From sequence record KU521356.1: DNA of 64,000 nt. One strand, written 5' to 3'. Within the stretch, counting starts at the first letter, position 1. Every line of letters starts with the position of its first letter. The notes beneath the pieces were generated by a model that was not told the DNA's origin, did not search any database, and saw only the letters and a list, made by a program, of their open reading frames with translations. Of the stretch, positions 1 through 64,000 are shown piece by piece. The position numbers and the translations under genes are program-made.

Positions 1-1550
1 TTTAATAAGACCTTGTTGTATTTGCGTTGGATGGCTTTTAACTTACTACCCAACATTGATTTATCAACAATGGTTGGCTTATCTTCAAAAGTGGTGTCTT
101 CTGGAATCTTAAGATCATCTGGATGATATTCCATCGCCTCAGCGATCGTCATAGGTTCTACTGATTCATCATTAGGATCGGTAAATGGATCAGGTAGACG
201 ACGATACATAATCGAATCTTCTTGAGCTTGCTCGAATGTATTCGCAGAAATCATATTCACGCGATACATGCCGTATGCTTTAGCTCTAATGGCATCGATT
301 AGTTTATCTTCTTCATCAACTTCAGTATTGATGAATAACTCATCTTCTGGTACATCTGTTACAATGAGTTCCTTCTCTTCTTTAATTTGGCGAGAAGGTG
401 AAGATTCCAGTGGATCTTTTTCAATGATAAGCTTTGTTACCTCAAGATCACTTTCTGGTGGTGGGGTATATGTTACCTCAATTGCGCCAATATCAATTAA
501 GTTAGTTAAGTTGGTTGGGTCAAATTGAACATCATCAATAACATCAACTTCAGTTACTTCTTCTTCAACGTTATTAGACTCAACATCCTCAACCTCTTCT
601 GCTTCACCTTCTTCATAACTAACCGGAGTTTCTTCATCAACAATAATATCTTCATTAAAGATAGGCGTATCTTCTTTAATTAATGAAGTATTACCTTGGT
701 TATATTCAACCATCGCTGATACTAGTGAAATAAGGCGCCTAGCTATTTGCTGGGTATCATAACCTTTATCATCTTTAATTTCTGGATCACGACGCCATTG
801 ATCAAGCATCCCTAAGTTAATAACAAAGAATGAACTTTGTACACGGAATAAAAGATTAATGTTACCGTAATACTTAGCATCGATGACATTCATGAAAGAA
901 CTTTCACGATCATCAGAAACCCAGCGAACTAAATCAAATATATTTAGAATATCAGGTGTATTGAATTGATTAGCTAGATCTTGAGTTAAACCCCCTCGTA
1001 GTTTATTAAAAGAAGAAGGAGGTGGAACTAACTCAGGTAAGTGTATATCAATGAACTGGTTCCAACCAGGAAAACGTTCACATGCAGCCGCTACGCCACT
1101 CCAGAATGTACGCATGTCATTTGACCAACGGAACCATGTAGCTTTATAAGAAGCCATATAATTCCATTGAGGGTTAATTAAATTATAATTCATTACCAGA
1201 ATGTTCTGGTTTGATAATTTAAAACCGGTATCACTGCGTAAAGGTTTAAAGAAACGGTTCTGGCGGCGAAACTCTTGAATCATTGTTGCTGGGATATTTG
1301 AAGTCCTACGTGGATTACCTTCAAATGTAAGCATATCAGTAACATGCTCAATATATACTTTACCTTGATGTTTGGAGAATAATGGGTCTGTTTGACTAGG
1401 ACCCATTACTGCATTATTACCATCGAAGAACTGATAAATGGATTCGAAAGGTAGATCAAGTTTATTTAGAGCATGCAACTTAGGTGACTGAAGTTTAGCA
1501 TATTCGCGTACACTATAATTTTTCAGAAACTGTGTAATATTTAAGCGCAT
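1..1550 (-). CDS. Virion RNA polymerase beta-like subunit, N-terminal part (phiKZ gp178-like); runs off the left edge
   Basis: Not in the ORF track. Manual translation from ATG at 1550 (MRLNITQFLKNYSVREYAKLQSPK...) stays open to position 1 and includes a long acidic linker. It starts 2 nt after the stop of the beta'-like gene, matching the gp178/gp180/gp181/gp182 order of phiKZ-like phages. Assignment rests mainly on synteny. Confidence 0.7.
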   Translation of the reverse strand, partial: MRLNITQFLKNYSVREYAKLQSPKLHALNKLDLPFESIYQFFDGNNAVMGPSQTDPLFSKHQGKVYIEHVTDMLTFEGNPRRTSNIPATMIQEFRRQNRFFKPLRSDTGFKLSNQNILVMNYNLINPQWNYMASYKATWFRWSNDMRTFWSGVAAACERFPGWNQFIDIHLPELVPPPSSFNKLRGGLTQDLANQFNTPDILNIFDLVRWVSDDRESSFMNVIDAKYYGNINLLFRVQSSFFVINLGMLDQWRRDPEIKDDKGYDTQQIARRLISLVSAMVEYNQGNTSLIKEDTPIFNEDIIVDEETPVSYEEGEAEEVEDVESNNVEEEVTEVDVIDDVQFDPTNLTNLIDIGAIEVTYTPPPESDLEVTKLIIEKDPLESSPSRQIKEEKELIVTDVPEDELFINTEVDEEDKLIDAIRAKAYGMYRVNMISANTFEQAQEDSIMYRRLPDPFTDPNDESVEPMTIAEAMEYHPDDLKIPEDTTFEDKPTIVDKSMLGSKLKAIQRKYNKVLL

Positions 1551-1552
1551 GA

Positions 1553-3205
1553 TTAATCCCTTTGTTTGGGTTCCCCAGTCATGTACCGAAGAGTTAAATT
1601 GAGTGTATGGACACCAACACTAAATGCCAGTCGACCATCGGCATGTATATATGCAATACGTTTCTTAAAGAAAGCATCTGTTTCAGCGATAGCTTCCTCT
1701 GAATAAACTGCGTTAAATGATACAGTGTCCCCGTCGAAATCCGCCCCCAATGGCGCGAGAATAGAAGGAGAGATGGATACTGAGTCATGCCACTGGGCTG
1801 GTTTATTTAATTCAAACACAGGGAATTCTAAGGCTGGTTCCAACGTATCATCACGTTCCCATTGATCATTTAACGGATAACGTAATTCACCCACTACGGT
1901 TGTTTTAACATACATCTTACAGGGGATAGAGCTATTGTAGTTTTCTACAGGATATCGTGTAACAAACGCTGAGTTTGTTCGCCACATACTTAATCCACTA
2001 AGGTAAACTAATTCGGCATAAGTAATAGGTCTAACAAATTTCTTATTTAGATTAGTAGGTAACTCATCGATGTTGCGGAATATTTTAAAATTCTGTTTAT
2101 CATCAACGTAAATAAGGGCTAGATAATGATCAGCAATTTCAATTGCACGTGAGCGTTTTTCAATGACATCTAGCTCATTGATGATTTGTTCTTGCCCTTC
2201 AGGAGTTCCCCATAAATCCATATCTTCGTTAGAGATATCGACCCATTCTAAACGTAGTGTTTTCTTATTGATGAGCTGTACAGTGTTAGTAACTGTATCA
2301 AACACTTCACCAACTACACCTTGCCTTAGTGCAAAGATTGTACGCGGTGCAACTGAACGAGCTGCTTGATGTAAGCCAACTACGGCATCTTTGAATGTTG
2401 GTCGATTAGGTGAATCAAGATCAGCAGCATTAGTATCTAGCGAACTAATGACGTTACGTGTACCATTGGCAATACGACGGGATGCCCATTTAGATTGAAT
2501 GTATCCACGTTTACCGGATAGCAGTCGTTCATAATGTTCATAAATAGCTAATACGGTGTTTTGCATTGCTACTCGTTTGCGATCATAGATACTCAAGTCA
2601 TCATTTGGTCCAAAGCTATCAGGTACACCAAACGACTGATTTAATAGATACCTATAGTGTTCATTGATCTCATCCATCTCAACACGATTATTCTCATCAA
2701 TCTCTGCATCACGATAAGCGGCTGGTGTTACAAGCATGTCTTTAAAAATACAGTTATCTTTATATTTTTCGATTAATTGTAACCTTGATAGCCGAACCCC
2801 TGACTTAGTGGACCCAAAGTCAATTCGTTTCCAGTTATCAAAAAAGAATGTATAACCAGTTTTACCAGTTAGTTCATCGGCGCGGATAAAATCTTTAATA
2901 GATTCGTCAAATACTGCAAATGCCTTACCAAGAATAATTTCTTCATAGAAAGCTTTTAATTTAATTAAGTTTCGATATACAACTGGATGGATAAGTTCTA
3001 AACCTAAATGGATATATCCAAATAAACTCTCACGATCAGTTGATCCAACTCTTCCAAAAATGGAAACAGAGAACAAACCATCTTCATGAAAGTTACCACC
3101 TAAACCTTCAAATATCTCATGACTCTTTACTTGACCTAAGAACTTTAATTGTTCTTTAGTAGGAATAAGTAAAGAAATATTAAAAGGAACTAATGCCTTC
3201 TTCAT
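1553..3205 (-). CDS. Virion RNA polymerase beta'-like subunit (phiKZ gp180-like)
   Basis: Catalytic motif LGADFDGDTV, N-terminal GLFSVSIFGRVG and GKRGYIQSKWASRRIANGTRNVI (beta' GKxGxxR-like region); 550 aa. Confidence 0.9.
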   Translation of the reverse strand: MKKALVPFNISLLIPTKEQLKFLGQVKSHEIFEGLGGNFHEDGLFSVSIFGRVGSTDRESLFGYIHLGLELIHPVVYRNLIKLKAFYEEIILGKAFAVFDESIKDFIRADELTGKTGYTFFFDNWKRIDFGSTKSGVRLSRLQLIEKYKDNCIFKDMLVTPAAYRDAEIDENNRVEMDEINEHYRYLLNQSFGVPDSFGPNDDLSIYDRKRVAMQNTVLAIYEHYERLLSGKRGYIQSKWASRRIANGTRNVISSLDTNAADLDSPNRPTFKDAVVGLHQAARSVAPRTIFALRQGVVGEVFDTVTNTVQLINKKTLRLEWVDISNEDMDLWGTPEGQEQIINELDVIEKRSRAIEIADHYLALIYVDDKQNFKIFRNIDELPTNLNKKFVRPITYAELVYLSGLSMWRTNSAFVTRYPVENYNSSIPCKMYVKTTVVGELRYPLNDQWERDDTLEPALEFPVFELNKPAQWHDSVSISPSILAPLGADFDGDTVSFNAVYSEEAIAETDAFFKKRIAYIHADGRLAFSVGVHTLNLTLRYMTGEPKQRD

Positions 3206-3280
3206 TTTCTATTTTCCTATTTTGGTAATACTAAGTTAAACAACGATATGATACTTTACTAATCGTCAATGGAGTTTAAT

Positions 3281-12044
<8,764 letters not shown>

Positions 12045-12102
12045 ATACTTGGAATAGTTATTTATTGTAACCATTCTTAAACCAATGTAATAGGTAATTA
12101 AC

Positions 12103-12408
12103 ATGTCTCTACTTAAAAAGATCGGTCTAGCTTTAATTGGATCAGAAGGACGTAAGGAAGTTTTTGAACAAGAATTAACTAAACTATCAAATTCTAATGC
12201 AGTTATTGATCAAATGGTGATTAATTTACTGGGTAGTAAGAAGAAGTTAGATGACTTCCTAATTAAAGCTGAAGAAATTGATAATAAGAAACTAGGCTTC
12301 ATTAAAAATCGAGCCGAACTTATTAAACTAGTCAAATCTAAATATTCACAAGACCCTCGGGTTGCCGATGTAGTAGTGTCACTTTACATTGGTGGTTTCA
12401 TTTATTGA
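12103..12408 (+). CDS. Hypothetical protein
   Basis: 101-aa ORF with RBS aggt. Confidence 0.6.
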   Translation: MSLLKKIGLALIGSEGRKEVFEQELTKLSNSNAVIDQMVINLLGSKKKLDDFLIKAEEIDNKKLGFIKNRAELIKLVKSKYSQDPRVADVVVSLYIGGFIY

Positions 12409-12415
12409 GGTAAGT

Positions 12416-13108
12416 ATGTCTAAACCTAATCTTGAGTGGTTAGCTTCCTTAGAAAGTAAAGAAGCTAAAAGTACAGTAGATTCTTCCGATATGGATAATG
12501 ATCAAAAGGAAGGTAGCGATAAGTCTCAACAAGATGAAGCTACTGAACCTGAGAAGAAAATTACTGCAACTGATGTACAAATTGCAATTGAAGAATATGC
12601 GCGTATCCGTGCATTAACCACTACTAAAGATCTTCCAACTGACCCTGAACCAGGTGATACTTATCATGTAAATGGGGTAGATTGGATTTATCAAGAAGAT
12701 GGTGGATGGGTAACTATGCAAGGTATTTATGGCCATGAACATTTTGATGAAAATGGTCTAAATATTGAAGCAAGTGGTATTGATCAGAAATCAGGTGCAA
12801 CTAAACGTTATGTGGTAACTGGTTATAATGCTCAGACTAACCCAGCTGCTATGCCTGGTGATAATCTGACTGAATGTGTTATCCTAATGCAGAATGGACT
12901 TGTTCCAGAAGTTGGTGTAAATGGCCTAACTGCTGACTGTCTACTTAAAATCGTTAAAGATTTATTTGAAGGTTATCAAGCAGGCCCATTTGCATGTGAA
13001 GAGAATCAGGTAGTGATTAATTCAATGGACCGTGCTCTTAGTGCAATTCATCAACGCCTCGTAAGACGTAAAGAACAAGGTACTGAAGGTACCTATAGTG
13101 GTAATTGA
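12416..13108 (+). CDS. tad1: Tad1-family (Thoeris anti-defence 1) cyclic-nucleotide sponge homolog with N-terminal extension
   Basis: The C-terminal ~120 aa (MQNGLVPEVGVNG...LLKIVKDLFEGYQAGPFACEEN...RLVRRKEQGTEGT) match recalled Tad1 motifs (FQxG...ExGVNG, LLxIVxDRLxxFQxGPFxxREN, RxxRxxRGVEGT). Start 12416 follows RBS gaggt. Confidence 0.75.
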   Translation: MSKPNLEWLASLESKEAKSTVDSSDMDNDQKEGSDKSQQDEATEPEKKITATDVQIAIEEYARIRALTTTKDLPTDPEPGDTYHVNGVDWIYQEDGGWVTMQGIYGHEHFDENGLNIEASGIDQKSGATKRYVVTGYNAQTNPAAMPGDNLTECVILMQNGLVPEVGVNGLTADCLLKIVKDLFEGYQAGPFACEENQVVINSMDRALSAIHQRLVRRKEQGTEGTYSGN

Positions 13109-13115
13109 CATAAAT

Positions 13116-13140
13116 GCCTCCCTTCGGGGAGGCTTTATTT
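13116..13140 (+). terminator. Intrinsic terminator with UUCG loop
   Basis: gcctccc-ttcg-gggaggc-tttattt. Similar hairpins occur at about 16264, 20301, 22132, 28043, 29667, 35258, 35748, 38652, 41846, 42487, 45187, 47224, 48194, 50776, 51219, 53088, 54277, 57757, 57953, 60626 and 63167. Confidence 0.85.
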
Positions 13141-13163
13141 CGTATTAAAAAAAATTTGAGATT

Positions 13164-13171
13164 TATATTAC
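13164..13171 (+). promoter_or_regulatory. phiKZ-type early promoter core TATATTAC
   Basis: Intergenic exact match to the published phiKZ early-promoter motif, with AT-rich upstream sequence, just after a terminator. Confidence 0.7.
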
Positions 13172-13216
13172 TAGTGTGTAATTAGGAAACCATCTATCTA
13201 GTAAAGAGGAATCACA

Positions 13217-14450
13217 ATGAGCGTTGTAATTTTCACTGCCAGACCTATTGGTTATAAAGTTCCTGGCGCTAATTCCACTGTAAATAAGTTTGCACTAAAT
13301 ACAGCTAATGCACCTAGTGTATATAGTTCTTCACCAGGATCACCAATTACTGCTCAGGAGAGTAGTTGTATCTATACACTCACTTCAAATCATGAGTTAA
13401 TCGCTGGGGACACCGATAAAGATAACTCCCTAATGAGTTTCAAACTAGTGCTTGCGTATAATAACGATACAGCTAATTATCTAATTAGTACGCAGGTTAT
13501 TGATAGTATCGATAAACTAAAAGGAGTGGAAATTATTAGTGAACTCAGTTTCAGTGTAATTGATACTGGTGCACATATGATCCGTAGAGTGAATTCGATC
13601 GGTGTATGTGAGGCTGTCGCCGCTCGATGGTCTCCAGTTGCAATTGAACACGTGGCTAAAGCAACCGAGCGTGAGCACCCTGGTACTCCCATCGGTGATG
13701 CTCGTGAGATGATCGACTCTGGTGAAGACCTGGGTGACGTATGTACTTCATATATCAAATCGAGTAACTAGCATGGTAGATAAAGACAAAACAATGGTAG
13801 ATTTGATTAAGTCAGCGCAAGAACTGACTTCACATCTTGGCCCACTGAATAAAGTATTAACTACCATTAATCTAATTGGTATGCCAGATGCTTTAAAAGA
13901 AGTAGTTAAACTCCCCGATGTAAAATGTGTTGTATATAAACGACCATTAACTGATAATCTAATTAAGGTTGTCTTTAATGATGGTAGTTGCTTTGTGATA
14001 AAAGATGTAAATTAAACCACCACCGTAAATAGAGAGAGTACTAAAATGTCCATCGAAACCACCAAGAAGTTTATCGAAACCCACAACCTAAATGAAAAAG
14101 TAAGCATGTCTGATGCCGGGGTATTTGAGATCCCTGACGGTCTATTTGAAGAAGTTGTTCTTCAACCAGCAGGCGTTACTGCCGAGCAGTATGCGCAGGT
14201 ACATGAAGGTGCAGGTCAACTAGCAGCGGCTGTAAGTTATGTATTTGCTGAAAAAGCCGCACCGTACATGAAAGAAAATGAAAGCATTGCTGAGCTTGGT
14301 TATTCTTATAATGCAGGCGGTGCAACTGTTTCTGGTATCATTGATCGCAGTGGTGCTCTTGTAACAGTTGTAGATACCAAATATAAGAGTAGCGCTATGA
14401 CTGACGTTGTTGAAAGTGTAGCCAGCTTCTTTGAAGATGTCAATAGCTAA
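13217..14450 (+). other. Three hypothetical CDSs: 13217-13771, 13773-14015, 14046-14450
   Basis: Consecutive ORFs with RBS-like motifs after the early promoter; hairpin terminator at about 14479-14505. Confidence 0.7.
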
Positions 14451-14570
14451 TATATACTAGCTATTTCAATATAATAAGATCAGTGGGTGCATTGCCCACT
14501 GGTCATTTTTTATATTAAAAAAGTTTAATGGCTAAATAGTACATTTTAATAATTTAAGGAACTGAGTATT

Positions 14571-14900
14571 ATGGCGGATCAGAATTTATTTAAAGAAGTT
14601 CATGGTGATAATAAAAAATCACATTCTGACAATATCAAATATAATCTAGTTATTGCAATTGTACAAACTGCCCGTCAAAAAGCCATTTCTCAAAAAGTAT
14701 TGATTGATGATGTTTTCACTAAACTAGGCATCTCTGATGAACTTAGTGAGAATATTAAAATGTTTAATTTACCAGCTTTAAGCATTGATGTATTAGTTGA
14801 TGTTCTATATAGCTTAGGTTATAGAGCTTCATTAGAATTATCGCAACAAGATTTAGAAGATAATGTTGAAGCAGTAATTAAACTTAAGATGAGGGATTAG
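14571..14900 (+). CDS. Possible XRE-type helix-turn-helix protein
   Basis: Small helical protein; LSIDVLVDVLYSLGYRASLEL resembles the XRE/HigA-like C-terminal helix pattern. Confidence 0.4.
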   Translation: MADQNLFKEVHGDNKKSHSDNIKYNLVIAIVQTARQKAISQKVLIDDVFTKLGISDELSENIKMFNLPALSIDVLVDVLYSLGYRASLELSQQDLEDNVEAVIKLKMRD

Positions 14901-14902
14901 TA

Positions 14903-15961
14903 ATGAATGGTTTATTTGTATGTATCGAAGGAACTGAAGGTGTTGGTAAAACAACTGTTACAAAGATGGTTGTTGAGGAACTACGTAAGCGCAATTACGA
15001 TGTAGTAGCAATGCGTGAACCAGGTGGTACAGCTACATCGGAAAAGATTCGACAAATGTTAATTTGGCCAGAATTTAAAGATGAAGTTCGTCCGCCAGAA
15101 TTCGATGTATTGATGCATAGTGCAGGTAGGATGCTTAATGTAGAAAACATTATTCGACCTGCTTTAAAAGATGATAAAATCGTTATCACTGAACGTTTCA
15201 TTGCATCTACTTATGCTCTTAATGTAGTACCTTTTGAAGAAACTAATCCATACCTATCAAAACTATTTATGGATATTCTTCAAGGAACACTACATTCTAT
15301 TCCAGAACCGGCTACTTTCTTTTTAACTGCTCCTGAAGAAGTTCGTAAAAAACGAATTGAAATGCGCGACCGAGGTCTTGACTATTATGAGTCTAAGGGT
15401 TCCAGTTACTTTAATAAAGTAGATGAAGGTTATGGACGCTTAATTAATCAACCTAGTTCAATTGTTGTAGATACCAATCGCGATCTAGACATCATTGTTA
15501 ATGAGATTGTTGAATCAATTATTTTCCTGCGTGATAAACAGAAAAATAAACAATCATCATTTGATGAACAACTAGCTAAAACTACAACTAGTGATCAGTT
15601 TGATGATAGTGTAAGTTCTGAAATACCATGGAATGATGAACAGCAAGAAGATACTGTCGCAACAACCGATGACACTATTAATTTTGATCTAGATGCTGAA
15701 ATCAGTAAGTATCTTGATGAAAATATTATCCCTCAGTTATTCGAAGGTGATGATCGTTTCCTTGCATCTGGTAAGGTTGTGGCACAGAAGTACTGCCAAC
15801 GAGTTTACGATCAGCTACCTGATAGTGAAAAGCACAAGATGTTCTTAGGTTCAAATAAAGAACGTCTAAATCAACAAATTCATAGTTTACTTTACTATGG
15901 ACATCAATTAGATGCATTCATTGCAGAAAATGATCTAATTGGTAAAACACTCTGGAAATAA
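14903..15961 (+). CDS. tmk: Thymidylate kinase with ~140-aa acidic C-terminal extension
   Basis: P-loop IEGTEGVGKTT, REPGGT, and ITERFIAS (DRY-like) motifs. Confidence 0.9.
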   Translation: MNGLFVCIEGTEGVGKTTVTKMVVEELRKRNYDVVAMREPGGTATSEKIRQMLIWPEFKDEVRPPEFDVLMHSAGRMLNVENIIRPALKDDKIVITERFIASTYALNVVPFEETNPYLSKLFMDILQGTLHSIPEPATFFLTAPEEVRKKRIEMRDRGLDYYESKGSSYFNKVDEGYGRLINQPSSIVVDTNRDLDIIVNEIVESIIFLRDKQKNKQSSFDEQLAKTTTSDQFDDSVSSEIPWNDEQQEDTVATTDDTINFDLDAEISKYLDENIIPQLFEGDDRFLASGKVVAQKYCQRVYDQLPDSEKHKMFLGSNKERLNQQIHSLLYYGHQLDAFIAENDLIGKTLWK

Positions 15962-15998
15962 AATTAATTTATTATTTCGTAATTGGTGAAGAAATTAA

Positions 15999-17578
15999 AT
16001 GAGCACTACCCTGACTCTGAAAGAATCTAAATACATCCCTGCAACTAATCTAGATAACCTAGAAGATTATATTGGTCGTACTTTTCTAGTCGAACGAAAT
16101 GGCGTGTCTACAGCGCATAAGCTAATTAAACTCTCTCGCCGAGATGTTTATCTTGGTTATCCGGATGGTAGGGAAGATTCATTTACATTGTCTATTAATA
16201 AATTCCGGAAGTTTTATAAACTAGCACCATCTAATCGCGATAAAAAATAAAATACGATATAATAGAGTCCCCATTACGGGGACTCTTCTTTATAATTTTT
16301 TGTTAAAAGGTATATCAAGTGTTCAATAGAATTGTTAGAGCTTTTCACATTATCGATAAAGACCAATCTAAACATGGTGAACTAGATCTACCACAATGGC
16401 CAGCCTATGTATCGGTTACTCCTAAAATTATCGACATTAGGGATAAAGAATTTAATTATCATGGTTTTATGTCACGTATCAATGCCCCTTTAAAAGTTAT
16501 AAAACCAGATGAATATATTAAAGCTAGGTATACTTTATGTTCACACTTTATTTATCAGAATGATGAAGATAATGACCCAATCGATGCACCAGGTTTTAGT
16601 ATTGACATTGAATACAGACTAATTACTCAGAATACTAAGACATGGCATTTAGATATCAACATCATCACTGATAAATCAATTAGTTACAATATCGAAAGTA
16701 TTCTAAATGCGGAATTCATGTGTCAATGTCAATTTAATCTTTATATAAACGGTAAATAGCTAATCATTTATAATAGAGGAAAGAGTATGTTTAAATCCTT
16801 GAACTTTAACTACACCACTCAACCTTCTACTGAAGGTATCTGTTTGTATATCGGTCATGGCGATATTGGACTACTTGAGGGTAATAAATTTTCAACTGAT
16901 ATTACTAAGAAATTAGAACAATGTCCTTATTACCTACATGTTACTGTTGGTGAATCAAATACAGCTAACCAATTGACCATTACTGGTTATACTAATAACC
17001 AACCTAACATCCGTAGTTGGCATGGTCAAGAAGCTATGGACATTCTGCTGAATAATATCAACAGCAATAACAATGTGGTGCAACGAGAACTTAACTTTGA
17101 AGTACTCATTGAATCAGTTGAACGTAAAGACCCGCGCGTTATTATACTAATGGCGCTAGGTGCACTTCCATCTCAAGATTACCCTGGTCATTTTAATGAT
17201 TTAGCATCCGATAAGCAACTATTCAAACGAGAAGGCTCTTTCATTGATTATAATGAAAAAGAATATAGTGATACATACAACACCATTACACGCAAATTAT
17301 TTAACCTGTGTGGCTGTGGTCATCCAGAAGCAGAGTTGCGTTATATTGATGACGTATTGGATATATATCGCCAAGGTTGGAATACTTCTAAACGTAATGA
17401 ATGTGATAAGAAATATGGATTTGGTCCGACTACATTCATGCTACATTATCTAGATAGTCTTGGATTTGCCGAGCATGGTACAGGCGCGGCCGGTTGGCTA
17501 CTCGATGAAGGTGCATGGGTTAATGTATTAGTAAAATTAGCAATTAAGGAAACCGAGGGTGGATGCACTGATGTTTAA
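15999..17578 (+). other. Hypothetical CDSs: 15999-16250, 16319-16759, 16787-17578
   Basis: ORFs with RBS. The last has a C-terminal CGCGxP...LDSLGFAEHG...WLLDEG segment. Confidence 0.65.
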
Positions 17579-18296
17579 ATTATCGATGCGTGTATTTTGT
17601 GCGGTATTTCTGATTAGTATTGGCATGTGTACTAAAGCTAGTGTTAATTACGAACCACTTGCTTTTTATGGAGTACCCTTATTCTACTCTAATCATACTC
17701 CGCGAATTGCTCCATGTAACTTCGACCAACAATCTGGACTTGGTAGTTGCGGATGGACTAGTTATCCAGAATATTCAGTTATTCCATTAGTTAAACCAAG
17801 TGATCCAACTAAACAGATTCTTGTTAATTATTCGATGTATCAAGAAGTCATCTGTAATGATGAACAATGCTTTACTTCTGATTATCATGAGCCGTATGGT
17901 TTACTCTCAGGATTTAAAGGCACCACATATTGGTCTGTGCCAACTGGTTATTATTTACTAAATGGACCCAATGGTGTACATGGTGTTAAGTTTGGTAACG
18001 GACCATTAAAAGATAATTATCCTATTCGTGATATTTACATGATAAATAATGATAGAGATATTGATGGTGAATACCTCTCTCTAAAAAATACTAAGGGAAT
18101 TTATAATGTGATGTGTAGTCCATTGACCCAGATGTGTAAATATTTGGGTAAAGAGTACACTCTATTGGAACTAAACCAATTGATTCCTTTTGTAAAGACT
18201 ACCATTTGTGATGAATACCTTTGTTACATCGATAACAGTAAAGGCAAGGTTGCAGGCATAAATCCAAAACGAAAGGATATTTACGAGGGGTTATAA
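17559..18296 (+). CDS. Exported cysteine-rich protein (signal peptide plus four Cys pairs)
   Basis: Hydrophobic N-terminus ending TKA; mature part has CNFDQQSGLGSC, CNDEQC, CSPLTQMC and CDEYLC. Confidence 0.6.
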   Translation: MDALMFKLSMRVFCAVFLISIGMCTKASVNYEPLAFYGVPLFYSNHTPRIAPCNFDQQSGLGSCGWTSYPEYSVIPLVKPSDPTKQILVNYSMYQEVICNDEQCFTSDYHEPYGLLSGFKGTTYWSVPTGYYLLNGPNGVHGVKFGNGPLKDNYPIRDIYMINNDRDIDGEYLSLKNTKGIYNVMCSPLTQMCKYLGKEYTLLELNQLIPFVKTTICDEYLCYIDNSKGKVAGINPKRKDIYEGL

Positions 18297-19915
18297 TGAA
18301 TATTACCAATATAAAGCTCATCCAAACGATGGATGATGTATTGAAGGAACTCACGAAATATCATGATAACCTCAAGCCTCATGTAGACATTAAAATAGAG
18401 GTTTCACCGTGGGGCGCTAAGTGTACACTCTTGTCTGAGGATACGGTTCGTAAGGTAGTTGTTGAAATCAATATAGATAAACCACTAAATATGTGCGTAA
18501 CCTATTTCTTTGATGAGAAAGTGGTTACTAAGATCAACAAAGATAATTCACATCACCATACTGAATTAGCTAAACAAATAAATACGTTCTTTTCGGATAC
18601 AAGTATCCCAACACGAACATTCGATTACCATGGGTTCCTAGATTATATTGGATTCTAAAAGGAGATTACAATGGGTTCTCTAACTCTTGAAACAGGGCGA
18701 CAGATTGAGCATTATTTGCTGAATGCTATTAGTACCCATATTAATGCATCCCAGATTGACGCTACATTACGTGAAACAGTTAATGTCATCGATAACCCTG
18801 TAACAAAACGATCTATCGCATATGTGGTTGAAAGGGGCAAGGATATCCGCATTGCAGTTTATGATACTAGTAATGATCATCATGCCATGATATCTCATAT
18901 TGAGTCTGGTGATAGTGAATTTAAAGTTCTTAATATGGCACAGGCTGTTCGGATAACCAAATTCTCATTGAATCAATTTGATGAAGCAGCAACATGTGCA
19001 GTAAACTGGCTTGCCGGGAATCCATAATACGTCATTGATTAAAGTGTCACTACAGCTTAATACTCAATCTCAGTCTAAACACTGATCTGATTAGATTGAA
19101 GACTACTGAGTCAACCCACTATTACCTAATTCTAATTCGATATAGGTAAATTATAAATACTAAATCAGGTAATGTCATGGATTCATTAAAAATACAAAAC
19201 ATTCTCTTATGCAATAAAGCATTCAAGGCGATTGTCGAACATCCACTTCAGATTAAATCTGATAGGTCTACTAGTATTCAAGTATTAAATAATGAATTGA
19301 ATTATGGGTTGACTTATATCTTTCATGATGCTGATTCCACTAGAACTGTGAAATTAACAGTACGTTACGGTAATGTAGTAATCTCATTAGTGGATAGTAA
19401 TAATAGATTAGAAAAAGAATTTACCTTTGATAATGAAACTAGTTATCAATTAATGGGTAAAATAGTTTATTGTTATTTACGTAAAAATAAAGATGATTAT
19501 TATCGTGGATTAAGTGATAGTGGATATTTACAATGGCTAGGGATTACTTAATATGCTATTTAATAAAGTTATCCGATATTTTAAAAGAAGGCGGTGTAAT
19601 ACGTCTGAATTAATTGAGATTAATGAACTTATATTAAAAGCAGCTAGGCGACAGAATTATGATCTAGGCCATTTAATTAGTTATCTTGGTGATGGCAATG
19701 ATCCAAAATTTATTGATTTTATAAAGAAAGAATATTCTGAGATACACGCTTATTACAATTCCGTATTCAACCCAGCTGACTTCGGTAAAAACTATAAGAC
19801 AAAGTTACATTCTGATCTATTAGAAGCTGAAACTAAATTAAATAAGTTTAAAGAATTATGTAAAAAACATAATATCGACTATTCACACATTGTTGAAGAT
19901 GAAATACCTTTCTAG
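18296..19915 (+). other. Hypothetical CDSs: 18296-18658, 18671-19027, 19177-19551, 19553-19915
   Basis: Tandem ~120-aa ORFs with RBS or translational coupling. Confidence 0.65.
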
Positions 19916-19926
19916 GCGGAAATAAA

Positions 19927-20289
19927 ATGGAATTAATCAGTGTCAGCTCAATGGCATTATTCTTTGGTTTAATTGTAGCACACTTCATCTTTGATTTTTC
20001 ATTGCAAAATGATTTTATTGCAAAGGCTAAAGATCATACCACTGAACTAGGTTCTCTATATTGGAAATGGGTATTACCCGCGCATAGTTTTATGCATGGC
20101 GGTGCAGTTTATTTCATCACTGGTTCATTAGTTTTAGGACTTATTGAAGCAATTGCTCATTGCATTATTGATTATTTAAAATGTGATAATAAAATTACAT
20201 TTAATCAAGATCAGTGGTTACACATTGGTTTTAAACTGATGTATACTTATCTAATTGTTTACGAAGTACCTTTCGTAATGTATGGATAA
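19927..20289 (+). CDS. DUF3307-like membrane protein
   Basis: AHFIFDFSLQNDFIAKAK, HSFMHG, HCIIDYLK and DQWLH motifs within hydrophobic segments. Confidence 0.7.
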   Translation: MELISVSSMALFFGLIVAHFIFDFSLQNDFIAKAKDHTTELGSLYWKWVLPAHSFMHGGAVYFITGSLVLGLIEAIAHCIIDYLKCDNKITFNQDQWLHIGFKLMYTYLIVYEVPFVMYG

Positions 20290-20430
20290 AGTTATATATT
20301 ACCCTCTCCTTCGGGAGAGGGTTTTATGTTTAATATTTTTTTTGTTAAGTTTTATTACCCAATCTGATAGGGCTATAATGGAGTTTAGTCTTGTGGAAGT
20401 TTATAAAACCCTATTGGGAAGAGAACTACA

Positions 20431-20919
20431 ATGGTTATTACACATCAAACTGTAGACCAGATAGATACACAAGTGAGTTTAGGTTTACCTATTGGTTACT
20501 ATGGTGCTAATGATGATCTATCTACATTAATTAGGATGATTGGTGATTGGAACATCAGACCCATTGAAGAGCGTAGGACACCAGGTACAGGTTATATTGT
20601 AGCTGTCCCATCGAATACTCGTACACGAGTGATTTACACTGCTGGTCGTAAGAAATGGCTAGAAGCATTAGATTTTAGCCCCGAATTAGCTGAGAAGTAT
20701 ATTCGTGCTTGTAGTGCAATAAAACGATGCTGGGACCACGATGTCGCAACCTTTGTCCTAACACATAATAAAATTAGCGACGAATTACTTAAAGAATTGA
20801 TGAGTGTTGAGAATCCTAAAGCTGTACTCAATCACTATAAAATTCCTGTAAAGATTTCTAGAAATAGAATAATTGCAGCTTGTCAAATAATCTTCAATAT
20901 TCGTGGACTAAAAGTCTAA
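20431..20919 (+). CDS. Hypothetical protein
   Basis: 162-aa ORF between terminators. Confidence 0.65.
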   Translation: MVITHQTVDQIDTQVSLGLPIGYYGANDDLSTLIRMIGDWNIRPIEERRTPGTGYIVAVPSNTRTRVIYTAGRKKWLEALDFSPELAEKYIRACSAIKRCWDHDVATFVLTHNKISDELLKELMSVENPKAVLNHYKIPVKISRNRIIAACQIIFNIRGLKV

Positions 20920-21009
20920 TACTTTTATAGGAGAGAACCATGATGGTTCTCTCTTTTTGACGTAAGTGCATTATTGTTATGATAAGACTTTCGTACAAGG
21001 AAAACTACT

Positions 21010-21441
21010 ATGTTACTTTTTGTTGATACAGAATTTGATACGCCTACTGGTACTCTTATTTCACTCGGTATTGTTAGTGAAGATCGACGTTGTGAATTCT
21101 ACGAAGTTCTACCATATGACAATATTGAAGATGAATGGGTTAAAGAAAACGTTATTCCTATTCTTCAAAAAGAACCAATCTCTTTAGAAGAATTCCATGA
21201 TAGACTAGCCAAGTTTCTTGGTCAGTTTGCTCGATTACATTTTATAGCTAATCATGTTAACGATATGGTTTACACTGGTAAAGCTATGGATATGGGTAAA
21301 GGTAAACAAGTTGTTGAGTTACCAACTATATTTGAATTAAATCATGAGCTAAGTGGAAAAGGTTCTAAAATGCTTCACAACGCACTATTTGATGCTCGTG
21401 CAACTCTAGATGACTGGGAGCGTTTAAATGGTGTGAACTAA
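21010..21441 (+). CDS. DEDDh-family 3'-5' exonuclease/exoribonuclease (Rv2179c-like)
   Basis: N-terminal FVDTEF...LISLGIV and C-terminal HNALFDARA motifs. Confidence 0.7.
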   Translation: MLLFVDTEFDTPTGTLISLGIVSEDRRCEFYEVLPYDNIEDEWVKENVIPILQKEPISLEEFHDRLAKFLGQFARLHFIANHVNDMVYTGKAMDMGKGKQVVELPTIFELNHELSGKGSKMLHNALFDARATLDDWERLNGVN

Positions 21442-21460
21442 CCTTTTTGGGATAGCCATC

Positions 21461-22120
21461 ATGACTAACACCTTTGAGAAGATGTCAGGCGACAAATATA
21501 GAAAAAGTCGTCCAGAAATCGTACTGCGTTTGCTGATCGCAACCAGTTTTCCTCAATCCGTTTTAGCCGATTTGACTTTTGATATTACTAAGCAAGTTGG
21601 TATTACTGATAACGATGAATTAGAGAAGATTGCTAATGACATGCGTGATGTTGAACGTAAGTTTGATATGACTGATTTCATTAGATGTATTGATCTACGT
21701 CGTAATGGTAATGACGTAAATATAACTGTTAATTGTTGGGATTTTGATCCACGTGCTAAAACCATCGAGGATCGTGCGGAGAACCATGAATTCCTGGCAA
21801 ACAGTAATATTACCTTACATTCACCAGAAACAGATTTTAATGATCCACGTGAACTAGCTAGTAAATTAGTTGGATTATTTTTTCGTAGCAAGATAGGTCA
21901 AAAGCCGTCAGCTAGTAATTTTACTAAGGGATGGAAAATTCTTAGTAAACCAATTAGTAAATCTAAAAATACAGGTGATATAGAATCAATCGATCTAGTT
22001 GATGCTATTGAACTAGTAGCTCAGAGTTTAGCTAAACGTAGGTTTAACATTAAAATTACCACAAGCGCTATTTTATTACTTGATCAGAAAAGACGGTTAT
22101 TTAATATAACGCGTGGTTAA
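21461..22120 (+). CDS. Hypothetical protein
   Basis: 219-aa ORF ending at a bidirectional hairpin (22132-22152) shared with the convergent minus-strand operon. Confidence 0.7.
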   Translation: MTNTFEKMSGDKYRKSRPEIVLRLLIATSFPQSVLADLTFDITKQVGITDNDELEKIANDMRDVERKFDMTDFIRCIDLRRNGNDVNITVNCWDFDPRAKTIEDRAENHEFLANSNITLHSPETDFNDPRELASKLVGLFFRSKIGQKPSASNFTKGWKILSKPISKSKNTGDIESIDLVDAIELVAQSLAKRRFNIKITTSAILLLDQKRRLFNITRG

Positions 22121-22160
22121 AACAACATAATGCCCTCCCATTGTGGGAGGGCTTATGCCG

Positions 22161-24110
22161 TTAAACTTTTACAAGTTTATCATTTTCTATTTTCCAATTA
22201 GCATGGAAAGAAATTGGTTGACCAGTGGTCTCATCAAGAATGTCACCAGTCTTTAACCTATTTTTAATAGCTCGGTTATTTCCAAAGAATGGAACTAGTT
22301 TAGCTACTGTTACATCAGCTAATCCTGGATCTTTCATTACATACCAGCCAGGTGTTGAAGCCAGTTCATCATACTGGACAACTTTAGAAGTATCTGCAAA
22401 GATAACAATATCACCATGTCGTCCGTTCTGGACACGTTGTGCTAGTTTACCCCAAGTGGAGTTATTATCATAAACATATACATTAGCTGTATTCAATGTA
22501 TCACCAAGGAATGTACGGCGTAATGCAGTCAATACTATTGGTTTTATATTAATGTTATTCTTATATGCATTCTCTACACGATACATATACTTAGTCATGC
22601 TGAGATTAATATATTCATAAATTTTAGCTTTACTTATTCCTTTATAATCATCCCATGCCATTGTACCTATAAGGGATGCTTCATTATAAAGTGAAGTTGG
22701 TTTTGAACTAAGTACCACTTGATGTTGCATTGTGTAAGTATAAGGTACACGTACGTTAATACGTATCTGATCATTATCATGGATTAAAAGAGTTGATCCA
22801 TGAGTTATCAGATCCCACTGAGTAATGCCCTGACTAAATAAGAATGATCCAACTAAATAGCCATTTATTTGAATATCGCCTAGATAATCCTGATGGTCAG
22901 TACCATTTGAGTAACCTAGATTAAGATCAAAATAACGCTTAGCTGTTAGTATCTGAGTAGTATCAATAGCTTGGCCATTATCACGTGCAACAAAGATACC
23001 ATCATCTACACCAACTTGGAATCTAAATGAAATAGCATACGGTTTATTAGGATTTTCAGATGTCGTACAAAGAAAATTGTAAATGTACTCGCCAGTATGA
23101 TCGAAGGTAAATTCAGGAATATCTTCTTTGTTATACGCTGGGAAAGTAACAAGCTTAATCTCACTTTCACTTGAATCACCTTTGATAACAAAGTCAGTTA
23201 CTTGACCATTACCAATAGATTTATTCATACCTGTAAACAAACCAGATGATGCAGCTTTTGGTGACCAGCTTAGCATCTGATTTACAGTATATTGAACATC
23301 TGACCTATCAACAACACCAGAGAAATAAGAACCAAAATTAAAGGCTAGTCTATTAGCGGTAAATGCAAAACTACCATTATTTTCTTTAGCATCTTCAATA
23401 TTAGTGTAATCTCTTGAAGCAGAATCAGTTATAACAAAGATACCATTACCCGATTTACGCCAAGTAGCTAGATTATCAATAGTCGCCTGACTCACTCTTT
23501 CAGGAGTTAATGCACCAGTATTATGATCTTTAGTAGAGAATAGAATACATGCATAATACTTATTAAGATCTGTTAAAGTAAGGTCTACTGTGCCACCCAT
23601 CATTTCTGGGTAATAAACATCATAGGTAGAATCTTGTACACGAGCAGCCGTATCTAGTATCTTTTTAAAACCATTACCTGACGTATTGAGGACTGAATAA
23701 GGTTCACTAGGATTACTATCTGTGATTACTAAGAATTTCTTTCCAGTTGATTCGTACTTACTACCATTCCTAATAAACCCAATAGCATTATAAAAATATC
23801 TTACCCATCCCCATAGATCTTGAGGGTTTGTTGTATTAGCCGGAATTTGGTAAGTATCATAGTTTAAATTATAGAATTTTGGAAAACTACAATCATAAAG
23901 AACATTACCAGTGCCATCTTGCACAACAGCAATAAATGGACTACCACCTGTTGCAGGGTCACCATCATAAGCAATGTATTCAGAGAGCACCGGAGGTAAC
24001 TCCGGGCTCACTGTATAATACACCTTCTGAATATCTGCACTAAAGTTAAATTTAACTTTAGAGTTTAGTGCCACAGGACCCGGCACTTGCGACGGGACAA
24101 TAGAAGGCAT
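22161..24110 (-). CDS. Probable virion structural protein
   Basis: 649 aa, beta-rich composition, in the minus-strand operon with the helicase, like the phiKZ gp201-gp203 arrangement (inferred from synteny). Confidence 0.5.
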   Translation of the reverse strand: MPSIVPSQVPGPVALNSKVKFNFSADIQKVYYTVSPELPPVLSEYIAYDGDPATGGSPFIAVVQDGTGNVLYDCSFPKFYNLNYDTYQIPANTTNPQDLWGWVRYFYNAIGFIRNGSKYESTGKKFLVITDSNPSEPYSVLNTSGNGFKKILDTAARVQDSTYDVYYPEMMGGTVDLTLTDLNKYYACILFSTKDHNTGALTPERVSQATIDNLATWRKSGNGIFVITDSASRDYTNIEDAKENNGSFAFTANRLAFNFGSYFSGVVDRSDVQYTVNQMLSWSPKAASSGLFTGMNKSIGNGQVTDFVIKGDSSESEIKLVTFPAYNKEDIPEFTFDHTGEYIYNFLCTTSENPNKPYAISFRFQVGVDDGIFVARDNGQAIDTTQILTAKRYFDLNLGYSNGTDHQDYLGDIQINGYLVGSFLFSQGITQWDLITHGSTLLIHDNDQIRINVRVPYTYTMQHQVVLSSKPTSLYNEASLIGTMAWDDYKGISKAKIYEYINLSMTKYMYRVENAYKNNINIKPIVLTALRRTFLGDTLNTANVYVYDNNSTWGKLAQRVQNGRHGDIVIFADTSKVVQYDELASTPGWYVMKDPGLADVTVAKLVPFFGNNRAIKNRLKTGDILDETTGQPISFHANWKIENDKLVKV

Positions 24111-24120
24111 TTCTCACTCC

Positions 24121-24591
24121 TTATGGGGTATACACGGGAATATCAGCCGTCTTAATAGGTGAGTCAACTCGAATATAATAAGTGATTGGTACAGACAGGC
24201 TATACCCACGGATATTTAAAATCCCTGTAGATGAATCGAGATCCCAACCAATACTAGCAGAAGCGCTAATAAGCTTACCACTAGTAGGACTAGTAGTTTC
24301 AGGGTCGATAATCTTGAGATCAACGATGGATGTAGCCAGAGTATAATCACCCATAGAAGTAATAACTTTGGAAAGATCATAAGTAACTACATCTCCTGGG
24401 TTTAATGTACCAGTTTGAAATAGAATTGGTTTTAAACCAGTACTAGGACCTGGACCAGGGCCACCACCAGATTCTAGGATGGTTGTTACTTTGTCAACCC
24501 ACCTTAAAATCGCATTATACATTTCTTCACTGGTGGCTTCAGGCCCAAGAATAAGATCTTCACCAGTATTAGATGAATGTGGATCAGACAT
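24121..24591 (-). CDS. Probable virion structural protein with GGGPGPGPSTG linker
   Basis: 156 aa, RBS ggag; same operon. Confidence 0.5.
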   Translation of the reverse strand: MSDPHSSNTGEDLILGPEATSEEMYNAILRWVDKVTTILESGGGPGPGPSTGLKPILFQTGTLNPGDVVTYDLSKVITSMGDYTLATSIVDLKIIDPETTSPTSGKLISASASIGWDLDSSTGILNIRGYSLSVPITYYIRVDSPIKTADIPVYTP

Positions 24592-24602
24592 TTCTGTCTC
24601 CT

Positions 24603-26714
24603 TTAAAACCGCATATATGCGGGCTGATATGGTTTATACATACGTGTATCAAAGTCATTAAAATCAATTGCGATATCATACTTCTCAAATGATTCTTTTA
24701 GCATCTGATAAATGATTTTATTTTCATCAAAATTATTATTTTTATCAACATAACTTTCTAATGACTCTGTGATCTCAAATGGAGATTTAATACCCATAAT
24801 AGCTTCAACCATTGCCTGACTCCATTTTAGAATGTCATCTGACCTTGTTGAGATATTCGGTTCATCTTCTGTATCGAGAGTACATTGATATACGACTGTT
24901 TGTGAATCCTGACCTTTACGGTAAATTCGAGCAATAGCTTGTTCTAGAATGTAATGCCTAAACGGTGAATTAATTGTCACCATAGTATCAGCCATCGTCA
25001 TACGGACCGCTGTTGAAAGGGAAGCATATGTAGCTACCAATGGATTTAATTTAGGGTCTTTCTCAAATCTACTGATTATTTGAGGTAAATTGTCATTGGT
25101 TTTACCATACACCACCGCCGGATGCATACCTAATTTATTGGTGTACTTATCAACAGTATCAACAACCTCAACAAACGATGTAAATGCAATCGTTTTCTTC
25201 ATAGTTGATTCAGTGATACCAACCCAGTCAATATACGGTACCATGTCCACATGGCACTGAATGCGTTTAGCACCTAAAACCCTTCCCAAACATTCACCTT
25301 GTATCTTTAGCATAACGTATTTTATAACTGATTTAATATCTCTAAAAGCAGCTATTTCATTACGAGGTAAAGTTGGCTCTATAAACATTTTTTCATATTG
25401 GTTAGATTCTTTAATTTCTTCACCAATGTATCGCGGGTCTTGATTCTTCTGAATTATTTTAATCAAATTCTTATAGCGAGCGAAACCATCTTTCTGCGCC
25501 TGGGTCTTAAGAGAGTTCTCGTGTATCGCCATTAGTTTAGCCCAATACTTCTCATCTTCTGGTCGGCGCGCAGCATAGAACTTTACACGTTCTCTAATAA
25601 AAGCTTCACAATCACGTTTAATGGCATTAAGAGTATACTGTGATCCATTTGGTATCTTGATACGATACGCTTTTATCCTCGGTGGTAAAACCTCAGTATC
25701 TTTCTTTTCAATGACGTACGCAATTAACCCAAAGCGATGTTGGACAATATCTAATCCTTTCTGTGTCTCTTTTCCAAATGCTTTCTTAAAACGTTCTTCA
25801 ACCTCATTGGTGAAGAGATCGTCTAATACTCTTAATGCACTTACTAATTCAGAACCAAGTGCTTTAACAGGGGTACCTGACGCTAATAATCTGTTATTAG
25901 AGTTAGACATAAAACATATTTGCTGGAACTTAAGAGATTGTGCAGAATTAGGATCGTTCATATTGTGTGATTCATCCAGAATCACCGTAATGTTCTTACC
26001 TTTGAATATACCGCTTCTTAATAGATCAATTATTTTATCTTGCGCCTGGTAATGGGATATAAGTATTCTTTGACCGTTGTAGGCTTTATCATCAATGGTC
26101 GACCATACTTTTTGTCTTTCCTTATACATCTCAATAATAGATGGCTTCCATATTAGATCAATAGACTTCTTTTCACAAACAACTATAATGATATCCGACT
26201 CAACCATTTCAGCAATAGCCATCGTCATGAATGTCTTACCAGTACCAGGTTTACCTGCAACAATATCACCACGTAAACCATACTGGTCAATTCGATAATT
26301 ATAATTTTCAAAATAAGCTTTTTGAGACTCATCTGGTGTAAATGTCAATTTGTCTAACATCTTGAAATTGAGTCTACCTGGTACAGAGTTGGTATCTACA
26401 GGACGAGTATTTTTTAACCAGGTATATTGAAGCATTGCTTCACGGATGGCATTAACAGTTTTAATAGAGATGTATCTACTTCTATAATTCTTTACTGCTT
26501 CTAGCATGTAATATATTTCAGGAGCAAAGAATTTATAAAATGAAATACTACGACGACTAACCGTGTTAAATAACTGCGTAGCTAATTTAGTGGTTCGCCA
26601 ATACTTGTTAATATCTCTAATGAATGCAGCACCATCAAAACCACTGATGATAATTTCTTGATCAGTTTCAGTAATTGATAGCGAGCCCATTAGCTTCCTA
26701 AATGAGTCTATCAT
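24603..26714 (-). CDS. Superfamily 2 helicase (phiKZ gp203-like)
   Basis: Motif I GKPGTGKT, motif II DESH, motif III SGTP, motif VI QAIARIYRKGQ. Confidence 0.9.
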   Translation of the reverse strand: MIDSFRKLMGSLSITETDQEIIISGFDGAAFIRDINKYWRTTKLATQLFNTVSRRSISFYKFFAPEIYYMLEAVKNYRSRYISIKTVNAIREAMLQYTWLKNTRPVDTNSVPGRLNFKMLDKLTFTPDESQKAYFENYNYRIDQYGLRGDIVAGKPGTGKTFMTMAIAEMVESDIIIVVCEKKSIDLIWKPSIIEMYKERQKVWSTIDDKAYNGQRILISHYQAQDKIIDLLRSGIFKGKNITVILDESHNMNDPNSAQSLKFQQICFMSNSNNRLLASGTPVKALGSELVSALRVLDDLFTNEVEERFKKAFGKETQKGLDIVQHRFGLIAYVIEKKDTEVLPPRIKAYRIKIPNGSQYTLNAIKRDCEAFIRERVKFYAARRPEDEKYWAKLMAIHENSLKTQAQKDGFARYKNLIKIIQKNQDPRYIGEEIKESNQYEKMFIEPTLPRNEIAAFRDIKSVIKYVMLKIQGECLGRVLGAKRIQCHVDMVPYIDWVGITESTMKKTIAFTSFVEVVDTVDKYTNKLGMHPAVVYGKTNDNLPQIISRFEKDPKLNPLVATYASLSTAVRMTMADTMVTINSPFRHYILEQAIARIYRKGQDSQTVVYQCTLDTEDEPNISTRSDDILKWSQAMVEAIMGIKSPFEITESLESYVDKNNNFDENKIIYQMLKESFEKYDIAIDFNDFDTRMYKPYQPAYMRF

Positions 26715-26784
26715 TGCATTTTTCCTTAAGGGGTATGTAAATATAACTCTAAGTCATAAGATTAGCTAACGAATAAAAATACGC

Positions 26785-26982
26785 ACAGTGCAATGATATA
26801 GAGCAAGGCAGTTTGCGTAAAACGCACTGCACTTTAAGGGGGTGATCCAGTCGTAAATAAACCGGGGTACTAAAGTATCGTCAGGAACGACACGAACCCC
26901 AACTACGGTGCCTTGCTACTCACCGACCTCTAGATAGGGGTCGGACCTATTACATTAAAGGAGCCCACCAGGGGCTCCTTTA
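26785..26982 (+). ncRNA. Candidate structured non-coding RNA, family unknown
   Basis: ORF-free, GC-rich island with several helices (see findings), ending in a hairpin terminator at 26958-26982. Confidence 0.45.
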
Positions 26983-27010
26983 TGCCATTCATTATAAATT
27001 AATTTAAATC

Positions 27011-27018
27011 TATATTAC
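27011..27018 (+). promoter_or_regulatory. Early promoter core TATATTAC
   Basis: aatttaaatcTATATTAC upstream of the 27065 gene. Confidence 0.7.
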
Positions 27019-27064
27019 AGGATTACCATAAAGATATTTATCCTTTTATAATGAGGAAAAGATT

Positions 27065-28979
27065 ATGTCCGATATTAATAGCACCAATGTAACAGATGAA
27101 TTAGTACCTTATTTTCCATCGGCGGATGCCATTACTAGTTCTACTATTAGGGATGAAGTAATTCCTAATATTTTGTTATTCTACAAGAATGCTTTTAGTG
27201 ACTTCCAACACGTTAGTAATATCACAGGTACTAACCAGATTGCATCAGGTTATTTACCAGGTGTAGGTTATTATTTCGAGTATAGTGTTACCGGTAATGC
27301 TAATCTTATTCCACCTGAAGCAATTAAAGTATTACGTAATGTAATCACTAAAAATGGATATAAAGATGACATTACCATCACACCAAAAGGTTTTGGCCTA
27401 ATCAATTGGTTCATTGTAAGAGTATACGTAGATGAGCAAATTAAGAAGACTACTCAATAAAGAATTAGAAAAAGAGTTAGTTAAAAAACTAGATTTTCTA
27501 GAACGTGATTTTAGAGCTATAAAAGAAGTTATCAAAACTGGAAAATATCCTGATCCTGTTAATCCGAATCGCAGACAAAGTGATTATGATTTATCTTTTA
27601 ATAATTAACCTATAAGAGGATGCTATGGAAATCACATTTCCATCTGTAAAAGAAGTAATGACAACTGATCCAGCATTTATTGATTTGGTTCTGAAAAGTA
27701 AATTACTTACTATCCGTAAAGCAATGATTGATGTTATTCGAAACATTGAGAATACATCACTAGCATCTAGTAGGCTTGTTAAACAGAAAAGCTATCCATA
27801 TCAAACTACTTTCGAACTTGTATTTAACCCAAAGGTTTTTAAATGGTTTGATAAAACAGATGCTATCAATATTAAAAATATTCTTCATGCTGAAGTAGTT
27901 AACCAGGATTGGGAGAGTATTGATATTTCTTATAATGGTAGGGATATACATGGTTTTGAAAAAGTGACTATTGTATTAACTCCTATGAAAGATGAAGCTA
28001 TTAAATATGATCTTTCAAAAGCATGAATTAAGATAACATATACCCTCCCCTTTATTGGGGAGGGATTATTTACTTATATGTTTAATAGAATAAGGACTCT
28101 ACCTTGGAATAATGCTAATGCTCTTCACCAGAGAAAAGAGATATATAGATAGACGTATTACACATTATCAGGTTGAGTAGTAAATTAAAACAACCAATAA
28201 TACGTTATTCAATATTGAAATAGTTGTTATAAAACATTTATATTAATCTAATACAGGAAATAAAGAAAATGGGTGATTATGTATATTTAGAAACTCAAGC
28301 TAAAGTAAATAATGAATGGATTGGTATCGAAGATATTGAACTAACACAGAATTATGATCTTTATGCATATCTACTTGATATTCGCAATTATTGGGATGTA
28401 AAACCATTTGCTTACCATAATGGTGTTCCTGATGATCTGAAAAAGAAACCAGAATGGTGGAGTAGTTATGATGATGATCCACGCTGTGATGCATGGATTA
28501 GTGGTGAAGCTATTCTAAAAGGTATGAGTGAGCTTAAACCAGTTACTAAAACAGTATATATGAGTCTATATACTTATATGTCCTGGGATCGTATGTCAGA
28601 ACCAGATTGCTATTCACGGTATAGCCCACGTCTTGTAACAGATGAACCAAAAATTAATAAAATCTCTCAAAAACAATTACAGTATTATAAGAATTTAACT
28701 GAAAGTTTTTATTCTCTAAACCTTAAAGCTAATTATGATTGGAAGGTTATCGACGGCCGGTTACAACGAGTCGGGCCTAAATGTGGTAAGAATCACCTAC
28801 GTAATCTACGTCGAGTATCGCGTTATCTATCTTTCTGCAATGTTCCTAATGAACCTATCAAAGTAACTTATACACTCACGGCTGATCAACAGCGAAAAGA
28901 ATTTAAACCTTTTATTTATCAAGTCCGAAATGCCGTTCTTAAGTACGGTGATATCCGTCTTCTAATGAGGGTTAGATAA
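27065..28979 (+). other. Hypothetical CDSs: 27065-27460, 27432-27608 (58 aa, not in track), 27625-28026, 28269-28979
   Basis: ORFs with RBS; 27432-27608 translated manually (MSKLRRLLNKELEKEL...). Confidence 0.6.
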
Positions 28980-29632
28980 TGGCAATGACAGCTATTGTCG
29001 GTAGTCGCTATGCCCCTACATGGGCCCTAGAATTGATGATACGCGCAGGAAGAACATTTGTTGATCTAGGTATAGGTATTTCATCAGGCGATGCATATGG
29101 ATCAGATAGAGCTGGTTGGTATGGTGCAATTCAGTCTGATAAATGGGATACAGTAGAAAGTCGTATTTACATTATTCGAAATGGATTTCTTGGAAGACGA
29201 ATTGAGAATCTAGCGTGGTTTCATGATGCCTCCGTATATACTGATACCATTCCCACAGCTATGGCAATGGCCTGTGCAGCTCGGGGAAGTTTCAATGGTT
29301 TAGGTAGAACAGGTATTGAACTACATACTCGTAATGTATTTCAAATTCATGGCCATACTTTACGTGAACCTGTTTCAACTATTATTGCATACGGTGAACA
29401 AAAGACACCAACCTCTGTAATTAGTGGTGGTACTAATACAGCGTGGCAGTTGGCATTAGATGCAAATGTGCCAACTATGTATAACCTATACTGGTCCGAT
29501 GATGTAAAGAGACTAGAAGAATGGTTAAATAAAAATGAATCTGATGAGCCATATATGCCAATTGATTGGTCTGAAATCTTAGATCCTAGAGATAGCCGTC
29601 TACCTGAATTGATGGATGAATATAATAATTAA
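28979..29632 (+). CDS. DprA/Smf-like SLOG-superfamily nucleotide-binding protein
   Basis: AIVGSR, ISSGDAYGSDRA, LHTRNVFQI and SGGTNTAWQLA motifs. Confidence 0.6.
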   Translation: MAMTAIVGSRYAPTWALELMIRAGRTFVDLGIGISSGDAYGSDRAGWYGAIQSDKWDTVESRIYIIRNGFLGRRIENLAWFHDASVYTDTIPTAMAMACAARGSFNGLGRTGIELHTRNVFQIHGHTLREPVSTIIAYGEQKTPTSVISGGTNTAWQLALDANVPTMYNLYWSDDVKRLEEWLNKNESDEPYMPIDWSEILDPRDSRLPELMDEYNN

Positions 29633-29735
29633 TTTTCTCAAATGAATTAGTTATAATAGCCAAAATAAACCCTCCTCTTAGTAGGAGGGTTTATATCGTC
29701 TCAAATTAGATTATCAATTAGAAAAGGAACATCAA

Positions 29736-30836
29736 ATGAATTATCGTAATAGCAAACTTACGTTAGTCCAGCAGAAGTGGATTGATCGTTTTATCTCCAT
29801 TGCTATGGAGGTTGATAATGGCCGTGCAATTTCCAATGCATATCGCTATACTCTTAATGAACAGGGAATTAGTTCAGATAGTGAAGATCTACGTATTCAC
29901 TATCCTTTTGGAGTTGATAGAAAAGAATTCATCAAAGAACAAATTTACAAACTATGTGATGAAGTTATAAGCCCTTTAAATCTGAAAGCATTCAGAATTA
30001 GTGGTGGTTTTGCATTACTAGATGATGAAGGAATCATTGGTTTCCTAATGAATGGAATGGAAGGTACCACTAGTCAGAACTTTAGATTATACTCCAATGA
30101 AGAACTGATCAAAGTATTTAAATTACGTTTTGAAGAAGTATTTGATCAGACTCGTCCACCTAGTATTAAAAGAATTCGGGTTAACTATCAAAATAATGAA
30201 CTATATAGCTTTAGTGAAGTTATTTCTGTTCGTAACTACAATCCAAATATGATGGAAATGTATCCATTCCTAGATCGATCTCCAGCTGAAATCTGGACTG
30301 AATTCGCTGCATCTGAATCTAATGTTCTACTATTGATTGGTCCTCCTGGTACTGGTAAGTCTAATTATATCAATGAGATTATTCGGGCTCGTGGTTATAA
30401 TGATCGTAATGTGTATCTAGCTGATCAAGATGATGTACTTGGCCACGCCGGTTTGACTAATTTTATTCGTGGTGTTGAGGATAATTCACTCATTATTACA
30501 GAAGACTCTGATAAAATGGTGGCTAAACGTGTAGATGGTAATAGTAATATGTCAGGGCTATTAAATGCTACAGCTGGTCTAGTATCTACTAAGACCAAGA
30601 TTATCATTTCTACTAATCTTCCGACTCTTCGTGATGTTGATGAAGCTTTAGTTCGACCTGGCCGTGCTTTCGATATTCTTACCTTCAAAACACTTACTGC
30701 TGAACAAGCGAATGCAGCTCGTTTAGCTAATGGTCTAGATCCAGTTGAGTTTGTCGGTAATAATCTTACTTTAGCTGAAGCATTGAATACTAGTTCTTGC
30801 AGTAGCCAACGCAAAGCAAGTCGTGTAGGTTTCTAA
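29736..30836 (+). CDS. AAA+ ATPase
   Basis: Walker A GPPGTGKS, Walker B-like IITEDSD, sensor/arginine finger IISTN...DEALVRPGRAFD. Confidence 0.85.
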   Translation: MNYRNSKLTLVQQKWIDRFISIAMEVDNGRAISNAYRYTLNEQGISSDSEDLRIHYPFGVDRKEFIKEQIYKLCDEVISPLNLKAFRISGGFALLDDEGIIGFLMNGMEGTTSQNFRLYSNEELIKVFKLRFEEVFDQTRPPSIKRIRVNYQNNELYSFSEVISVRNYNPNMMEMYPFLDRSPAEIWTEFAASESNVLLLIGPPGTGKSNYINEIIRARGYNDRNVYLADQDDVLGHAGLTNFIRGVEDNSLIITEDSDKMVAKRVDGNSNMSGLLNATAGLVSTKTKIIISTNLPTLRDVDEALVRPGRAFDILTFKTLTAEQANAARLANGLDPVEFVGNNLTLAEALNTSSCSSQRKASRVGF

Positions 30837-30943
30837 GGAAAAGTAAGCTGCTTTTAAACTAGCGAAGAAACATGAATTCCAACGTGTTATTTATAATCCT
30901 GATGACCTTAAAGTAAAGCATTATTTCACATACGGAGATCAGC

Positions 30944-33852
30944 ATGCAGCGCAATAATGACCCGCAGCAAGTAATCATGTCGATTGAGATGTACAATAGC
31001 CTACTGGCTATGGCTAATGATTCACCTCATTACACGACAAAACTTATCCAACGTCACGTGCGAAAGATGAATCCTTTTTTACAACCTGCACATCTAAAGA
31101 ATGTCAGAACTAAGGAAGCTATTCGGTCCCAACGTATTCGTGAAGCTCGGGCTTTCTTCGAAGCCAATCATAGAAAAATTCTGTACGCAAAGGTTGATAT
31201 GGGTAACTGTAAAAAAGGAGATGATCCGGTTTACTTCCCATGCATATCTGAACGTATTGCCAAGAATAGACAACTAATCCAAGTTCGTCATGCCAATGAA
31301 GTTGGTTATGGACGGTGCATCCGGTTGGTAGAGGCTAAATATCTCACAACCATTATTCCTGATGGATATATCCAAGGAACTGGGCCGTATAAAAAATATC
31401 TTGTTAAAGAGAATGGTCCTTACGATATCCGTGAACAAGAAGAAAAACGTAAACAAGCTTTTTCGAGTGAGATAGCTAAGAAGTTTGAGTTCAAACATGA
31501 TTCTTACGATATGGATAATCTCAAAAAGAATTATTATACACAATGAGATTAGTATAAATGGACATTAGTTTATCTCCAGTATGAGTATTCCAACTTCTTA
31601 AATATTACTAAAGAGCAGACTATGAATATATCAGTGTTTGCTCTTTGGAGGTAATTACTCTGGAGCATCTAATATGTGTGCAATTCCTGTAATACCTGTA
31701 TCAAATGACATCACTATTATTAAGCCAGGTGATACAGTTTGGTCAACAGGTGTTCTCGGTATGAAAGCATCCTGTGAGCATCCACCAGCGCTATTCTGTA
31801 TACGGGGTGATGAACTTGAAGTTCTAGAAATTAGCCCTCCCACGGAATATGAGAAAAAAGAAATGTATAAGTGCCGCTTAAAAAGAGGCACTGGTCATTT
31901 CTGGATTTATCGTAGTGGGTTTACTAAAACAAAGCCATTTAATCACAATATGACTGGTTATGAGTTTTGGGATGGTGAGAAAATTAGAGAATATGGTGGG
32001 TATTAGAGTAAAAGAAAATGACTAGCGAAAATAATAAATCAGACATACAACATGAACAAGAAGAACCACCCATATTCAAGATGCTTTTTCTAAGTGCAGT
32101 TATAGGTGGATCATTATGGGAAATAATTAGACAGTGGTTTTAGCCACTGTCTTTATAATGTATTTTGAGTTATAAAAATGTCCATAGAAAAAGCCTATTC
32201 CAATTTAATAGCTTCAATTAAAACAGTTAGAAAACATTTTCCTAAATTAATTCAAGAGAAGAATTTAGATGAGGAATTACGACGGGAGTTTACGACTCCT
32301 ATTCAATTCGACCCGACTAAGAAATCGGGAAACTCCTTTTGATAACGAACAGTCAGAAATGGATAAGTTAAAACCAATCGATGACTTTTGGAAAACTAAA
32401 ACAATTAAACCATCAGATGCTTATTTAGAAAGAAAGAATGAGCAACTAAAGATGATTAATCCGCATAAAGTTTATAATCCATTCAATGAAAAAGATACGG
32501 TATTAAAACCTATTTCTAAATTATAAAAAGGATTTACTATGAAACAAGATCATCAATTCTGGCATGATAAACCATTTTCAGAAAATGAAGTTAGGAAGAA
32601 ACTTGGCGGATCGTCATTATCCAAACTAAGTACAGAACAGATTTTAGAAGAGTGGCGAACAGAACATATTGAACGTAATACTCCTTTAAGTAAAAGGCTA
32701 TATGACATTCGTAATAAAGCCATCAATGATTACTCACTTACTGATAATCAACAAGTTAATAATTTGTTGCAATGTGCAGTGGATCAAGTCTTAGCAGATG
32801 TGATCATTATGTTAGATGGTTCAGTGCCACATAAGCAATTTCAAATTTCTGAATATGAAATTGAAATGGACAGTAAGGAATTATCGATTAAAGAACATAC
32901 TCGTCCAATAACTGAAGATCTACTAAAAAATTATTTTGAATTGGTGAATGGCAAATGACTGAACGTATTCATTACTCAGATCGTAAGTTACCGCTGTGTT
33001 TTAAAGGTGTTTATGACATTCCAGTTGTAACCATCGAAAACTATTGTAAGTGGTATGGTCTTAATATTGTCTATCCAGATGGGCGTGTTGAATGGGTTGA
33101 CACTGATTTACTTGCTGAAATAGAACGGGAAAGCAAGTTCTCAGTAATGGGTGATCACAACTATCATCCAATTCTGCTGGACAAAGTAGCTGAGAAGATT
33201 GGCGGGGTGGCATGTGAGGTTGCACGTGAGTTGATGACTGGTCGTTGGGTACTAGAGGTTATGGACGGTAAAATCCCTGGTCAAGAAAAATTCTGTTAAA
33301 TGGATGATTAAAATGGGTATTGATGTTTTCCCTGTAGTTACCAAACGTTCCACACGTTCTTCAGATGGTGCACGTGTACTTAAATTCATTGACATGCATA
33401 CATGCGAGGCTCTTAACTTTAGCCGTTGCTATTATCTTTGGGATTGGTTAACCGATAATAATGAGTATACCAACCGATTCTGTCGACCGACTCTTAAAGG
33501 CTGTGGATTTGGTACACTCGTCAGTGATGACTCGCATCCAGTATGGAACAACTTTGAAGGTCGCCTTTCACAAATTGTCAATTCCAAACAGGACAATCTA
33601 ACACCGTACGCCTATTATAGTGAAGATGGTTGGTACCCACTTACAATGATCTTCAATATGGAAGACCTCTGGAACTTCGATTATGATCAGAAGCCAACGA
33701 TGTTCGATCAAGATGTTAATGGTGAAGTCATTTCGGAAAAAACCTATCGCCAGCTATTTTTGAGCAATAGTGTGGATGATGGTTATTTCAAGTTCCTGGA
33801 AGAAACTAAAAAGATGGAGTGTGTTCACTTCATCGCCCGATTCTGGGGATGA
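30944..33852 (+). other. Hypothetical CDSs: 30944-31546, 31674-32006, 32018-32143, 32178-32342, 32359-32526, 32539-32958, 32955-33299, 33304-33852
   Basis: Dense co-directional ORFs. The small ones were translated manually, and starts were adjusted to RBS positions. Confidence 0.6.
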
Positions 33853-33875
33853 TTACTTAACAGGAAAAGTTAAAA

Positions 33876-34445
33876 ATGGCTATTCTATCTGATAAAACAA
33901 TCACTGACTTATCTAAAGGTCGTGAACCAATGATTACGGATTTCATTGGTCACCAGGTCCGTGAAAAAGATGGTAAAAAGATTATTAGTTATGGGCTTAG
34001 TTCATATGGGTACGATGTAAGGCTAGCCCGTAATTTTAAGATCTTTTCTAATGTAACAAGTGCAGTTATTGACCCATTAGACCCTAGTGATGGATTCTTA
34101 GTAGATTGGACTGGTGATTATTGTATTATTCCACCTAACAGTTATATTCTTGGTCATACTGTAGAATCGTTTAATATTCCAGATGATGTCCTAGCTATTT
34201 GCACAGGTAAATCAACCTATGCACGACTAGGTGCAATTGTTAATGTCACTCCTATTGAACCAGGTTTCAAAGGACAAGTCGTTATTGAGATTGCAAACTG
34301 CACTACACTACCTCTAAAAATTTATGCTGATATGGGTATTGCTCAGTTTATGTTCTTTAGAGGTGATGCCCCATGTGAAGTTAGTTATGCAAAACGTAAT
34401 GGTAAATATCAAAATCAAATTGGTATCACAACAGCGAGACTTTAA
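33876..34445 (+). CDS. dcd: dCTP deaminase
   Basis: SYGLSSYGYDVRL, GKSTYARLG, VTPIEPGFKGQVVIEIAN and YQNQIGIT motifs. Confidence 0.95.
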   Translation: MAILSDKTITDLSKGREPMITDFIGHQVREKDGKKIISYGLSSYGYDVRLARNFKIFSNVTSAVIDPLDPSDGFLVDWTGDYCIIPPNSYILGHTVESFNIPDDVLAICTGKSTYARLGAIVNVTPIEPGFKGQVVIEIANCTTLPLKIYADMGIAQFMFFRGDAPCEVSYAKRNGKYQNQIGITTARL

Positions 34446-34727
34446 TAATGCTTAGTCCTAACCAAGAAAAGTTTGTCAGTCGGCTAACTGAAATTACAAA
34501 GGCATCTGATTCAGAACTTTGTGCAGTTAATGATACAATCTCATTTGATATTTCAACTGATAACATGCATGCTGAATTCTTTAATTTGGTTGCTGAACTG
34601 CATTTTAAGATTGTTCATATGTTTCCAATTAACCAATATAACACTCGTTATCGGGTTGTTATTCATGAACCATTCTATCTATGATTGACCAACATAGTGG
34701 TTTATACATTTAAAGCATTTTAAACAG

Positions 34728-34735
34728 TATATCAC
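34728..34735 (+). promoter_or_regulatory. Early-promoter variant TATATCAC
   Basis: The context 34708-34745 is 37/38 identical to the TATATTAC promoter region at 60666-60703. Confidence 0.6.
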
Positions 34736-35741
34736 AAATGTGATATAATCAACATATATAGGAGATTCTAATACATGTCACGCAATACTATTTCTTCCTG
34801 GAGTGAACTTGGTTCAATGCTGGGTGTACAGCCGAAGCCGGTTCAGAAGAAACAGAAAAATCGAGCTAAAAAGAATCATGAAGCTGCGGTTCGTAAAAAT
34901 TCTAGGGAAACCTTTATGGACATTGCTGCAAAACAAACTAAATCAAGTCCTAACTTCCGTAAGAACAAACAAAAAGATGTTCGTCATTGCAGTGTATGTG
35001 ATAATATTAAACTAAAAGAAAATGGTATCGAAGAAGGGCGGGCCAAACCAATTGGTATGACCGAATTAGCTAAGTTCAAAGTTGAGCTAGCAAAAAATGG
35101 TCTTGAGCTATTCGGTTGTGAAGTACGTAAGCAAGAATCTTTTGCAGATGCATTTTATGGTAATAATACCATTTGTGAAGAAACTGCAAAGCTGATTAAA
35201 GCATACCAGGAAGAGTTTGATTCAGTCTTCCGCCGCGCTATTACTGCCTAACGATATAGGGGACCTTCTGGTCCCCTTAGTCATTATTATTTTTTTTGGA
35301 TTTTAGCTATGGATGATATTGAAAAGAAAATAGCCAAAATGGAAGCTCTATTTAGGTACCATGGTATTACCGTTGATATTAACCATAAGTTGAAACCTAA
35401 TGCTAAGACAAAATTAACTCGTGCGGAAATTAACCGATTACAAATACAATATGATAAGCTTTTAGCTGAACGCGAAGAAGCTTTAAAAGCAATTCCTTAA
35501 ATTATTGAGGATTTATAAAATGTTCAAGCGCGTTATGAGATATATTCGTGTTTTGAAATTAATTGTTATTTTCTATGTTAGGCGACAACTGGGTTTACAC
35601 GATTATTGTACACGAAAAAATACAATTGCATTAGATCGTGAAAATAATAAACGTGTTCAAATAAATGCTATTTCTCGTAAAGTCGAAGAAGCATTATTTA
35701 AAGTTGAACTAGCTGCGATAATGAGTAAGCGGTAATGTTGT

Positions 35742-35801
35742 CATAAAGCCCTCCCTTCGGGGAGGGCTATTGCACTAAATTTTATTTGAGATCTACATTA
35801 T
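35742..35801 (+). repeat. Terminator-promoter cassette, copy 1
   Basis: 58/60 identical to 51213-51272. Confidence 0.85.
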
Positions 35802-38800
35802 AGATTAGCATATACTAATGGAAACATCTACATGAGGTAATTATCGTGAACGAAGCTATTATTTCACTGGACCGCAGAGGAGCCCATCATTTAGGATCTC
35901 GCGGTTATCCAATTAGATCAATTGGAGATGTTACAGTATTTGATTTGAATCATAATCAACTATATCCCAAAATCCATTCTCTTAAAGATCAAAATCATGA
36001 TGGATGGCACTCCATTAGTGTTGATGATGAAAATGGAGTAACAGCATATACGTTTGTTTTGAATATGGATCTTAATCTAGGATGGCTAAGACCTAAGCAG
36101 CCTAATGTTGGTGGTGGATATATCAAAATCAAATTTGAACAATAAGCGGTGTGTACACCGCTTTTATTCCGTGTTTATACTCAAAAGGTAATTTATGATT
36201 ATGTTTAAGTACTTAAAAAATGTTATTGATATTTTTAACAAACCAAAAAAGGTAGATACATTAGAACAAAAGATAGCTAATCTAAATGATAAATACATCA
36301 GAGAAAATGTAGATGTTGATCAAATTGATATTCTGTCAGGTTATTTCACAGGAATGCTATCTGGGAAATTACATGATCGAAGTTTAGTATGGGGTTATTA
36401 TACCAAAGAAACTAAGACATGGATGATTTATTTTGTTGAACAAAATTTTGATTCATTCATGTATAAAGTAACTAATAATTCATTAGATATTATTAATCTA
36501 ACTGATATAGAAGATCTTAAATTATTCTATTTCTCTAATGAACAATACATACCTGTAAATACACCAATCAATAGTGATCTAAATGTGGCTGTAATTTTCA
36601 CATCAAAACCACTCACTAAGGATTTCATTGATCCATCTTTAATAGATCAAGTTAAATCAGTTAATAGTAATTACAAGATTGTGATGGGTGGGTTATCTAA
36701 TAATTCCAAATTTGATAGTAACCCAATAACTCTAATTGTAGAGTCTTATGAAGCAGATGGTGATATCGTCGTAGTTGAACTAACTAATGGTACAACTGTG
36801 GCCATCAATAGAAAACTACTTAATATGTTTATGTATCAGTCAAGAATAGTTGATACATGTAATAACTCAAAAGTGCTTATAGATTTCAATGGACGGCTAA
36901 AGTTCACACCTATGGAGAATCATTTAGGTGGTATAAATAGTGCAATGCATTATTGGTCAAGTAATGGAATTATCAAAATTAGGTGTGACTATAGTATCAT
37001 ATTAGATCTAGATAAGTTTCCAGAGATTGCTAATCATATTGGAAACTGGATACATATTGAAGCTAAGACAATTGCAAAAGTAATTGACTCGGTTGTGGTA
37101 CCATACTTAACAAATGGGGAGCTTAGTACGCTCATTGTTGATTTAGATAATATCGATATTCAGTATCGTGGTTTAACATTATCTGGTAATATCAGCTTGC
37201 GTGATCGTTTAGATAAATGCAAAATCAAACTGATAAATCCATCAACTGATCCATATGAGATACCTAGTCTAAATGGTAAACGTGATGTCCATGGTTTTTA
37301 TAGAGTAGATGGAAGTTTATTAAAATGATTAAATTAGTGATTAGTCTTTTTTATAAAATAGTTAATGAAAAGATGTCACCCACATATAAGAAATTAGTTA
37401 CATTAGATAGAAATGGATACATTTTCAATAATAAACAAGATCTGTATTCGATTAATCTTTCACTCTATCTTGAACTTATTCATTCAGTGACGAATGACTA
37501 TATTGTTCAAGAAATTATAATGTGTCTAAGTTCTAAGCCACAAGCAGTGAAAGAACTATTCCTTGAAGACCTAAGTACTAATAATCAACTACATTATTCA
37601 TTGTTAGCTTGTAAAATAATGAATGAGAGGAAAATCATTAATAAGAATATTAATAAAGCGTGTGCTAAAAATATGGCTACTTTTTTAAAGGGCTATTTCC
37701 CAAGAGACTACTTCACTTGGTATAGTTGTCTCTATTTAGCGCTATCGGCTAAAAGTAAAGCTGAGAATAACAAAGTATCTGTTATTAATGAGTAAATACA
37801 ATACTATGTAGTAGTATTTCTATTACGTACCTTTCGAGGCATATACTCCATGACTTATGTTGTGGGGTATATGTGTTATAATGTTTAAGAGGTTAAAATG
37901 CAAAAGCAACTAAATTCTGATGATCTAGATGTTCTTGACTCCTTTAATGCAGCATGGGAAATTGTTAAGGAAGAACATACTGATCTATTCTCACGTATAG
38001 CGATGATGGCTATTAATAAGTTAACTGATGATGATATCTCAGTCAATGATACTAAAGTAAGTATTCAACAAGTAGTTAATTTCCATGAGCGAATTCGAGA
38101 TATCATTCCTAGCTCTGAGATTGTTAATCTTACGATTGTTAAAACTATCTTAGGTGAAATGAATGGTTGGTTAGAATTTGATGAACTTAATGAAGAACTA
38201 TTTACAGCTTTAGGCAAAGCTTATAGCACTGTTAACTTTAATTGATCATTAATATGAAAATTAAAACAATATAAGTGAGGCATGTGCCTCACTACATAGT
38301 AGAGGACTAACACATGCAGATTCAATTAGATCCATTAATGGTTTACCATGGTAGCACTAGATCTTTATTTAATGAAGATTCTAGTTTAAATGTTGTTGAT
38401 GTAAGGGGCATTCAATTAAATGCTGAAGGGATAGCTGATAACAAAAATTACTATTTTGATTATGGACGTAAGAAAGATGATGATGGTGAAATACTCACTA
38501 TTTACGTACATGATCGAAATGTAGCTAAAGATTTTATTGTACTGTACGTTGAATTCCATTTAGGCACACATAAATTTCATACGTATGTACATCCACAATA
38601 TCGGCATAAATTTCCAGTATTAGTACTGGAGTTATTATTCGTTTAATATTAAGGGACTCTTAATGAGAGTCCCTATTTATTTTGCGTAAGTGTATATATG
38701 AAAAAGAAAGCATTTATTGAAACTAGTCTAAAATATTCAAACACCAAATATAACAAAGCGATCATCTGTAATGAAATAAAATTCAAACGGTACTAAACAT

Positions 38801-41474
38801 ACTAACCCTATGAATTAAAACGCACGGTGGTTGTATGAAAATCTATGGTTCTTCTTTTCATGAGGTCACACTAGAATATGGAAAACCCTTTATACGCAAT
38901 GGGGTTTTAAAACATTTACCTGATCTAGGTACACCAGACTTAGGATGGACTGATTTTAATATCCTTGAAATTATTCCAGGACCAGGTTATATCGATAAGA
39001 ATACTCTAAACTTTTATAAAGAAAGAGATTGCTTATTTCCAGCAATCGTCAGGTTTACTGTATTTGAAGAAGAGCGTAATCGTATTATATCAACAATTAA
39101 TGTTGATCTGGCGAAAAAGGAATTAGAGTGGAATAAGACTGATCGTTTTTGGGAAATCGAAAACTTTGCAATTAGATTCCAATTAACTCAAAATCCTTAT
39201 TCAGTTTTATGGGCATCCAATGGATCACTATAGGTGTCATATGCTTACAATGGTTCCGTTATACCCTGGTGTGAGAGGATATCTTGAAGACTCGGTATTT
39301 TCAAAGAATGGGATTAATGATATTGGTTATCATAAATGGCTATCCCCTAAACGAGTGGTAGGTCCAGATGGGCTAATCATTAGTGAGGTAAAGATAACTC
39401 CACGTATAGCCAGAATGGAAGGCGAAGTAATTCTTAAAGTATGGGATAAATGGCGAAGAGCCCAGCCTAAGCTAGTTGCTACTGTGTATATTGATCCTAA
39501 AGATAATTCATACAGGGTAGAAGTAGAGCCTTTTTATGCATGTCGTCGGATATTACTTGAAGTGGATTTATGGGCTCAAGTAATACCTGGTGACCGTGCA
39601 CCATTTGTAAATGACTCTGTAGATGGTACATGGGCATCAAGAGATATTATTTAATGCTTATACCAATTAAACTTCGTAAGACATTTAAAAGACTGGGCAA
39701 AAGACATTCTAAAAGAGTGTTGGCTGCCCAGTCATCTTTTCTGCCGTTTGGTGAATTAACGTTGAGGAAGCAAAGAATGCCTAAGAAAAATAAAGAATAT
39801 ATTCTTGATGTTATTGATACTAATACTAAAGAACTACAGGCACAGATTAATACGTTAAGTGAACTTGTATGTGAACAACAGAAACAAATTAGTTTATTAA
39901 ACAGAACACTAGTTGAGTTACAAGATAATTTGAAAAAAAAGATAGGGATTAAAAATGAATGTAGTTGATGAGTACCTACTTTTGACCTTATTCTGGATAG
40001 TTGTTTTATTTTCATTTATCCATGTATCGCAACGTTATAAACGAATTAAAGAAAAACGAAGAGTTGATTTTCTAGTTAAAAGAGAATTAGTATATAATTA
40101 TTTCAAAGTAACAGATCCTTCTGAATTAACTAATGATTCTATAGAAAGTATTATACTTAAATTAATTGGTGATAATTATAGAAAATTAACAGATATGCAG
40201 AAATTAGTAATTAGGGCAGCAGCAGGTCGTGGTTATATGTATAACCCTAACAGACCAATTGGCAAACATTTGAAATATATGTGAGTTATAAAAATGTCAG
40301 AAAACCGCCCGTTATATATAGCTGCTATTAAAAAAGATCTTTTAAAAACAACAGGTTTGTATAAACCTTATAATGATTCACCAATAGCTGTGGTTAGTAA
40401 TGAAACCAGTAAGTGGCATGTAATGCTAAATATATTACGACATGGTTGGGAATGGATTGAAATACCTGAAGGTGAGATTAAACAACCGGAAAGTTACCAT
40501 GACTATGTTATTCTAGCATTAACCACTGTATTAACTGATACTTTAGATTATAAAAATGATCCAAACTCTGATAAATATATCAAGCAAATAATCTGTACTG
40601 ATATAGCACTAAAAGTTGAATATGATAAATTAATCAATGTGCTAGAGACAAGTAACGAGTTAGATTTAGCTGATGAATACACCTTTACTAAACAAGGTAA
40701 TCTCAGAGGATATTTCCATTATGATGAGTATTATGGTTTAGATGTACTGGCATGTGCATCTTATGTGATCTGTTCACATATCGAACTAACACCTAGAAAT
40801 GTTAAATAATAGGAACTACTGATGAAAAAACGTACCGCTTATATCGATCGTGCTAAATTCCGAGATTTTCTAGCCGAGAAAAAAATTAGCGTAAGTAGCC
40901 GACAGTGGATTGAAAAGAGCCACCCAGATCATAAAGAATATTACAAGGCAATCCTAGATTACGTCGTATCTAATGTAAAATTCAAAGAAGAACGTTATAT
41001 TGAAAAGGCAAATGAGGTTATTATTAATGGGTGTATTCGATATCATCTACCCATTCACGCTCAACGTGCACTAACTGTAGTTGAAGAAGAATTCATTAAT
41101 AATGCTAGTCTTCAATTTACTTATCTGAATGATAATGATACTAATATTGCCAATATTAACTTTGAAGAAGTTCTTGATGCACAAGTAACTGAGAATGAAA
41201 CTGAACTAAGACAAAGTTGGGAATATGTCAATTGTGATATCAACCCATCAGAATACTTTATTGATGTTGTTGATGTACCAGAAGAACTAATTCTTCGTCT
41301 ATCTGTATTCCGTTTTGTACACAGTATCAAGAAACTGGAAGTAAAGGATAAGTTAGATCTTGCCGATGTTGTAGGTAAAGATCTAGTTATTGAAGATGGT
41401 AACGTTAAGGTTGTAGAATGATTTAAGGCTATTTTAGTAGCTTTATATTCTGATCTTAGCAACCTAGGTACAAC

Positions 41475-41843
41475 GTGATGCAATGTTTAACACACGTAAT
41501 GAAGTTAGTGGCCGTATTAAGTACGTTGTTATACGTATCAAACCCACTAGCTGCATCGTTGGTAGTTGACGAGAATTACTGTAATGGTGTTGCACTTATA
41601 GCACATGCCACAGCAGAAGCACGTCAGCGTAAAACACCCATTTTACAATGGGAAGAAAACCTACGATCCCTAAAAGGGTACGGCGTGAAGAACAAAGATA
41701 ACGTTCTTTACAATGTTCTCCCAGCAGCAATTAAAGAGGTGCACGTTGTGTATTCACGTAGACAAAGCCCACGTGATGCATACGTTACATCATTTAAAAC
41801 CTGTATGGATAACAACTACGGTAAAGCTGTGGTTGTAAAATAA
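41475..41843 (+). CDS. Exported two-cysteine helical protein (dispersed member of the 54.7-57.5 kb family)
   Basis: Signal-like N-terminus ending PLAA; mature Cys in DENYC and FKTCM. Confidence 0.55.
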   Translation: MMQCLTHVMKLVAVLSTLLYVSNPLAASLVVDENYCNGVALIAHATAEARQRKTPILQWEENLRSLKGYGVKNKDNVLYNVLPAAIKEVHVVYSRRQSPRDAYVTSFKTCMDNNYGKAVVVK

Positions 41844-41878
41844 ATACCAGCCCTTCGGGGCTGGTTTATTTCATCTAG

Positions 41879-43221
41879 ATGAGAATCTGTGGGTTGCAAA
41901 TGTATAAAGTATTTGTTATATCAATGATAACACTAACGGCTATATCAACATGTGTAACTTTCATTATTAATATAAAAAATCATTATATTCACTGGATGGG
42001 TGTTTATAAGGTTAGATATGTATTAGATAAAATGCCCAATGGCATAAGTTATTTTTTCTATCAAAATGCTGTCCAAGACATTATAGATAAAGAATCATCT
42101 AAAATAACAAATCAACATATTTTTACATCTTTTATTTACGATATCAACTCATTGATTATATTAAAATGTAATAATAGGGAAACAGCAAATGAATGATATC
42201 ATGACAGTAATTATAGGTATTTTGTTTCTGATTATAATGATGGCTTTAATTAACTGGGGTTATTATGCCATCAAACACACGATAAAGTGTAACAGGCTTT
42301 ATAAAGAAGCACTATCAATTATTGACAATATGAGTGATGGTTTATCTGAATACCAGTATACAGTAGCTATTGGACGTTTACGTAAAAAGGCATACTCTAT
42401 CGACCATTTAACTGCTGTTAAAATGTTTGAAGCATTAGACTTAGTTATTAAAGATAAGTCAAGAAAGAAAAATAAATAAGCATAAATAGGAGAGCTATTT
42501 AGCTCTCCTTTATTGCATTAAATTTTTTTTGAAATCTATATTACATATTTGGTCAAGTCATATCAAAATAGGTAGTTATAATGCTAGCATTACATTCACT
42601 ACTATTATTAGTTATAGTGATTTGTTATATAATTCATAAGTGGTTGTGGTATACTTTCAATATGTTTAAACTAAAAGACATTATTAAAAATAAAGACAAT
42701 TTAACTAATGATGAACTATTAAAATTACTCATTGATAAAATAAAGGCAACCTAATGTATCCATTCTTTACAGGTAATGAGAAAGTTACTGTAGATGTTCT
42801 TGATGATAAACATAATCTACATAGAAGTTGGACTGATTATAAACATCCCATCACGACGCGTGTGGACGGTAAACTAACCAATGTGTGGTATAAAGTTGAA
42901 CCACCGATGAGTGCTAAGGATATTGAAAATAACTTTACAATTGACAAAGATAAAGTTAAATTATCTAATCGTTTGCACCAAGCTTTAGATGCAACGTTGA
43001 TTAAAAATGAATTAGAAGAGTTTAACAAATTAATTGATCTATGTGTAAAACATGTTAATTCAGTTAGTATTCATCTAGGTCTTACTATTTGGAAATTAGC
43101 AGATACTGTAAAATATGAAAAAGCAGATTTAAAGAAACTATTTAATGCACATTATACCAAATCTACTGAACTTGTAAAAGAAAAGAATATAGTGCCCTCA
43201 GTAGAAGATATCTTCCTATAA
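41879..43221 (+). other. Hypothetical CDSs: 41879-42196, 42189-42479, 42581-42754 (57 aa, N-terminal TM segment, not in track), 42754-43221
   Basis: ORFs; 42581 lies directly after the early promoter at 42537. Confidence 0.55.
42537..42544 (+). promoter_or_regulatory. Early promoter core TATATTAC
   Basis: The 30 nt at 42516-42545 are identical to 57980-58009. Confidence 0.75.
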
Positions 43222-43243
43222 TTTATTTAAAGGTAATGCAAAT

Positions 43244-44152
43244 ATGCTAAAGGTAAAATCATTACTCACTGGCCATATTCTTCGAGCTACCTATGATTGG
43301 TTTCTTGAGAATAACTTCAGAGATATTCTAATTGTAGCACATACTCAATTAGTACCTGATTTATCTGAGGTAGCTCTAAAGCATGCGAAAGAAGATCACA
43401 CTATCACTTTCAATATCCATCCACGCTGTGCAAAGAATTTTTATATCAGTGACGAATATATCTCTTTCAATGTAACAGTAAATGGAGTTGGGGTCAGTAT
43501 TAAACTTCCTCTTTATGCAGTATTGGGTGTAGTTACACCTATTGATGATAATTCTAACGCATTCTTTGAAATGCCACTAGTAGATAGATATCTCAATGCA
43601 GATACTATTCGTGCAACATTAGAAGGAACTGTTAATAATGTAGTTGACAAAAACCCAGTATTAACTACCGTAGGTAATGTCACTGAGGTTAATTTTAAAA
43701 ATAAAGCCGATACCACTAATGGTAAGTTAGTTGTAAGGAATACATCTGAGAATGAGCATGATCAGATGATTGAAAGCGCCATTAACAGAGTAACTGAATT
43801 TAGTAATCCAGAATTAGATGCACATATTAGAGTAGCGGTAACTGTAATTAAACAGAATGCACCAGAATTAATTATGGATTGGTGTGAGCGGGTTATTAAT
43901 TGTACACGTAATGAAAACTATCAGGATAACATCAATGTACTTATGATGGAACTCCTCAGTTACCCTATTTCAAATGTGGTTAGTGAATCAACTGTGGACT
44001 CGGGTGATAATACATCTAATTCATTTGACAATGATGTAAATAAGATGGTTGAGGATTTCAATAATTCTTCCAATTCGCAGGTTATTATTAATAAACCTTC
44101 TCGTCCTACCGGTACACCAAAACTCACTGTTATTAAAGGTGGTAAGAAATGA
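43244..44152 (+). CDS. sspB: SspB-like ClpXP protease adaptor homolog
   Basis: N-terminus ILRATYDWFLEN...ITFNIHPRCAKN...ISFNVTVNGV...KLPLYAVLGV parallels the SspB substrate-binding domain; C-terminus PKLTVIKGGKK resembles the ClpX-binding tail (PALRVVK). Confidence 0.7.
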   Translation: MLKVKSLLTGHILRATYDWFLENNFRDILIVAHTQLVPDLSEVALKHAKEDHTITFNIHPRCAKNFYISDEYISFNVTVNGVGVSIKLPLYAVLGVVTPIDDNSNAFFEMPLVDRYLNADTIRATLEGTVNNVVDKNPVLTTVGNVTEVNFKNKADTTNGKLVVRNTSENEHDQMIESAINRVTEFSNPELDAHIRVAVTVIKQNAPELIMDWCERVINCTRNENYQDNINVLMMELLSYPISNVVSESTVDSGDNTSNSFDNDVNKMVEDFNNSSNSQVIINKPSRPTGTPKLTVIKGGKK

Positions 44153-44406
44153 ATGCAACTTTAGCAATTCTTTTTAGTAGTATCAGTATCGCTGGTTATC
44201 AAGCCAATGGTGCATCGCAGTCAACCGCTGAGTTCTCTGACATGGCTACTTGTTTTAGCGCGATTGAGCGCATTCAAAAACTAGCTAAAGCAAGTGCTAT
44301 TCGTAATAATGTAGAGACTGTAAAAATCAGTGATGGTGTTCTATTACGTTATTTTTCTTCTAGTACTAGTAAAGTAGAACATACTCTAATCTGTGTAAAT
44401 AAATAG
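44149..44406 (+). CDS. Small exported or membrane-anchored protein with two Cys
   Basis: Hydrophobic N-terminus; FSDMATCFSA and TLICVNK. Confidence 0.5.
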   Translation: MNATLAILFSSISIAGYQANGASQSTAEFSDMATCFSAIERIQKLAKASAIRNNVETVKISDGVLLRYFSSSTSKVEHTLICVNK

Positions 44407-44414
44407 GTACGGAT

Positions 44415-45749
44415 ATGTCTGAGAAAATGTATTTATCTTTTTCTGGAATTGGACACAATGACGTAATCAAACAAGATCTTAATGGATTCGTTCCAATGGA
44501 TGTATCAACTATTGATAATGAAGTGGCTGATCGATTATTTTATACTCCATTCAATAGTTCTGAACCAGGTACCTCATTACCTAATGTTGCTAATGTGGTA
44601 TTCAAGGTATTACCTATCCATATCGAGGATAACACTATCTGTGTTTTAGATAGTTGTTCTAGTACCGAATACTCATTGAATGACTTAGTTGATACCAGTG
44701 TCTCATCATTAGAAACATATGGCCCATTAATAGATTTACGTAGTAGTGATCCAATTGAGACATATGCTAATCAGGCAGTGTATACTTGGTTAAATAAGAA
44801 TATCTGTGATATCGAATTTGAAGTACATGGCGGGCTGCAAGTGCAACTAACTGCTGACCAAGTGCGTTCCAATGTTAATGCATTTGTAGCAGGTATTGAT
44901 CTTGACATCGACGATAAATTGATGGTATATGTGGTGATTAAAATCAATGATCGTTTATACGATGCTTGGTCTAGTCAACATGTGGTGGAACCATTAACAA
45001 TGTATCATGTGCAAGGTGGTCATGAGCCTATTGTCTATAGTGAGACCCATATTGAAAATAGCCTATTGCGATATGCTAAAGAGAAAGGTTGGGCTGAAAT
45101 TTTGACTCGTATTGGTCTGTAATAAAAATACTTCTTATAGACTAATAATATAGGTAAGATACTAGCCGATTGGTTAGTTGCGCTTAGGGAGTCCTTCGGG
45201 ACTCCCGTATATCGTCTAGGAGGTTTTATGTATACAGTTACACTTGAACAAGTAGGACACCGTATACCGTCTAGTTTAAGTGCTTTTGTAATTAGACCGT
45301 TTGAAAATACCATTACGCATAATGATACGTCTTATTACTTGATCATGGGTAAAGATGATTTCGATAACATGCACATGGAATGGCGAGATGTAGCTGTAGT
45401 TGATAGTCAAGCCGTTATAGTTGCTACATACACTCCATCGAAAAACTCATTTAATCTTGTAAAAAATGAATTAGGTATTCCAGTTAATATCAAATACAAA
45501 CGGATAGAGGTTGATCTATGATTACCAGTAAGGTTAGAGGAATGAAGTATGGATCGTCTTGATGAAAGAATCGCATTCAGTGTAAAGTCGTACAAAATTT
45601 TCAATGCTCTCTCCCATGGCCGAGTTCGGGCATTGATTATTAACTTTAAAGATGGTAAGGGTACGATCGTATCTATTAGTGATGAGCGCCGCCATGATAA
45701 ACATCTCTGGTTCAACTGTGGACTAGTAGACAATCCGAGGATCAAGTAA
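44415..45749 (+). other. Hypothetical CDSs: 44415-45122, 45228-45521, 45549-45749
   Basis: ORFs with RBS. Confidence 0.6.
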
Positions 45750-47215
45750 TGGAACAATATCTTAATTCAATCCGTTTAGTTAAAGAACACGGTGTACATA
45801 AAGGTGACCGTACTGGTACTGGTACTCAGAGCATGTTTGGTCAACAAGAACGTTATAGTCTGCGTAATAATCAGCTACCAGTTGTAACCACCAAGAAGAT
45901 TCATCTAGCTTCTGTAATTCATGAATTGTTCTGGATGCTGTCAGGTGATACTAAGGTGGATTACCTGATCGCTAATGGTGTACGCATCTGGAACGAGTGG
46001 GTTAAACCTGAAACCGCAGTATATGAGCCGATGACCGATGAGGCCGTTCTTAAAGCAGTAACTGCCCTCATTGGTGCCCCATTCGTAATGTACTTACATT
46101 GTATGAACGATGACTCTACTCCATTCATTGAGACTGTAGCGGAATTCGAGTCGGGTATGACTCCAGAGACTATTCAGGCCTTCTGGGATGAATATCCAGT
46201 TAACCGTGAGGAAATCCAATACATCATTGGAGTTAGCGTAACGTCGTGGAATAGGTTCGCTACTGAAGGGTTCGATGAAGCCAAAAATCCTGAAGGTATT
46301 CGTGCTGAATATAACAAGCGACTGTATCGTGCTTTGATGCATAAAGAACCAGAGCGTCTGGTCGGCGGCGATCTAGGTGCTGTTTACGGTAAGACATGGC
46401 GTAATCTTGAAGACACTCGTGTAATCCCTAAATATGAGTGGTTTGATTATGAGAAGCGTGGTTTTGACTTCGTGGCGGATATCCCAGGTACAACCATGGA
46501 AACCGATCGATGCGTGGTTACTCGACGTATCGACCAAATCCAAGACATCATCGATCAACTTCGCACCAACCCGGATTCTCGTCGGATCATTGTTTGTGCA
46601 TGGGCGCCACATCTTATTGATGAGCAGGCACTCCCACCTTGCCACGCATTTATTCAGTTCTGGACCCGTGAACTGACCGTAGATGAACGAGTGCAAGCTC
46701 TAGACCAAACCCAGTTCGAAGCTGATGCTTATCATGATAAGATTAGTGGTGAGATTACTCGTGGTCAACCTCCATTCGATAGTGCTGAGCAGGTTAAAGC
46801 ACTTCTGCGTGTCTGTCGTGGTTATGAAAAGGCTACAGATGAAGCAGTAGTAGAATGGCTGGATCAACATGGTGTTCCTAAACGTGCATTGAGTTGCCAA
46901 CTCTATCAAAGATCTTGTGATACTTTCTTAGGAAAACCCTTTAATATCACGTTCTACAGTCTGCTGACCCATATGTTAGCTAACCAAATGAATATGATTG
47001 CTGAAGAGTTTATCTGGACTGGTGGTGATGTACATATTTACTCTAACCACCAAGAACAAACTGATCTTCAATTAACTCGTGAACCGAAGGTTCTACCTAC
47101 CATCCGTTTTAAAGAAGAAGCTATTGGTAAAGATATTCGGGAAATTGGTGTAGATGATTTTGTTATCGAGAACTATGAATATCATCCACACATTGCTGGT
47201 AAAGTTGCTGTTTAA
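45749..47215 (+). CDS. thyA: Thymidylate synthase ThyA with two large insertions
   Basis: GDRTGTGT, LPVVTTKKI, SRRIIVCAW, ALPPCH, CQLYQRSCDTFLGKPFNI, GDVHIYSNH motifs. Confidence 0.95.
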   Translation: MEQYLNSIRLVKEHGVHKGDRTGTGTQSMFGQQERYSLRNNQLPVVTTKKIHLASVIHELFWMLSGDTKVDYLIANGVRIWNEWVKPETAVYEPMTDEAVLKAVTALIGAPFVMYLHCMNDDSTPFIETVAEFESGMTPETIQAFWDEYPVNREEIQYIIGVSVTSWNRFATEGFDEAKNPEGIRAEYNKRLYRALMHKEPERLVGGDLGAVYGKTWRNLEDTRVIPKYEWFDYEKRGFDFVADIPGTTMETDRCVVTRRIDQIQDIIDQLRTNPDSRRIIVCAWAPHLIDEQALPPCHAFIQFWTRELTVDERVQALDQTQFEADAYHDKISGEITRGQPPFDSAEQVKALLRVCRGYEKATDEAVVEWLDQHGVPKRALSCQLYQRSCDTFLGKPFNITFYSLLTHMLANQMNMIAEEFIWTGGDVHIYSNHQEQTDLQLTREPKVLPTIRFKEEAIGKDIREIGVDDFVIENYEYHPHIAGKVAV

Positions 47216-47269
47216 CATAAAACGCCTCCCTTCGGGGAGGCTTTATTTTCCTTTGGAGGTATACTTCTT

Positions 47270-47659
47270 ATGAACATTATCGAACTTAAACGTCAACTTT
47301 AACTCGCCGAGGAACTGATGGGTATAGACCCTGCTCCACTTAAAATCGGTATCGCTGGTGATCGAGTTGATACTGCAACTCGATGCAGTATTTTCAATGG
47401 GAAAGATCCAGGTAGGGAATTCAGTATCAGTCTTGGAATTGTTAGCCGAAAGCAATTGCTTGAACACACTGACGATGCATTGATTCTCAATAAGCCCGAG
47501 AAAGAGCCTATTGTCATCCCATACAAAGCTATCTACGACATGCCTACTTCTCTTGAATTCGAGGAAGAACTGATCTCGGAAGGATGGTTGGTCTACAATA
47601 TTCTCAGGACACCGATATTCATGTGGCTTGATGCTGGTAAAACAGAAAAACTTAAATAA
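47270..47659 (+). pseudogene. Hypothetical gene with premature TAA at codon 11; re-initiation at 47318 possible
   Basis: Strong RBS ggaggt before ATG 47270; TAA at 47300-47302 is in frame with the 47318-47659 ORF. Confidence 0.5.
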
Positions 47660-47670
47660 GGAAAAATGAA

Positions 47671-48183
47671 ATGACTATGTCTACTCTTGGTTGGGATTTA
47701 AATGGCGGTGCTCTGGACACGCTATATCAACTAGTTCGTCATGGTTTCCGTGAACCAGGTGAGATCCCATCTAAAGCTGGCGCCGTCGATCTTGAACAGC
47801 TTCGACTGATTGATTACTTCCCGGATGGTTCCGGCATTGAGTTGACTCTATTGGGTTCTGTTGTTGGTGATCACATTGTCAACCATAAAGAACTGATCGG
47901 TTTCAAGATTGACTTCGCTGAACGTTGTGGTAATGGTGAACTTGACGGTAAACCTATTCGGGTACTGAGTGACCATGATGACAACATCGTCTTTGTTCGT
48001 GATCTGATTCAAACTGCGGGCTTCAAGATCTCTGATCTGACCAGCGAGCACGATTATGCTGTATTCCAGATCAATGATCCAGATACTGATGGAAAGTATA
48101 TTACTCTTTATCCAGGTGACATTGTTGTCAAGACGGGATCTGGTTATATTGTTCACACCACTACGGAAAACCAGAGTCGTTAA
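47671..48183 (+). CDS. Hypothetical protein, possibly winged-helix N-terminus
   Basis: 170-aa ORF with RBS agga; LNGGALDTLYQL...GEIPSKAG segment. Confidence 0.6.
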   Translation: MTMSTLGWDLNGGALDTLYQLVRHGFREPGEIPSKAGAVDLEQLRLIDYFPDGSGIELTLLGSVVGDHIVNHKELIGFKIDFAERCGNGELDGKPIRVLSDHDDNIVFVRDLIQTAGFKISDLTSEHDYAVFQINDPDTDGKYITLYPGDIVVKTGSGYIVHTTTENQSR

Positions 48184-48241
48184 ACAGTATATCGGGAGTC
48201 CATTTGGACTCCCTTTTATATCGTAAACATGTGAGGTCCAA

Positions 48242-48964
48242 ATGTTTGTAAAAAAGTGATCTACCCAGTAATATTGAAAATATCAAAGTTGGTGAGAAAG
48301 TTATCTCCCAATGGTTCGCTTTACCCAATTATACTGAGATGAAGAAGCTCTATTTGGATGATCTTCCAGCTCTCGGTTACCATCAATCAATGGCTGATTT
48401 TGAAGCAGCTGTCAGGAAATATACCACGGCATTCCTTATCGACAATCTACTGATGGATACTGCTGGTAAGGCTATCAACCCGATCTCACCTTACTTCCTC
48501 GATAAGGTCAACGAGCGCTTGGCAGAACTCGGTGATCCATTGTATCGAGTTACATGCATTATATCTCGATGGCCAAACAAAACAAAATGCGTTGGTTGTC
48601 AGATGAGAAGGTTCGGATGAAGAAATACTTCTATTCATTGCGTCCTCTCCTTGCAGCATTGTGGGTTGAGACTAGCCATGAACATCCGCCCATGGTTTTC
48701 CATGAACTGTTACCTATCCTGTCAGATCCTATCTTGTATAAACGTATCCAAGAATTGGTTAACGCTAAGGTTGGAGCTACTGAATAGGATCTGATTGATC
48801 GTTGCCCAGTTCTGGATCGGTTCATTGACTTCCATCTGGCTAAAGAGAAACCCAACTTCGGTAAATATAAACGTCCGGACATCTATGCACTTACCGACCT
48901 AGCCTGGCATTTTGTTGACCAGTACAAGCTCGACACATTCGTAAAACTACCTGGTACCGAATGA
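48242..48964 (+). pseudogene. Degraded locus: frameshifted 5' gene joined to the C-terminal half of a PF10127-like nucleotidyltransferase carrying an internal TAG
   Basis: RBS gagg plus ATG 48242 goes out of frame at an A6 run (48250-48255). HYISMAKQN...KKYFYSLRPLLAALWVE...PPMVFHELL begins at 48554. TAG at 48785-48787 is followed by 58 more open codons to TGA 48962-48964. Confidence 0.6.
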
Positions 48965-50832
48965 AGAAAATATTAGTCAATAAAGAAAAAAGTCTAATAC
49001 CATCTTATTAAAAGGAAATATACTATGTTATTTAAAAAAGAAGTATGTATTGAGAATATCCTAGTACTAGAAAAACTATACATGGTTACTAATCGTAAGG
49101 ATAATATCTATCCTAATCCAGAGGTAACTTATGAAGATATTAAGAAATTTACCAAAACCTATGGTAAAATTCCAATGGACTTCTTAGGTCCATTATTACA
49201 TGAGATTGTTGAACGGGAAGATTATATTCTAAAAGAAAAAGAAGCTCAAGAATACATTGATAAAATGCCTATTATTGTAGAACACGATAATAGTCGTATT
49301 GTTAATGAATACACTATCTTGAATTATATTATTCCAGTTACTACTCATCCTAATCTTAATAATCGATCATATACCATCAATCTTTATAAGTATGTCGACT
49401 GCCTAGAAAATACTACCAAAGCATTAAAACATTTTAGATGGACAAATAATCAAGATTATAATTTCTTAAAGACGGTGCATGGCCGTTTACTAGATATTCT
49501 TGATATCATGGAAAGTTAATATGTTAAAAACATATTCATCTAATATACTCCATTACATACGTTACCCTACTCCATATTGGGGTAGGGGTATTAAGGTGGG
49601 GTATAAATATGTCAAGCAACAAACTATCTGCACAACTCAATCATCATCACAATACTCGTATAGTTAATTATTATGTCTCACTAGCCGCAAGTCGTTATGG
49701 CGACACCAATCCTTCAGCAAAAGCTAAAGGTAAATGGCGTAAACATAATCCATTTAATTGTGGTAGGTCTCGTTGTATGCTATGTGGTAATCCCCGTAAG
49801 CGTTGGAATAGACTTACTCTTAATGAGATTAAAATTAATATTTCATTAAAAGAACAATTAACTGAAATTAGTAGAGACATTGCTGAGCTAAATGAGGATT
49901 GAACAATGTATGAAGAGTACGAAGCAATTTAATAGTTTAGATTAACCATTCGAAATAAATTTGGAATAATTAAATGAAAGTTAAAAATAAGCAACAGCCT
50001 AAATTTGTCAATCTAGCTACTATGCAAGCCGCATGGCGTTTAAATAACGCAGAGCTTAAAGCTAAGCGGGAAGCTAAAGAAAAGCAAAAAGAATAAAACT
50101 ATTTGATTGCATAAAGAGAGAGGATAAATTCCTCTCTCTTTTTATGTTGTTTTATAACTTATATTTAGTCTAAAAGATAATTATGGAATAAACAAAAAAT
50201 ATCCTAACTGATATGTTTGTTCTTTATTCTTGACTTATTGAACCCAAAGAGGATTTTTAAAATGACTGATATTTTAAATAAAGATAACTTCTTTTCATGG
50301 GGTGCTGTAGTAGGTGGTGCACTATTACAGTATTTTGAAAATGGTAAACTTGAAGGTGGTTATAGTATATTTAAATTCAGTGATGATGTTAATGGCCTGG
50401 TAATTACAGGTGGTATAACGCATCGAAAAAATATCGGGATCCTGTGTGGTCAAGGTGATGATGAAGATCTATTTTTAGTATTCGTCATAAGTAATACTGA
50501 AAAGCCACATGCAGTATGGTATTACGATATTTATGTAGATGATGAAAGTAGTATTTGTTTTACAAATTCTTCACCTACCAGTGGTCGTATCTTTAAATCA
50601 GATACTGATGGAAATAATGACCTGTCGATAAGTCAATTACTTAAAGTAGTTAAATACTTAGTAGATGAACGAGTTCGTTTAAATAAAAATATAGTTAATT
50701 CACCAGGTTATAAAATCATTGAAGAAGATAAAGACTTTCAACTATAATAAGTATTTTACAAAGTTACCATAAATACCTCCCTTCGGGGAGGTTTTATATT
50801 GTGTTTTTTTGTATTCAAACATATTTAAACAG

Positions 50833-50840
50833 TATATTAC
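50833..50840 (+). promoter_or_regulatory. Early promoter core TATATTAC
   Basis: Lies between the terminator at 50776 and RBS aggag/ATG 50877. Confidence 0.75.
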
Positions 50841-51212
50841 AACAGTGAATTCAATCTTGAAAAAAGGAGATATACCATGAATATGTCCACTATTTCTACT
50901 GGTATTCTGGTGCTGGGCGGACTGGCATTTGGTTATAGCATTTGCAATGGTGTGCATTCAGTTTATAAAGAACTGGCTATGGAAATCTATTATAAAAAGC
51001 AATTGACAAAAGTAAAAGAGAAACTCACCGAATATGAAAACAAATATGTAGAAGTACCCTCAACAGCTGAAGTAAATATTTATATCGAACCTCTACTAAC
51101 TGAGGCCCTTAATAAACTAGATCGATTCACCTATGGGTGTTTCCTAGCTGAGGTTGAACAACATATCGATTTTATTATTGATAATTACCGTGTAGTTAAC
51201 AGATAATAAGAG

Positions 51213-51272
51213 CATAAAGCCCTCCCTTCGGGGAGGGCTATTGCACTAAATTTTATTTGAGATCTATATTAC
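51213..51272 (+). repeat. Terminator-promoter cassette, copy 2 (TATATTAC at 51265-51272)
   Basis: 58/60 identical to 35742-35801. Confidence 0.85.
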
Positions 51273-53136
51273 ATGTGTGTATTACAAAATCAAATTAATG
51301 TGTCGAGGTTTTAATAGATGGACGTAGTTACTAACATTTGGGAGGACGTTCTTACGAACGTGCACCACAAACTAAAGGTAATGGCCACTACTGCTGGCGA
51401 TGTCATTCATACAGTGGAACCCAAATTAAATGAAATGATTAAATCGAATATTAATCAACTACAGACAGAAAGGTATAGTCTTAGTTTAAACAAAACTAAA
51501 GACAATAAATACTACGCAAAATACCATGATAATCATCATGGCTGGGATGTTTATTTATTTGTTGAACAAACTAGGTATGGGGCTATTGTTGGTAGTGGGT
51601 TACGCCATCGTGCTAAAGAAGCTTGGGGGCTTAATAAATTCAGAGAATATAATCTTATCAAAGTAAGGTGTACTCGACAAAATAGTGTTGTTGATAGTAT
51701 TGTCTTCTTCGATGATCCATCTGAATATTTTCTTAGAGCTGTAAATAAATTTTAAATTAACTAAAAGGTAAAAAAATGAATAATCTACAAGTTAATACCA
51801 CTATTAAAGAATTACATAAACTTCTAATCTGTAATATTATTGATGGTAAACTAATTGAATATAATGATATTGTGAAAGAACTGAAAATTACTAATGATGA
51901 ATTAGATAATCTACTAATAGCTATTTCAAAGCTATCTGATACACCAATTAATAATATCTTTAAATCACTTTCACTAGCAATTGATCTACGTACAATTACA
52001 TCCGTCATTGAAAAACTTAGTAATTCTACGAAACTATCTAAAAAAGAAATCCAACTAGACCTGTTAACTAGTTTAGGAATAAAAGATAATTATTTTTCGA
52101 ATAGTTGCACTAACGTGTATCATGAACTAAGTGATATTATCAAAAAGCTTGAACATAGTGATAAACTATATCAAACAGATTATCAAAACTTTATTATTGA
52201 TAAAGTAACTAGTCATTTTAAAGATGTATTGTATTCGGCTGGTTATGCAATCAGTGATATTTATAAGTACACTGATTCTAAAGTAGTTAATGTAGATAAA
52301 AATGGACTATTGATAGGTATGAGCATTACCAATTATAGCTTCCATAATAAGGATGAACCAATTAGGACTATTGGTTTTTCATTAATTGATAAAACCGAAT
52401 GTTGTGTTGGAAAATCTGAAACTATTAAAAAGTTTGATGTTGAAGATTTTCTTAATGCAATGGATACTATCAATATTAACCCTACTTCTATTATTTTTTC
52501 AAACCAGTATCGAGAAAAAGACTTAGCCATTCATAATGCGATCATGAATGAATTTAAGGTGAACAAGATTTCAAATAATACACGTGACAATATAGTATCT
52601 TATCATACTGTCATGATGGGGCATAACTGTATTATCTCATTTAATCACAATGGGTTCCTATTGAAAATTTAATAGAATATCAATTAAAAATTATCTTATG
52701 TAGTTTATCTAATTAAGGAAACAAAAAGAATGCCAACTTATATTGAATTAATCAATATTGTCAATGACGATACTCCTGAAGATGATGCAGTTATTAGTGA
52801 TCTGATGAGTCAAATGAATGATAAACAAACTGTTCTTGACAGTTGTCGTATCAATCATAAAGGCTATGCTTATTTTAAGTTCCATGTTAAGGGATCAATT
52901 AGTAAGGATAAACTTAAGGCTCTAAATGAAACTTTAAAAGATTCTAATCTTGTTGTGACTGATGCTAGTACACAACGTGGTTTCATGCCACCTAATAAGT
53001 TTGATGATATCACTTATACTGAAGAGAGTGTTGGTTATAGGGCAATGGTCTGGACAAGCTTCACTATTGAAAAGCTACTTGTATAATAAGAGCCCTTCGG
53101 GGCTCTTTCTATTTCGCAATTAGGTATCTGTATTAA

Positions 53137-53571
53137 ATGGATAAGTATCCTATTCTACAAGCTATGTCTAAAGAAGAGGCATTTAGACTTTTAGACATAC
53201 AAGGTGAGTTTAGAAAAACTCAAATGAAAGAAAGGTATTGGAATGAGGAAACTGGTCTATGGTGGTGGGAACAACATCCCGATGTGAAATTAAGGATAGT
53301 TGCCGCCTGCAATAGATGGAAGGATGTTTATTTCATTGCAGCGAGGCATTCATCAATCATAATGACTCAACAACAGCTAATGTATGGTGGTCTTAAGGTA
53401 TTGCATGAATATGCAGGAGATGATCATGAACAAGGTTTTATTGATCAGTATGAAAACTTCCACTCTAGGGAAGAAGCAGTAATTATCGCTAAGAATAATA
53501 ATCAGTTATATCGAGCTGAATTAGAAAATAGATTAGTAACTAAATATTTATTTAGTGAAGACCTATATTAG
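53137..53571 (+). CDS. Conserved phage protein with RH / QGF / SREEA / LFSEDLY motifs
   Basis: Recalled as a widespread uncharacterised phage family ending in LFSEDL[WY]. Confidence 0.55.
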   Translation: MDKYPILQAMSKEEAFRLLDIQGEFRKTQMKERYWNEETGLWWWEQHPDVKLRIVAACNRWKDVYFIAARHSSIIMTQQQLMYGGLKVLHEYAGDDHEQGFIDQYENFHSREEAVIIAKNNNQLYRAELENRLVTKYLFSEDLY

Positions 53572-53601
53572 GTTTCCAATAATTTAAATAGGAATATAGC
53601 T

Positions 53602-54258
53602 ATGCTAATGAATGAAATTATCGATATTCTAGAAGGAGGGAAAGAGAATATTCTCTTAACTAACCATCTAGGTAATGGCAAATATTCCAATGCGGGTAAT
53701 GCAATGGCTGCATCATATGCCATTGCGGCACATACTGCTGTTGGTCAATTGCGAGATGGTTCAGGAAAACCTTACTGGCATCATTTATTACAAGTAGCTG
53801 AGATGGCGCAATTATTCGACCTATCTCACGCTGCTTATAAAGCAGCATGGTTACATGATGTAATTGAGGATACTGCTGTAACTGCTTCTGATCTAACTAA
53901 ACTATTCTCAATCCCTGTTGTTAATTTAGTAACTGAACTAACAAATGTAACTTACGAAGGTAATCGTAAAACTAGGATTAGTTTACAACATGAAAGACTT
54001 TCTCGCATTTCATGGAGTGGTCAATCTCTTAAGTTACTAGATTCCATTTCAAACATGTGGTCGATTGTTAATGATAAGCCTGATTTTGCTGAACTGTATC
54101 TGACTGAGAAAGCTCAACTAATCAGTAAGTTAAATAATTGTCACCCCGCTATTAAAGATCTGGCTATATCTGTTCTCTATGGCAGGTGTACTATGGTTGG
54201 TGGGGATGCACTAAAAGAATATAATAAACTATTTTCTGATAATGAAATTGTATGTTAA
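53602..54258 (+). CDS. SpoT/MESH1-like HD-domain hydrolase (small alarmone hydrolase-like)
   Basis: AHTAVGQLRDGSGKPYWHH, AAWLHDVIEDT, LVTELTN and LKLLDSISNM motifs; no synthetase domain. Confidence 0.85.
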   Translation: MLMNEIIDILEGGKENILLTNHLGNGKYSNAGNAMAASYAIAAHTAVGQLRDGSGKPYWHHLLQVAEMAQLFDLSHAAYKAAWLHDVIEDTAVTASDLTKLFSIPVVNLVTELTNVTYEGNRKTRISLQHERLSRISWSGQSLKLLDSISNMWSIVNDKPDFAELYLTEKAQLISKLNNCHPAIKDLAISVLYGRCTMVGGDALKEYNKLFSDNEIVC

Positions 54259-54336
54259 AATAATTACTTAATATACACCCTCCCTTCGGGGAGGGTTTTA
54301 TTTATCTTTTTTTTGTATTTAAACTATTTAAAAAGC

Positions 54337-54344
54337 TATATTAC
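54337..54344 (+). promoter_or_regulatory. Early promoter core TATATTAC heading the exported-protein operon
   Basis: Follows the terminator at 54277; upstream tgtatttaaactatttaaaaagc. Confidence 0.75.
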
Positions 54345-54377
54345 AAATATGAATTTAATAACCAAGAGGGCAATACA

Positions 54378-54641
54378 ATGACTGAACGTTTGAAATCCGT
54401 ATGGTGCGCTTGCAGCTTACTGCGTGAACGCTGGAGACACATCCAAGACATTGCTGTCGGGGATGAACATCATGTCATAGTAAAAAACGATATGCTGATG
54501 GTGTTTCGTGGTCAAGTACCGGTAGGTAGCATGTACCGGGGTGACAGTGACCCACTCATCTACGAGGGTGGTGCACTGGAAGAATTTACTAAAGTTGTAT
54601 TGGATTTAGAATTCAATACTCGTGGTGAAACCAATAGTTAA
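54378..54641 (+). CDS. Hypothetical protein
   Basis: First gene after the early promoter; RBS gagg. Confidence 0.6.
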   Translation: MTERLKSVWCACSLLRERWRHIQDIAVGDEHHVIVKNDMLMVFRGQVPVGSMYRGDSDPLIYEGGALEEFTKVVLDLEFNTRGETNS

Positions 54642-54667
54642 TAAAATTAATTTTGAGGTAATTCATT

Positions 54668-55075
54668 ATGAAATATGTAATTGTATTTATGTTGTCTATT
54701 GTAACTATCACTGCTAACTCGGCTGTCATGTACACTAATCGTGATTCATGCATCGAGTTTGTAAAACAGGCAGATGAATTGTTTGTAAAAGGTGCATCTG
54801 TAACTGAAGTGCAAATGAAGACTTATGAAAGGATTCATTATATCCTTAATAACACTAAAGATCTAAAGACCAACCAGTCTAAAGTTGAAGAACTCACTGG
54901 TCTATTTTACCTATGGTCTAAGGTAGATAAAATGGCAATTGAGGCAAGTTTGCCACGTGCAACAAATGCTGCTAAAGTCTATAAGACCACTCCTGAGAAA
55001 TTCATCATTGATGGTTATTTCCAGCGTTGTGTAGCGGCAGGTGCGTTTGAAGCAAAACCACTTACTCTAAAATAA
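54668..55075 (+). CDS. Exported two-Cys protein
   Basis: Signal peptide MKYVIVFMLSIVTITANSA; Cys in RDSC and FQRCV. Confidence 0.7.
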   Translation: MKYVIVFMLSIVTITANSAVMYTNRDSCIEFVKQADELFVKGASVTEVQMKTYERIHYILNNTKDLKTNQSKVEELTGLFYLWSKVDKMAIEASLPRATNAAKVYKTTPEKFIIDGYFQRCVAAGAFEAKPLTLK

Positions 55076-55087
55076 TGGAGGTACAAC

Positions 55088-55447
55088 ATGCTTAAGAATT
55101 GGCTATTATTCCTTTTCCTGCCAATCCTGTCCATTGCATGTCAGCCTGCCCACGCTGTAGAAGTGGGTATTACTAAGAAATCATGTAATGTGGCAGTAAA
55201 TCTTTCACAAAAAGCAACTGAGCTTTATGATAAGAACCTATCCCAATTTGAGATAATGATGCAGTTAGATATGATCTCTCGTAAGGATATGGATGACTTA
55301 GAGTTCTATGCAGGTACCGTATATGCTAAATTAAACTTAGTTGATATTCGCGTAAATAAACGAAAAGGATTTACCAATGGAGCTATTCTAGATAGGCTAG
55401 CTGAAAACTGTGTTGAAGCAATTGGTACTAAATTTAACTTGGAGTAG
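55088..55447 (+). CDS. Exported two-Cys protein
   Basis: Signal peptide ending AHA; mature Cys in KKSC and AENCV. Confidence 0.7.
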   Translation: MLKNWLLFLFLPILSIACQPAHAVEVGITKKSCNVAVNLSQKATELYDKNLSQFEIMMQLDMISRKDMDDLEFYAGTVYAKLNLVDIRVNKRKGFTNGAILDRLAENCVEAIGTKFNLE

Positions 55448-55450
55448 AAT

Positions 55451-56245
55451 ATGGTTAGTATTTATATTGTCATTATACTCATGGCTATGCTAGCTGCATT
55501 GACATGTGGTAATTTGGTAGATAGCTGGGTAAGGCCAGCTATTCTAAAGTGGTTAAATGATGATGTCGCTATTCATTTCACCAATGCTACCTGGATGGTT
55601 GGGGGGATCCCTAATAGTGTTCCAATGCAACTAGGTAAAGCTGTTTGGTTACCCAAATACGTGGGTGACGGAATACGTCTTTATATCACGGCTGATGAAA
55701 TAAAATTTGGATGGAATGGTAAAGAAAAAGATGCTTTAGCACGAGCCATTGTTGAAGTTATCTTTATTGGTAAAAATCCAAATAGTAAACTTCTTGAAGT
55801 AAGTATTAAACCTATTTGGTTACACCCTTCTATCCAAAAAGAAAGTTTCTATTTAATGTTTGATTGGGAAAAGCTTTATACAAAAAATGAAGAGATGCGT
55901 ATTTGTTGGAAGACAATACGTCACACTTTTTTCTATGGATTCCTAGGTTTGCTATTTGGCGGTAGTGCCAATGCAGATAACCTTGTATTAACTGAACGTG
56001 GATGTGACCAATATGAAGCAATGGTGAGAACTATTGCATCTAAAGCTTATATTGGATTAGATCCAGTTATGGGTAGGGAATTCATTATTAATGATCCTGA
56101 TATGTTAAATGCCCGTGAGAAAGCACAACGTAATACCCGTATCATTATCGATATGGTGGAAACTGGACAAGAACCCAAAGACATTGCATTATGGATGAAT
56201 ACTCAATGTAAACAAGAAGCAGTGTCAAATTTAATCAAACAGTAA
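55451..56245 (+). CDS. Membrane-anchored domain fused in frame to an exported two-Cys domain (internal ATG 55895)
   Basis: N-terminal TM segment; second signal peptide ending GSANA; Cys in ERGC and NTQCK. Confidence 0.6.
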   Translation: MVSIYIVIILMAMLAALTCGNLVDSWVRPAILKWLNDDVAIHFTNATWMVGGIPNSVPMQLGKAVWLPKYVGDGIRLYITADEIKFGWNGKEKDALARAIVEVIFIGKNPNSKLLEVSIKPIWLHPSIQKESFYLMFDWEKLYTKNEEMRICWKTIRHTFFYGFLGLLFGGSANADNLVLTERGCDQYEAMVRTIASKAYIGLDPVMGREFIINDPDMLNAREKAQRNTRIIIDMVETGQEPKDIALWMNTQCKQEAVSNLIKQ

Positions 56246-56258
56246 AAAAGGCATAGAT

Positions 56259-56642
56259 ATGAAAAGAAATTTTGAAGATGATCACGTGGTAATGGCAGTG
56301 GAAGTATATGAGAAACTGAAAGAAGCTGCTGCTTATTCATTACACTCTTCTGAAATTAGTAAGATCGAACGACATATGCGTAAGTTTAATCGTGTTCAAC
56401 GCGATAAACATATTGAAAATATGCATATGGAAATGCTTGAGAAACGCGAGGCTATTAGAAAAGCAAAATCTTTCTTTTCTCAAAATGCCGGTAAAATTGG
56501 TTGCGTAGTAGATAGGCTTGTCAAAGTATGTGAAGTGTATAAAATGGATAAGTCTATGGTGGTTGTTGAGTTTCTCCAACATAAATCTAAAATTAAAGTT
56601 CCAGTAAATCCTGAAAAAATTACTATTCTTACCATTAAATAA
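56259..56642 (+). CDS. Hypothetical protein, paralog of 30944-31546
   Basis: Shared N-terminal pattern (see findings). Confidence 0.65.
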   Translation: MKRNFEDDHVVMAVEVYEKLKEAAAYSLHSSEISKIERHMRKFNRVQRDKHIENMHMEMLEKREAIRKAKSFFSQNAGKIGCVVDRLVKVCEVYKMDKSMVVVEFLQHKSKIKVPVNPEKITILTIK

Positions 56643-56659
56643 ATGAAGAAGGATTTAAA

Positions 56660-57115
56660 ATGAAAAATGTAATTGCAGCAGCTTTCGCTGGTCTCATTGC
56701 CATTACCGGTATCATGTTCAATACCGCAATGGCTGAAATCAAGATTGGTAAAAAAGATGCTCAACTCACTGTGCAGTCGTGTGCAATGGTTGAAACCATT
56801 ACTAAACAAGCTGTATTTCGAATGAGTGAAGGTCATAGCGCAGATGAAGTTGGTGTGCTTATGCTCAACAACTCTGCTAAACTAAAAGATGAGTTGGATA
56901 CCAATAATTGGATTGCGTTAACATTCGTATTCAATAGTCTTAATAAAATCAATAATGACCTTAACAGTAAAGAGATCCATGATTATATCCGTAGTCAAGG
57001 TTACAATGTGACTACTCCTAATCTGGCAGCTTTTATCAGCGGGTATTATGGCAATTACTGCATGAAGCATATTGGTGAGAAATTCACTCACATGGTAATT
57101 GTTGAACTCATTTAA
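56660..57115 (+). CDS. Exported two-Cys protein
   Basis: Signal peptide ending AMA; Cys in VQSC and GNYCM. Confidence 0.7.
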   Translation: MKNVIAAAFAGLIAITGIMFNTAMAEIKIGKKDAQLTVQSCAMVETITKQAVFRMSEGHSADEVGVLMLNNSAKLKDELDTNNWIALTFVFNSLNKINNDLNSKEIHDYIRSQGYNVTTPNLAAFISGYYGNYCMKHIGEKFTHMVIVELI

Positions 57116-57147
57116 TTCATATCGAATACTTTCAAAAGGAAAATAGG

Positions 57148-57525
57148 ATGAAATACGTCTTCTCGCTCATTATCACTATGGTAGCAATGTCGGTTAATGC
57201 ACAACCCGTAACCGTGTCATCTTGCTACGTGCTGCACAGCTTGGCAAAGAATATGGTTCAATTCTACACTAATGGCGGTGAGCCATTGGAGATGTATGCA
57301 ATACTGCAAGATGAACTATCCATTGCCATAGATAAAAACCAGAGTGATAAGGCACTCGCTATTAATATCGCATTGGATAATGTCGATGTAATATACCAAA
57401 ATCTCACTGATCCCGCACTTAAGCTTTTGGCAAAGAGCGAGGGAAGTGATCTTGGTGAGATGCTGACTGAAAAACTCAGTAATGGGTGTTTCAATATAGT
57501 CGGCGAGGAGTTGTATGATAACTAG
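57148..57525 (+). CDS. Exported two-Cys protein
   Basis: Signal peptide ending VNA; Cys in VSSC and SNGCF. Confidence 0.7.
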   Translation: MKYVFSLIITMVAMSVNAQPVTVSSCYVLHSLAKNMVQFYTNGGEPLEMYAILQDELSIAIDKNQSDKALAINIALDNVDVIYQNLTDPALKLLAKSEGSDLGEMLTEKLSNGCFNIVGEELYDN

Positions 57526-57944
57526 AATCATCCTAATTGTTGCATGGGTATGGGTAATCTCTCTTATGGGAATGATTACGTATGTTCTTTATGATACGTA
57601 TCAATTTCGTAAGAAATTAGAAATGCCTGTTGTAGAATGGGAAGATAAGGCGAAGGACACTCCTGTTAAGAAGTGTCCAGATGAAGTATTATTCGCTGAA
57701 GACCCAAAGGATGGCAAACTCAAAATGGGATGCCCTGAGAGTTATAAGAAATAATTAGAGGACCTTCGGGTCCTCTTTTTAACCGACTGGACGGTTAAAA
57801 CTAGGTGGGATAAATTAAACTATTTGAGGAAATCTAATGCAACTTAGTAATGAACTTTTCTATGTGGGTATGGTAGCTGTATCAATGTCAATCGGTATGC
57901 TATTTAGCTATATTTATCACACTCATAAGAAAAAATATAAATAA
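57515..57944 (+). other. Small membrane proteins: 57515-57754 (TM plus two Cys) and 57837-57944 (35 aa, not in track)
   Basis: Single hydrophobic segments; RBS gagga before both. Confidence 0.55.
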
Positions 57945-58000
57945 AGTCATAAACCCTCTCCCAAAGGAGAGGGCTTTTACATTAAATTTTTTTTGAAATC

Positions 58001-58008
58001 TATATTAC
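58001..58008 (+). promoter_or_regulatory. Early promoter core TATATTAC
   Basis: Follows the terminator at 57953. Confidence 0.75.
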
Positions 58009-58047
58009 ACTAATACAACATTAAACTATTAAATAGGTAATTAAAAA

Positions 58048-60612
58048 ATGAATGAAAATATTAAACGCTCATTTATTGGTATGCCACTGTCTATCAATAT
58101 TGGTAAAGATATTGATTTATCAATGTATGAACGAATTGTATTTGTATCACAAGTAGATAAAAATGATATAAAATACTTTGTTTATAAATTAAATAAATCC
58201 AAATTTAAACATGAACCAAATGTAGTTAATTACGCCGAAACAGATAAGGATATTATTATTTATCCCCCGCTTGATTTCATTCAGACAATTAATGAATATT
58301 ATCGAGTATCATTGGAAAATGAATTTATGTGTCATCCTGTTATTCTAAAAGCAGATGATAGTAATAATCAAGAAGTATTTTTGAAAACTATTAAAATGGT
58401 ACATGAGTATGTCGATGAATAACTGCGCATTTATTAATTTAAGGCAACGTTTAGTTAATGATAAACTAACCTATGTGATTCATCCCATAGTGAAGGTTTA
58501 TGATTTCACTAGAAAGGCTATTAGACAATTAACTGATTTTGCTATTTTAGATAGTTATAACTTCCCAGAGGAAACTTCCAATATTAGTGTTCAGCCAACT
58601 ATCACAGATGATACTAATAATAGAAATTCTTTGATACATCTTGGGGTTATAGAAGAGCCTGATTTTGGACCAACTAGATTATACGCCATCTTAGATAGAG
58701 AAATCAAAGATGATTCTAATCTAATTGAAACAACTGATGATGGCTGGTATACATTGGATGAGTTAATTCTAGTTGAAGACGATATGGATGAATTCGCGCG
58801 ACTTATTGTTCAGTACTTGCGAACTATTCCGAGGAAGCCACAATGGTTAACTTCGACAAAAGATGTTTAGAAATAGAGCCTAATCAGTTAGGTTATGTAT
58901 TTACAAAGATCGGTTGGGAAATATGTGTTACTATTGGCATACGACATATATGTGCTAAAACCTATTATACAGTGTATTCACTTAATGATAAATGCATTTA
59001 TTACATTGAGCATTCAGCGCAATTTACTAAACGCATAAAACCAAACTATATACAAAGGTTTCATGTTCTATGATCAATACAACCGATAAAACTATAGTTG
59101 GTATAGGATTTGAAACAAAGGTTTCAGATTCACCGATTGAACAACCTGTAAAGAAAACTAAGACTCCTAAGATAAATAAACAAAAAGAATGGGAGAAAGT
59201 AGATGATCCGAGAGAATATACAAAAGAGGAACAAACTTCTCTCTTTGTAAATTGGCTTCAAAGCACACGTAATTACTGGCATAAACAGTATACCGATACT
59301 CAAAATACAGATAAGGCACTATCTATCAGAGATATGCTTGATGGATTTATATATAGCATCGCAGCTGGCCTAGATGGCAATGATCCAAATATACCCGGAT
59401 TCAAACTTATACCTAATGTTACTCAAGAGGATATTGACTACCTAATAAGTATTGGTGAGAATTATTGGCCAGTAAACCCAGTTGAAAATTTAAAAGATAA
59501 TATCCGTGCAAAGTGTGATGCAGTTGATATTTCTGGTAATCTACGTTATCAAGTTTCTAAGACATTTACGGAACCTTTCAAAGGACCACATGCACTATTG
59601 AACCATTTCCTTAGTTTAGCAGGTGAGAAACCTGTTAAGTATTACTCGGGTAATTTTACGCAAGAGCAACTTGCTATGTTAGTAGAAAAAGCTAAAGAAA
59701 AAGCGGAAAAGATACAATCACAAATAGCTGATGATATCAGTCGAATAATGCGTTAATGAACTAATAAATTTATAAGCTACTGATAACAAGGTATGTAATT
59801 ATGATCTATTTTGAAGGCGATGGTAATGTTAAACCTGTAACACAGGAACAAGTTAAAGAACTATTTATTAGTAGTGTTGTCAATATGCGTGATAATGCTA
59901 TCAATAACTCTAAACTTGATCAATTTACAGAGCCAGCTGATCGGGACAGGGCTGTAGCAGATAGTGTCATTACAGGCATGCTAGATATACTAGATGGCAA
60001 TAATGACGATTGCCCAGCGTTTCATTTAATTCCAGCAGTTGGTGAGGAAGAATATTTAGCGGCTGTAGAAGCAGGTGCTGATTATATCCCTTATGATGAT
60101 GGTAGTGATAATTATCAACCATTAGATTTAGCTGGTGAACTACGAGATTATTTTATCTTTGTTAATAGGGGTTAGTAATGACTGAGGTAGTGATTGCACT
60201 TATCCTGTCAGCAATTATTGTTTACTTAATTAATATTTTTAAACAATCGAAAGTAATTTATACTAATGCCATAAATGATAATGTCTTTGTTGTTACTGGT
60301 TGTACTTACATATCAGAAAATAATGAGGACGGTACATTAACAACTTTTTCACCTAAATTAAATAATAGGTTAATAATTGATTTAACTAAAGGTCAACCCA
60401 ATAAAGACTTTTATATTTCAGTATTAGATAACACACTTAAATTCCATCACACTGTTGATGAAATCATCACAGCTAATAAATGGGAAGCTTTATTTAAAAT
60501 TAGCATAACTAAAGAGGATGTGTGTATCTCAGGAATACCTCTTAAAAATAAAAGCATGAAATGTAATTTACACTGGGTTATAGCACCAAGTAAAATGGTG
60601 AATAAATTGTAA
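58048..60612 (+). other. Hypothetical CDSs: 58048-58422, 58403-58870, 58843-59073, 59070-59756, 59801-60175, 60178-60612
   Basis: Overlapping or coupled ORFs; 59070 and 59801 are tandem paralogs. Confidence 0.6.
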
Positions 60613-60685
60613 TAGTTATTATATTGCCCTCCCATTGCGGGAGGGCTTATATTTTATTTTTTTGTATTTAAAGCATTTTAAACAG

Positions 60686-60693
60686 TATATTAC
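60686..60693 (+). promoter_or_regulatory. Early promoter core TATATTAC
   Basis: Follows the terminator at 60626. Confidence 0.75.
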
Positions 60694-60736
60694 AAATGTG
60701 ATAAAACTATCTAAATTTCAAATAGGTAAATCAATT

Positions 60737-61096
60737 ATGTTGGACTATGCTTTGGAAAAGTGTCGTGAAATCCCTTATGTAAAACATCGTCAACGTGTTT
60801 ATTCAGTCATTACTGATAAACGTGGTAGGATCATTAGTGAAAGCCAAAATATGTATGGTAAAACACATCCTGCTCAGAAACGTTATTCTCTAAAAGCAGG
60901 ATTGTCCGATCTACGTTGTGAGATGCATAGTGAGTTGCGTTCTATCATCCTCTCCAAGGGAAAAGGATATAGGATCTATGTTGCGCGAGTCGGTTCTGAT
61001 GGTAGGCCATTAGATGCATATCCGTGTCCCACTTGTCAAATGGCAATTAATGACCATGGTAAATTAAAAGAGGTAATTGTATCTATTGGTAAATAA
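60737..61096 (+). CDS. Zinc-dependent cytidine/dCMP deaminase-fold protein
   Basis: HSE and PCPTC Zn-binding motifs. Start moved from 60635 because that extension overlaps a terminator and a promoter; RBS aggt precedes 60737. Confidence 0.75.
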   Translation: MLDYALEKCREIPYVKHRQRVYSVITDKRGRIISESQNMYGKTHPAQKRYSLKAGLSDLRCEMHSELRSIILSKGKGYRIYVARVGSDGRPLDAYPCPTCQMAINDHGKLKEVIVSIGK

Positions 61097-61141
61097 TAAC
61101 ACTATAGTTAATTTCCTTATTTATTTAAAAAGGAAAATATA

Positions 61142-61672
61142 ATGCCTAATGATTATTTAAATAATAAACCATCCAAATATCTTAAGAGGATTCATCTTAC
61201 AGCAAATGGTACATTGGCTACAACTGTAGAAACATGTCTAGAATATCAACCAGTTAGTGATATCCACAAGTTCTATCCTTACTTCAATTTTACACCAGCG
61301 GAACTTTGGGATAAATTTTCTGAATCTAGTTTTAATGTACTAACTATTTTTGGTAAACCAGATACCGGTGAGTCAATCTTCGCTAGAGAAATGTTGAATC
61401 ATCGAGGCTGGGATGATAAAATTTATTTAGCTGATCGGTCCGATATTTTAGAACATCCTGAATTCGCTGACCTCATTAGAGGTTTTCCAAATGGATCTGT
61501 TATTATTGCCGAAGATGTTGATAAAGTAGTGCGTGCACGTACAGGTGGTAATGGGGTTATGTCAGCTATCATTAATGCTAGTGAAGAAATTACCAAACGT
61601 AATATTAAATTAGTCATCACTACCAGCTTACCAACACTTAAGGATACTGATGTAGGCATTTTGATGTTCTAG
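61142..61672 (+). CDS. Truncated, degenerate paralog of the AAA+ ATPase at 29736
   Basis: Aligns to the ATPase domain, but Walker A reads GKPDTGES and the ORF stops before the arginine finger. Confidence 0.65.
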   Translation: MPNDYLNNKPSKYLKRIHLTANGTLATTVETCLEYQPVSDIHKFYPYFNFTPAELWDKFSESSFNVLTIFGKPDTGESIFAREMLNHRGWDDKIYLADRSDILEHPEFADLIRGFPNGSVIIAEDVDKVVRARTGGNGVMSAIINASEEITKRNIKLVITTSLPTLKDTDVGILMF

Positions 61673-61692
61673 AATTTAATTAGGATCAAACT

Positions 61693-63957
61693 ATGAAAAA
61701 TACACACTTAGTTGAAGTAGCAACACATGCTTATTGTCTGGTTGGTGGACTTCCTAAACCAGAAGAAATGGATGAGGCTGAAAAAGAGTATTGGGCATCT
61801 GTACCAAGTGAGGATATTAAATTAGCTTCATATTGGAAAATGGTCCAACCACCACTATATGACCTAGTGATGAAATATAGTGGAATTGATTACGAAAGAT
61901 TTTATCCTTATCCTGGTGGTCCTTCTCTTAACACTGGCGAACTTGAAACATTCAGGCTTCCAGGTGCAGATGAAGGGGCTCTGGTTTGGCGTGATGTCTG
62001 TATTACGTGGTATAAAAGACCAGGTCGATGTATGTGTATTTCTCGTAATCTGACTGATGATGAACTCGTACAACTTGAACAGGAACTCATCAAAGCCATC
62101 GCAAAACCGGAATAACTTATAAAAGAAGTTTAACAGATTTTTTTAATCCAACTAAAAGGAAATTGTAAATGCAACATGTAACTGTAAAGACTATGAACTC
62201 TGGACTGAAAGTCATTGATTTGGATGGTATCCGACTCAAAGAAAAAAATATTATCCAGCTACGTTCTATTATGAATCACGATGCAGCAAAGCAATCATCA
62301 GCTTTTATGCATCACGATAGCCAGTTCAATAATGTACGTATTGAATTTTGGCGCGAACCATCAGCGCGAATTATCTCGCTGATTAAAGATGCGGTCGCAT
62401 GACCGCTTTCTTTTAAGAAGGTAACTAATATGTCTATCTCTGATGTAGTATTTGAAGCCGCTGTCAAAAGTGGTGTTAGTCTTGAACACCTTGGTAAAGA
62501 AGAGCCTATTCTAAAAATTCGCTCTGTTAAAGAAAGTGATGGATGGGATATCATCCTCTATTATCCTGGTAAGATTACCAAGACTGTGAAACTACTATCA
62601 AGCGATGTAGCTGGGTCAGATGCATCAAAGTTTATTGAACATGTATTTGGAGATGTTCAATTTGCTAAAGAAGCAGTACGCAATGCTGAAGGCATTGTAA
62701 TAAAATAATCAATCTGGAAAAAGGAAATATAAATGTATCTTGATGAAAAGTATTGGGCTTATTCTGTAAAAGCTATGGATAACAAACATCCAGTTTTGAT
62801 GAATGTACATGGTCTTCATTGGTATTCACCGTCTTTGGTTAATTGGAGCCTAACTGCTGTCAAACGGGATGGGACACTTTCATCAAAAGAAGTGTTTGAT
62901 ATCACTAGCAAATATGTCAGCCATCTCATTGATAATGAAGTTAAAATCGTTAATGATCAGTTGGTCTACCTGATCAAAAATAATCTGATTAGTGGTATCA
63001 CTGAGCTTGATGATGGTTTCTTTGTATTTGCAAATATTGATGGCGAGTCATGGTCCATGCATGTTGTAATTGAATGCTTGATGGAACATGAAGAAGATTG
63101 GGAAAAACTCGCTGCCGTTAAATGCAATGAGTTGGCCATTTCTGCATTCTAATTAATTATGAAAATGGGGGTCTAAAGACCCCCTATCTATTTAATAGAA
63201 TGAAACTAATCTTAATAATGGTGAATACTAATGAATAAATATTACCATTTGAAGAAACAGAAGGATGCTACATGGACAATTGAATTTCTAGGAAAGATGC
63301 GTAATTTTAAATTCAACCATGTAACTAAACAGAATAATAGCTGGGTTAGCATGGGTATTGAAGGTTATCCAGCACTTAAATTTAACTGTGATGGATTTGG
63401 TAGATTAGAAAGTATTCAACCCATTGATGATGATTTAACCATCGATGAAATATTTATTCCACGTAAACATTCTGTTTCACAGTGTATCGATATAACAACA
63501 CTTTACATAGGTGGTCAATGTGACTGAGATAATATTAGTTATTTTATCATTGTTTGTTCTTTCAGTCATAACCGGCTATTGTATAACCCGGTTAGAGAAA
63601 ACCGAAGATATAGCCTATTATGTTAAATCAATTACGTATTACTTAGGTGAATCCGGTGATACATTTTTTAATAGTGAACCCAAAGTAATACAGCTGGATA
63701 ACCCTGTAAAACTAGTTTTCACTAATGAACCAGTTCAAATAAAAACACTTTATTTAGACCTAGATAAGAAAGAATTATATCTTAATCATCCCGAACATGC
63801 TTGTATTGTAATGCGTGTTATTTTCTTTTTAAATTATCATAACCAGAAAAAACTCATCGGTTATTCAGATGAGTACTATCATGACAATGAGTATGTTGAT
63901 AGTGAGTTTGATATGGTCATAAAGAAAATTAGTGTAGAATGCTATAAAGGTTTATAA
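61693..63957 (+). other. Hypothetical CDSs: 61693-62115, 62169-62402, 62430-62708, 62733-63152, 63231-63527, 63511-63957
   Basis: Co-directional ORFs with RBS. Confidence 0.6.
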
Positions 63958-64000
63958 TGGTCAATTTTATAGACCATCAATCAGGAGTTAATAATGAGTG

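Follow-up and report, generated by a model that had tools for sequence, protein, structure and literature searches.

Within the 64,000-nucleotide stretch of record KU521356.1 that we analysed (the window), an open reading frame of the + strand at 12416-13108 runs from an ATG (12416) to a TGA (13108) and comprises 230 codons plus the stop. It is a real gene, encoding a 230-aa protein, and is preceded by a GAGG (12407-12410) that shares bases with the stop codon of the gene before it. All residues of the protein (230/230, 100% identity) were those of chain I, named gp184, in PDB entry 8Y6V. In the PHROGs database, families of unknown function were the sole matches. In the phiKZ record the same gene is PHIKZ184 (AAL83085.1), annotated as a structural protein. 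The 3 kb between positions 11500 and 14500 were 100% identical to phage KTN4 and 99.5% identical to phiKZ, and by sequence the window is that of a Pseudomonas jumbo phage of the phiKZ genus. The protein shows no difference from phiKZ gp184, and its position after gp182 and gp183 matches too. The gene is the previously described, already known phiKZ gp184/Tad1, a sponge for immune signals that is carried in the capsid and injected. An initial annotation, made from the sequence without tools, had correctly inferred the mechanism, that is, an anti-immune sponge pre-loaded and delivered with the genome. As this biology was published, the annotation rediscovered it, and its core finding was nothing new.

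Table 1. Features of the gp184 locus and of the two stand-alone anchor genes in related phages
Feature	Position	Strand	Basis or remark
Terminator-like hairpin, likely 5' boundary of the unit	10002..10029	+	12-pair stem with 7 G-C pairs, then a T-run
gp182 homologue, 664 aa, baseplate spacer	10050..12044	+	PHIKZ182
gp183 homologue, 101 aa	12103..12408	+	between gp182 and gp184
gp184/Tad1 gene	12416..13108	+	ORF; 100% to 8y6v_I; phrog_22140, E 9e-166
Acidic disordered leader, aa 1-59, candidate removed propeptide	12416..12592	+	composition; pLDDT <50; conserved E13
Capsid-anchor module, aa 60-108, ending G106-H107-E108	12593..12739	+	strands in model; 8y6v_I match; stand-alone homologues
Tad1 sponge domain, aa 109-230	12740..13105	+	model pLDDT 88.5; Foldseek matches; profile E ~1e-11; residue mapping
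Intrinsic-terminator-like hairpin (13116-13133) with T-rich tail	13116..13141	+	7-pair stem, 6 G-C pairs
AT-rich octamer, putative early promoter	13164..13171	+	46 nt upstream of the gp185 start; position fits
gp185 homologue, 184 aa, start of the following unit, outside the system	13217..13771	+	phiKZ homology
Stand-alone anchor, RVTF4	L004:2357-2635	n/a	92 aa, homologue of gp184 aa ~1-107
Stand-alone anchor, Psa21	L006:2357-2632	n/a	91 aa, homologue of gp184 aa ~1-107

The gene had been said to follow a gp182-like tail gene with no obvious terminator in between. A gp182 homologue does lie upstream, and the structural atlas of phiKZ places gp182 in the spacer ring of the central baseplate, but a small gp183 gene intervenes (Table 1). 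The second part of the statement stood, as no terminator-like site was found on the + strand between 10165 and 13116. The initial annotation did not mention the hairpin that starts 8 nt after the gp184 stop codon. Its folding energy was -19.6 kcal/mol (z -3.71), and none of 200 shuffled sequences folded as well. With one hairpin before gp182, one after gp184, and none between, the three genes look like one unit, which would be made together with the structural genes. An octamer proposed as an early promoter is present downstream of the gene as described, between the hairpin and gp185. It occurs 13 times in the window against 7.6 expected, a count reached in 7 of 100 shuffles and not significant. 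We therefore rejected its enrichment as evidence of a promoter family. A scan for sigma-70-type promoters returned fewer sites than in shuffled sequences, in keeping with a phage that has polymerases of its own. Neither the gp183 nor the gp185 homologue had a Pfam match. At the position of gp183, five related loci (L002, L004, L005, L006, and L011) carry one or two small genes of differing sizes, ~120-175 aa.

The C-terminal ~120 aa had been assigned Tad1 motifs, and several sequence searches agreed on this. When the single sequence was run against the PDB with phmmer, Tad1 chains were matched at E values of 2e-6 to 4e-6 over aa 117-226. At E <1e-5, only gp184 itself and Tad1 chains were retrieved, the remaining rows having E values of 0.78 and 3.3. 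A 20-sequence profile matched solved Tad1 chains at E values of 3.7e-12 to 3.4e-11 and covered residues 6-124 of 125. In phage genomes, tblastn matched the founding Tad1 of Bacillus phage SBSphiJ7 (E 4e-4), and also a gene annotated "anti-thoeris viral protein". An AlphaFold model of the full-length protein was poor (pLDDT 53.9) and gave bad superpositions on Tad1 (rmsd ~15), but this problem was resolved by modelling aa 109-230 alone. The domain model (pLDDT 88.5) exhibited three beta strands and two long helices, and its best 20 Foldseek matches in the PDB were all Tad1 proteins, with TM values of 0.53-0.73, CbTad1 being the highest. Canonical short Tad1 proteins, that is, CbTad1 (7UAV/7UAW/8SMD), CmTad1 (8KBB), and the SBSphiJ7 protein, have the same fold of a sheet and two helices (TM ~0.7), yet their identity to gp184 is only ~20-28%. 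They also lack the N-terminal extension, and their packaging is not reported in the papers cited here. Pfam, NCBIfam, and PADLOC gave no relevant match, either for the whole protein or for its C-terminal half. In particular, the local Pfam model Acb2_Tad1_hairpin did not detect gp184, though it matched 3 of 60 relatives. A newer version of this model is listed in precomputed tables for a gp184 relative of 96% identity. Since the local model misses a named Tad1, annotation pipelines may overlook the jumbo-phage Tad1 clade.

We then mapped ligand-binding residues by HMMER alignment to CbTad1 and CmTad1, the offsets being checked with six and eleven named residues, respectively. Residues F82, N92, R109, and R113 of CbTad1, which form the pocket for gcADPR and cyclic dinucleotides, aligned with Y187, N197, R214, and R218 of gp184. 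These positions were well kept among 166 close relatives: N197 and R214 were present in all (166/166), R218 in 160, and an aromatic residue at position 187 in 162. By alignment, the residues of the gcADPR/dinucleotide pocket are conserved in gp184, as in the canonical short proteins. Sequence similarity, fold, and pocket residues together place aa 109-230 in the Tad1 family.

A different picture emerged at the second site. R90 and T97 of CbTad1, which contact the phosphates of cyclic trinucleotides and are R and T in the canonical short proteins, aligned with E195 and N202 of gp184. An arginine at position 195 was found in only 14 of the 166 relatives. Thus, the canonical cyclic-trinucleotide site is probably absent from gp184, with the likely consequence that high-affinity binding of cA3/cAAG is lost. 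As the source paper describes a minority of Tad1 homologues without this site, we consider this a difference of subtype, and family membership still holds. None of the eight residues of the CmTad1 hexamer interface (R88, T95, K96, Q98, E99, M102, W103, and K106) was identical in gp184, so a hexamer of the CmTad1 type is perhaps lost as well. A phiKZ mutant sensitive to cA3-dependent CBASS is rescued by the trinucleotide sponge Acb2 provided in trans, despite the phage's own Tad1. This is consistent with the missing site, although only circumstantial. Two changes, FQ to MQ and REN to EEN, had been proposed to alter ligand specificity. Both are real in the phmmer alignment, F52-Q53 of CbTad1 corresponding to M158-Q159 and R90-E91-N92 to E195-E196-N197. 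The second proposal fared better than the first. The R-to-E change at aa 195 falls on R90, a documented phosphate contact, but M158 does not fall on a named contact: the F52-Q53 position is not among the ligand contacts named in the source text consulted, and the contact residue F82 aligns with Y187, a conservative change.

The N-terminal extension was only partly of low complexity. The initial annotation had depicted the first ~105 aa as an acidic, low-complexity, propeptide-like extension containing ASLE and AIE. Both motifs are present, at aa 10-13 and 57-59, and the acidic character was evident over aa 1-105 (23 acidic and 10 basic residues, pI 4.2) as well as over aa 1-60 (16 and 7, pI 4.25). 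Disorder was predicted for aa 1-69 in the full-length model, and the leader carries a conserved N-terminal motif around E13, itself nearly invariant. Aa ~72-105, however, are not of low complexity and form a small beta module. In the full-length model, the anchor module (aa 60-108) consists of a short helix and three strands at 82-85, 88-92, and 98-100. The best Foldseek match of this model was 8y6v_I, of which only 34 residues are modelled (TMt 0.83, 100% identity), and the match vanished when the aa 109-230 model was searched alone. This places the piece resolved in the capsid within aa 1-108, in agreement with the mainly beta-stranded fragment described in the capsid paper. The propeptide-like reading would suit the acidic, disordered leader, but not the beta module, which remains bound in the mature capsid (8Y6V). 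The N-terminal part is more than a disposable propeptide, the module at aa ~60-108 being the sole part resolved in the capsid.

Published work covers much of the fate of the protein, and what had been suggested about packaging, processing, and delivery agrees with it. Yang et al. described gp184 as a minor capsid protein of the inner vertex-binding complex, located on the inner face of the vertex (PDB 8Y6V, a mature-capsid cryo-EM entry). They also reported that the head protease gp175 cleaves gp184 at previously verified sites. The modelled part was shorter than the cleavage product, which they ascribed to flexibility. Fossati et al. 2023 (PMC10449902) loaded phage particles with PHIKZ184 bearing a C-terminal 3xFLAG tag, subsequently detected the fusion in cells in which translation was blocked by gentamicin, and concluded that it was injected. 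Chan et al. 2025 (bioRxiv 10.1101/2025.11.23.690004) named the gene orf184/tad1 and found it non-essential. In their description, gp184/Tad1 has an N-terminus wedged into the capsid and a C-terminus that the head protease liberates and that is injected at the next infection. As cited by later papers, Li et al. 2024 (Nature) reported that phiKZ Tad1 acts against both CBASS and Thoeris; their 2023 preprint makes no mention of phiKZ.

In the Pseudomonas jumbo phages RVTF4 and Psa21, tblastn matched only aa 64-107 of gp184, and no Tad1-like match was found elsewhere in these two genomes at E<=1e-3. The matching proteins (XDJ14874.1 and YP_010347798.1, respectively) are syntenic stand-alone homologues of the anchor, encoded after gp182- and gp183-like genes, and are 41-48% identical to gp184 over aa 64-107. 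They lack the Tad1 domain, their C-termini being aligned with H107/E108. In the alignment, they end with G-H-V-stop and G-H-stop, opposite G106-H107-E108 of gp184. As these proteins end exactly at the junction, the Tad1 domain seems to be a graft on a minor capsid protein of older origin. G106-H107-E108 conforms to the three-residue rule given for cleavage by the head protease, and two metagenomic relatives with both anchor and Tad1 domain have G-F-E and G-I-E at the junction. Ahead of its Tad1 domain, gp184 has five candidate sites (E13, E16, E44, E59, and E108). The three-residue motif is by itself too short to inform and is weak evidence. Of 79 extended relatives, 45 had it shortly before the domain, against a background of 50%, that is, without enrichment, and we rejected it as a family-wide marker. 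The position of the junction, however, suggests that the protease cuts after E108. It may plausibly cut after E59 as well, since four of the five anchor-bearing sequences have an A/S-x-E at the aligned position. Both cuts together would yield a leader, a 49-residue anchor (34 of its residues ordered), and a free sponge of 122 residues. Such a two-cut model would reconcile the propeptide with the published wedged N-terminus.

Taken as a whole, gp184 is very probably a protein of three parts, that is, a leader, an anchor, and a Tad1 cargo, which is packaged, cut by gp175, and injected as a signal sponge. The protein would be made together with tail and baseplate genes and built into the procapsid. 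There, the beta module of aa 60-108 would be wedged beneath the vertex, with gp86 on one side and the centre of the adjacent hexamer on the other. Each vertex holds five vertex complexes, each with gp184, hence an upper limit of ~60 copies per head. The protease would then cut most likely after E59 and E108, leaving the anchor on the capsid wall and freeing the Tad1 domain inside the head. At the next infection, this domain would exit with the DNA and could bind the gcADPR of Thoeris and the cyclic dinucleotides of CBASS before any phage gene is expressed.

Other accounts of the N-terminal half can be set against this one. If the whole ~105-aa N-terminus were a disposable propeptide that is lost, only the ~120-aa Tad1 would remain in the head. 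Such a fate would suit an extension that is acidic, disordered over aa 1-69, and provided with the five candidate sites listed above. It is contradicted by PDB 8Y6V, in which a 34-residue piece of gp184, not derived from aa 109-230, is retained in mature capsids. Moreover, the module stands alone in RVTF4 and Psa21, which would be unexpected for a part to be thrown away. We regard this as very unlikely. Scarcely better placed is the idea that gp184 chiefly stabilises the vertex and is cut only near residue 59, so that the Tad1 domain stays tethered or aa 60-230 detach as a whole. The A/S-x-E near residue 59 would be the site needed, and the capsid paper's appeal to flexibility for the unmodelled remainder of the cleavage product would fit. 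Yet, the C-terminal tag reaches translation-blocked cells, the C-terminus is liberated according to the literature, and the G-x-E junction is precisely where the stand-alone anchors terminate. The gene is also dispensable at 37 C, unlike those of the structural proteins gp28, gp91, and gp119 (Chan et al. 2025). These points leave the tethered form improbable.

A further alternative concerns the dose rather than the processing. A maximum of ~60 molecules per cell amounts to ~0.1 uM, by simple arithmetic and assuming a cell volume of ~1 fL. One Tad1 homologue is reported to bind with affinities of 210-284 nM, and as the estimate is at or below these values, the injected dose may have little buffering capacity, limited to small early amounts of signal. 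The injected protein could then be incidental, with protection coming mainly from freshly synthesised cytoplasmic molecules that are not assembled into heads, in the middle and late phases, at the time of signalling by TIR- and cGAS-like enzymes. Short, unpackaged Tad1 proteins act in this way. What argues for selected packaging, on the other hand, is that the association of an anchor or leader with the cargo is conserved across genera, and that Tad1 has been fused independently to fragments of the major capsid protein (see below). We consider it rather unlikely that the injected dose is incidental, but this possibility is compatible with the packaged, gp175-cut, and injected sponge that we favour.

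Full-length gp184 was found by tblastn in 47 genomes of the phiKZ genus at a minimum of 96% identity, and the profile search retrieved 4,410 cluster representatives at E<=1e-3. Among the 166 closest relatives, 79 had an extension of at least 60 residues ahead of the Tad1 domain, which was net acidic in 90% of cases. In gp280 of 201phi2-1 and gp217 of PhiPA3 (and in P0005-P0019), proteins of ~190-205 aa encoded in synteny after gp181-/gp182-like tail genes, the Tad1 domain is 54-62% identical to that of gp184 and the acidic leader has the same N-terminal motif. These proteins lack the beta anchor, however, and a leader of ~80 aa joins the Tad1 domain directly. A GenBank note reports the identification of 201phi2-1 gp280 by mass spectrometry. 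A third arrangement, from uncultured jumbo phages, was found in 7 of 60 extended proteins scanned, in which a fragment of the phiKZ-type major capsid protein (PF25620) occupies the N-terminal region. This fragment (profile positions ~142-280) together with a C-terminal Tad1 makes up proteins of 346-591 aa (P0080, P0113, P0101, P0047, P0094, and P0102). Such fusions occur at loci L007, L008, and L009:10001-11455, one of them on a metagenomic contig of 252 kb, and may be an alternative route for loading the sponge into capsids. The gp185-like neighbours in the window, RVTF4, Psa21, and PhiPA3 gave no Pfam match to the fragment of the major capsid protein.

These observations raise the possibility, which we put forward tentatively and at somewhat less than even chance, that jumbo phages repeatedly resort to packaging the sponge, as a modular strategy. 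The phiKZ genus would have grafted the domain at a protease site onto a stand-alone capsid protein, phages like 201phi2-1 and PhiPA3 would use a leader only, and uncultured phages would use a fusion to a capsid fragment. The packaged clade would lack the trinucleotide site and perhaps the hexamer. If true, these losses would fit a protein that has to pass down the tail and is exposed to early signals alone. The phage T4 internal protein I* works alike: this small anti-defence protein has an N-terminal leader that directs it to the prohead, undergoes trimming by the protease there, and is injected along with the DNA. Its fold and target are unrelated, as it inhibits a modification-dependent nuclease, whereas gp184 sequesters a signal. 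What the present analysis adds is modest, namely the placement of the junction exactly where a stand-alone capsid protein ends, the missing trinucleotide contacts in this clade, and the fusions of Tad1 to capsid fragments. These additions could help annotate packaged anti-defence cargo in genomes of jumbo phages and explain which host signals such phages can or cannot buffer.

Incidentally, we noticed at L002:9902-11023 a gene of 373 aa, 1.3 kb downstream of a Tad1-like gene, whose product weakly resembles the phiKZ major capsid protein family (E 3e-6, narrowly missing the Pfam cut-off). Moreover, tblastn matched gp184 at two places in each of the PhiPA3-type records of HPP-Temi, phiLBG22, PhiPA3, and BRkr, which suggests a second Tad1-like gene in these phages.

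Follow-up and report, generated by a model that had tools for sequence, protein, structure and literature searches.

The intergenic stretch between PHIKZ203 and PHIKZ204 carries no annotated feature at the locus studied here in any of the phiKZ-like records listed, and it raises the question of whether a discrete structured RNA is made from it and, if so, what such an RNA would do. We analysed it within a window of 64,000 nucleotides from sequence record KU521356.1, and positions below refer to this window unless a phage coordinate is named. The 350-bp stretch is 100% identical to positions 212768-213117 of Pseudomonas phage phiKZ (NC_004629), and window coordinates are converted to phiKZ coordinates by adding 186053. 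On one side lies PHIKZ203, a DEAD/SNF2 helicase gene on the - strand (start 26714), and on the other PHIKZ204 on the + strand (start 27065). An earlier note on this DNA had described a GC-rich core without open reading frames, and both properties hold: the GC content of the RNA region is 0.52 vs 0.355 for the 64-kb window, and no open reading frame of >=30 aa was found in 26715-27064.

The same note had inferred a discrete + strand RNA of ~200 nt. Public RNA data contain such a separate transcript, with a different 5' boundary: given the 5' end mapped at 26800, the RNA covers 26800-26948 or 26800-26985, not 26785-26982. The stretch is present in 14 public RNA runs, with holders from 12 studies. 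Four RNA runs were examined over 26500-27300, all of them as Logan contigs rather than raw reads, so abundance and exact ends rest on few junctions plus a published site. In a nanopore cDNA run (X13), 5' adapter letters stand directly before 26800 in three records, and a fourth record shows them joined to the RNA's first bases. These letters, which we take to be the ONT strand-switching primer, would mark the 5' end of a + strand RNA. The X13 contigs span 26797-26958, and an added poly(A) run behind 26949 gives a 3' end. Summed word depth in this run was in the thousands at the RNA vs tens to hundreds in the flanks; this is a poor expression measure, and contig depth was not taken as one. An Illumina RNA run (X9) holds a separate 210-nt contig covering 26777-26986, with gaps to the gp203 and gp204 contigs on either side.

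Published data supply a second view of the ends. In their ONT-cappable-seq preprint, Putzeys et al. list in the supplement a + strand termination site, T095, at phiKZ 213001; this converts to window position 26948 and hence is the 3' end of the short form of the RNA. A + strand start site at the RNA locus is absent from that supplement, and because ONT-cappable-seq called the termination site but no start, the 5' end may be processed and not primary. With its own 5' end and its own 3' end on a single strand, the locus is an independent small-RNA gene. On the opposite strand, the same supplement lists a late promoter, P107, with its start at phiKZ 212808 (-), or window 26755; a minus-strand adapter junction in the public RNA data falls at 26755, in agreement with P107 as the promoter of the gp203-gp202 unit.

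The 5' end at 26800 is also the last A of a promoter-like block (Table 1). Across 10 aligned phages its TAC and TATAG are invariant and their spacing is fixed, and the layout resembles that of phiKZ middle/late promoters in the Putzeys et al. supplement, for example P116. The RNA is probably transcribed by the phage's own non-virion RNA polymerase from a middle/late-type promoter at this position. We read it as a primary transcript; a processed 5' end is not excluded, and the 5' triphosphate status is not established. At the other end, the terminator that had been placed at 26958-26982 is there as a hairpin, its stem covaries in relatives, and the element fits the phiKZ terminator motif described in PMC10914365. 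Further downstream, an early-type promoter (27010-27018, +; TATATTAC at 27011-27018) lies ahead of gp204, and contigs start at ~27025.

Table 1. Window coordinates of the features of the RNA locus
Feature	Position	Strand	Remarks
Promoter-like block	26774-26800	+	A-rich, with TAC, 14 nt, TATA
Short RNA form, ~149 nt	26800-26948	+	P1, P2, anti-tail segment, P3, P4; from run X13 and T095
Long RNA form, ~186 nt	26800-26985	+	Ends at the canonical terminator; from the X9 contig
P1, 5' strand	26802-26810	+	Pairs with 26909-26917
P2 hairpin	26811-26827	+	Stem 26814-26818 with 26822-26826
Anti-tail segment	26835-26854	+	Between P2 and P3; complementary to the last 20 nt of Pseudomonas 16S rRNA
P3 domain	26864-26900	+	Basal GGGG 26864-26867 with CCCC 26897-26900
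P3, small hairpin	26868-26877	+	Inner part of P3
P3, apical hairpin	26878-26890	+	Inner part of P3
J3/1 joining strand	26901-26908	+	AACUACGG; nearly invariant, unpaired in the consensus structure
P1, 3' strand	26909-26917	+	Pairs with 26802-26810
P4 hairpin	26923-26944	+	Short form ends 4 nt beyond
Terminator hairpin, then UUUAUG	26958-26985	+	phiKZ-type terminator

The predicted fold of this RNA is both stable and shared. On the + strand, 26780-26985 folds at -75.3 kcal/mol (z = -4.4; all of 200 dinucleotide shuffles were worse), and the - strand fold has z = -3.6 by dinucleotide shuffles. All of the helices proposed in the earlier note are present where it had placed them. Single-sequence folds give the same architecture in all homologues: in 5' to 3' order, a long closing helix P1 with P2 immediately after, an unpaired strand of ~25 nt, a branched P3, a conserved joining strand, the 3' strand of P1, a variable P4 and a phiKZ-type terminator. 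The inner pairs of P1 (AAGGC/GCCUU) are nearly invariant, and its outer pairs covary, with G-C, C-G, U-A and A-U at one position (checked by eye). P2 occurs in all homologues with differing stems and loops, such as the GUAA loop of PhiPA3. In P3, changes on both sides were seen in all five modelled basal pairs and in all six pairs of the inner and apical stems, and most relatives close the apical hairpin with a GNRA tetraloop. The P4 position is taken by a hairpin of unrelated sequence in most relatives, as judged by eye from single-sequence folds and outside the covariation model.

Covariation was assessed for P1, P2 and P3 in 12 phages on an alignment (A6) that had been fitted to the structure model, which is a caveat to all of these figures. 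Standard pairs fill 83% of the cells, vs 34-43% in controls with partners slid by 1-3 columns. Changes on both sides were found in 15 of the 24 modelled pairs across the 12 sequences, none of 500 shuffles reached any observed covariation measure, and the covariation score was 0.378 vs 0.06-0.13 in the slid controls. The alignment contains 16 G-U cells that pair only on the + strand, which bears out the earlier remark that the U-G wobble works on that strand alone. A conservation and covariation check in related phages had been proposed for the locus; the comparison made here shows compensatory changes across Pseudomonas jumbo phages of several genera. A structured RNA family is defined by helices that such changes maintain, and by comparison of the aligned sequences this RNA is one, with the reservation that the alignment was fitted to the model.

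Some pairings did not survive comparison. A pseudoknot between 26787-26792 and 26828-26833 had been proposed; its 5' arm exists in the DNA but lies upstream of the RNA 5' end at 26800, and the stretch is also not conserved in relatives. In the minimum free energy fold of phiKZ, the G-run of the anti-tail segment can pair with CCCC 26897-26900 of P3. We rejected this pairing as a conserved state, as the P3 stems of relatives, of the GAUAC/GUAUC type, cannot pair with the motif. Run on the raw alignment from MAFFT, RNAalifold gave a pairing of UAAGG with CCUUG, which was set aside because the outer pairs of P1 covary with the P1 5' strand.

The fold belongs to no family that we could name, as had been suspected. 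Rfam 15 gave no match anywhere in the window at gathering thresholds, and within 26600-27150 at E values up to 10 it gave only chance-level matches of 16-20 bits vs cut-offs of 50-75; ARAGORN found 0 tRNA or tmRNA genes in the window. The locus is also absent from the 17 phiKZ ncRNA candidates in Table S7 of the Putzeys et al. preprint supplement. Small RNA candidates published for phiKZ and 201phi2-1 (PMC10914365, PMC11512511, PMC8545117) come from the same phages and the same type of data, with similar sizes and phiKZ-type terminators; they differ in that, of the present locus, only the 3' end is listed, as T095. The two phiKZ RNAs named in the Grad-seq study (PMC8545117) are both other RNAs, and the conserved sRNA of 201phi2-1 sits upstream of the gp182 homologue, a different locus. 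Neither Rfam nor the published annotation of phiKZ includes this RNA family.

To define the breadth of the family, homologues were searched by blastn, by motif scan and with a covariance model (R1, built on alignment A4). One copy per genome was found in phiKZ, SL2, PhiPA3, PS119XW, HPP-Temi, 201phi2-1, Viktualia, Phabio, D6, Psa21, Noxifer and one IMG/VR metagenomic contig. D6 and Psa21 are P. syringae phages, HPP-Temi falls in the PS119XW group and SL2 in the phiKZ group. The Noxifer homologue was detected only via the motif, and not by R1 under strict filters. R1 gave no match under strict filters on representatives of other chimallivirus genera, and no convincing homologue was seen in EL, in OBP or in the Erwinia, Vibrio, Ralstonia, Xanthomonas, Klebsiella, Serratia and Aeromonas relatives examined. 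A 23-bit R1 match in OBP lies inside coding sequence and was rejected as spurious. Scanning viral contigs for P2 plus the motif returned one new homologue, 24 chance matches and records of PhiPA3 and 201phi2-1. A scan of 11 genomes outside the family for the short motif returned terminators, coding sequence and real ribosome-binding sites, plus one site in phage Goslar that is taken up below. As modelled, and as far as these searches reach, the family is confined to chimalliviruses that infect Pseudomonas.

The genomic setting of the RNA gene is only partly stable. It adjoins the helicase gene in most genomes and is displaced from it by 0.7-1.6 kb in 201phi2-1 and Phabio. In PhiPA3 (locus L002 1501-1687, matching window 26800-26985) its orientation relative to the helicase gene is inverted, so that it lies on the same strand and directly upstream. 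The downstream gene varies: it is gp204 in phiKZ, the helicase gene in PhiPA3 and a gene on the opposite strand in PS119XW, and in 201phi2-1 and Phabio unrelated small genes follow. Two records hold small genes at the locus itself, namely a 29-aa 'hypothetical protein' gene over the RNA and on its strand in Viktualia (L036:617-706), and three short ORFs across the RNA on the opposite strand in HPP-Temi (L038:514-932). These are probably mis-annotations of the RNA locus. Regarding the neighbouring helicase, some records label the gp203 type 'DarB-like antirestriction'. The match span of gp203 is 2.1 kb in phiKZ vs ~2.9-3.2 kb in SL2 (74235-77165), PhiPA3 (216447-219608), PS119XW and PA1C. In these four the homologue matches in two spread pieces, so the gene appears to carry an insertion there, which could be an extra domain, an intein or an intron.

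What the RNA might do is suggested by a feature that the earlier note did not mention: the invariant, unpaired segment between P2 and P3 that is complementary to 16S rRNA. Its core, AGGRGGUGAUCCA (26837-26849), is 13 nt long, unchanged in 12 of 12 phages, and the sole long invariant block of the RNA. The 3' ends of 16S rRNA were read from genome contigs, and the Pseudomonas type, taken from 38 loci of several Pseudomonas species, ends in GGCUGGAUCACCUCCUUA. The phiKZ segment forms 20 contiguous pairs with this tail (17 Watson-Crick and 3 G-U), and the next best contiguous complementarity in the window, counting both strands (128 kb), is 11. All 12 homologues reach 14-20 contiguous pairs, with duplex energies of -30 to -38 kcal/mol vs -9 to -13 kcal/mol for ordinary Shine-Dalgarno cores. 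For the phiKZ duplex with the last 15 nt of 16S rRNA, z is -6.2 (1000 shuffles). Binding of the free 13-nt tail by the phiKZ RNA has a computed net gain of -10.4 kcal/mol after the RNA's own fold is opened; the predicted unpaired probability of the motif is only moderate (0.39-0.59 vs 0.36-0.43 for the whole RNA), which weighs against such binding.

In the central 16 positions of the segment there are ~21 departures from the perfect complement; ~18 of them keep the pairing, by A to G opposite U or C to U opposite G, and 3 break it. The invariant core corresponds to 16S positions 1528-1540 (E. coli numbering), made up of the unpaired tail and the terminal two base pairs of helix 45. The less conserved extension of the segment would invade this helix, reaching 5-7 nt into its 3' strand in most homologues; Phabio is without the extension. 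No second copy of the motif, and no copy of its complement, was found in these phage genomes, which rules out a phage-encoded target with >=11 complementary bases. Two-sided covariation between the RNA and its target cannot be seen, because all hosts have the same 16S tail. On this comparative evidence, the complement to the 16S tail is exceptional and is selectively maintained.

Resemblances to 16S rRNA were also noted outside the anti-tail segment, without an assessment of their significance. J3/1 and the 3' strand of P1 (26901-26917) resemble the complement of 16S 1501-1515, in phiKZ with 12 Watson-Crick pairs, 1 wobble and 1 bulge, and the 5' strand of P1 resembles 16S 1501-1507. The RNA looks, by these resemblances, like an antisense version of the 16S 3' end in which P3 replaces the top of helix 45.

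We consider it somewhat more probable than its opposite that this is a stand-alone RNA which attaches to the 30S subunit through base pairs with the 16S tail; both the binding and its effect are inferred. The transcript, its fold, its conservation and its complementarity have been demonstrated in the data above, and ribosome association exists so far only as a binding potential. The proposed course is as follows. Transcription would begin at 26800 and end either after P4 or at the terminator. P1 would close the molecule and hold P2 and the branched P3 domain together, leaving the strand between them, which has no conserved internal partner, as an over-long Shine-Dalgarno mimic. The 13 invariant bases would pair with the free 3' tail of 16S rRNA, and the pairing could extend to the 14-20 contiguous pairs counted above. 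Through this duplex the RNA may dock on 30S or 70S particles, so that the anti-Shine-Dalgarno site is occupied with no start codon behind it, and it would act as a ribosome-bound decoy, cap or tether, not as a messenger. Possible consequences are a block of initiation led by Shine-Dalgarno sequences, a shielding or protection of the 16S tail, or a tethering of ribosomes to whatever binds the P1-P4 body, such as phage factors. A plain global block of initiation has no obvious benefit, because phage messages also use Shine-Dalgarno sequences. More tentatively, and with more doubt than belief, the RNA could be an anti-Shine-Dalgarno 'cap' whose very stable duplex of 13-20 bp leaves a large share of host ribosomes unable to use ordinary sites, or a tether through P1-P4 to phage factors at the phage nucleus, by which middle and late translation is reprogrammed. 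Among the roles listed in the earlier note (regulatory RNA, decoy, ribozyme or RNP scaffold), a decoy or RNP scaffold fits best, and nothing points to a ribozyme.

Other explanations of the segment were weighed against docking on the ribosome. Purine-rich motifs of the GGA type are bound by Rsm/Csr proteins, and the apical loop of P3 in phiKZ reads CAGGA. Host sRNAs, moreover, shift in gradients during phiKZ infection (PMC8545117). The RNA might, on these grounds, be a trans-acting regulator or a protein sponge whose segment binds an mRNA or a protein, for instance an RNA-binding protein of phage or host, with the 16S match as a by-product. We regard this as unlikely, if the most serious of the rivals. 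The CAGGA loop is not conserved and reads GGGA, GAGA or GUGA in relatives, the match to 16S rRNA runs over 14-20 contiguous positions, and the variable positions change almost only in ways that preserve pairing with rRNA, which a protein site does not predict; a complementary site is also absent elsewhere in the phage genomes. An RNA that titrates Rsm/Csr proteins would be expected to hold several conserved GGA loops, and here there is one CAGGA loop, in phiKZ and SL2 only. An antisense clamp on immature 16S rRNA seems to us still less probable. It would pair with both flanks of helix 45 (the tail plus 1525-1529, and 1501-1514) while the 16S rRNA is nascent or unfolded, and disturb late maturation of the 30S subunit instead of binding finished ribosomes. 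In its favour are the reach of the complementarity, in most homologues, into the helix 45 3' strand and the likeness of J3/1 and the P1 3' strand to the complement of 16S 1501-1515, ordered as in an antisense copy. That second match, however, rests on no statistical test and its segment is already paired in the covarying P1, the invariant core ends at the edge of the free tail, and Phabio does without the extension.

The remaining candidates place the function in cis, in a peptide or in the DNA. Many small RNAs of phiKZ come from premature termination in 5' UTRs (PMC10914365), and in PhiPA3 the element stands immediately upstream of the helicase gene on the same strand, as would suit a leader that serves the downstream gene as an attenuator, riboswitch or ribosome standby site. 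Membership in such a class would call for a constant downstream gene, and neither gene nor orientation is constant among phiKZ, PhiPA3, PS119XW, 201phi2-1 and Phabio; in addition, the RNA has two 3' ends and gp204 has a separate early-type promoter, and a leader is accordingly a poor candidate in our judgement. A very strong ribosome-binding site of a tiny unannotated ORF is poorer still, and we find it hard to defend: the Shine-Dalgarno core is perfect and Viktualia has its annotated 29-aa ORF over the element, but the sole start-like codon is a GUG that overlaps the core without a spacer, the frames behind the core run from 4 to ~45 codons without conservation, and the phiKZ RNA is without an AUG. 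The site of a coding gene would show a start ~4-12 nt downstream together with a conserved ORF, and it shows neither. Least credible of all is an element that acts as DNA, for example a replication origin, a packaging signal or a set of protein-binding repeats, which the earlier note had itself named as an outcome that would refute its RNA. The inverted repeats do lie between divergent genes, and the - strand does fold well too; against this, the transcript ends are strand-specific, the 16 G-U cells would be A-C mismatches on the other strand, and the element is intact in PhiPA3 although its orientation relative to the helicase gene is flipped.

Among known systems, the nearest kind to a docking RNA is, by analogy, the ribosome-associated non-coding RNA, although no binding data exist for the phiKZ RNA. 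SprF1 of Staphylococcus aureus is a small RNA that acts on the ribosome itself and binds via a purine-rich stretch, and in Haloferax volcanii a fragment of tRNA-Val attaches to 16S rRNA close to the mRNA channel and competes with mRNA during initiation (PMC8938821). Both are cellular, and neither has a long exact complement to the 16S tail or a dedicated conserved fold, whereas the phiKZ RNA is phage-encoded, 150-190 nt long and complementary over 14-20 contiguous nt, with ribosome binding not shown. In its logic of imitating a ligand, the phiKZ RNA may also be compared with 6S RNA, an abundant structured RNA that imitates an open promoter and occupies the binding site of RNA polymerase; the phiKZ RNA would do so with the 30S subunit, by posing as a Shine-Dalgarno site. 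The two differ in target machine, fold and family, and no Rfam 6S match was obtained for the phiKZ RNA. Cap-independent translation elements of the barley yellow dwarf virus type contain a short complement to 18S rRNA near its 3' end and are proposed to recruit ribosomes. They too are conserved viral stretches complementary to the small-subunit rRNA near its 3' end, but they act in cis on the viral message with ~6 nt of complementarity, whereas the phiKZ RNA is a separate non-coding transcript with at least 13 invariant nucleotides.

Similar cores were observed in unrelated phages. An 80-nt RNA candidate of PAK_P3 (85937-86017; locus L279:2560-2690), upstream of tRNA01, has the core GGAGGUGAUCCAG (Table S7, preprint 10.1101/2023.10.13.562163). 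It shares the 14-nt core of the phiKZ RNA, with ~16 contiguous pairs to the 16S tail. It is not homologous (no R1 match) and is shorter, with tRNA genes beside it; an AUCUCC downstream of its core allows the two to fold into a hairpin. A 47-nt stretch around this core is ~89% conserved between two genera of Pseudomonas phages (PAK_P3/PaP1-like; 164 records). In Escherichia phage Goslar, AGGAGGUGAUCC, which covers 12 nt of the core, occurs at a non-coding site at ~87361-87371 (L067:1290-1560, - strand), with a strong hairpin before it and a chimallivirus-type terminator after it; it folds as GGAGGU, loop, AUCUCC, as the PAK_P3 element does. Its likeness to the phiKZ RNA may reflect analogy, not homology. 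For the 14-mer AGGAGGTGATCCAG in IMG/VR, 32 of 115 sites, among the matches listed, are non-coding without an ORF behind, which exceeds the non-coding share expected for phage genomes, with no proper control. Several of these non-coding sites fall in recurring families (L285, L264 and L281; L217/L218/L249/L225; L224/L296; L270/L275), and in one metagenomic family the uninterrupted complementarity to the 16S tail reaches 18 bases. The theme of an over-long Shine-Dalgarno mimic may be wider than the phiKZ-type family.

No description of a phage RNA complementary to the anti-Shine-Dalgarno tail was found in the literature, with subscription journals outside the search. Non-coding RNAs receive at most a passing mention in recent reviews of jumbo phages, and published work on ribosome targeting deals with proteins.

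What was found is a stand-alone structured small-RNA gene of phiKZ-like Pseudomonas jumbo phages, which adds a well-supported, unannotated RNA family at a locus where present annotation shows either nothing or erroneous small ORFs. It is not yet settled how nucleus-forming jumbo phages seize control of translation, and the factors linked to the ribosome so far, for example phiKZ gp014, are all proteins. Without binding data, the phiKZ-type RNA suggests a so far undescribed viral way of occupying host ribosomes. Were an RNA shown to target the most conserved point at which mRNA docks on the bacterial ribosome, viruses would have a new effector class, and synthetic anti-16S oligonucleotides a natural counterpart. 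If the cap or tether reading is true, the phage redirects the choice of messages for translation during its middle and late phases; and if the mimics in the PAK_P3/PaP1 group, in Goslar and in several metagenomic families are what they appear to be, this would be a general and unrecognised viral strategy. A well-developed model system is available in which the idea can be put to a direct test.

Follow-up and report, generated by a model that had tools for sequence, protein, structure and literature searches.

Predicted early operon of phage phiKZ encoding a candidate family of exported, saposin-like proteins with paired cysteines

The giant Pseudomonas phage phiKZ and its Pseudomonas relatives are predicted to use an early transcription unit for a protein family that is conserved, multi-copy and directed at the host envelope. 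The operon, the export signals of its products, their family and fold, the purifying selection acting on them and the restriction of the family to Pseudomonas nucleus-forming phages are either seen directly or follow with high confidence from the sequences and models. As a whole, these features are best, if tentatively, explained by an early exported family of saposin-like proteins that protects the envelope; the best guess at their function, made by analogy with known phage proteins, is that they act in the periplasm to protect the cell against superinfection or attack on its envelope. Studies of nucleus-forming jumbo phages have mostly dealt with events in the cytoplasm, namely the shell, the tubulin spindle, protein import and counter-defence, and in the text of a 2026 jumbo phage review ‘periplasm’, ‘superinfection’, ‘lipoprotein’ and ‘signal peptide’ do not occur. 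The exported phiKZ family is previously undescribed, and its members are the first candidates for an action of nucleus-forming phages on the host envelope. It offers an entry point to envelope conditioning, to the possible exclusion of competitors and to what sets off the host envelope-stress regulon early in infection. The few known phage periplasmic effectors would gain a new fold family, which is saposin-like but has a single disulfide and a clasp formed by strands. Phages of the phiKZ type, such as OMKO1, are in therapeutic use, and genes by which phages might interfere with one another at the envelope are therefore of practical interest for characterisation.

The locus and its annotation

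The window (the whole stretch of 64,000 nucleotides analysed, from record KU521356.1) belongs to Pseudomonas phage KTN4 (species phiKZ) with an identity of 100%, and window coordinates are converted to those of the KTN4 record by adding 186000. The features of the operon, and gp229, lie on the plus strand. The ORFs of the locus correspond to phiKZ gp246.1, 247, 248, 249, 250, 251, 252, 253 and 253.1, and all nine are annotated as ‘hypothetical’. The original prediction recognised no named family, and this agrees with the searches: the operon proteins gave no significant match in Pfam, NCBIfam, PADLOC or PDB sequence searches, and the PHROGs that they matched (15284, 22400, 26535, 27482, 22383 and 16193) are all of unknown function. 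Each phiKZ protein seeds its own PHROG, and gp251 also matches the gp248 PHROG (E 0.0026); the PHROGs divide what is one family or fold.

Operon boundaries and the early-type promoter

It is highly probable that gp246.1–gp253.1 form a single operon, bounded by terminators and driven by a phiKZ early-type promoter. The upstream gp246 unit ends in an intrinsic terminator at 54277..54296 (8-bp GC-rich stem, 4-nt loop, T run), which is followed at 54297..54344 by the phiKZ early-type (virion RNA polymerase) promoter motif, made up of a T-rich stretch and then TATATTAC at 54337-54344. The early motif of phiKZ has been described as an extended -10 with a T-rich element (PMC8244752). The extended motif is also found at 13164, 42537, 50833, 51265, 58001 and 60686, each time 3′ of a terminator, and a closely similar site lies at 27011. 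The same architecture is found 5′ of gp247 in L003, a relative that is 70–85% identical, and 5′ of gp302-303 in phiPA3; L003 also keeps a hairpin equivalent to the terminator at 54277..54296. Within the unit, a weak hairpin with a short T tract at 57757..57776 is possibly a leaky terminator, and the operon ends at an intrinsic terminator at 57954..57973, with the next early-type promoter at 58001. The proposal of one early promoter behind the array is thus matched by the motif, its conservation and the flanking terminators, and at the level of the promoter motif the operon is predicted to be expressed early. No early-type motif was found upstream of the gene for the dispersed sixth member, gp229.

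gp246.1 (87 aa, 54378..54641) has no export signal, a GC content of 0.447 vs 0.355 for the window, no counterpart in L003 and a 69% identical copy in a PA1C-like phage; it is probably a recently acquired small ORF that does not belong to the family. gp250 (127 aa, 56259..56642) is basic, has no export signal and is predicted to be a cytoplasmic gene inside the array; its dN/dS of 0.23 is the operon maximum. The operon does end, as had been proposed, with two small single-pass membrane genes. The first, gp253 (79 aa, 57515..57754), shares its first 11 nt with the end of gp252 and has a tail with two Cys; with 96% identity in L003, it is better conserved than any other operon gene. It is followed by gp253.1, a membrane peptide of 35 aa (57837..57944).

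Export signals and cysteine pairs

Export was predicted with a rule-based scan for an n-region, an h-region and an A-x-A type site, all of which are present in gp247, gp248, gp251, gp252 and gp229. gp247 (135 aa, 54668..55075) consists of a signal peptide and a helical domain of 116-119 aa with Cys28 and Cys121; gp251 (151 aa, 56660..57115) of a signal peptide ending A-M-A and a 126-aa domain with Cys41 and Cys134; and gp252 (125 aa, 57148..57525) of a signal peptide ending V-N-A and an acidic 107-aa domain (pI 4.2) with Cys26 and Cys114. gp248 (119 aa, 55088..55447) carries Cys33 and Cys108, and gp229 (121 aa, 41478..41843, with its annotated start at 41478) has a signal peptide and two invariant Cys. 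The domain that starts at 55895 is not a separate gene, as it lies in frame inside gp249 (264 aa, 55451..56245), where an N-terminal hydrophobic anchor and a domain of ~125 aa are followed by an internal signal-like segment (residues 149-175, nt 55895-55975) with canonical n-, h- and c-regions ending A-N-A, and then by an 89-aa C-terminal two-Cys domain, gp249C (nt 55976-56242). The charge distribution of gp249 predicts that this C-domain is exported, and in L003 the frame is likewise 264 aa long, with the internal signal and the four Cys in place. Across the set, mature parts measure 89-126 aa, with the first Cys 8-16 residues from the start and the second 11-17 from the end, and L003 retains every Cys residue and export signal.

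The original description of the operon as an exported, Cys-paired array therefore holds for gp247, gp248, gp251, gp252 and gp249C. The same scan found ~7-9 credible secreted proteins among the 364 ORFs of the whole genome, four of which lie, together with gp249C, in this one 3-kb operon; simulations give a P of 3e-4 to 2e-3 for at least four secreted proteins in 6 consecutive genes. An N/C Cys pair is also found in 10/154 other small proteins (6.5%), so that it is weak evidence for any one protein and strong evidence for five in a row.

That the signals are of the Sec type, most of them with an A-x-A site, stands for gp247, gp251, gp252 and gp229 and needs amending for gp248. In this protein the hydrophobic region of the signal ends in a lipobox ([LVI]-x-[GAS]-C) whose Cys is Cys18. 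The lipobox is canonical in 7/9 Cys-bearing gp248 orthologues, and ends S-I-A-C in phiKZ, F-V-G-C in phiPA3 and Phabio, F-T-G-C in PA1C and L-I-S-C in 201phi2-1; it is non-canonical in Psa21 and RVTF4, and missing from two further gp248 relatives, P0016 and P0017. Given this conserved lipobox, gp248 is probably a lipoprotein; its UniRef name is ‘Lipoprotein’. A predicted A-x-A site five residues downstream of the lipobox provides an alternative cleavage point.

Family relationship, selection and distribution

The core of the family, and its most widely conserved member, is gp248. Profile comparison with hhalign links gp248, gp251 and gp252 at E 3.7e-6 to 2.7e-3 (gp251 vs gp252, 3.7e-6; gp251 vs gp248, 2.7e-3), gp251 and gp252 also reach a pairwise z of 6, and sequence alone is sufficient to prove these three proteins homologous. 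For gp247 a family HMM searched against all genome ORFs gave an E of 0.0023 (next best 0.5), and hhalign against the core family gave 2.2e-5 with signal peptides and 0.009-0.014 without them, which weakly suggests a divergent family member. In the family as defined from gp248, the export signal is followed by a short strand and by the first Cys at the start of helix 1, and 3-4 more helices lead to Cys2-x4-Gly-x-[KE]-[FLIY] and a terminal strand; the two Cys and one Gly are invariant columns in 19 family sequences. This definition takes in gp248, gp251, gp252 and relatives in six phage lineages, and in relaxed form gp247; gp249C and gp229 enter it by the pattern and a BFVD fold match only. The hhalign comparison of gp229 with the core family was not significant. 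The claim that the domains are paralogues is thus upheld by profile for gp248, gp251 and gp252 and weakly for gp247, and for gp249C and gp229 it depends on predicted structures.

The sequences indicate that orthologues are under purifying selection, with dN/dS of 0.03-0.23, similar to neighbouring genes, and the earlier description of the family as diversifying was not borne out. The pI of the paralogues runs from 4.2 to 9.4, as would be expected for proteins with different partners. The family was found only in Pseudomonas nucleus-forming phages and is absent by sequence from those of other hosts. Synteny is kept in five other phage genera; the syntenic loci that were read hold one to five copies each, and phiKZ has six with gp229. 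Orthologues of gp229 are found in phiPA3, 201phi2-1, Phabio, PA1C/PS119XW and RVTF4, and both of its Cys are invariant across 9 orthologues.

Predicted fold

AlphaFold (AF2) predicts gp248 as a helical bundle (pLDDT 91.9, pTM 0.81) that is closed by the pairing of an N-terminal with a C-terminal strand, and the two invariant Cys are equidistant from this strand pairing, by which they would lie close to each other in the model. A Foldseek search of BFVD with the gp248 model returned its orthologues and entries of the gp229, gp249 and gp251 types: the PS119XW orthologue of gp229 (TMq 0.75, prob 1.00), an entry of 151 aa of the gp251 type (TMq 0.71) and an entry of 264 aa, taken as gp249 from its length (TMq 0.69, prob 0.85). 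These models suggest that gp249C probably shares the gp248 fold, and they support the same for gp229, which is linked to the operon family through predicted structures only. The AF2 model of gp247 is all-helical and of low confidence (pLDDT 55). The proposed helical fold is seen in the gp248 model and is supported for gp229 and probably for gp249C; its N–C disulfide is itself predicted. The family domain would be a four- to five-helix bundle of ~90-125 residues with saposin-like topology, in which short strands at the two termini pair with each other and a single disulfide joins the first helix to the last.

Among PDB structures, the top Foldseek matches of the gp248 model are saposin A, Na-SLP-1 and saposin C. 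Saposin-like structures, including the plant-specific insert, gave TMq 0.49-0.58 and TMt 0.57-0.69; the match is a weak one, with a probability of up to 0.96 but an E of 0.44 or worse. A separate sequence-profile match to saposin C is also weak (E about 0.4). No Pfam saposin/SapB signature was found in the operon proteins, and with two Cys per domain they lack the six-Cys, three-disulfide pattern of SAPLIPs.

Possible functions in the host envelope

In the favoured explanation, the operon would be transcribed by the RNA polymerase that is brought in by the virion, and the proteins would cross the inner membrane at the start of infection. They would take the form of a lipoprotein (gp248), of soluble periplasmic proteins (gp247, gp251 and gp252) and, in gp249, of a membrane protein whose C-terminal domain is exported, with gp229 as a sixth form encoded elsewhere and the two tiny membrane proteins gp253 and gp253.1 completing the operon. 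Each paralogue may be a module that binds its own component of the envelope, or its own part of an incoming phage, and together they would make the envelope of the newly infected cell refractory, either by excluding superinfection or by guarding against lysis from without. An accessory role of this kind is in keeping with the viability of a phage that carries a transposon insertion in orf252 (preprint 10.1101/2025.11.23.690004) and with the largely non-essential nature of the region orf184-304; the spread of pI among the paralogues and the early induction of the host AlgU regulon also fit. The roles first suggested for the array (superinfection exclusion, receptor blocking, damping of stress sensors and inhibition of defences) are plausible by analogy. 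No report of superinfection exclusion by phiKZ was found in the searchable literature.

The closest known parallel is Spackle (gp61.3) of phage T4, a periplasmic lysozyme inhibitor that is made early with a cleaved export signal. Its mature part of 75 aa is a helical bundle in which one disulfide ties a Cys close to the N-terminus to another close to the C-terminus, and it works with the membrane protein Imm to protect the infected cell against secondary infection (PMC7677548). Like Spackle, the phiKZ proteins combine an early-type promoter and an export signal with a predicted helical bundle and terminal Cys pair, and their array is accompanied by small membrane proteins, as Spackle is by Imm. 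They differ in the size of the domain (89-126 aa vs 75 aa), in the terminal strand clasp and in their number, with five or six paralogues of which one is a probable lipoprotein and another is tethered to the membrane. Neither sequence nor fold searches link them to Spackle: the best 50 Foldseek PDB matches do not include it (6X6O, 6XC0), and no Spackle chain is among the 33 PDB sequence matches at E up to 10. Llp of T5, an early lipoprotein that prevents superinfection, and Cor of phi80/N15 are phage lipoproteins that block receptors. gp248 resembles Llp as a probable lipoprotein behind an early-type promoter; among the six phiKZ proteins it is the only one predicted to be lipidated, and the operon proteins match no annotated PHROG or Pfam family that would indicate homology to Llp or Cor.

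Saposins are eukaryotic proteins, lysosomal or secreted. The phiKZ domain is predicted to share their helix order and packing and the disulfide tie between first and last helices, and differs in having one disulfide rather than three and extra terminal strands. As the best fold matches are lipid-binding saposins, an activity other than that of Spackle is indicated, and the proteins may be lipid- or membrane-active, with bundles that open to take up lipids or pull them out of a membrane (LPS, phospholipid or lipid-linked precursors). The surface remodelled early in infection would be either the inner leaflet of the outer membrane or the outer face of the inner membrane, and effects on other phages would be secondary. 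The solved structures matched (prob up to 0.96, TM 0.58-0.69), the weak saposin C profile match, the predicted lipid anchor of gp248 and the early firing of host envelope-stress promoters, seen as induction of the AlgU regulon early in phiKZ infection (PMC8244752), all fit this reading. It is nevertheless rather unlikely, since neither the Foldseek nor the sequence E values are significant, only one of three saposin disulfides is present, Pfam detects no saposin and convergence can yield a small helical bundle with joined termini.

A less probable reading, again by analogy, is that the proteins are immunity-like or counter-defence binders that act against Pseudomonas weapons or envelope-located defences rather than other phages, with pyocins, the secreted cell-wall hydrolases of neighbours and membrane-bound defence sensors as possible targets. 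An array of divergent small periplasmic binders of very different charge, in a family limited to phages of one host genus, would suit such a role. The genes also lie in the large, mostly non-essential arm (orf184-304) for which the TnSeq authors suspected host-interaction functions. No PADLOC, Pfam or NCBIfam model was matched, however, and the top PDB matches include no immunity protein.

It is very improbable that the proteins are cargo for the early phage infection vesicle, exported by Sec into its lumen and not, or not only, into the periplasm. From inside the vesicle, saposin-like domains would act on its bilayer and help the genome to pass into the phage nucleus with its protein shell. 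One preprint (10.1101/2024.03.24.586471) proposes that the vesicle arises from lipids of the inner membrane, which would fit Sec export into it; a saposin-like fold and a family found only in nucleus-forming phages behind an early-type promoter also suit this reading. Yet the vesicle is a general structure and the family is absent by sequence from the non-Pseudomonas phages that form a nucleus; orf252 is dispensable, and a lipoprotein member is better suited to the periplasm. If true, this reading would amount to a viral, lysosome-like disassembly of membrane of the saposin type in a bacterium.

That there is no real family, and that unrelated small ORFs with hydrophobic starts share a Cys pattern by coincidence, can practically be set aside: similarity is at noise level for most pairs and 6.5% of other small proteins have the Cys pair, but the significant profile matches already contradict this for gp248, gp251 and gp252, and the invariant Cys/Cys/Gly columns, the confident common fold (AF2, BFVD matches), the synteny in five other genera and the purifying selection all argue for a true family.

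Operon organisation and putative early promoter

Over nucleotides 54300-58000 the window shares 100% identity with Pseudomonas phage KTN4 (KTN4 coordinates are obtained by adding 186000 to those of the window) and 99.9% with phiKZ. This part covers the phiKZ genes gp246.1, 247, 248, 249, 250, 251, 252, 253 and 253.1, and the dispersed sixth member of the original prediction is gp229; every one of these genes is annotated as hypothetical, and none carries a virion-associated label. It is firmly supported that an early-type operon at this locus encodes related, disulfide-clasped helical modules directed to the envelope by predicted export. The upstream gp246 unit is closed by a GC-rich terminator (54277-54296), 3' of which lies an early-type promoter motif, consisting of a T-rich stretch and then the octamer TATATTAC (54337-54344). 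At the distal end, a weak hairpin is found between gp253 and gp253.1 (57757-57776) and a strong terminator ends the operon (57954-57973), beyond which the next early-type promoter is located at 58001.

The TATATTAC octamer is not over-represented by itself (13 copies observed vs 7.6 expected). The 45 bases 5' of the copies at 13164, 42537, 50833, 51265, 54337, 58001 and 60686 share a common arrangement of a terminator and then a T/A-rich pattern, and the upstream sequence of the copy at 27011 is closely similar; intragenic copies lack this arrangement. Early promoters of phiKZ are described in the literature as an extended -10 and a T-rich element used by the virion RNA polymerase (PMC8244752; PMC7598289), and the predicted promoter of the operon fits this architecture. 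The same architecture is found 5' of the first family gene in a relative (L003, 70-85% identical, from a public sequencing run) and 5' of gp302-303 in phiPA3. As the case for early timing is made by the promoter motif, it is graded as motif-level evidence that the operon would be transcribed early. The extended early-type sites, that at 27011 included, mostly lie directly 3' of a terminator hairpin and provide a map of early transcription units across this arm of the genome.

Two genes of the operon stand apart from the exported proteins. The first ORF past the promoter, gp246.1 (54378-54641), has a GC content of 0.447 (vs 0.355 for the window), is missing from L003 and has a 69% identical copy in the PA1C-like phage HPP-Temi, far more than the ~30% usual from one of these lineages to another. 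It resembles a small mobile ORF that was inserted between the promoter and gp247. Inside the array, gp250 (56259-56642) encodes a basic, cytoplasmic protein. Its dN/dS, 0.23, exceeds that of every other operon gene, and it has a sub-threshold likeness to Phd/YefM antitoxins (E 0.075); in Psa21 and RVTF4 a cytoplasmic gene likewise lies between the two family members. It has been reported that transposon insertion in orf252 yields viable phage, and that the orf184-304 region is largely dispensable under laboratory conditions (preprint 10.1101/2025.11.23.690004). In public records, phage U5 ORFs from this locus are named MazF toxin-antitoxin protein, DNA methylase and methyltransferase, names that find no support here. 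Many short 'Klebsiella pneumoniae, partial' entries also match 54300-58000; these fragments share at least 86% identity with proteins of phiKZ and are probably phage reads within bacterial assemblies.

Export signals and cysteine pairs

Export was assessed by a rule-based scan for a charged n-region, an uncharged hydrophobic core and small residues at -3 and -1, which selected gp247, gp248, gp251, gp252 and gp229. Of the 364 ORFs of the genome, the scan picks out ~7-9 that are credibly secreted; this operon has four of them and, in addition, gp249C, the C-terminal two-Cys domain of gp249 (P ~3e-4 to 2e-3 by simulation). The predicted mature domains are 89-126 residues long, with a first Cys 8-16 residues in and a second 11-17 residues before the end. 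Since 10 of the 154 other small proteins also have such a pair, it is informative only when combined with other features.

In gp249 the export signal is internal: from Met149 there is a +3 n-region, a 13-residue core (below the length of a membrane helix) and A-N-A, which looks like a signal peptide within a 264-aa frame. L003 keeps this frame together with its internal signal, and none of the four Cys is lost there. Judged by charge distribution, gp249 is predicted to begin with a short N-out anchor, continue into a ~125-residue cytoplasmic domain and end in an exported one. The C-terminal domain gp249C may be released by cleavage or made from the internal Met; an independent start at this Met looks weak, because the purine-rich GAAGAG adjoins the ATG with no spacer.

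The original prediction had placed a Cys of gp248 inside the signal peptide; as this Cys terminates a canonical lipobox, gp248 is probably a lipoprotein. Canonical lipoboxes occur in phiKZ, L003, phiPA3, PA1C, Phabio, 201phi2-1 and a Phabio-like copy from a metagenome; Psa21 and RVTF4 have a non-canonical site, and two metagenomic relatives have none. The phiKZ and Phabio proteins are labelled 'Lipoprotein' in UniRef; an A-x-A five residues past the lipobox Cys offers an alternative cleavage point.

Two further proteins with signal peptides were observed. A 245-aa ORF at 17559-18296, with eight Cys in its mature part, is probably an exported protein unrelated to the family. Beyond the window, a 137-aa protein encoded on the minus strand (KTN4 275287-275700; 26287-26700 of the stretch L012) has a long Gly-rich, glycine-zipper-like middle and is a candidate for a further envelope protein of the phage.

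Sequence relationships within the family

Pairwise Smith-Waterman alignment with shuffling found gp251 and gp252 to be the sole significant pair (z = 6). Profile comparison using orthologues joined the same two proteins (E 3.7e-6), and also linked the PA1C/Psa21/RVTF4 group to both gp251 (E 2.3e-5) and gp248 (E 1.2e-4), and gp248 to gp251 (E 2.7e-3), in alignments that are collinear across the whole domain. Exactly three columns are invariant among the 19 aligned sequences, namely Cys1, Cys2 and a Gly five residues past Cys2, the C-terminal motif being C-x4-G-x-[KE]-[FLIY]. When the family HMM was run against every ORF of the genome it recovered gp248, gp251 and gp252, then gp247 (E 0.0023), with the next match at 0.5. 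Against larger profiles gp247 reached E 2.2e-5 with signal peptides and ~0.01 without them, and it is related to a PA1C protein (z = 5). Neither gp249C nor gp229 gave a significant score against the core family (gp248, gp251, gp252 and their orthologues) in hhalign, or a sequence link in the genome-wide HMM search. The proposed paralogy holds by profile comparison for gp248, gp251 and gp252 and weakly for gp247; for gp249C and gp229 no link was found at the level of sequence. Scans of the operon proteins against Pfam, NCBIfam and PADLOC returned nothing significant, a PHROGs search returned self-families of unknown function only, and nothing significant was found in PDB sequence-profile searches with the core and gp229 families.

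Distribution and evolution

Matches in word-indexed protein searches were almost exclusively phiKZ-species copies. A HMMER scan of 1.84 billion representative proteins gave 8 matches, seven of which are true and all phage-like; the eighth, an ankyrin-repeat kinase, is spurious. On the strength of these seven, the family is, as far as its sequence can be traced, confined to nucleus-forming phages of Pseudomonas. Only the phiKZ species and L003 have the genes gp247, gp249 and gp251, gp248 orthologues lie directly 3' of or near a gp246 homologue in phiPA3, PA1C/PS119XW, Phabio, Psa21, RVTF4, D6 and 201phi2-1, and most phages with a gp248 orthologue also have one of gp229. Members were counted at the syntenic loci, which for phages other than phiKZ was the extent of the count: phiKZ has five, PA1C three, Psa21 and RVTF4 have two each, and phiPA3 and Phabio a single one; in 201phi2-1 the stretch examined holds one gp248 and one gp229 orthologue.

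The original prediction described the family as diversifying, a view that does not survive comparison of KTN4 with L003. The operon genes are 60-96% identical between the two, comparable to their neighbours, and dN/dS is 0.03-0.23 with synonymous sites saturated. The paralogues are therefore old duplicates under purifying selection, currently without diversification.

Predicted structures

Mature gp248 was modelled with AlphaFold2 from the 19-sequence alignment (pLDDT 91.9, pTM 0.81). The model consists of a strand (7-9), five helices (12-30, 35-49, 53-64, 66-74 and 79-92) and a second strand (97-99); as these are its only two strands, they pair with each other. Cys15 lies early in the first helix and Cys90 late in the last, 7 and 8 residues from the strand pairing, and on these grounds a Cys15-Cys90 disulfide is geometrically expected in the model. 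The gp248 model has no match in the PDB at E 0.001 or better. The top match is saposin A (E 0.44, prob 0.96, TMq 0.58, TMt 0.69, rmsd 2.9 Å), and further top matches are Na-SLP-1, saposin C and the saposin-like insert of prophytepsin. Saposin C is also a weak sequence-profile match (E ~0.4), in the same direction as the fold search.

Amongst predicted viral structures (BFVD), the gp248 model matched its orthologues in phiPA3, Psa21 and 201phi2-1 (E 1.7e-6 to 3.5e-4). Next came two entries of 151 aa (TMq 0.71) and 264 aa (TMq 0.69, prob 0.85), which fit gp251 and gp249 of a phiKZ isolate by length and accession series only. It also matched A0A5C1K8Y4 (TMq 0.75, prob 1.00), verified as the PS119XW gp229 orthologue. 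The BFVD model of gp247 compares poorly with that of gp248 (TMq 0.41). An AlphaFold2 model of gp247 from a 9-sequence alignment is all-helical and of low confidence (pLDDT 55), its two Cys lying where the first helix starts and the last one ends, and a Foldseek search with it placed two family members at ranks 4 and 5. A fold common to the modules is supported for the gp229 orthologue and probably, with identity assigned by length and accession series, for gp249 and gp251; the match to gp247 is poor. Other BFVD models also match that of gp248, reaching a probability of 1.00 and a TMq of 0.77: B3FJU6 (201phi2-1, 161 aa), A0A1Y0SWC8 (Phabio, 157 aa), a number of unnamed entries, and proteins entered as 'Lipoprotein' for BcepSauron and other phages. 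The modelled fold may be wider amongst phages than the sequence family.

Comparison with known systems and possible function

The T4 protein Spackle is early, periplasmic and helical, has an N-to-C disulfide and works with a membrane protein (PMC7677548). It has timing, compartment, size class, helical nature and the N-to-C disulfide in common with the phiKZ modules, for which these features are predicted. Spackle is absent among the matches listed both for the PDB fold search with the gp248 model and for the PDB sequence-profile search, and membership of a Spackle-like fold, which is defined by such similarity, was ruled out. Saposins are distinguished by a six-Cys signature and a Pfam model, and the phiKZ family has neither. 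A new family is the most apt description, one that might work like Spackle or like saposins. No paper naming these genes came up in text searches of the literature by PHIKZ locus name, and two recent reviews of jumbo phages make no mention of periplasmic or envelope-directed phage proteins.

Of the forms in which the modules would be sent to the envelope, one is anchored by lipid, three are soluble and one is tethered to the membrane; two small membrane proteins would accompany them. Their pI spans 4.2 to 9.4, a wide spread of charge such as would be expected of binders with different partners. Characterised early periplasmic phage proteins are mainly superinfection-exclusion factors; because of this, and of the likeness to Spackle, the reading placed first is that the proteins act in the periplasm to protect the infected cell from a secondary attack by phages or from lysis from without. 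As a whole statement it is offered tentatively, as a possibility falling somewhat short of probable, and within it confidence is high for anatomy and export and low for function. A lipid-binding or membrane-remodelling role is kept a serious rival by the saposin-like fold, and is nonetheless judged unlikely. Less likely again is an immunity-like role against the weapons of the host or of neighbours, and it is very improbable that the proteins are delivered into the lumen of the early infection vesicle, which derives from the inner membrane in this reading.

Small membrane proteins near the family genes

A single-pass membrane protein of 51-56 aa with the motif C-x-[RK]-Y-P-L-x-C is conserved just 3' of the gp248-like gene in phiPA3 (10484-10648 of the stretch L004), PA1C (11251-11421 of L005) and Phabio (3851-4006 of L006). 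The phiPA3 copy is unannotated, and in both phiPA3 and PA1C the gene has its own early-type promoter. This protein may be a partner of the gp248-type lipoprotein. In phiKZ the equivalent position is occupied by gp253, in which the Cys spacing is different. Two small single-pass membrane proteins, gp230 and gp231 (41900-42479), are likewise encoded 3' of gp229, mirroring the end of the operon.
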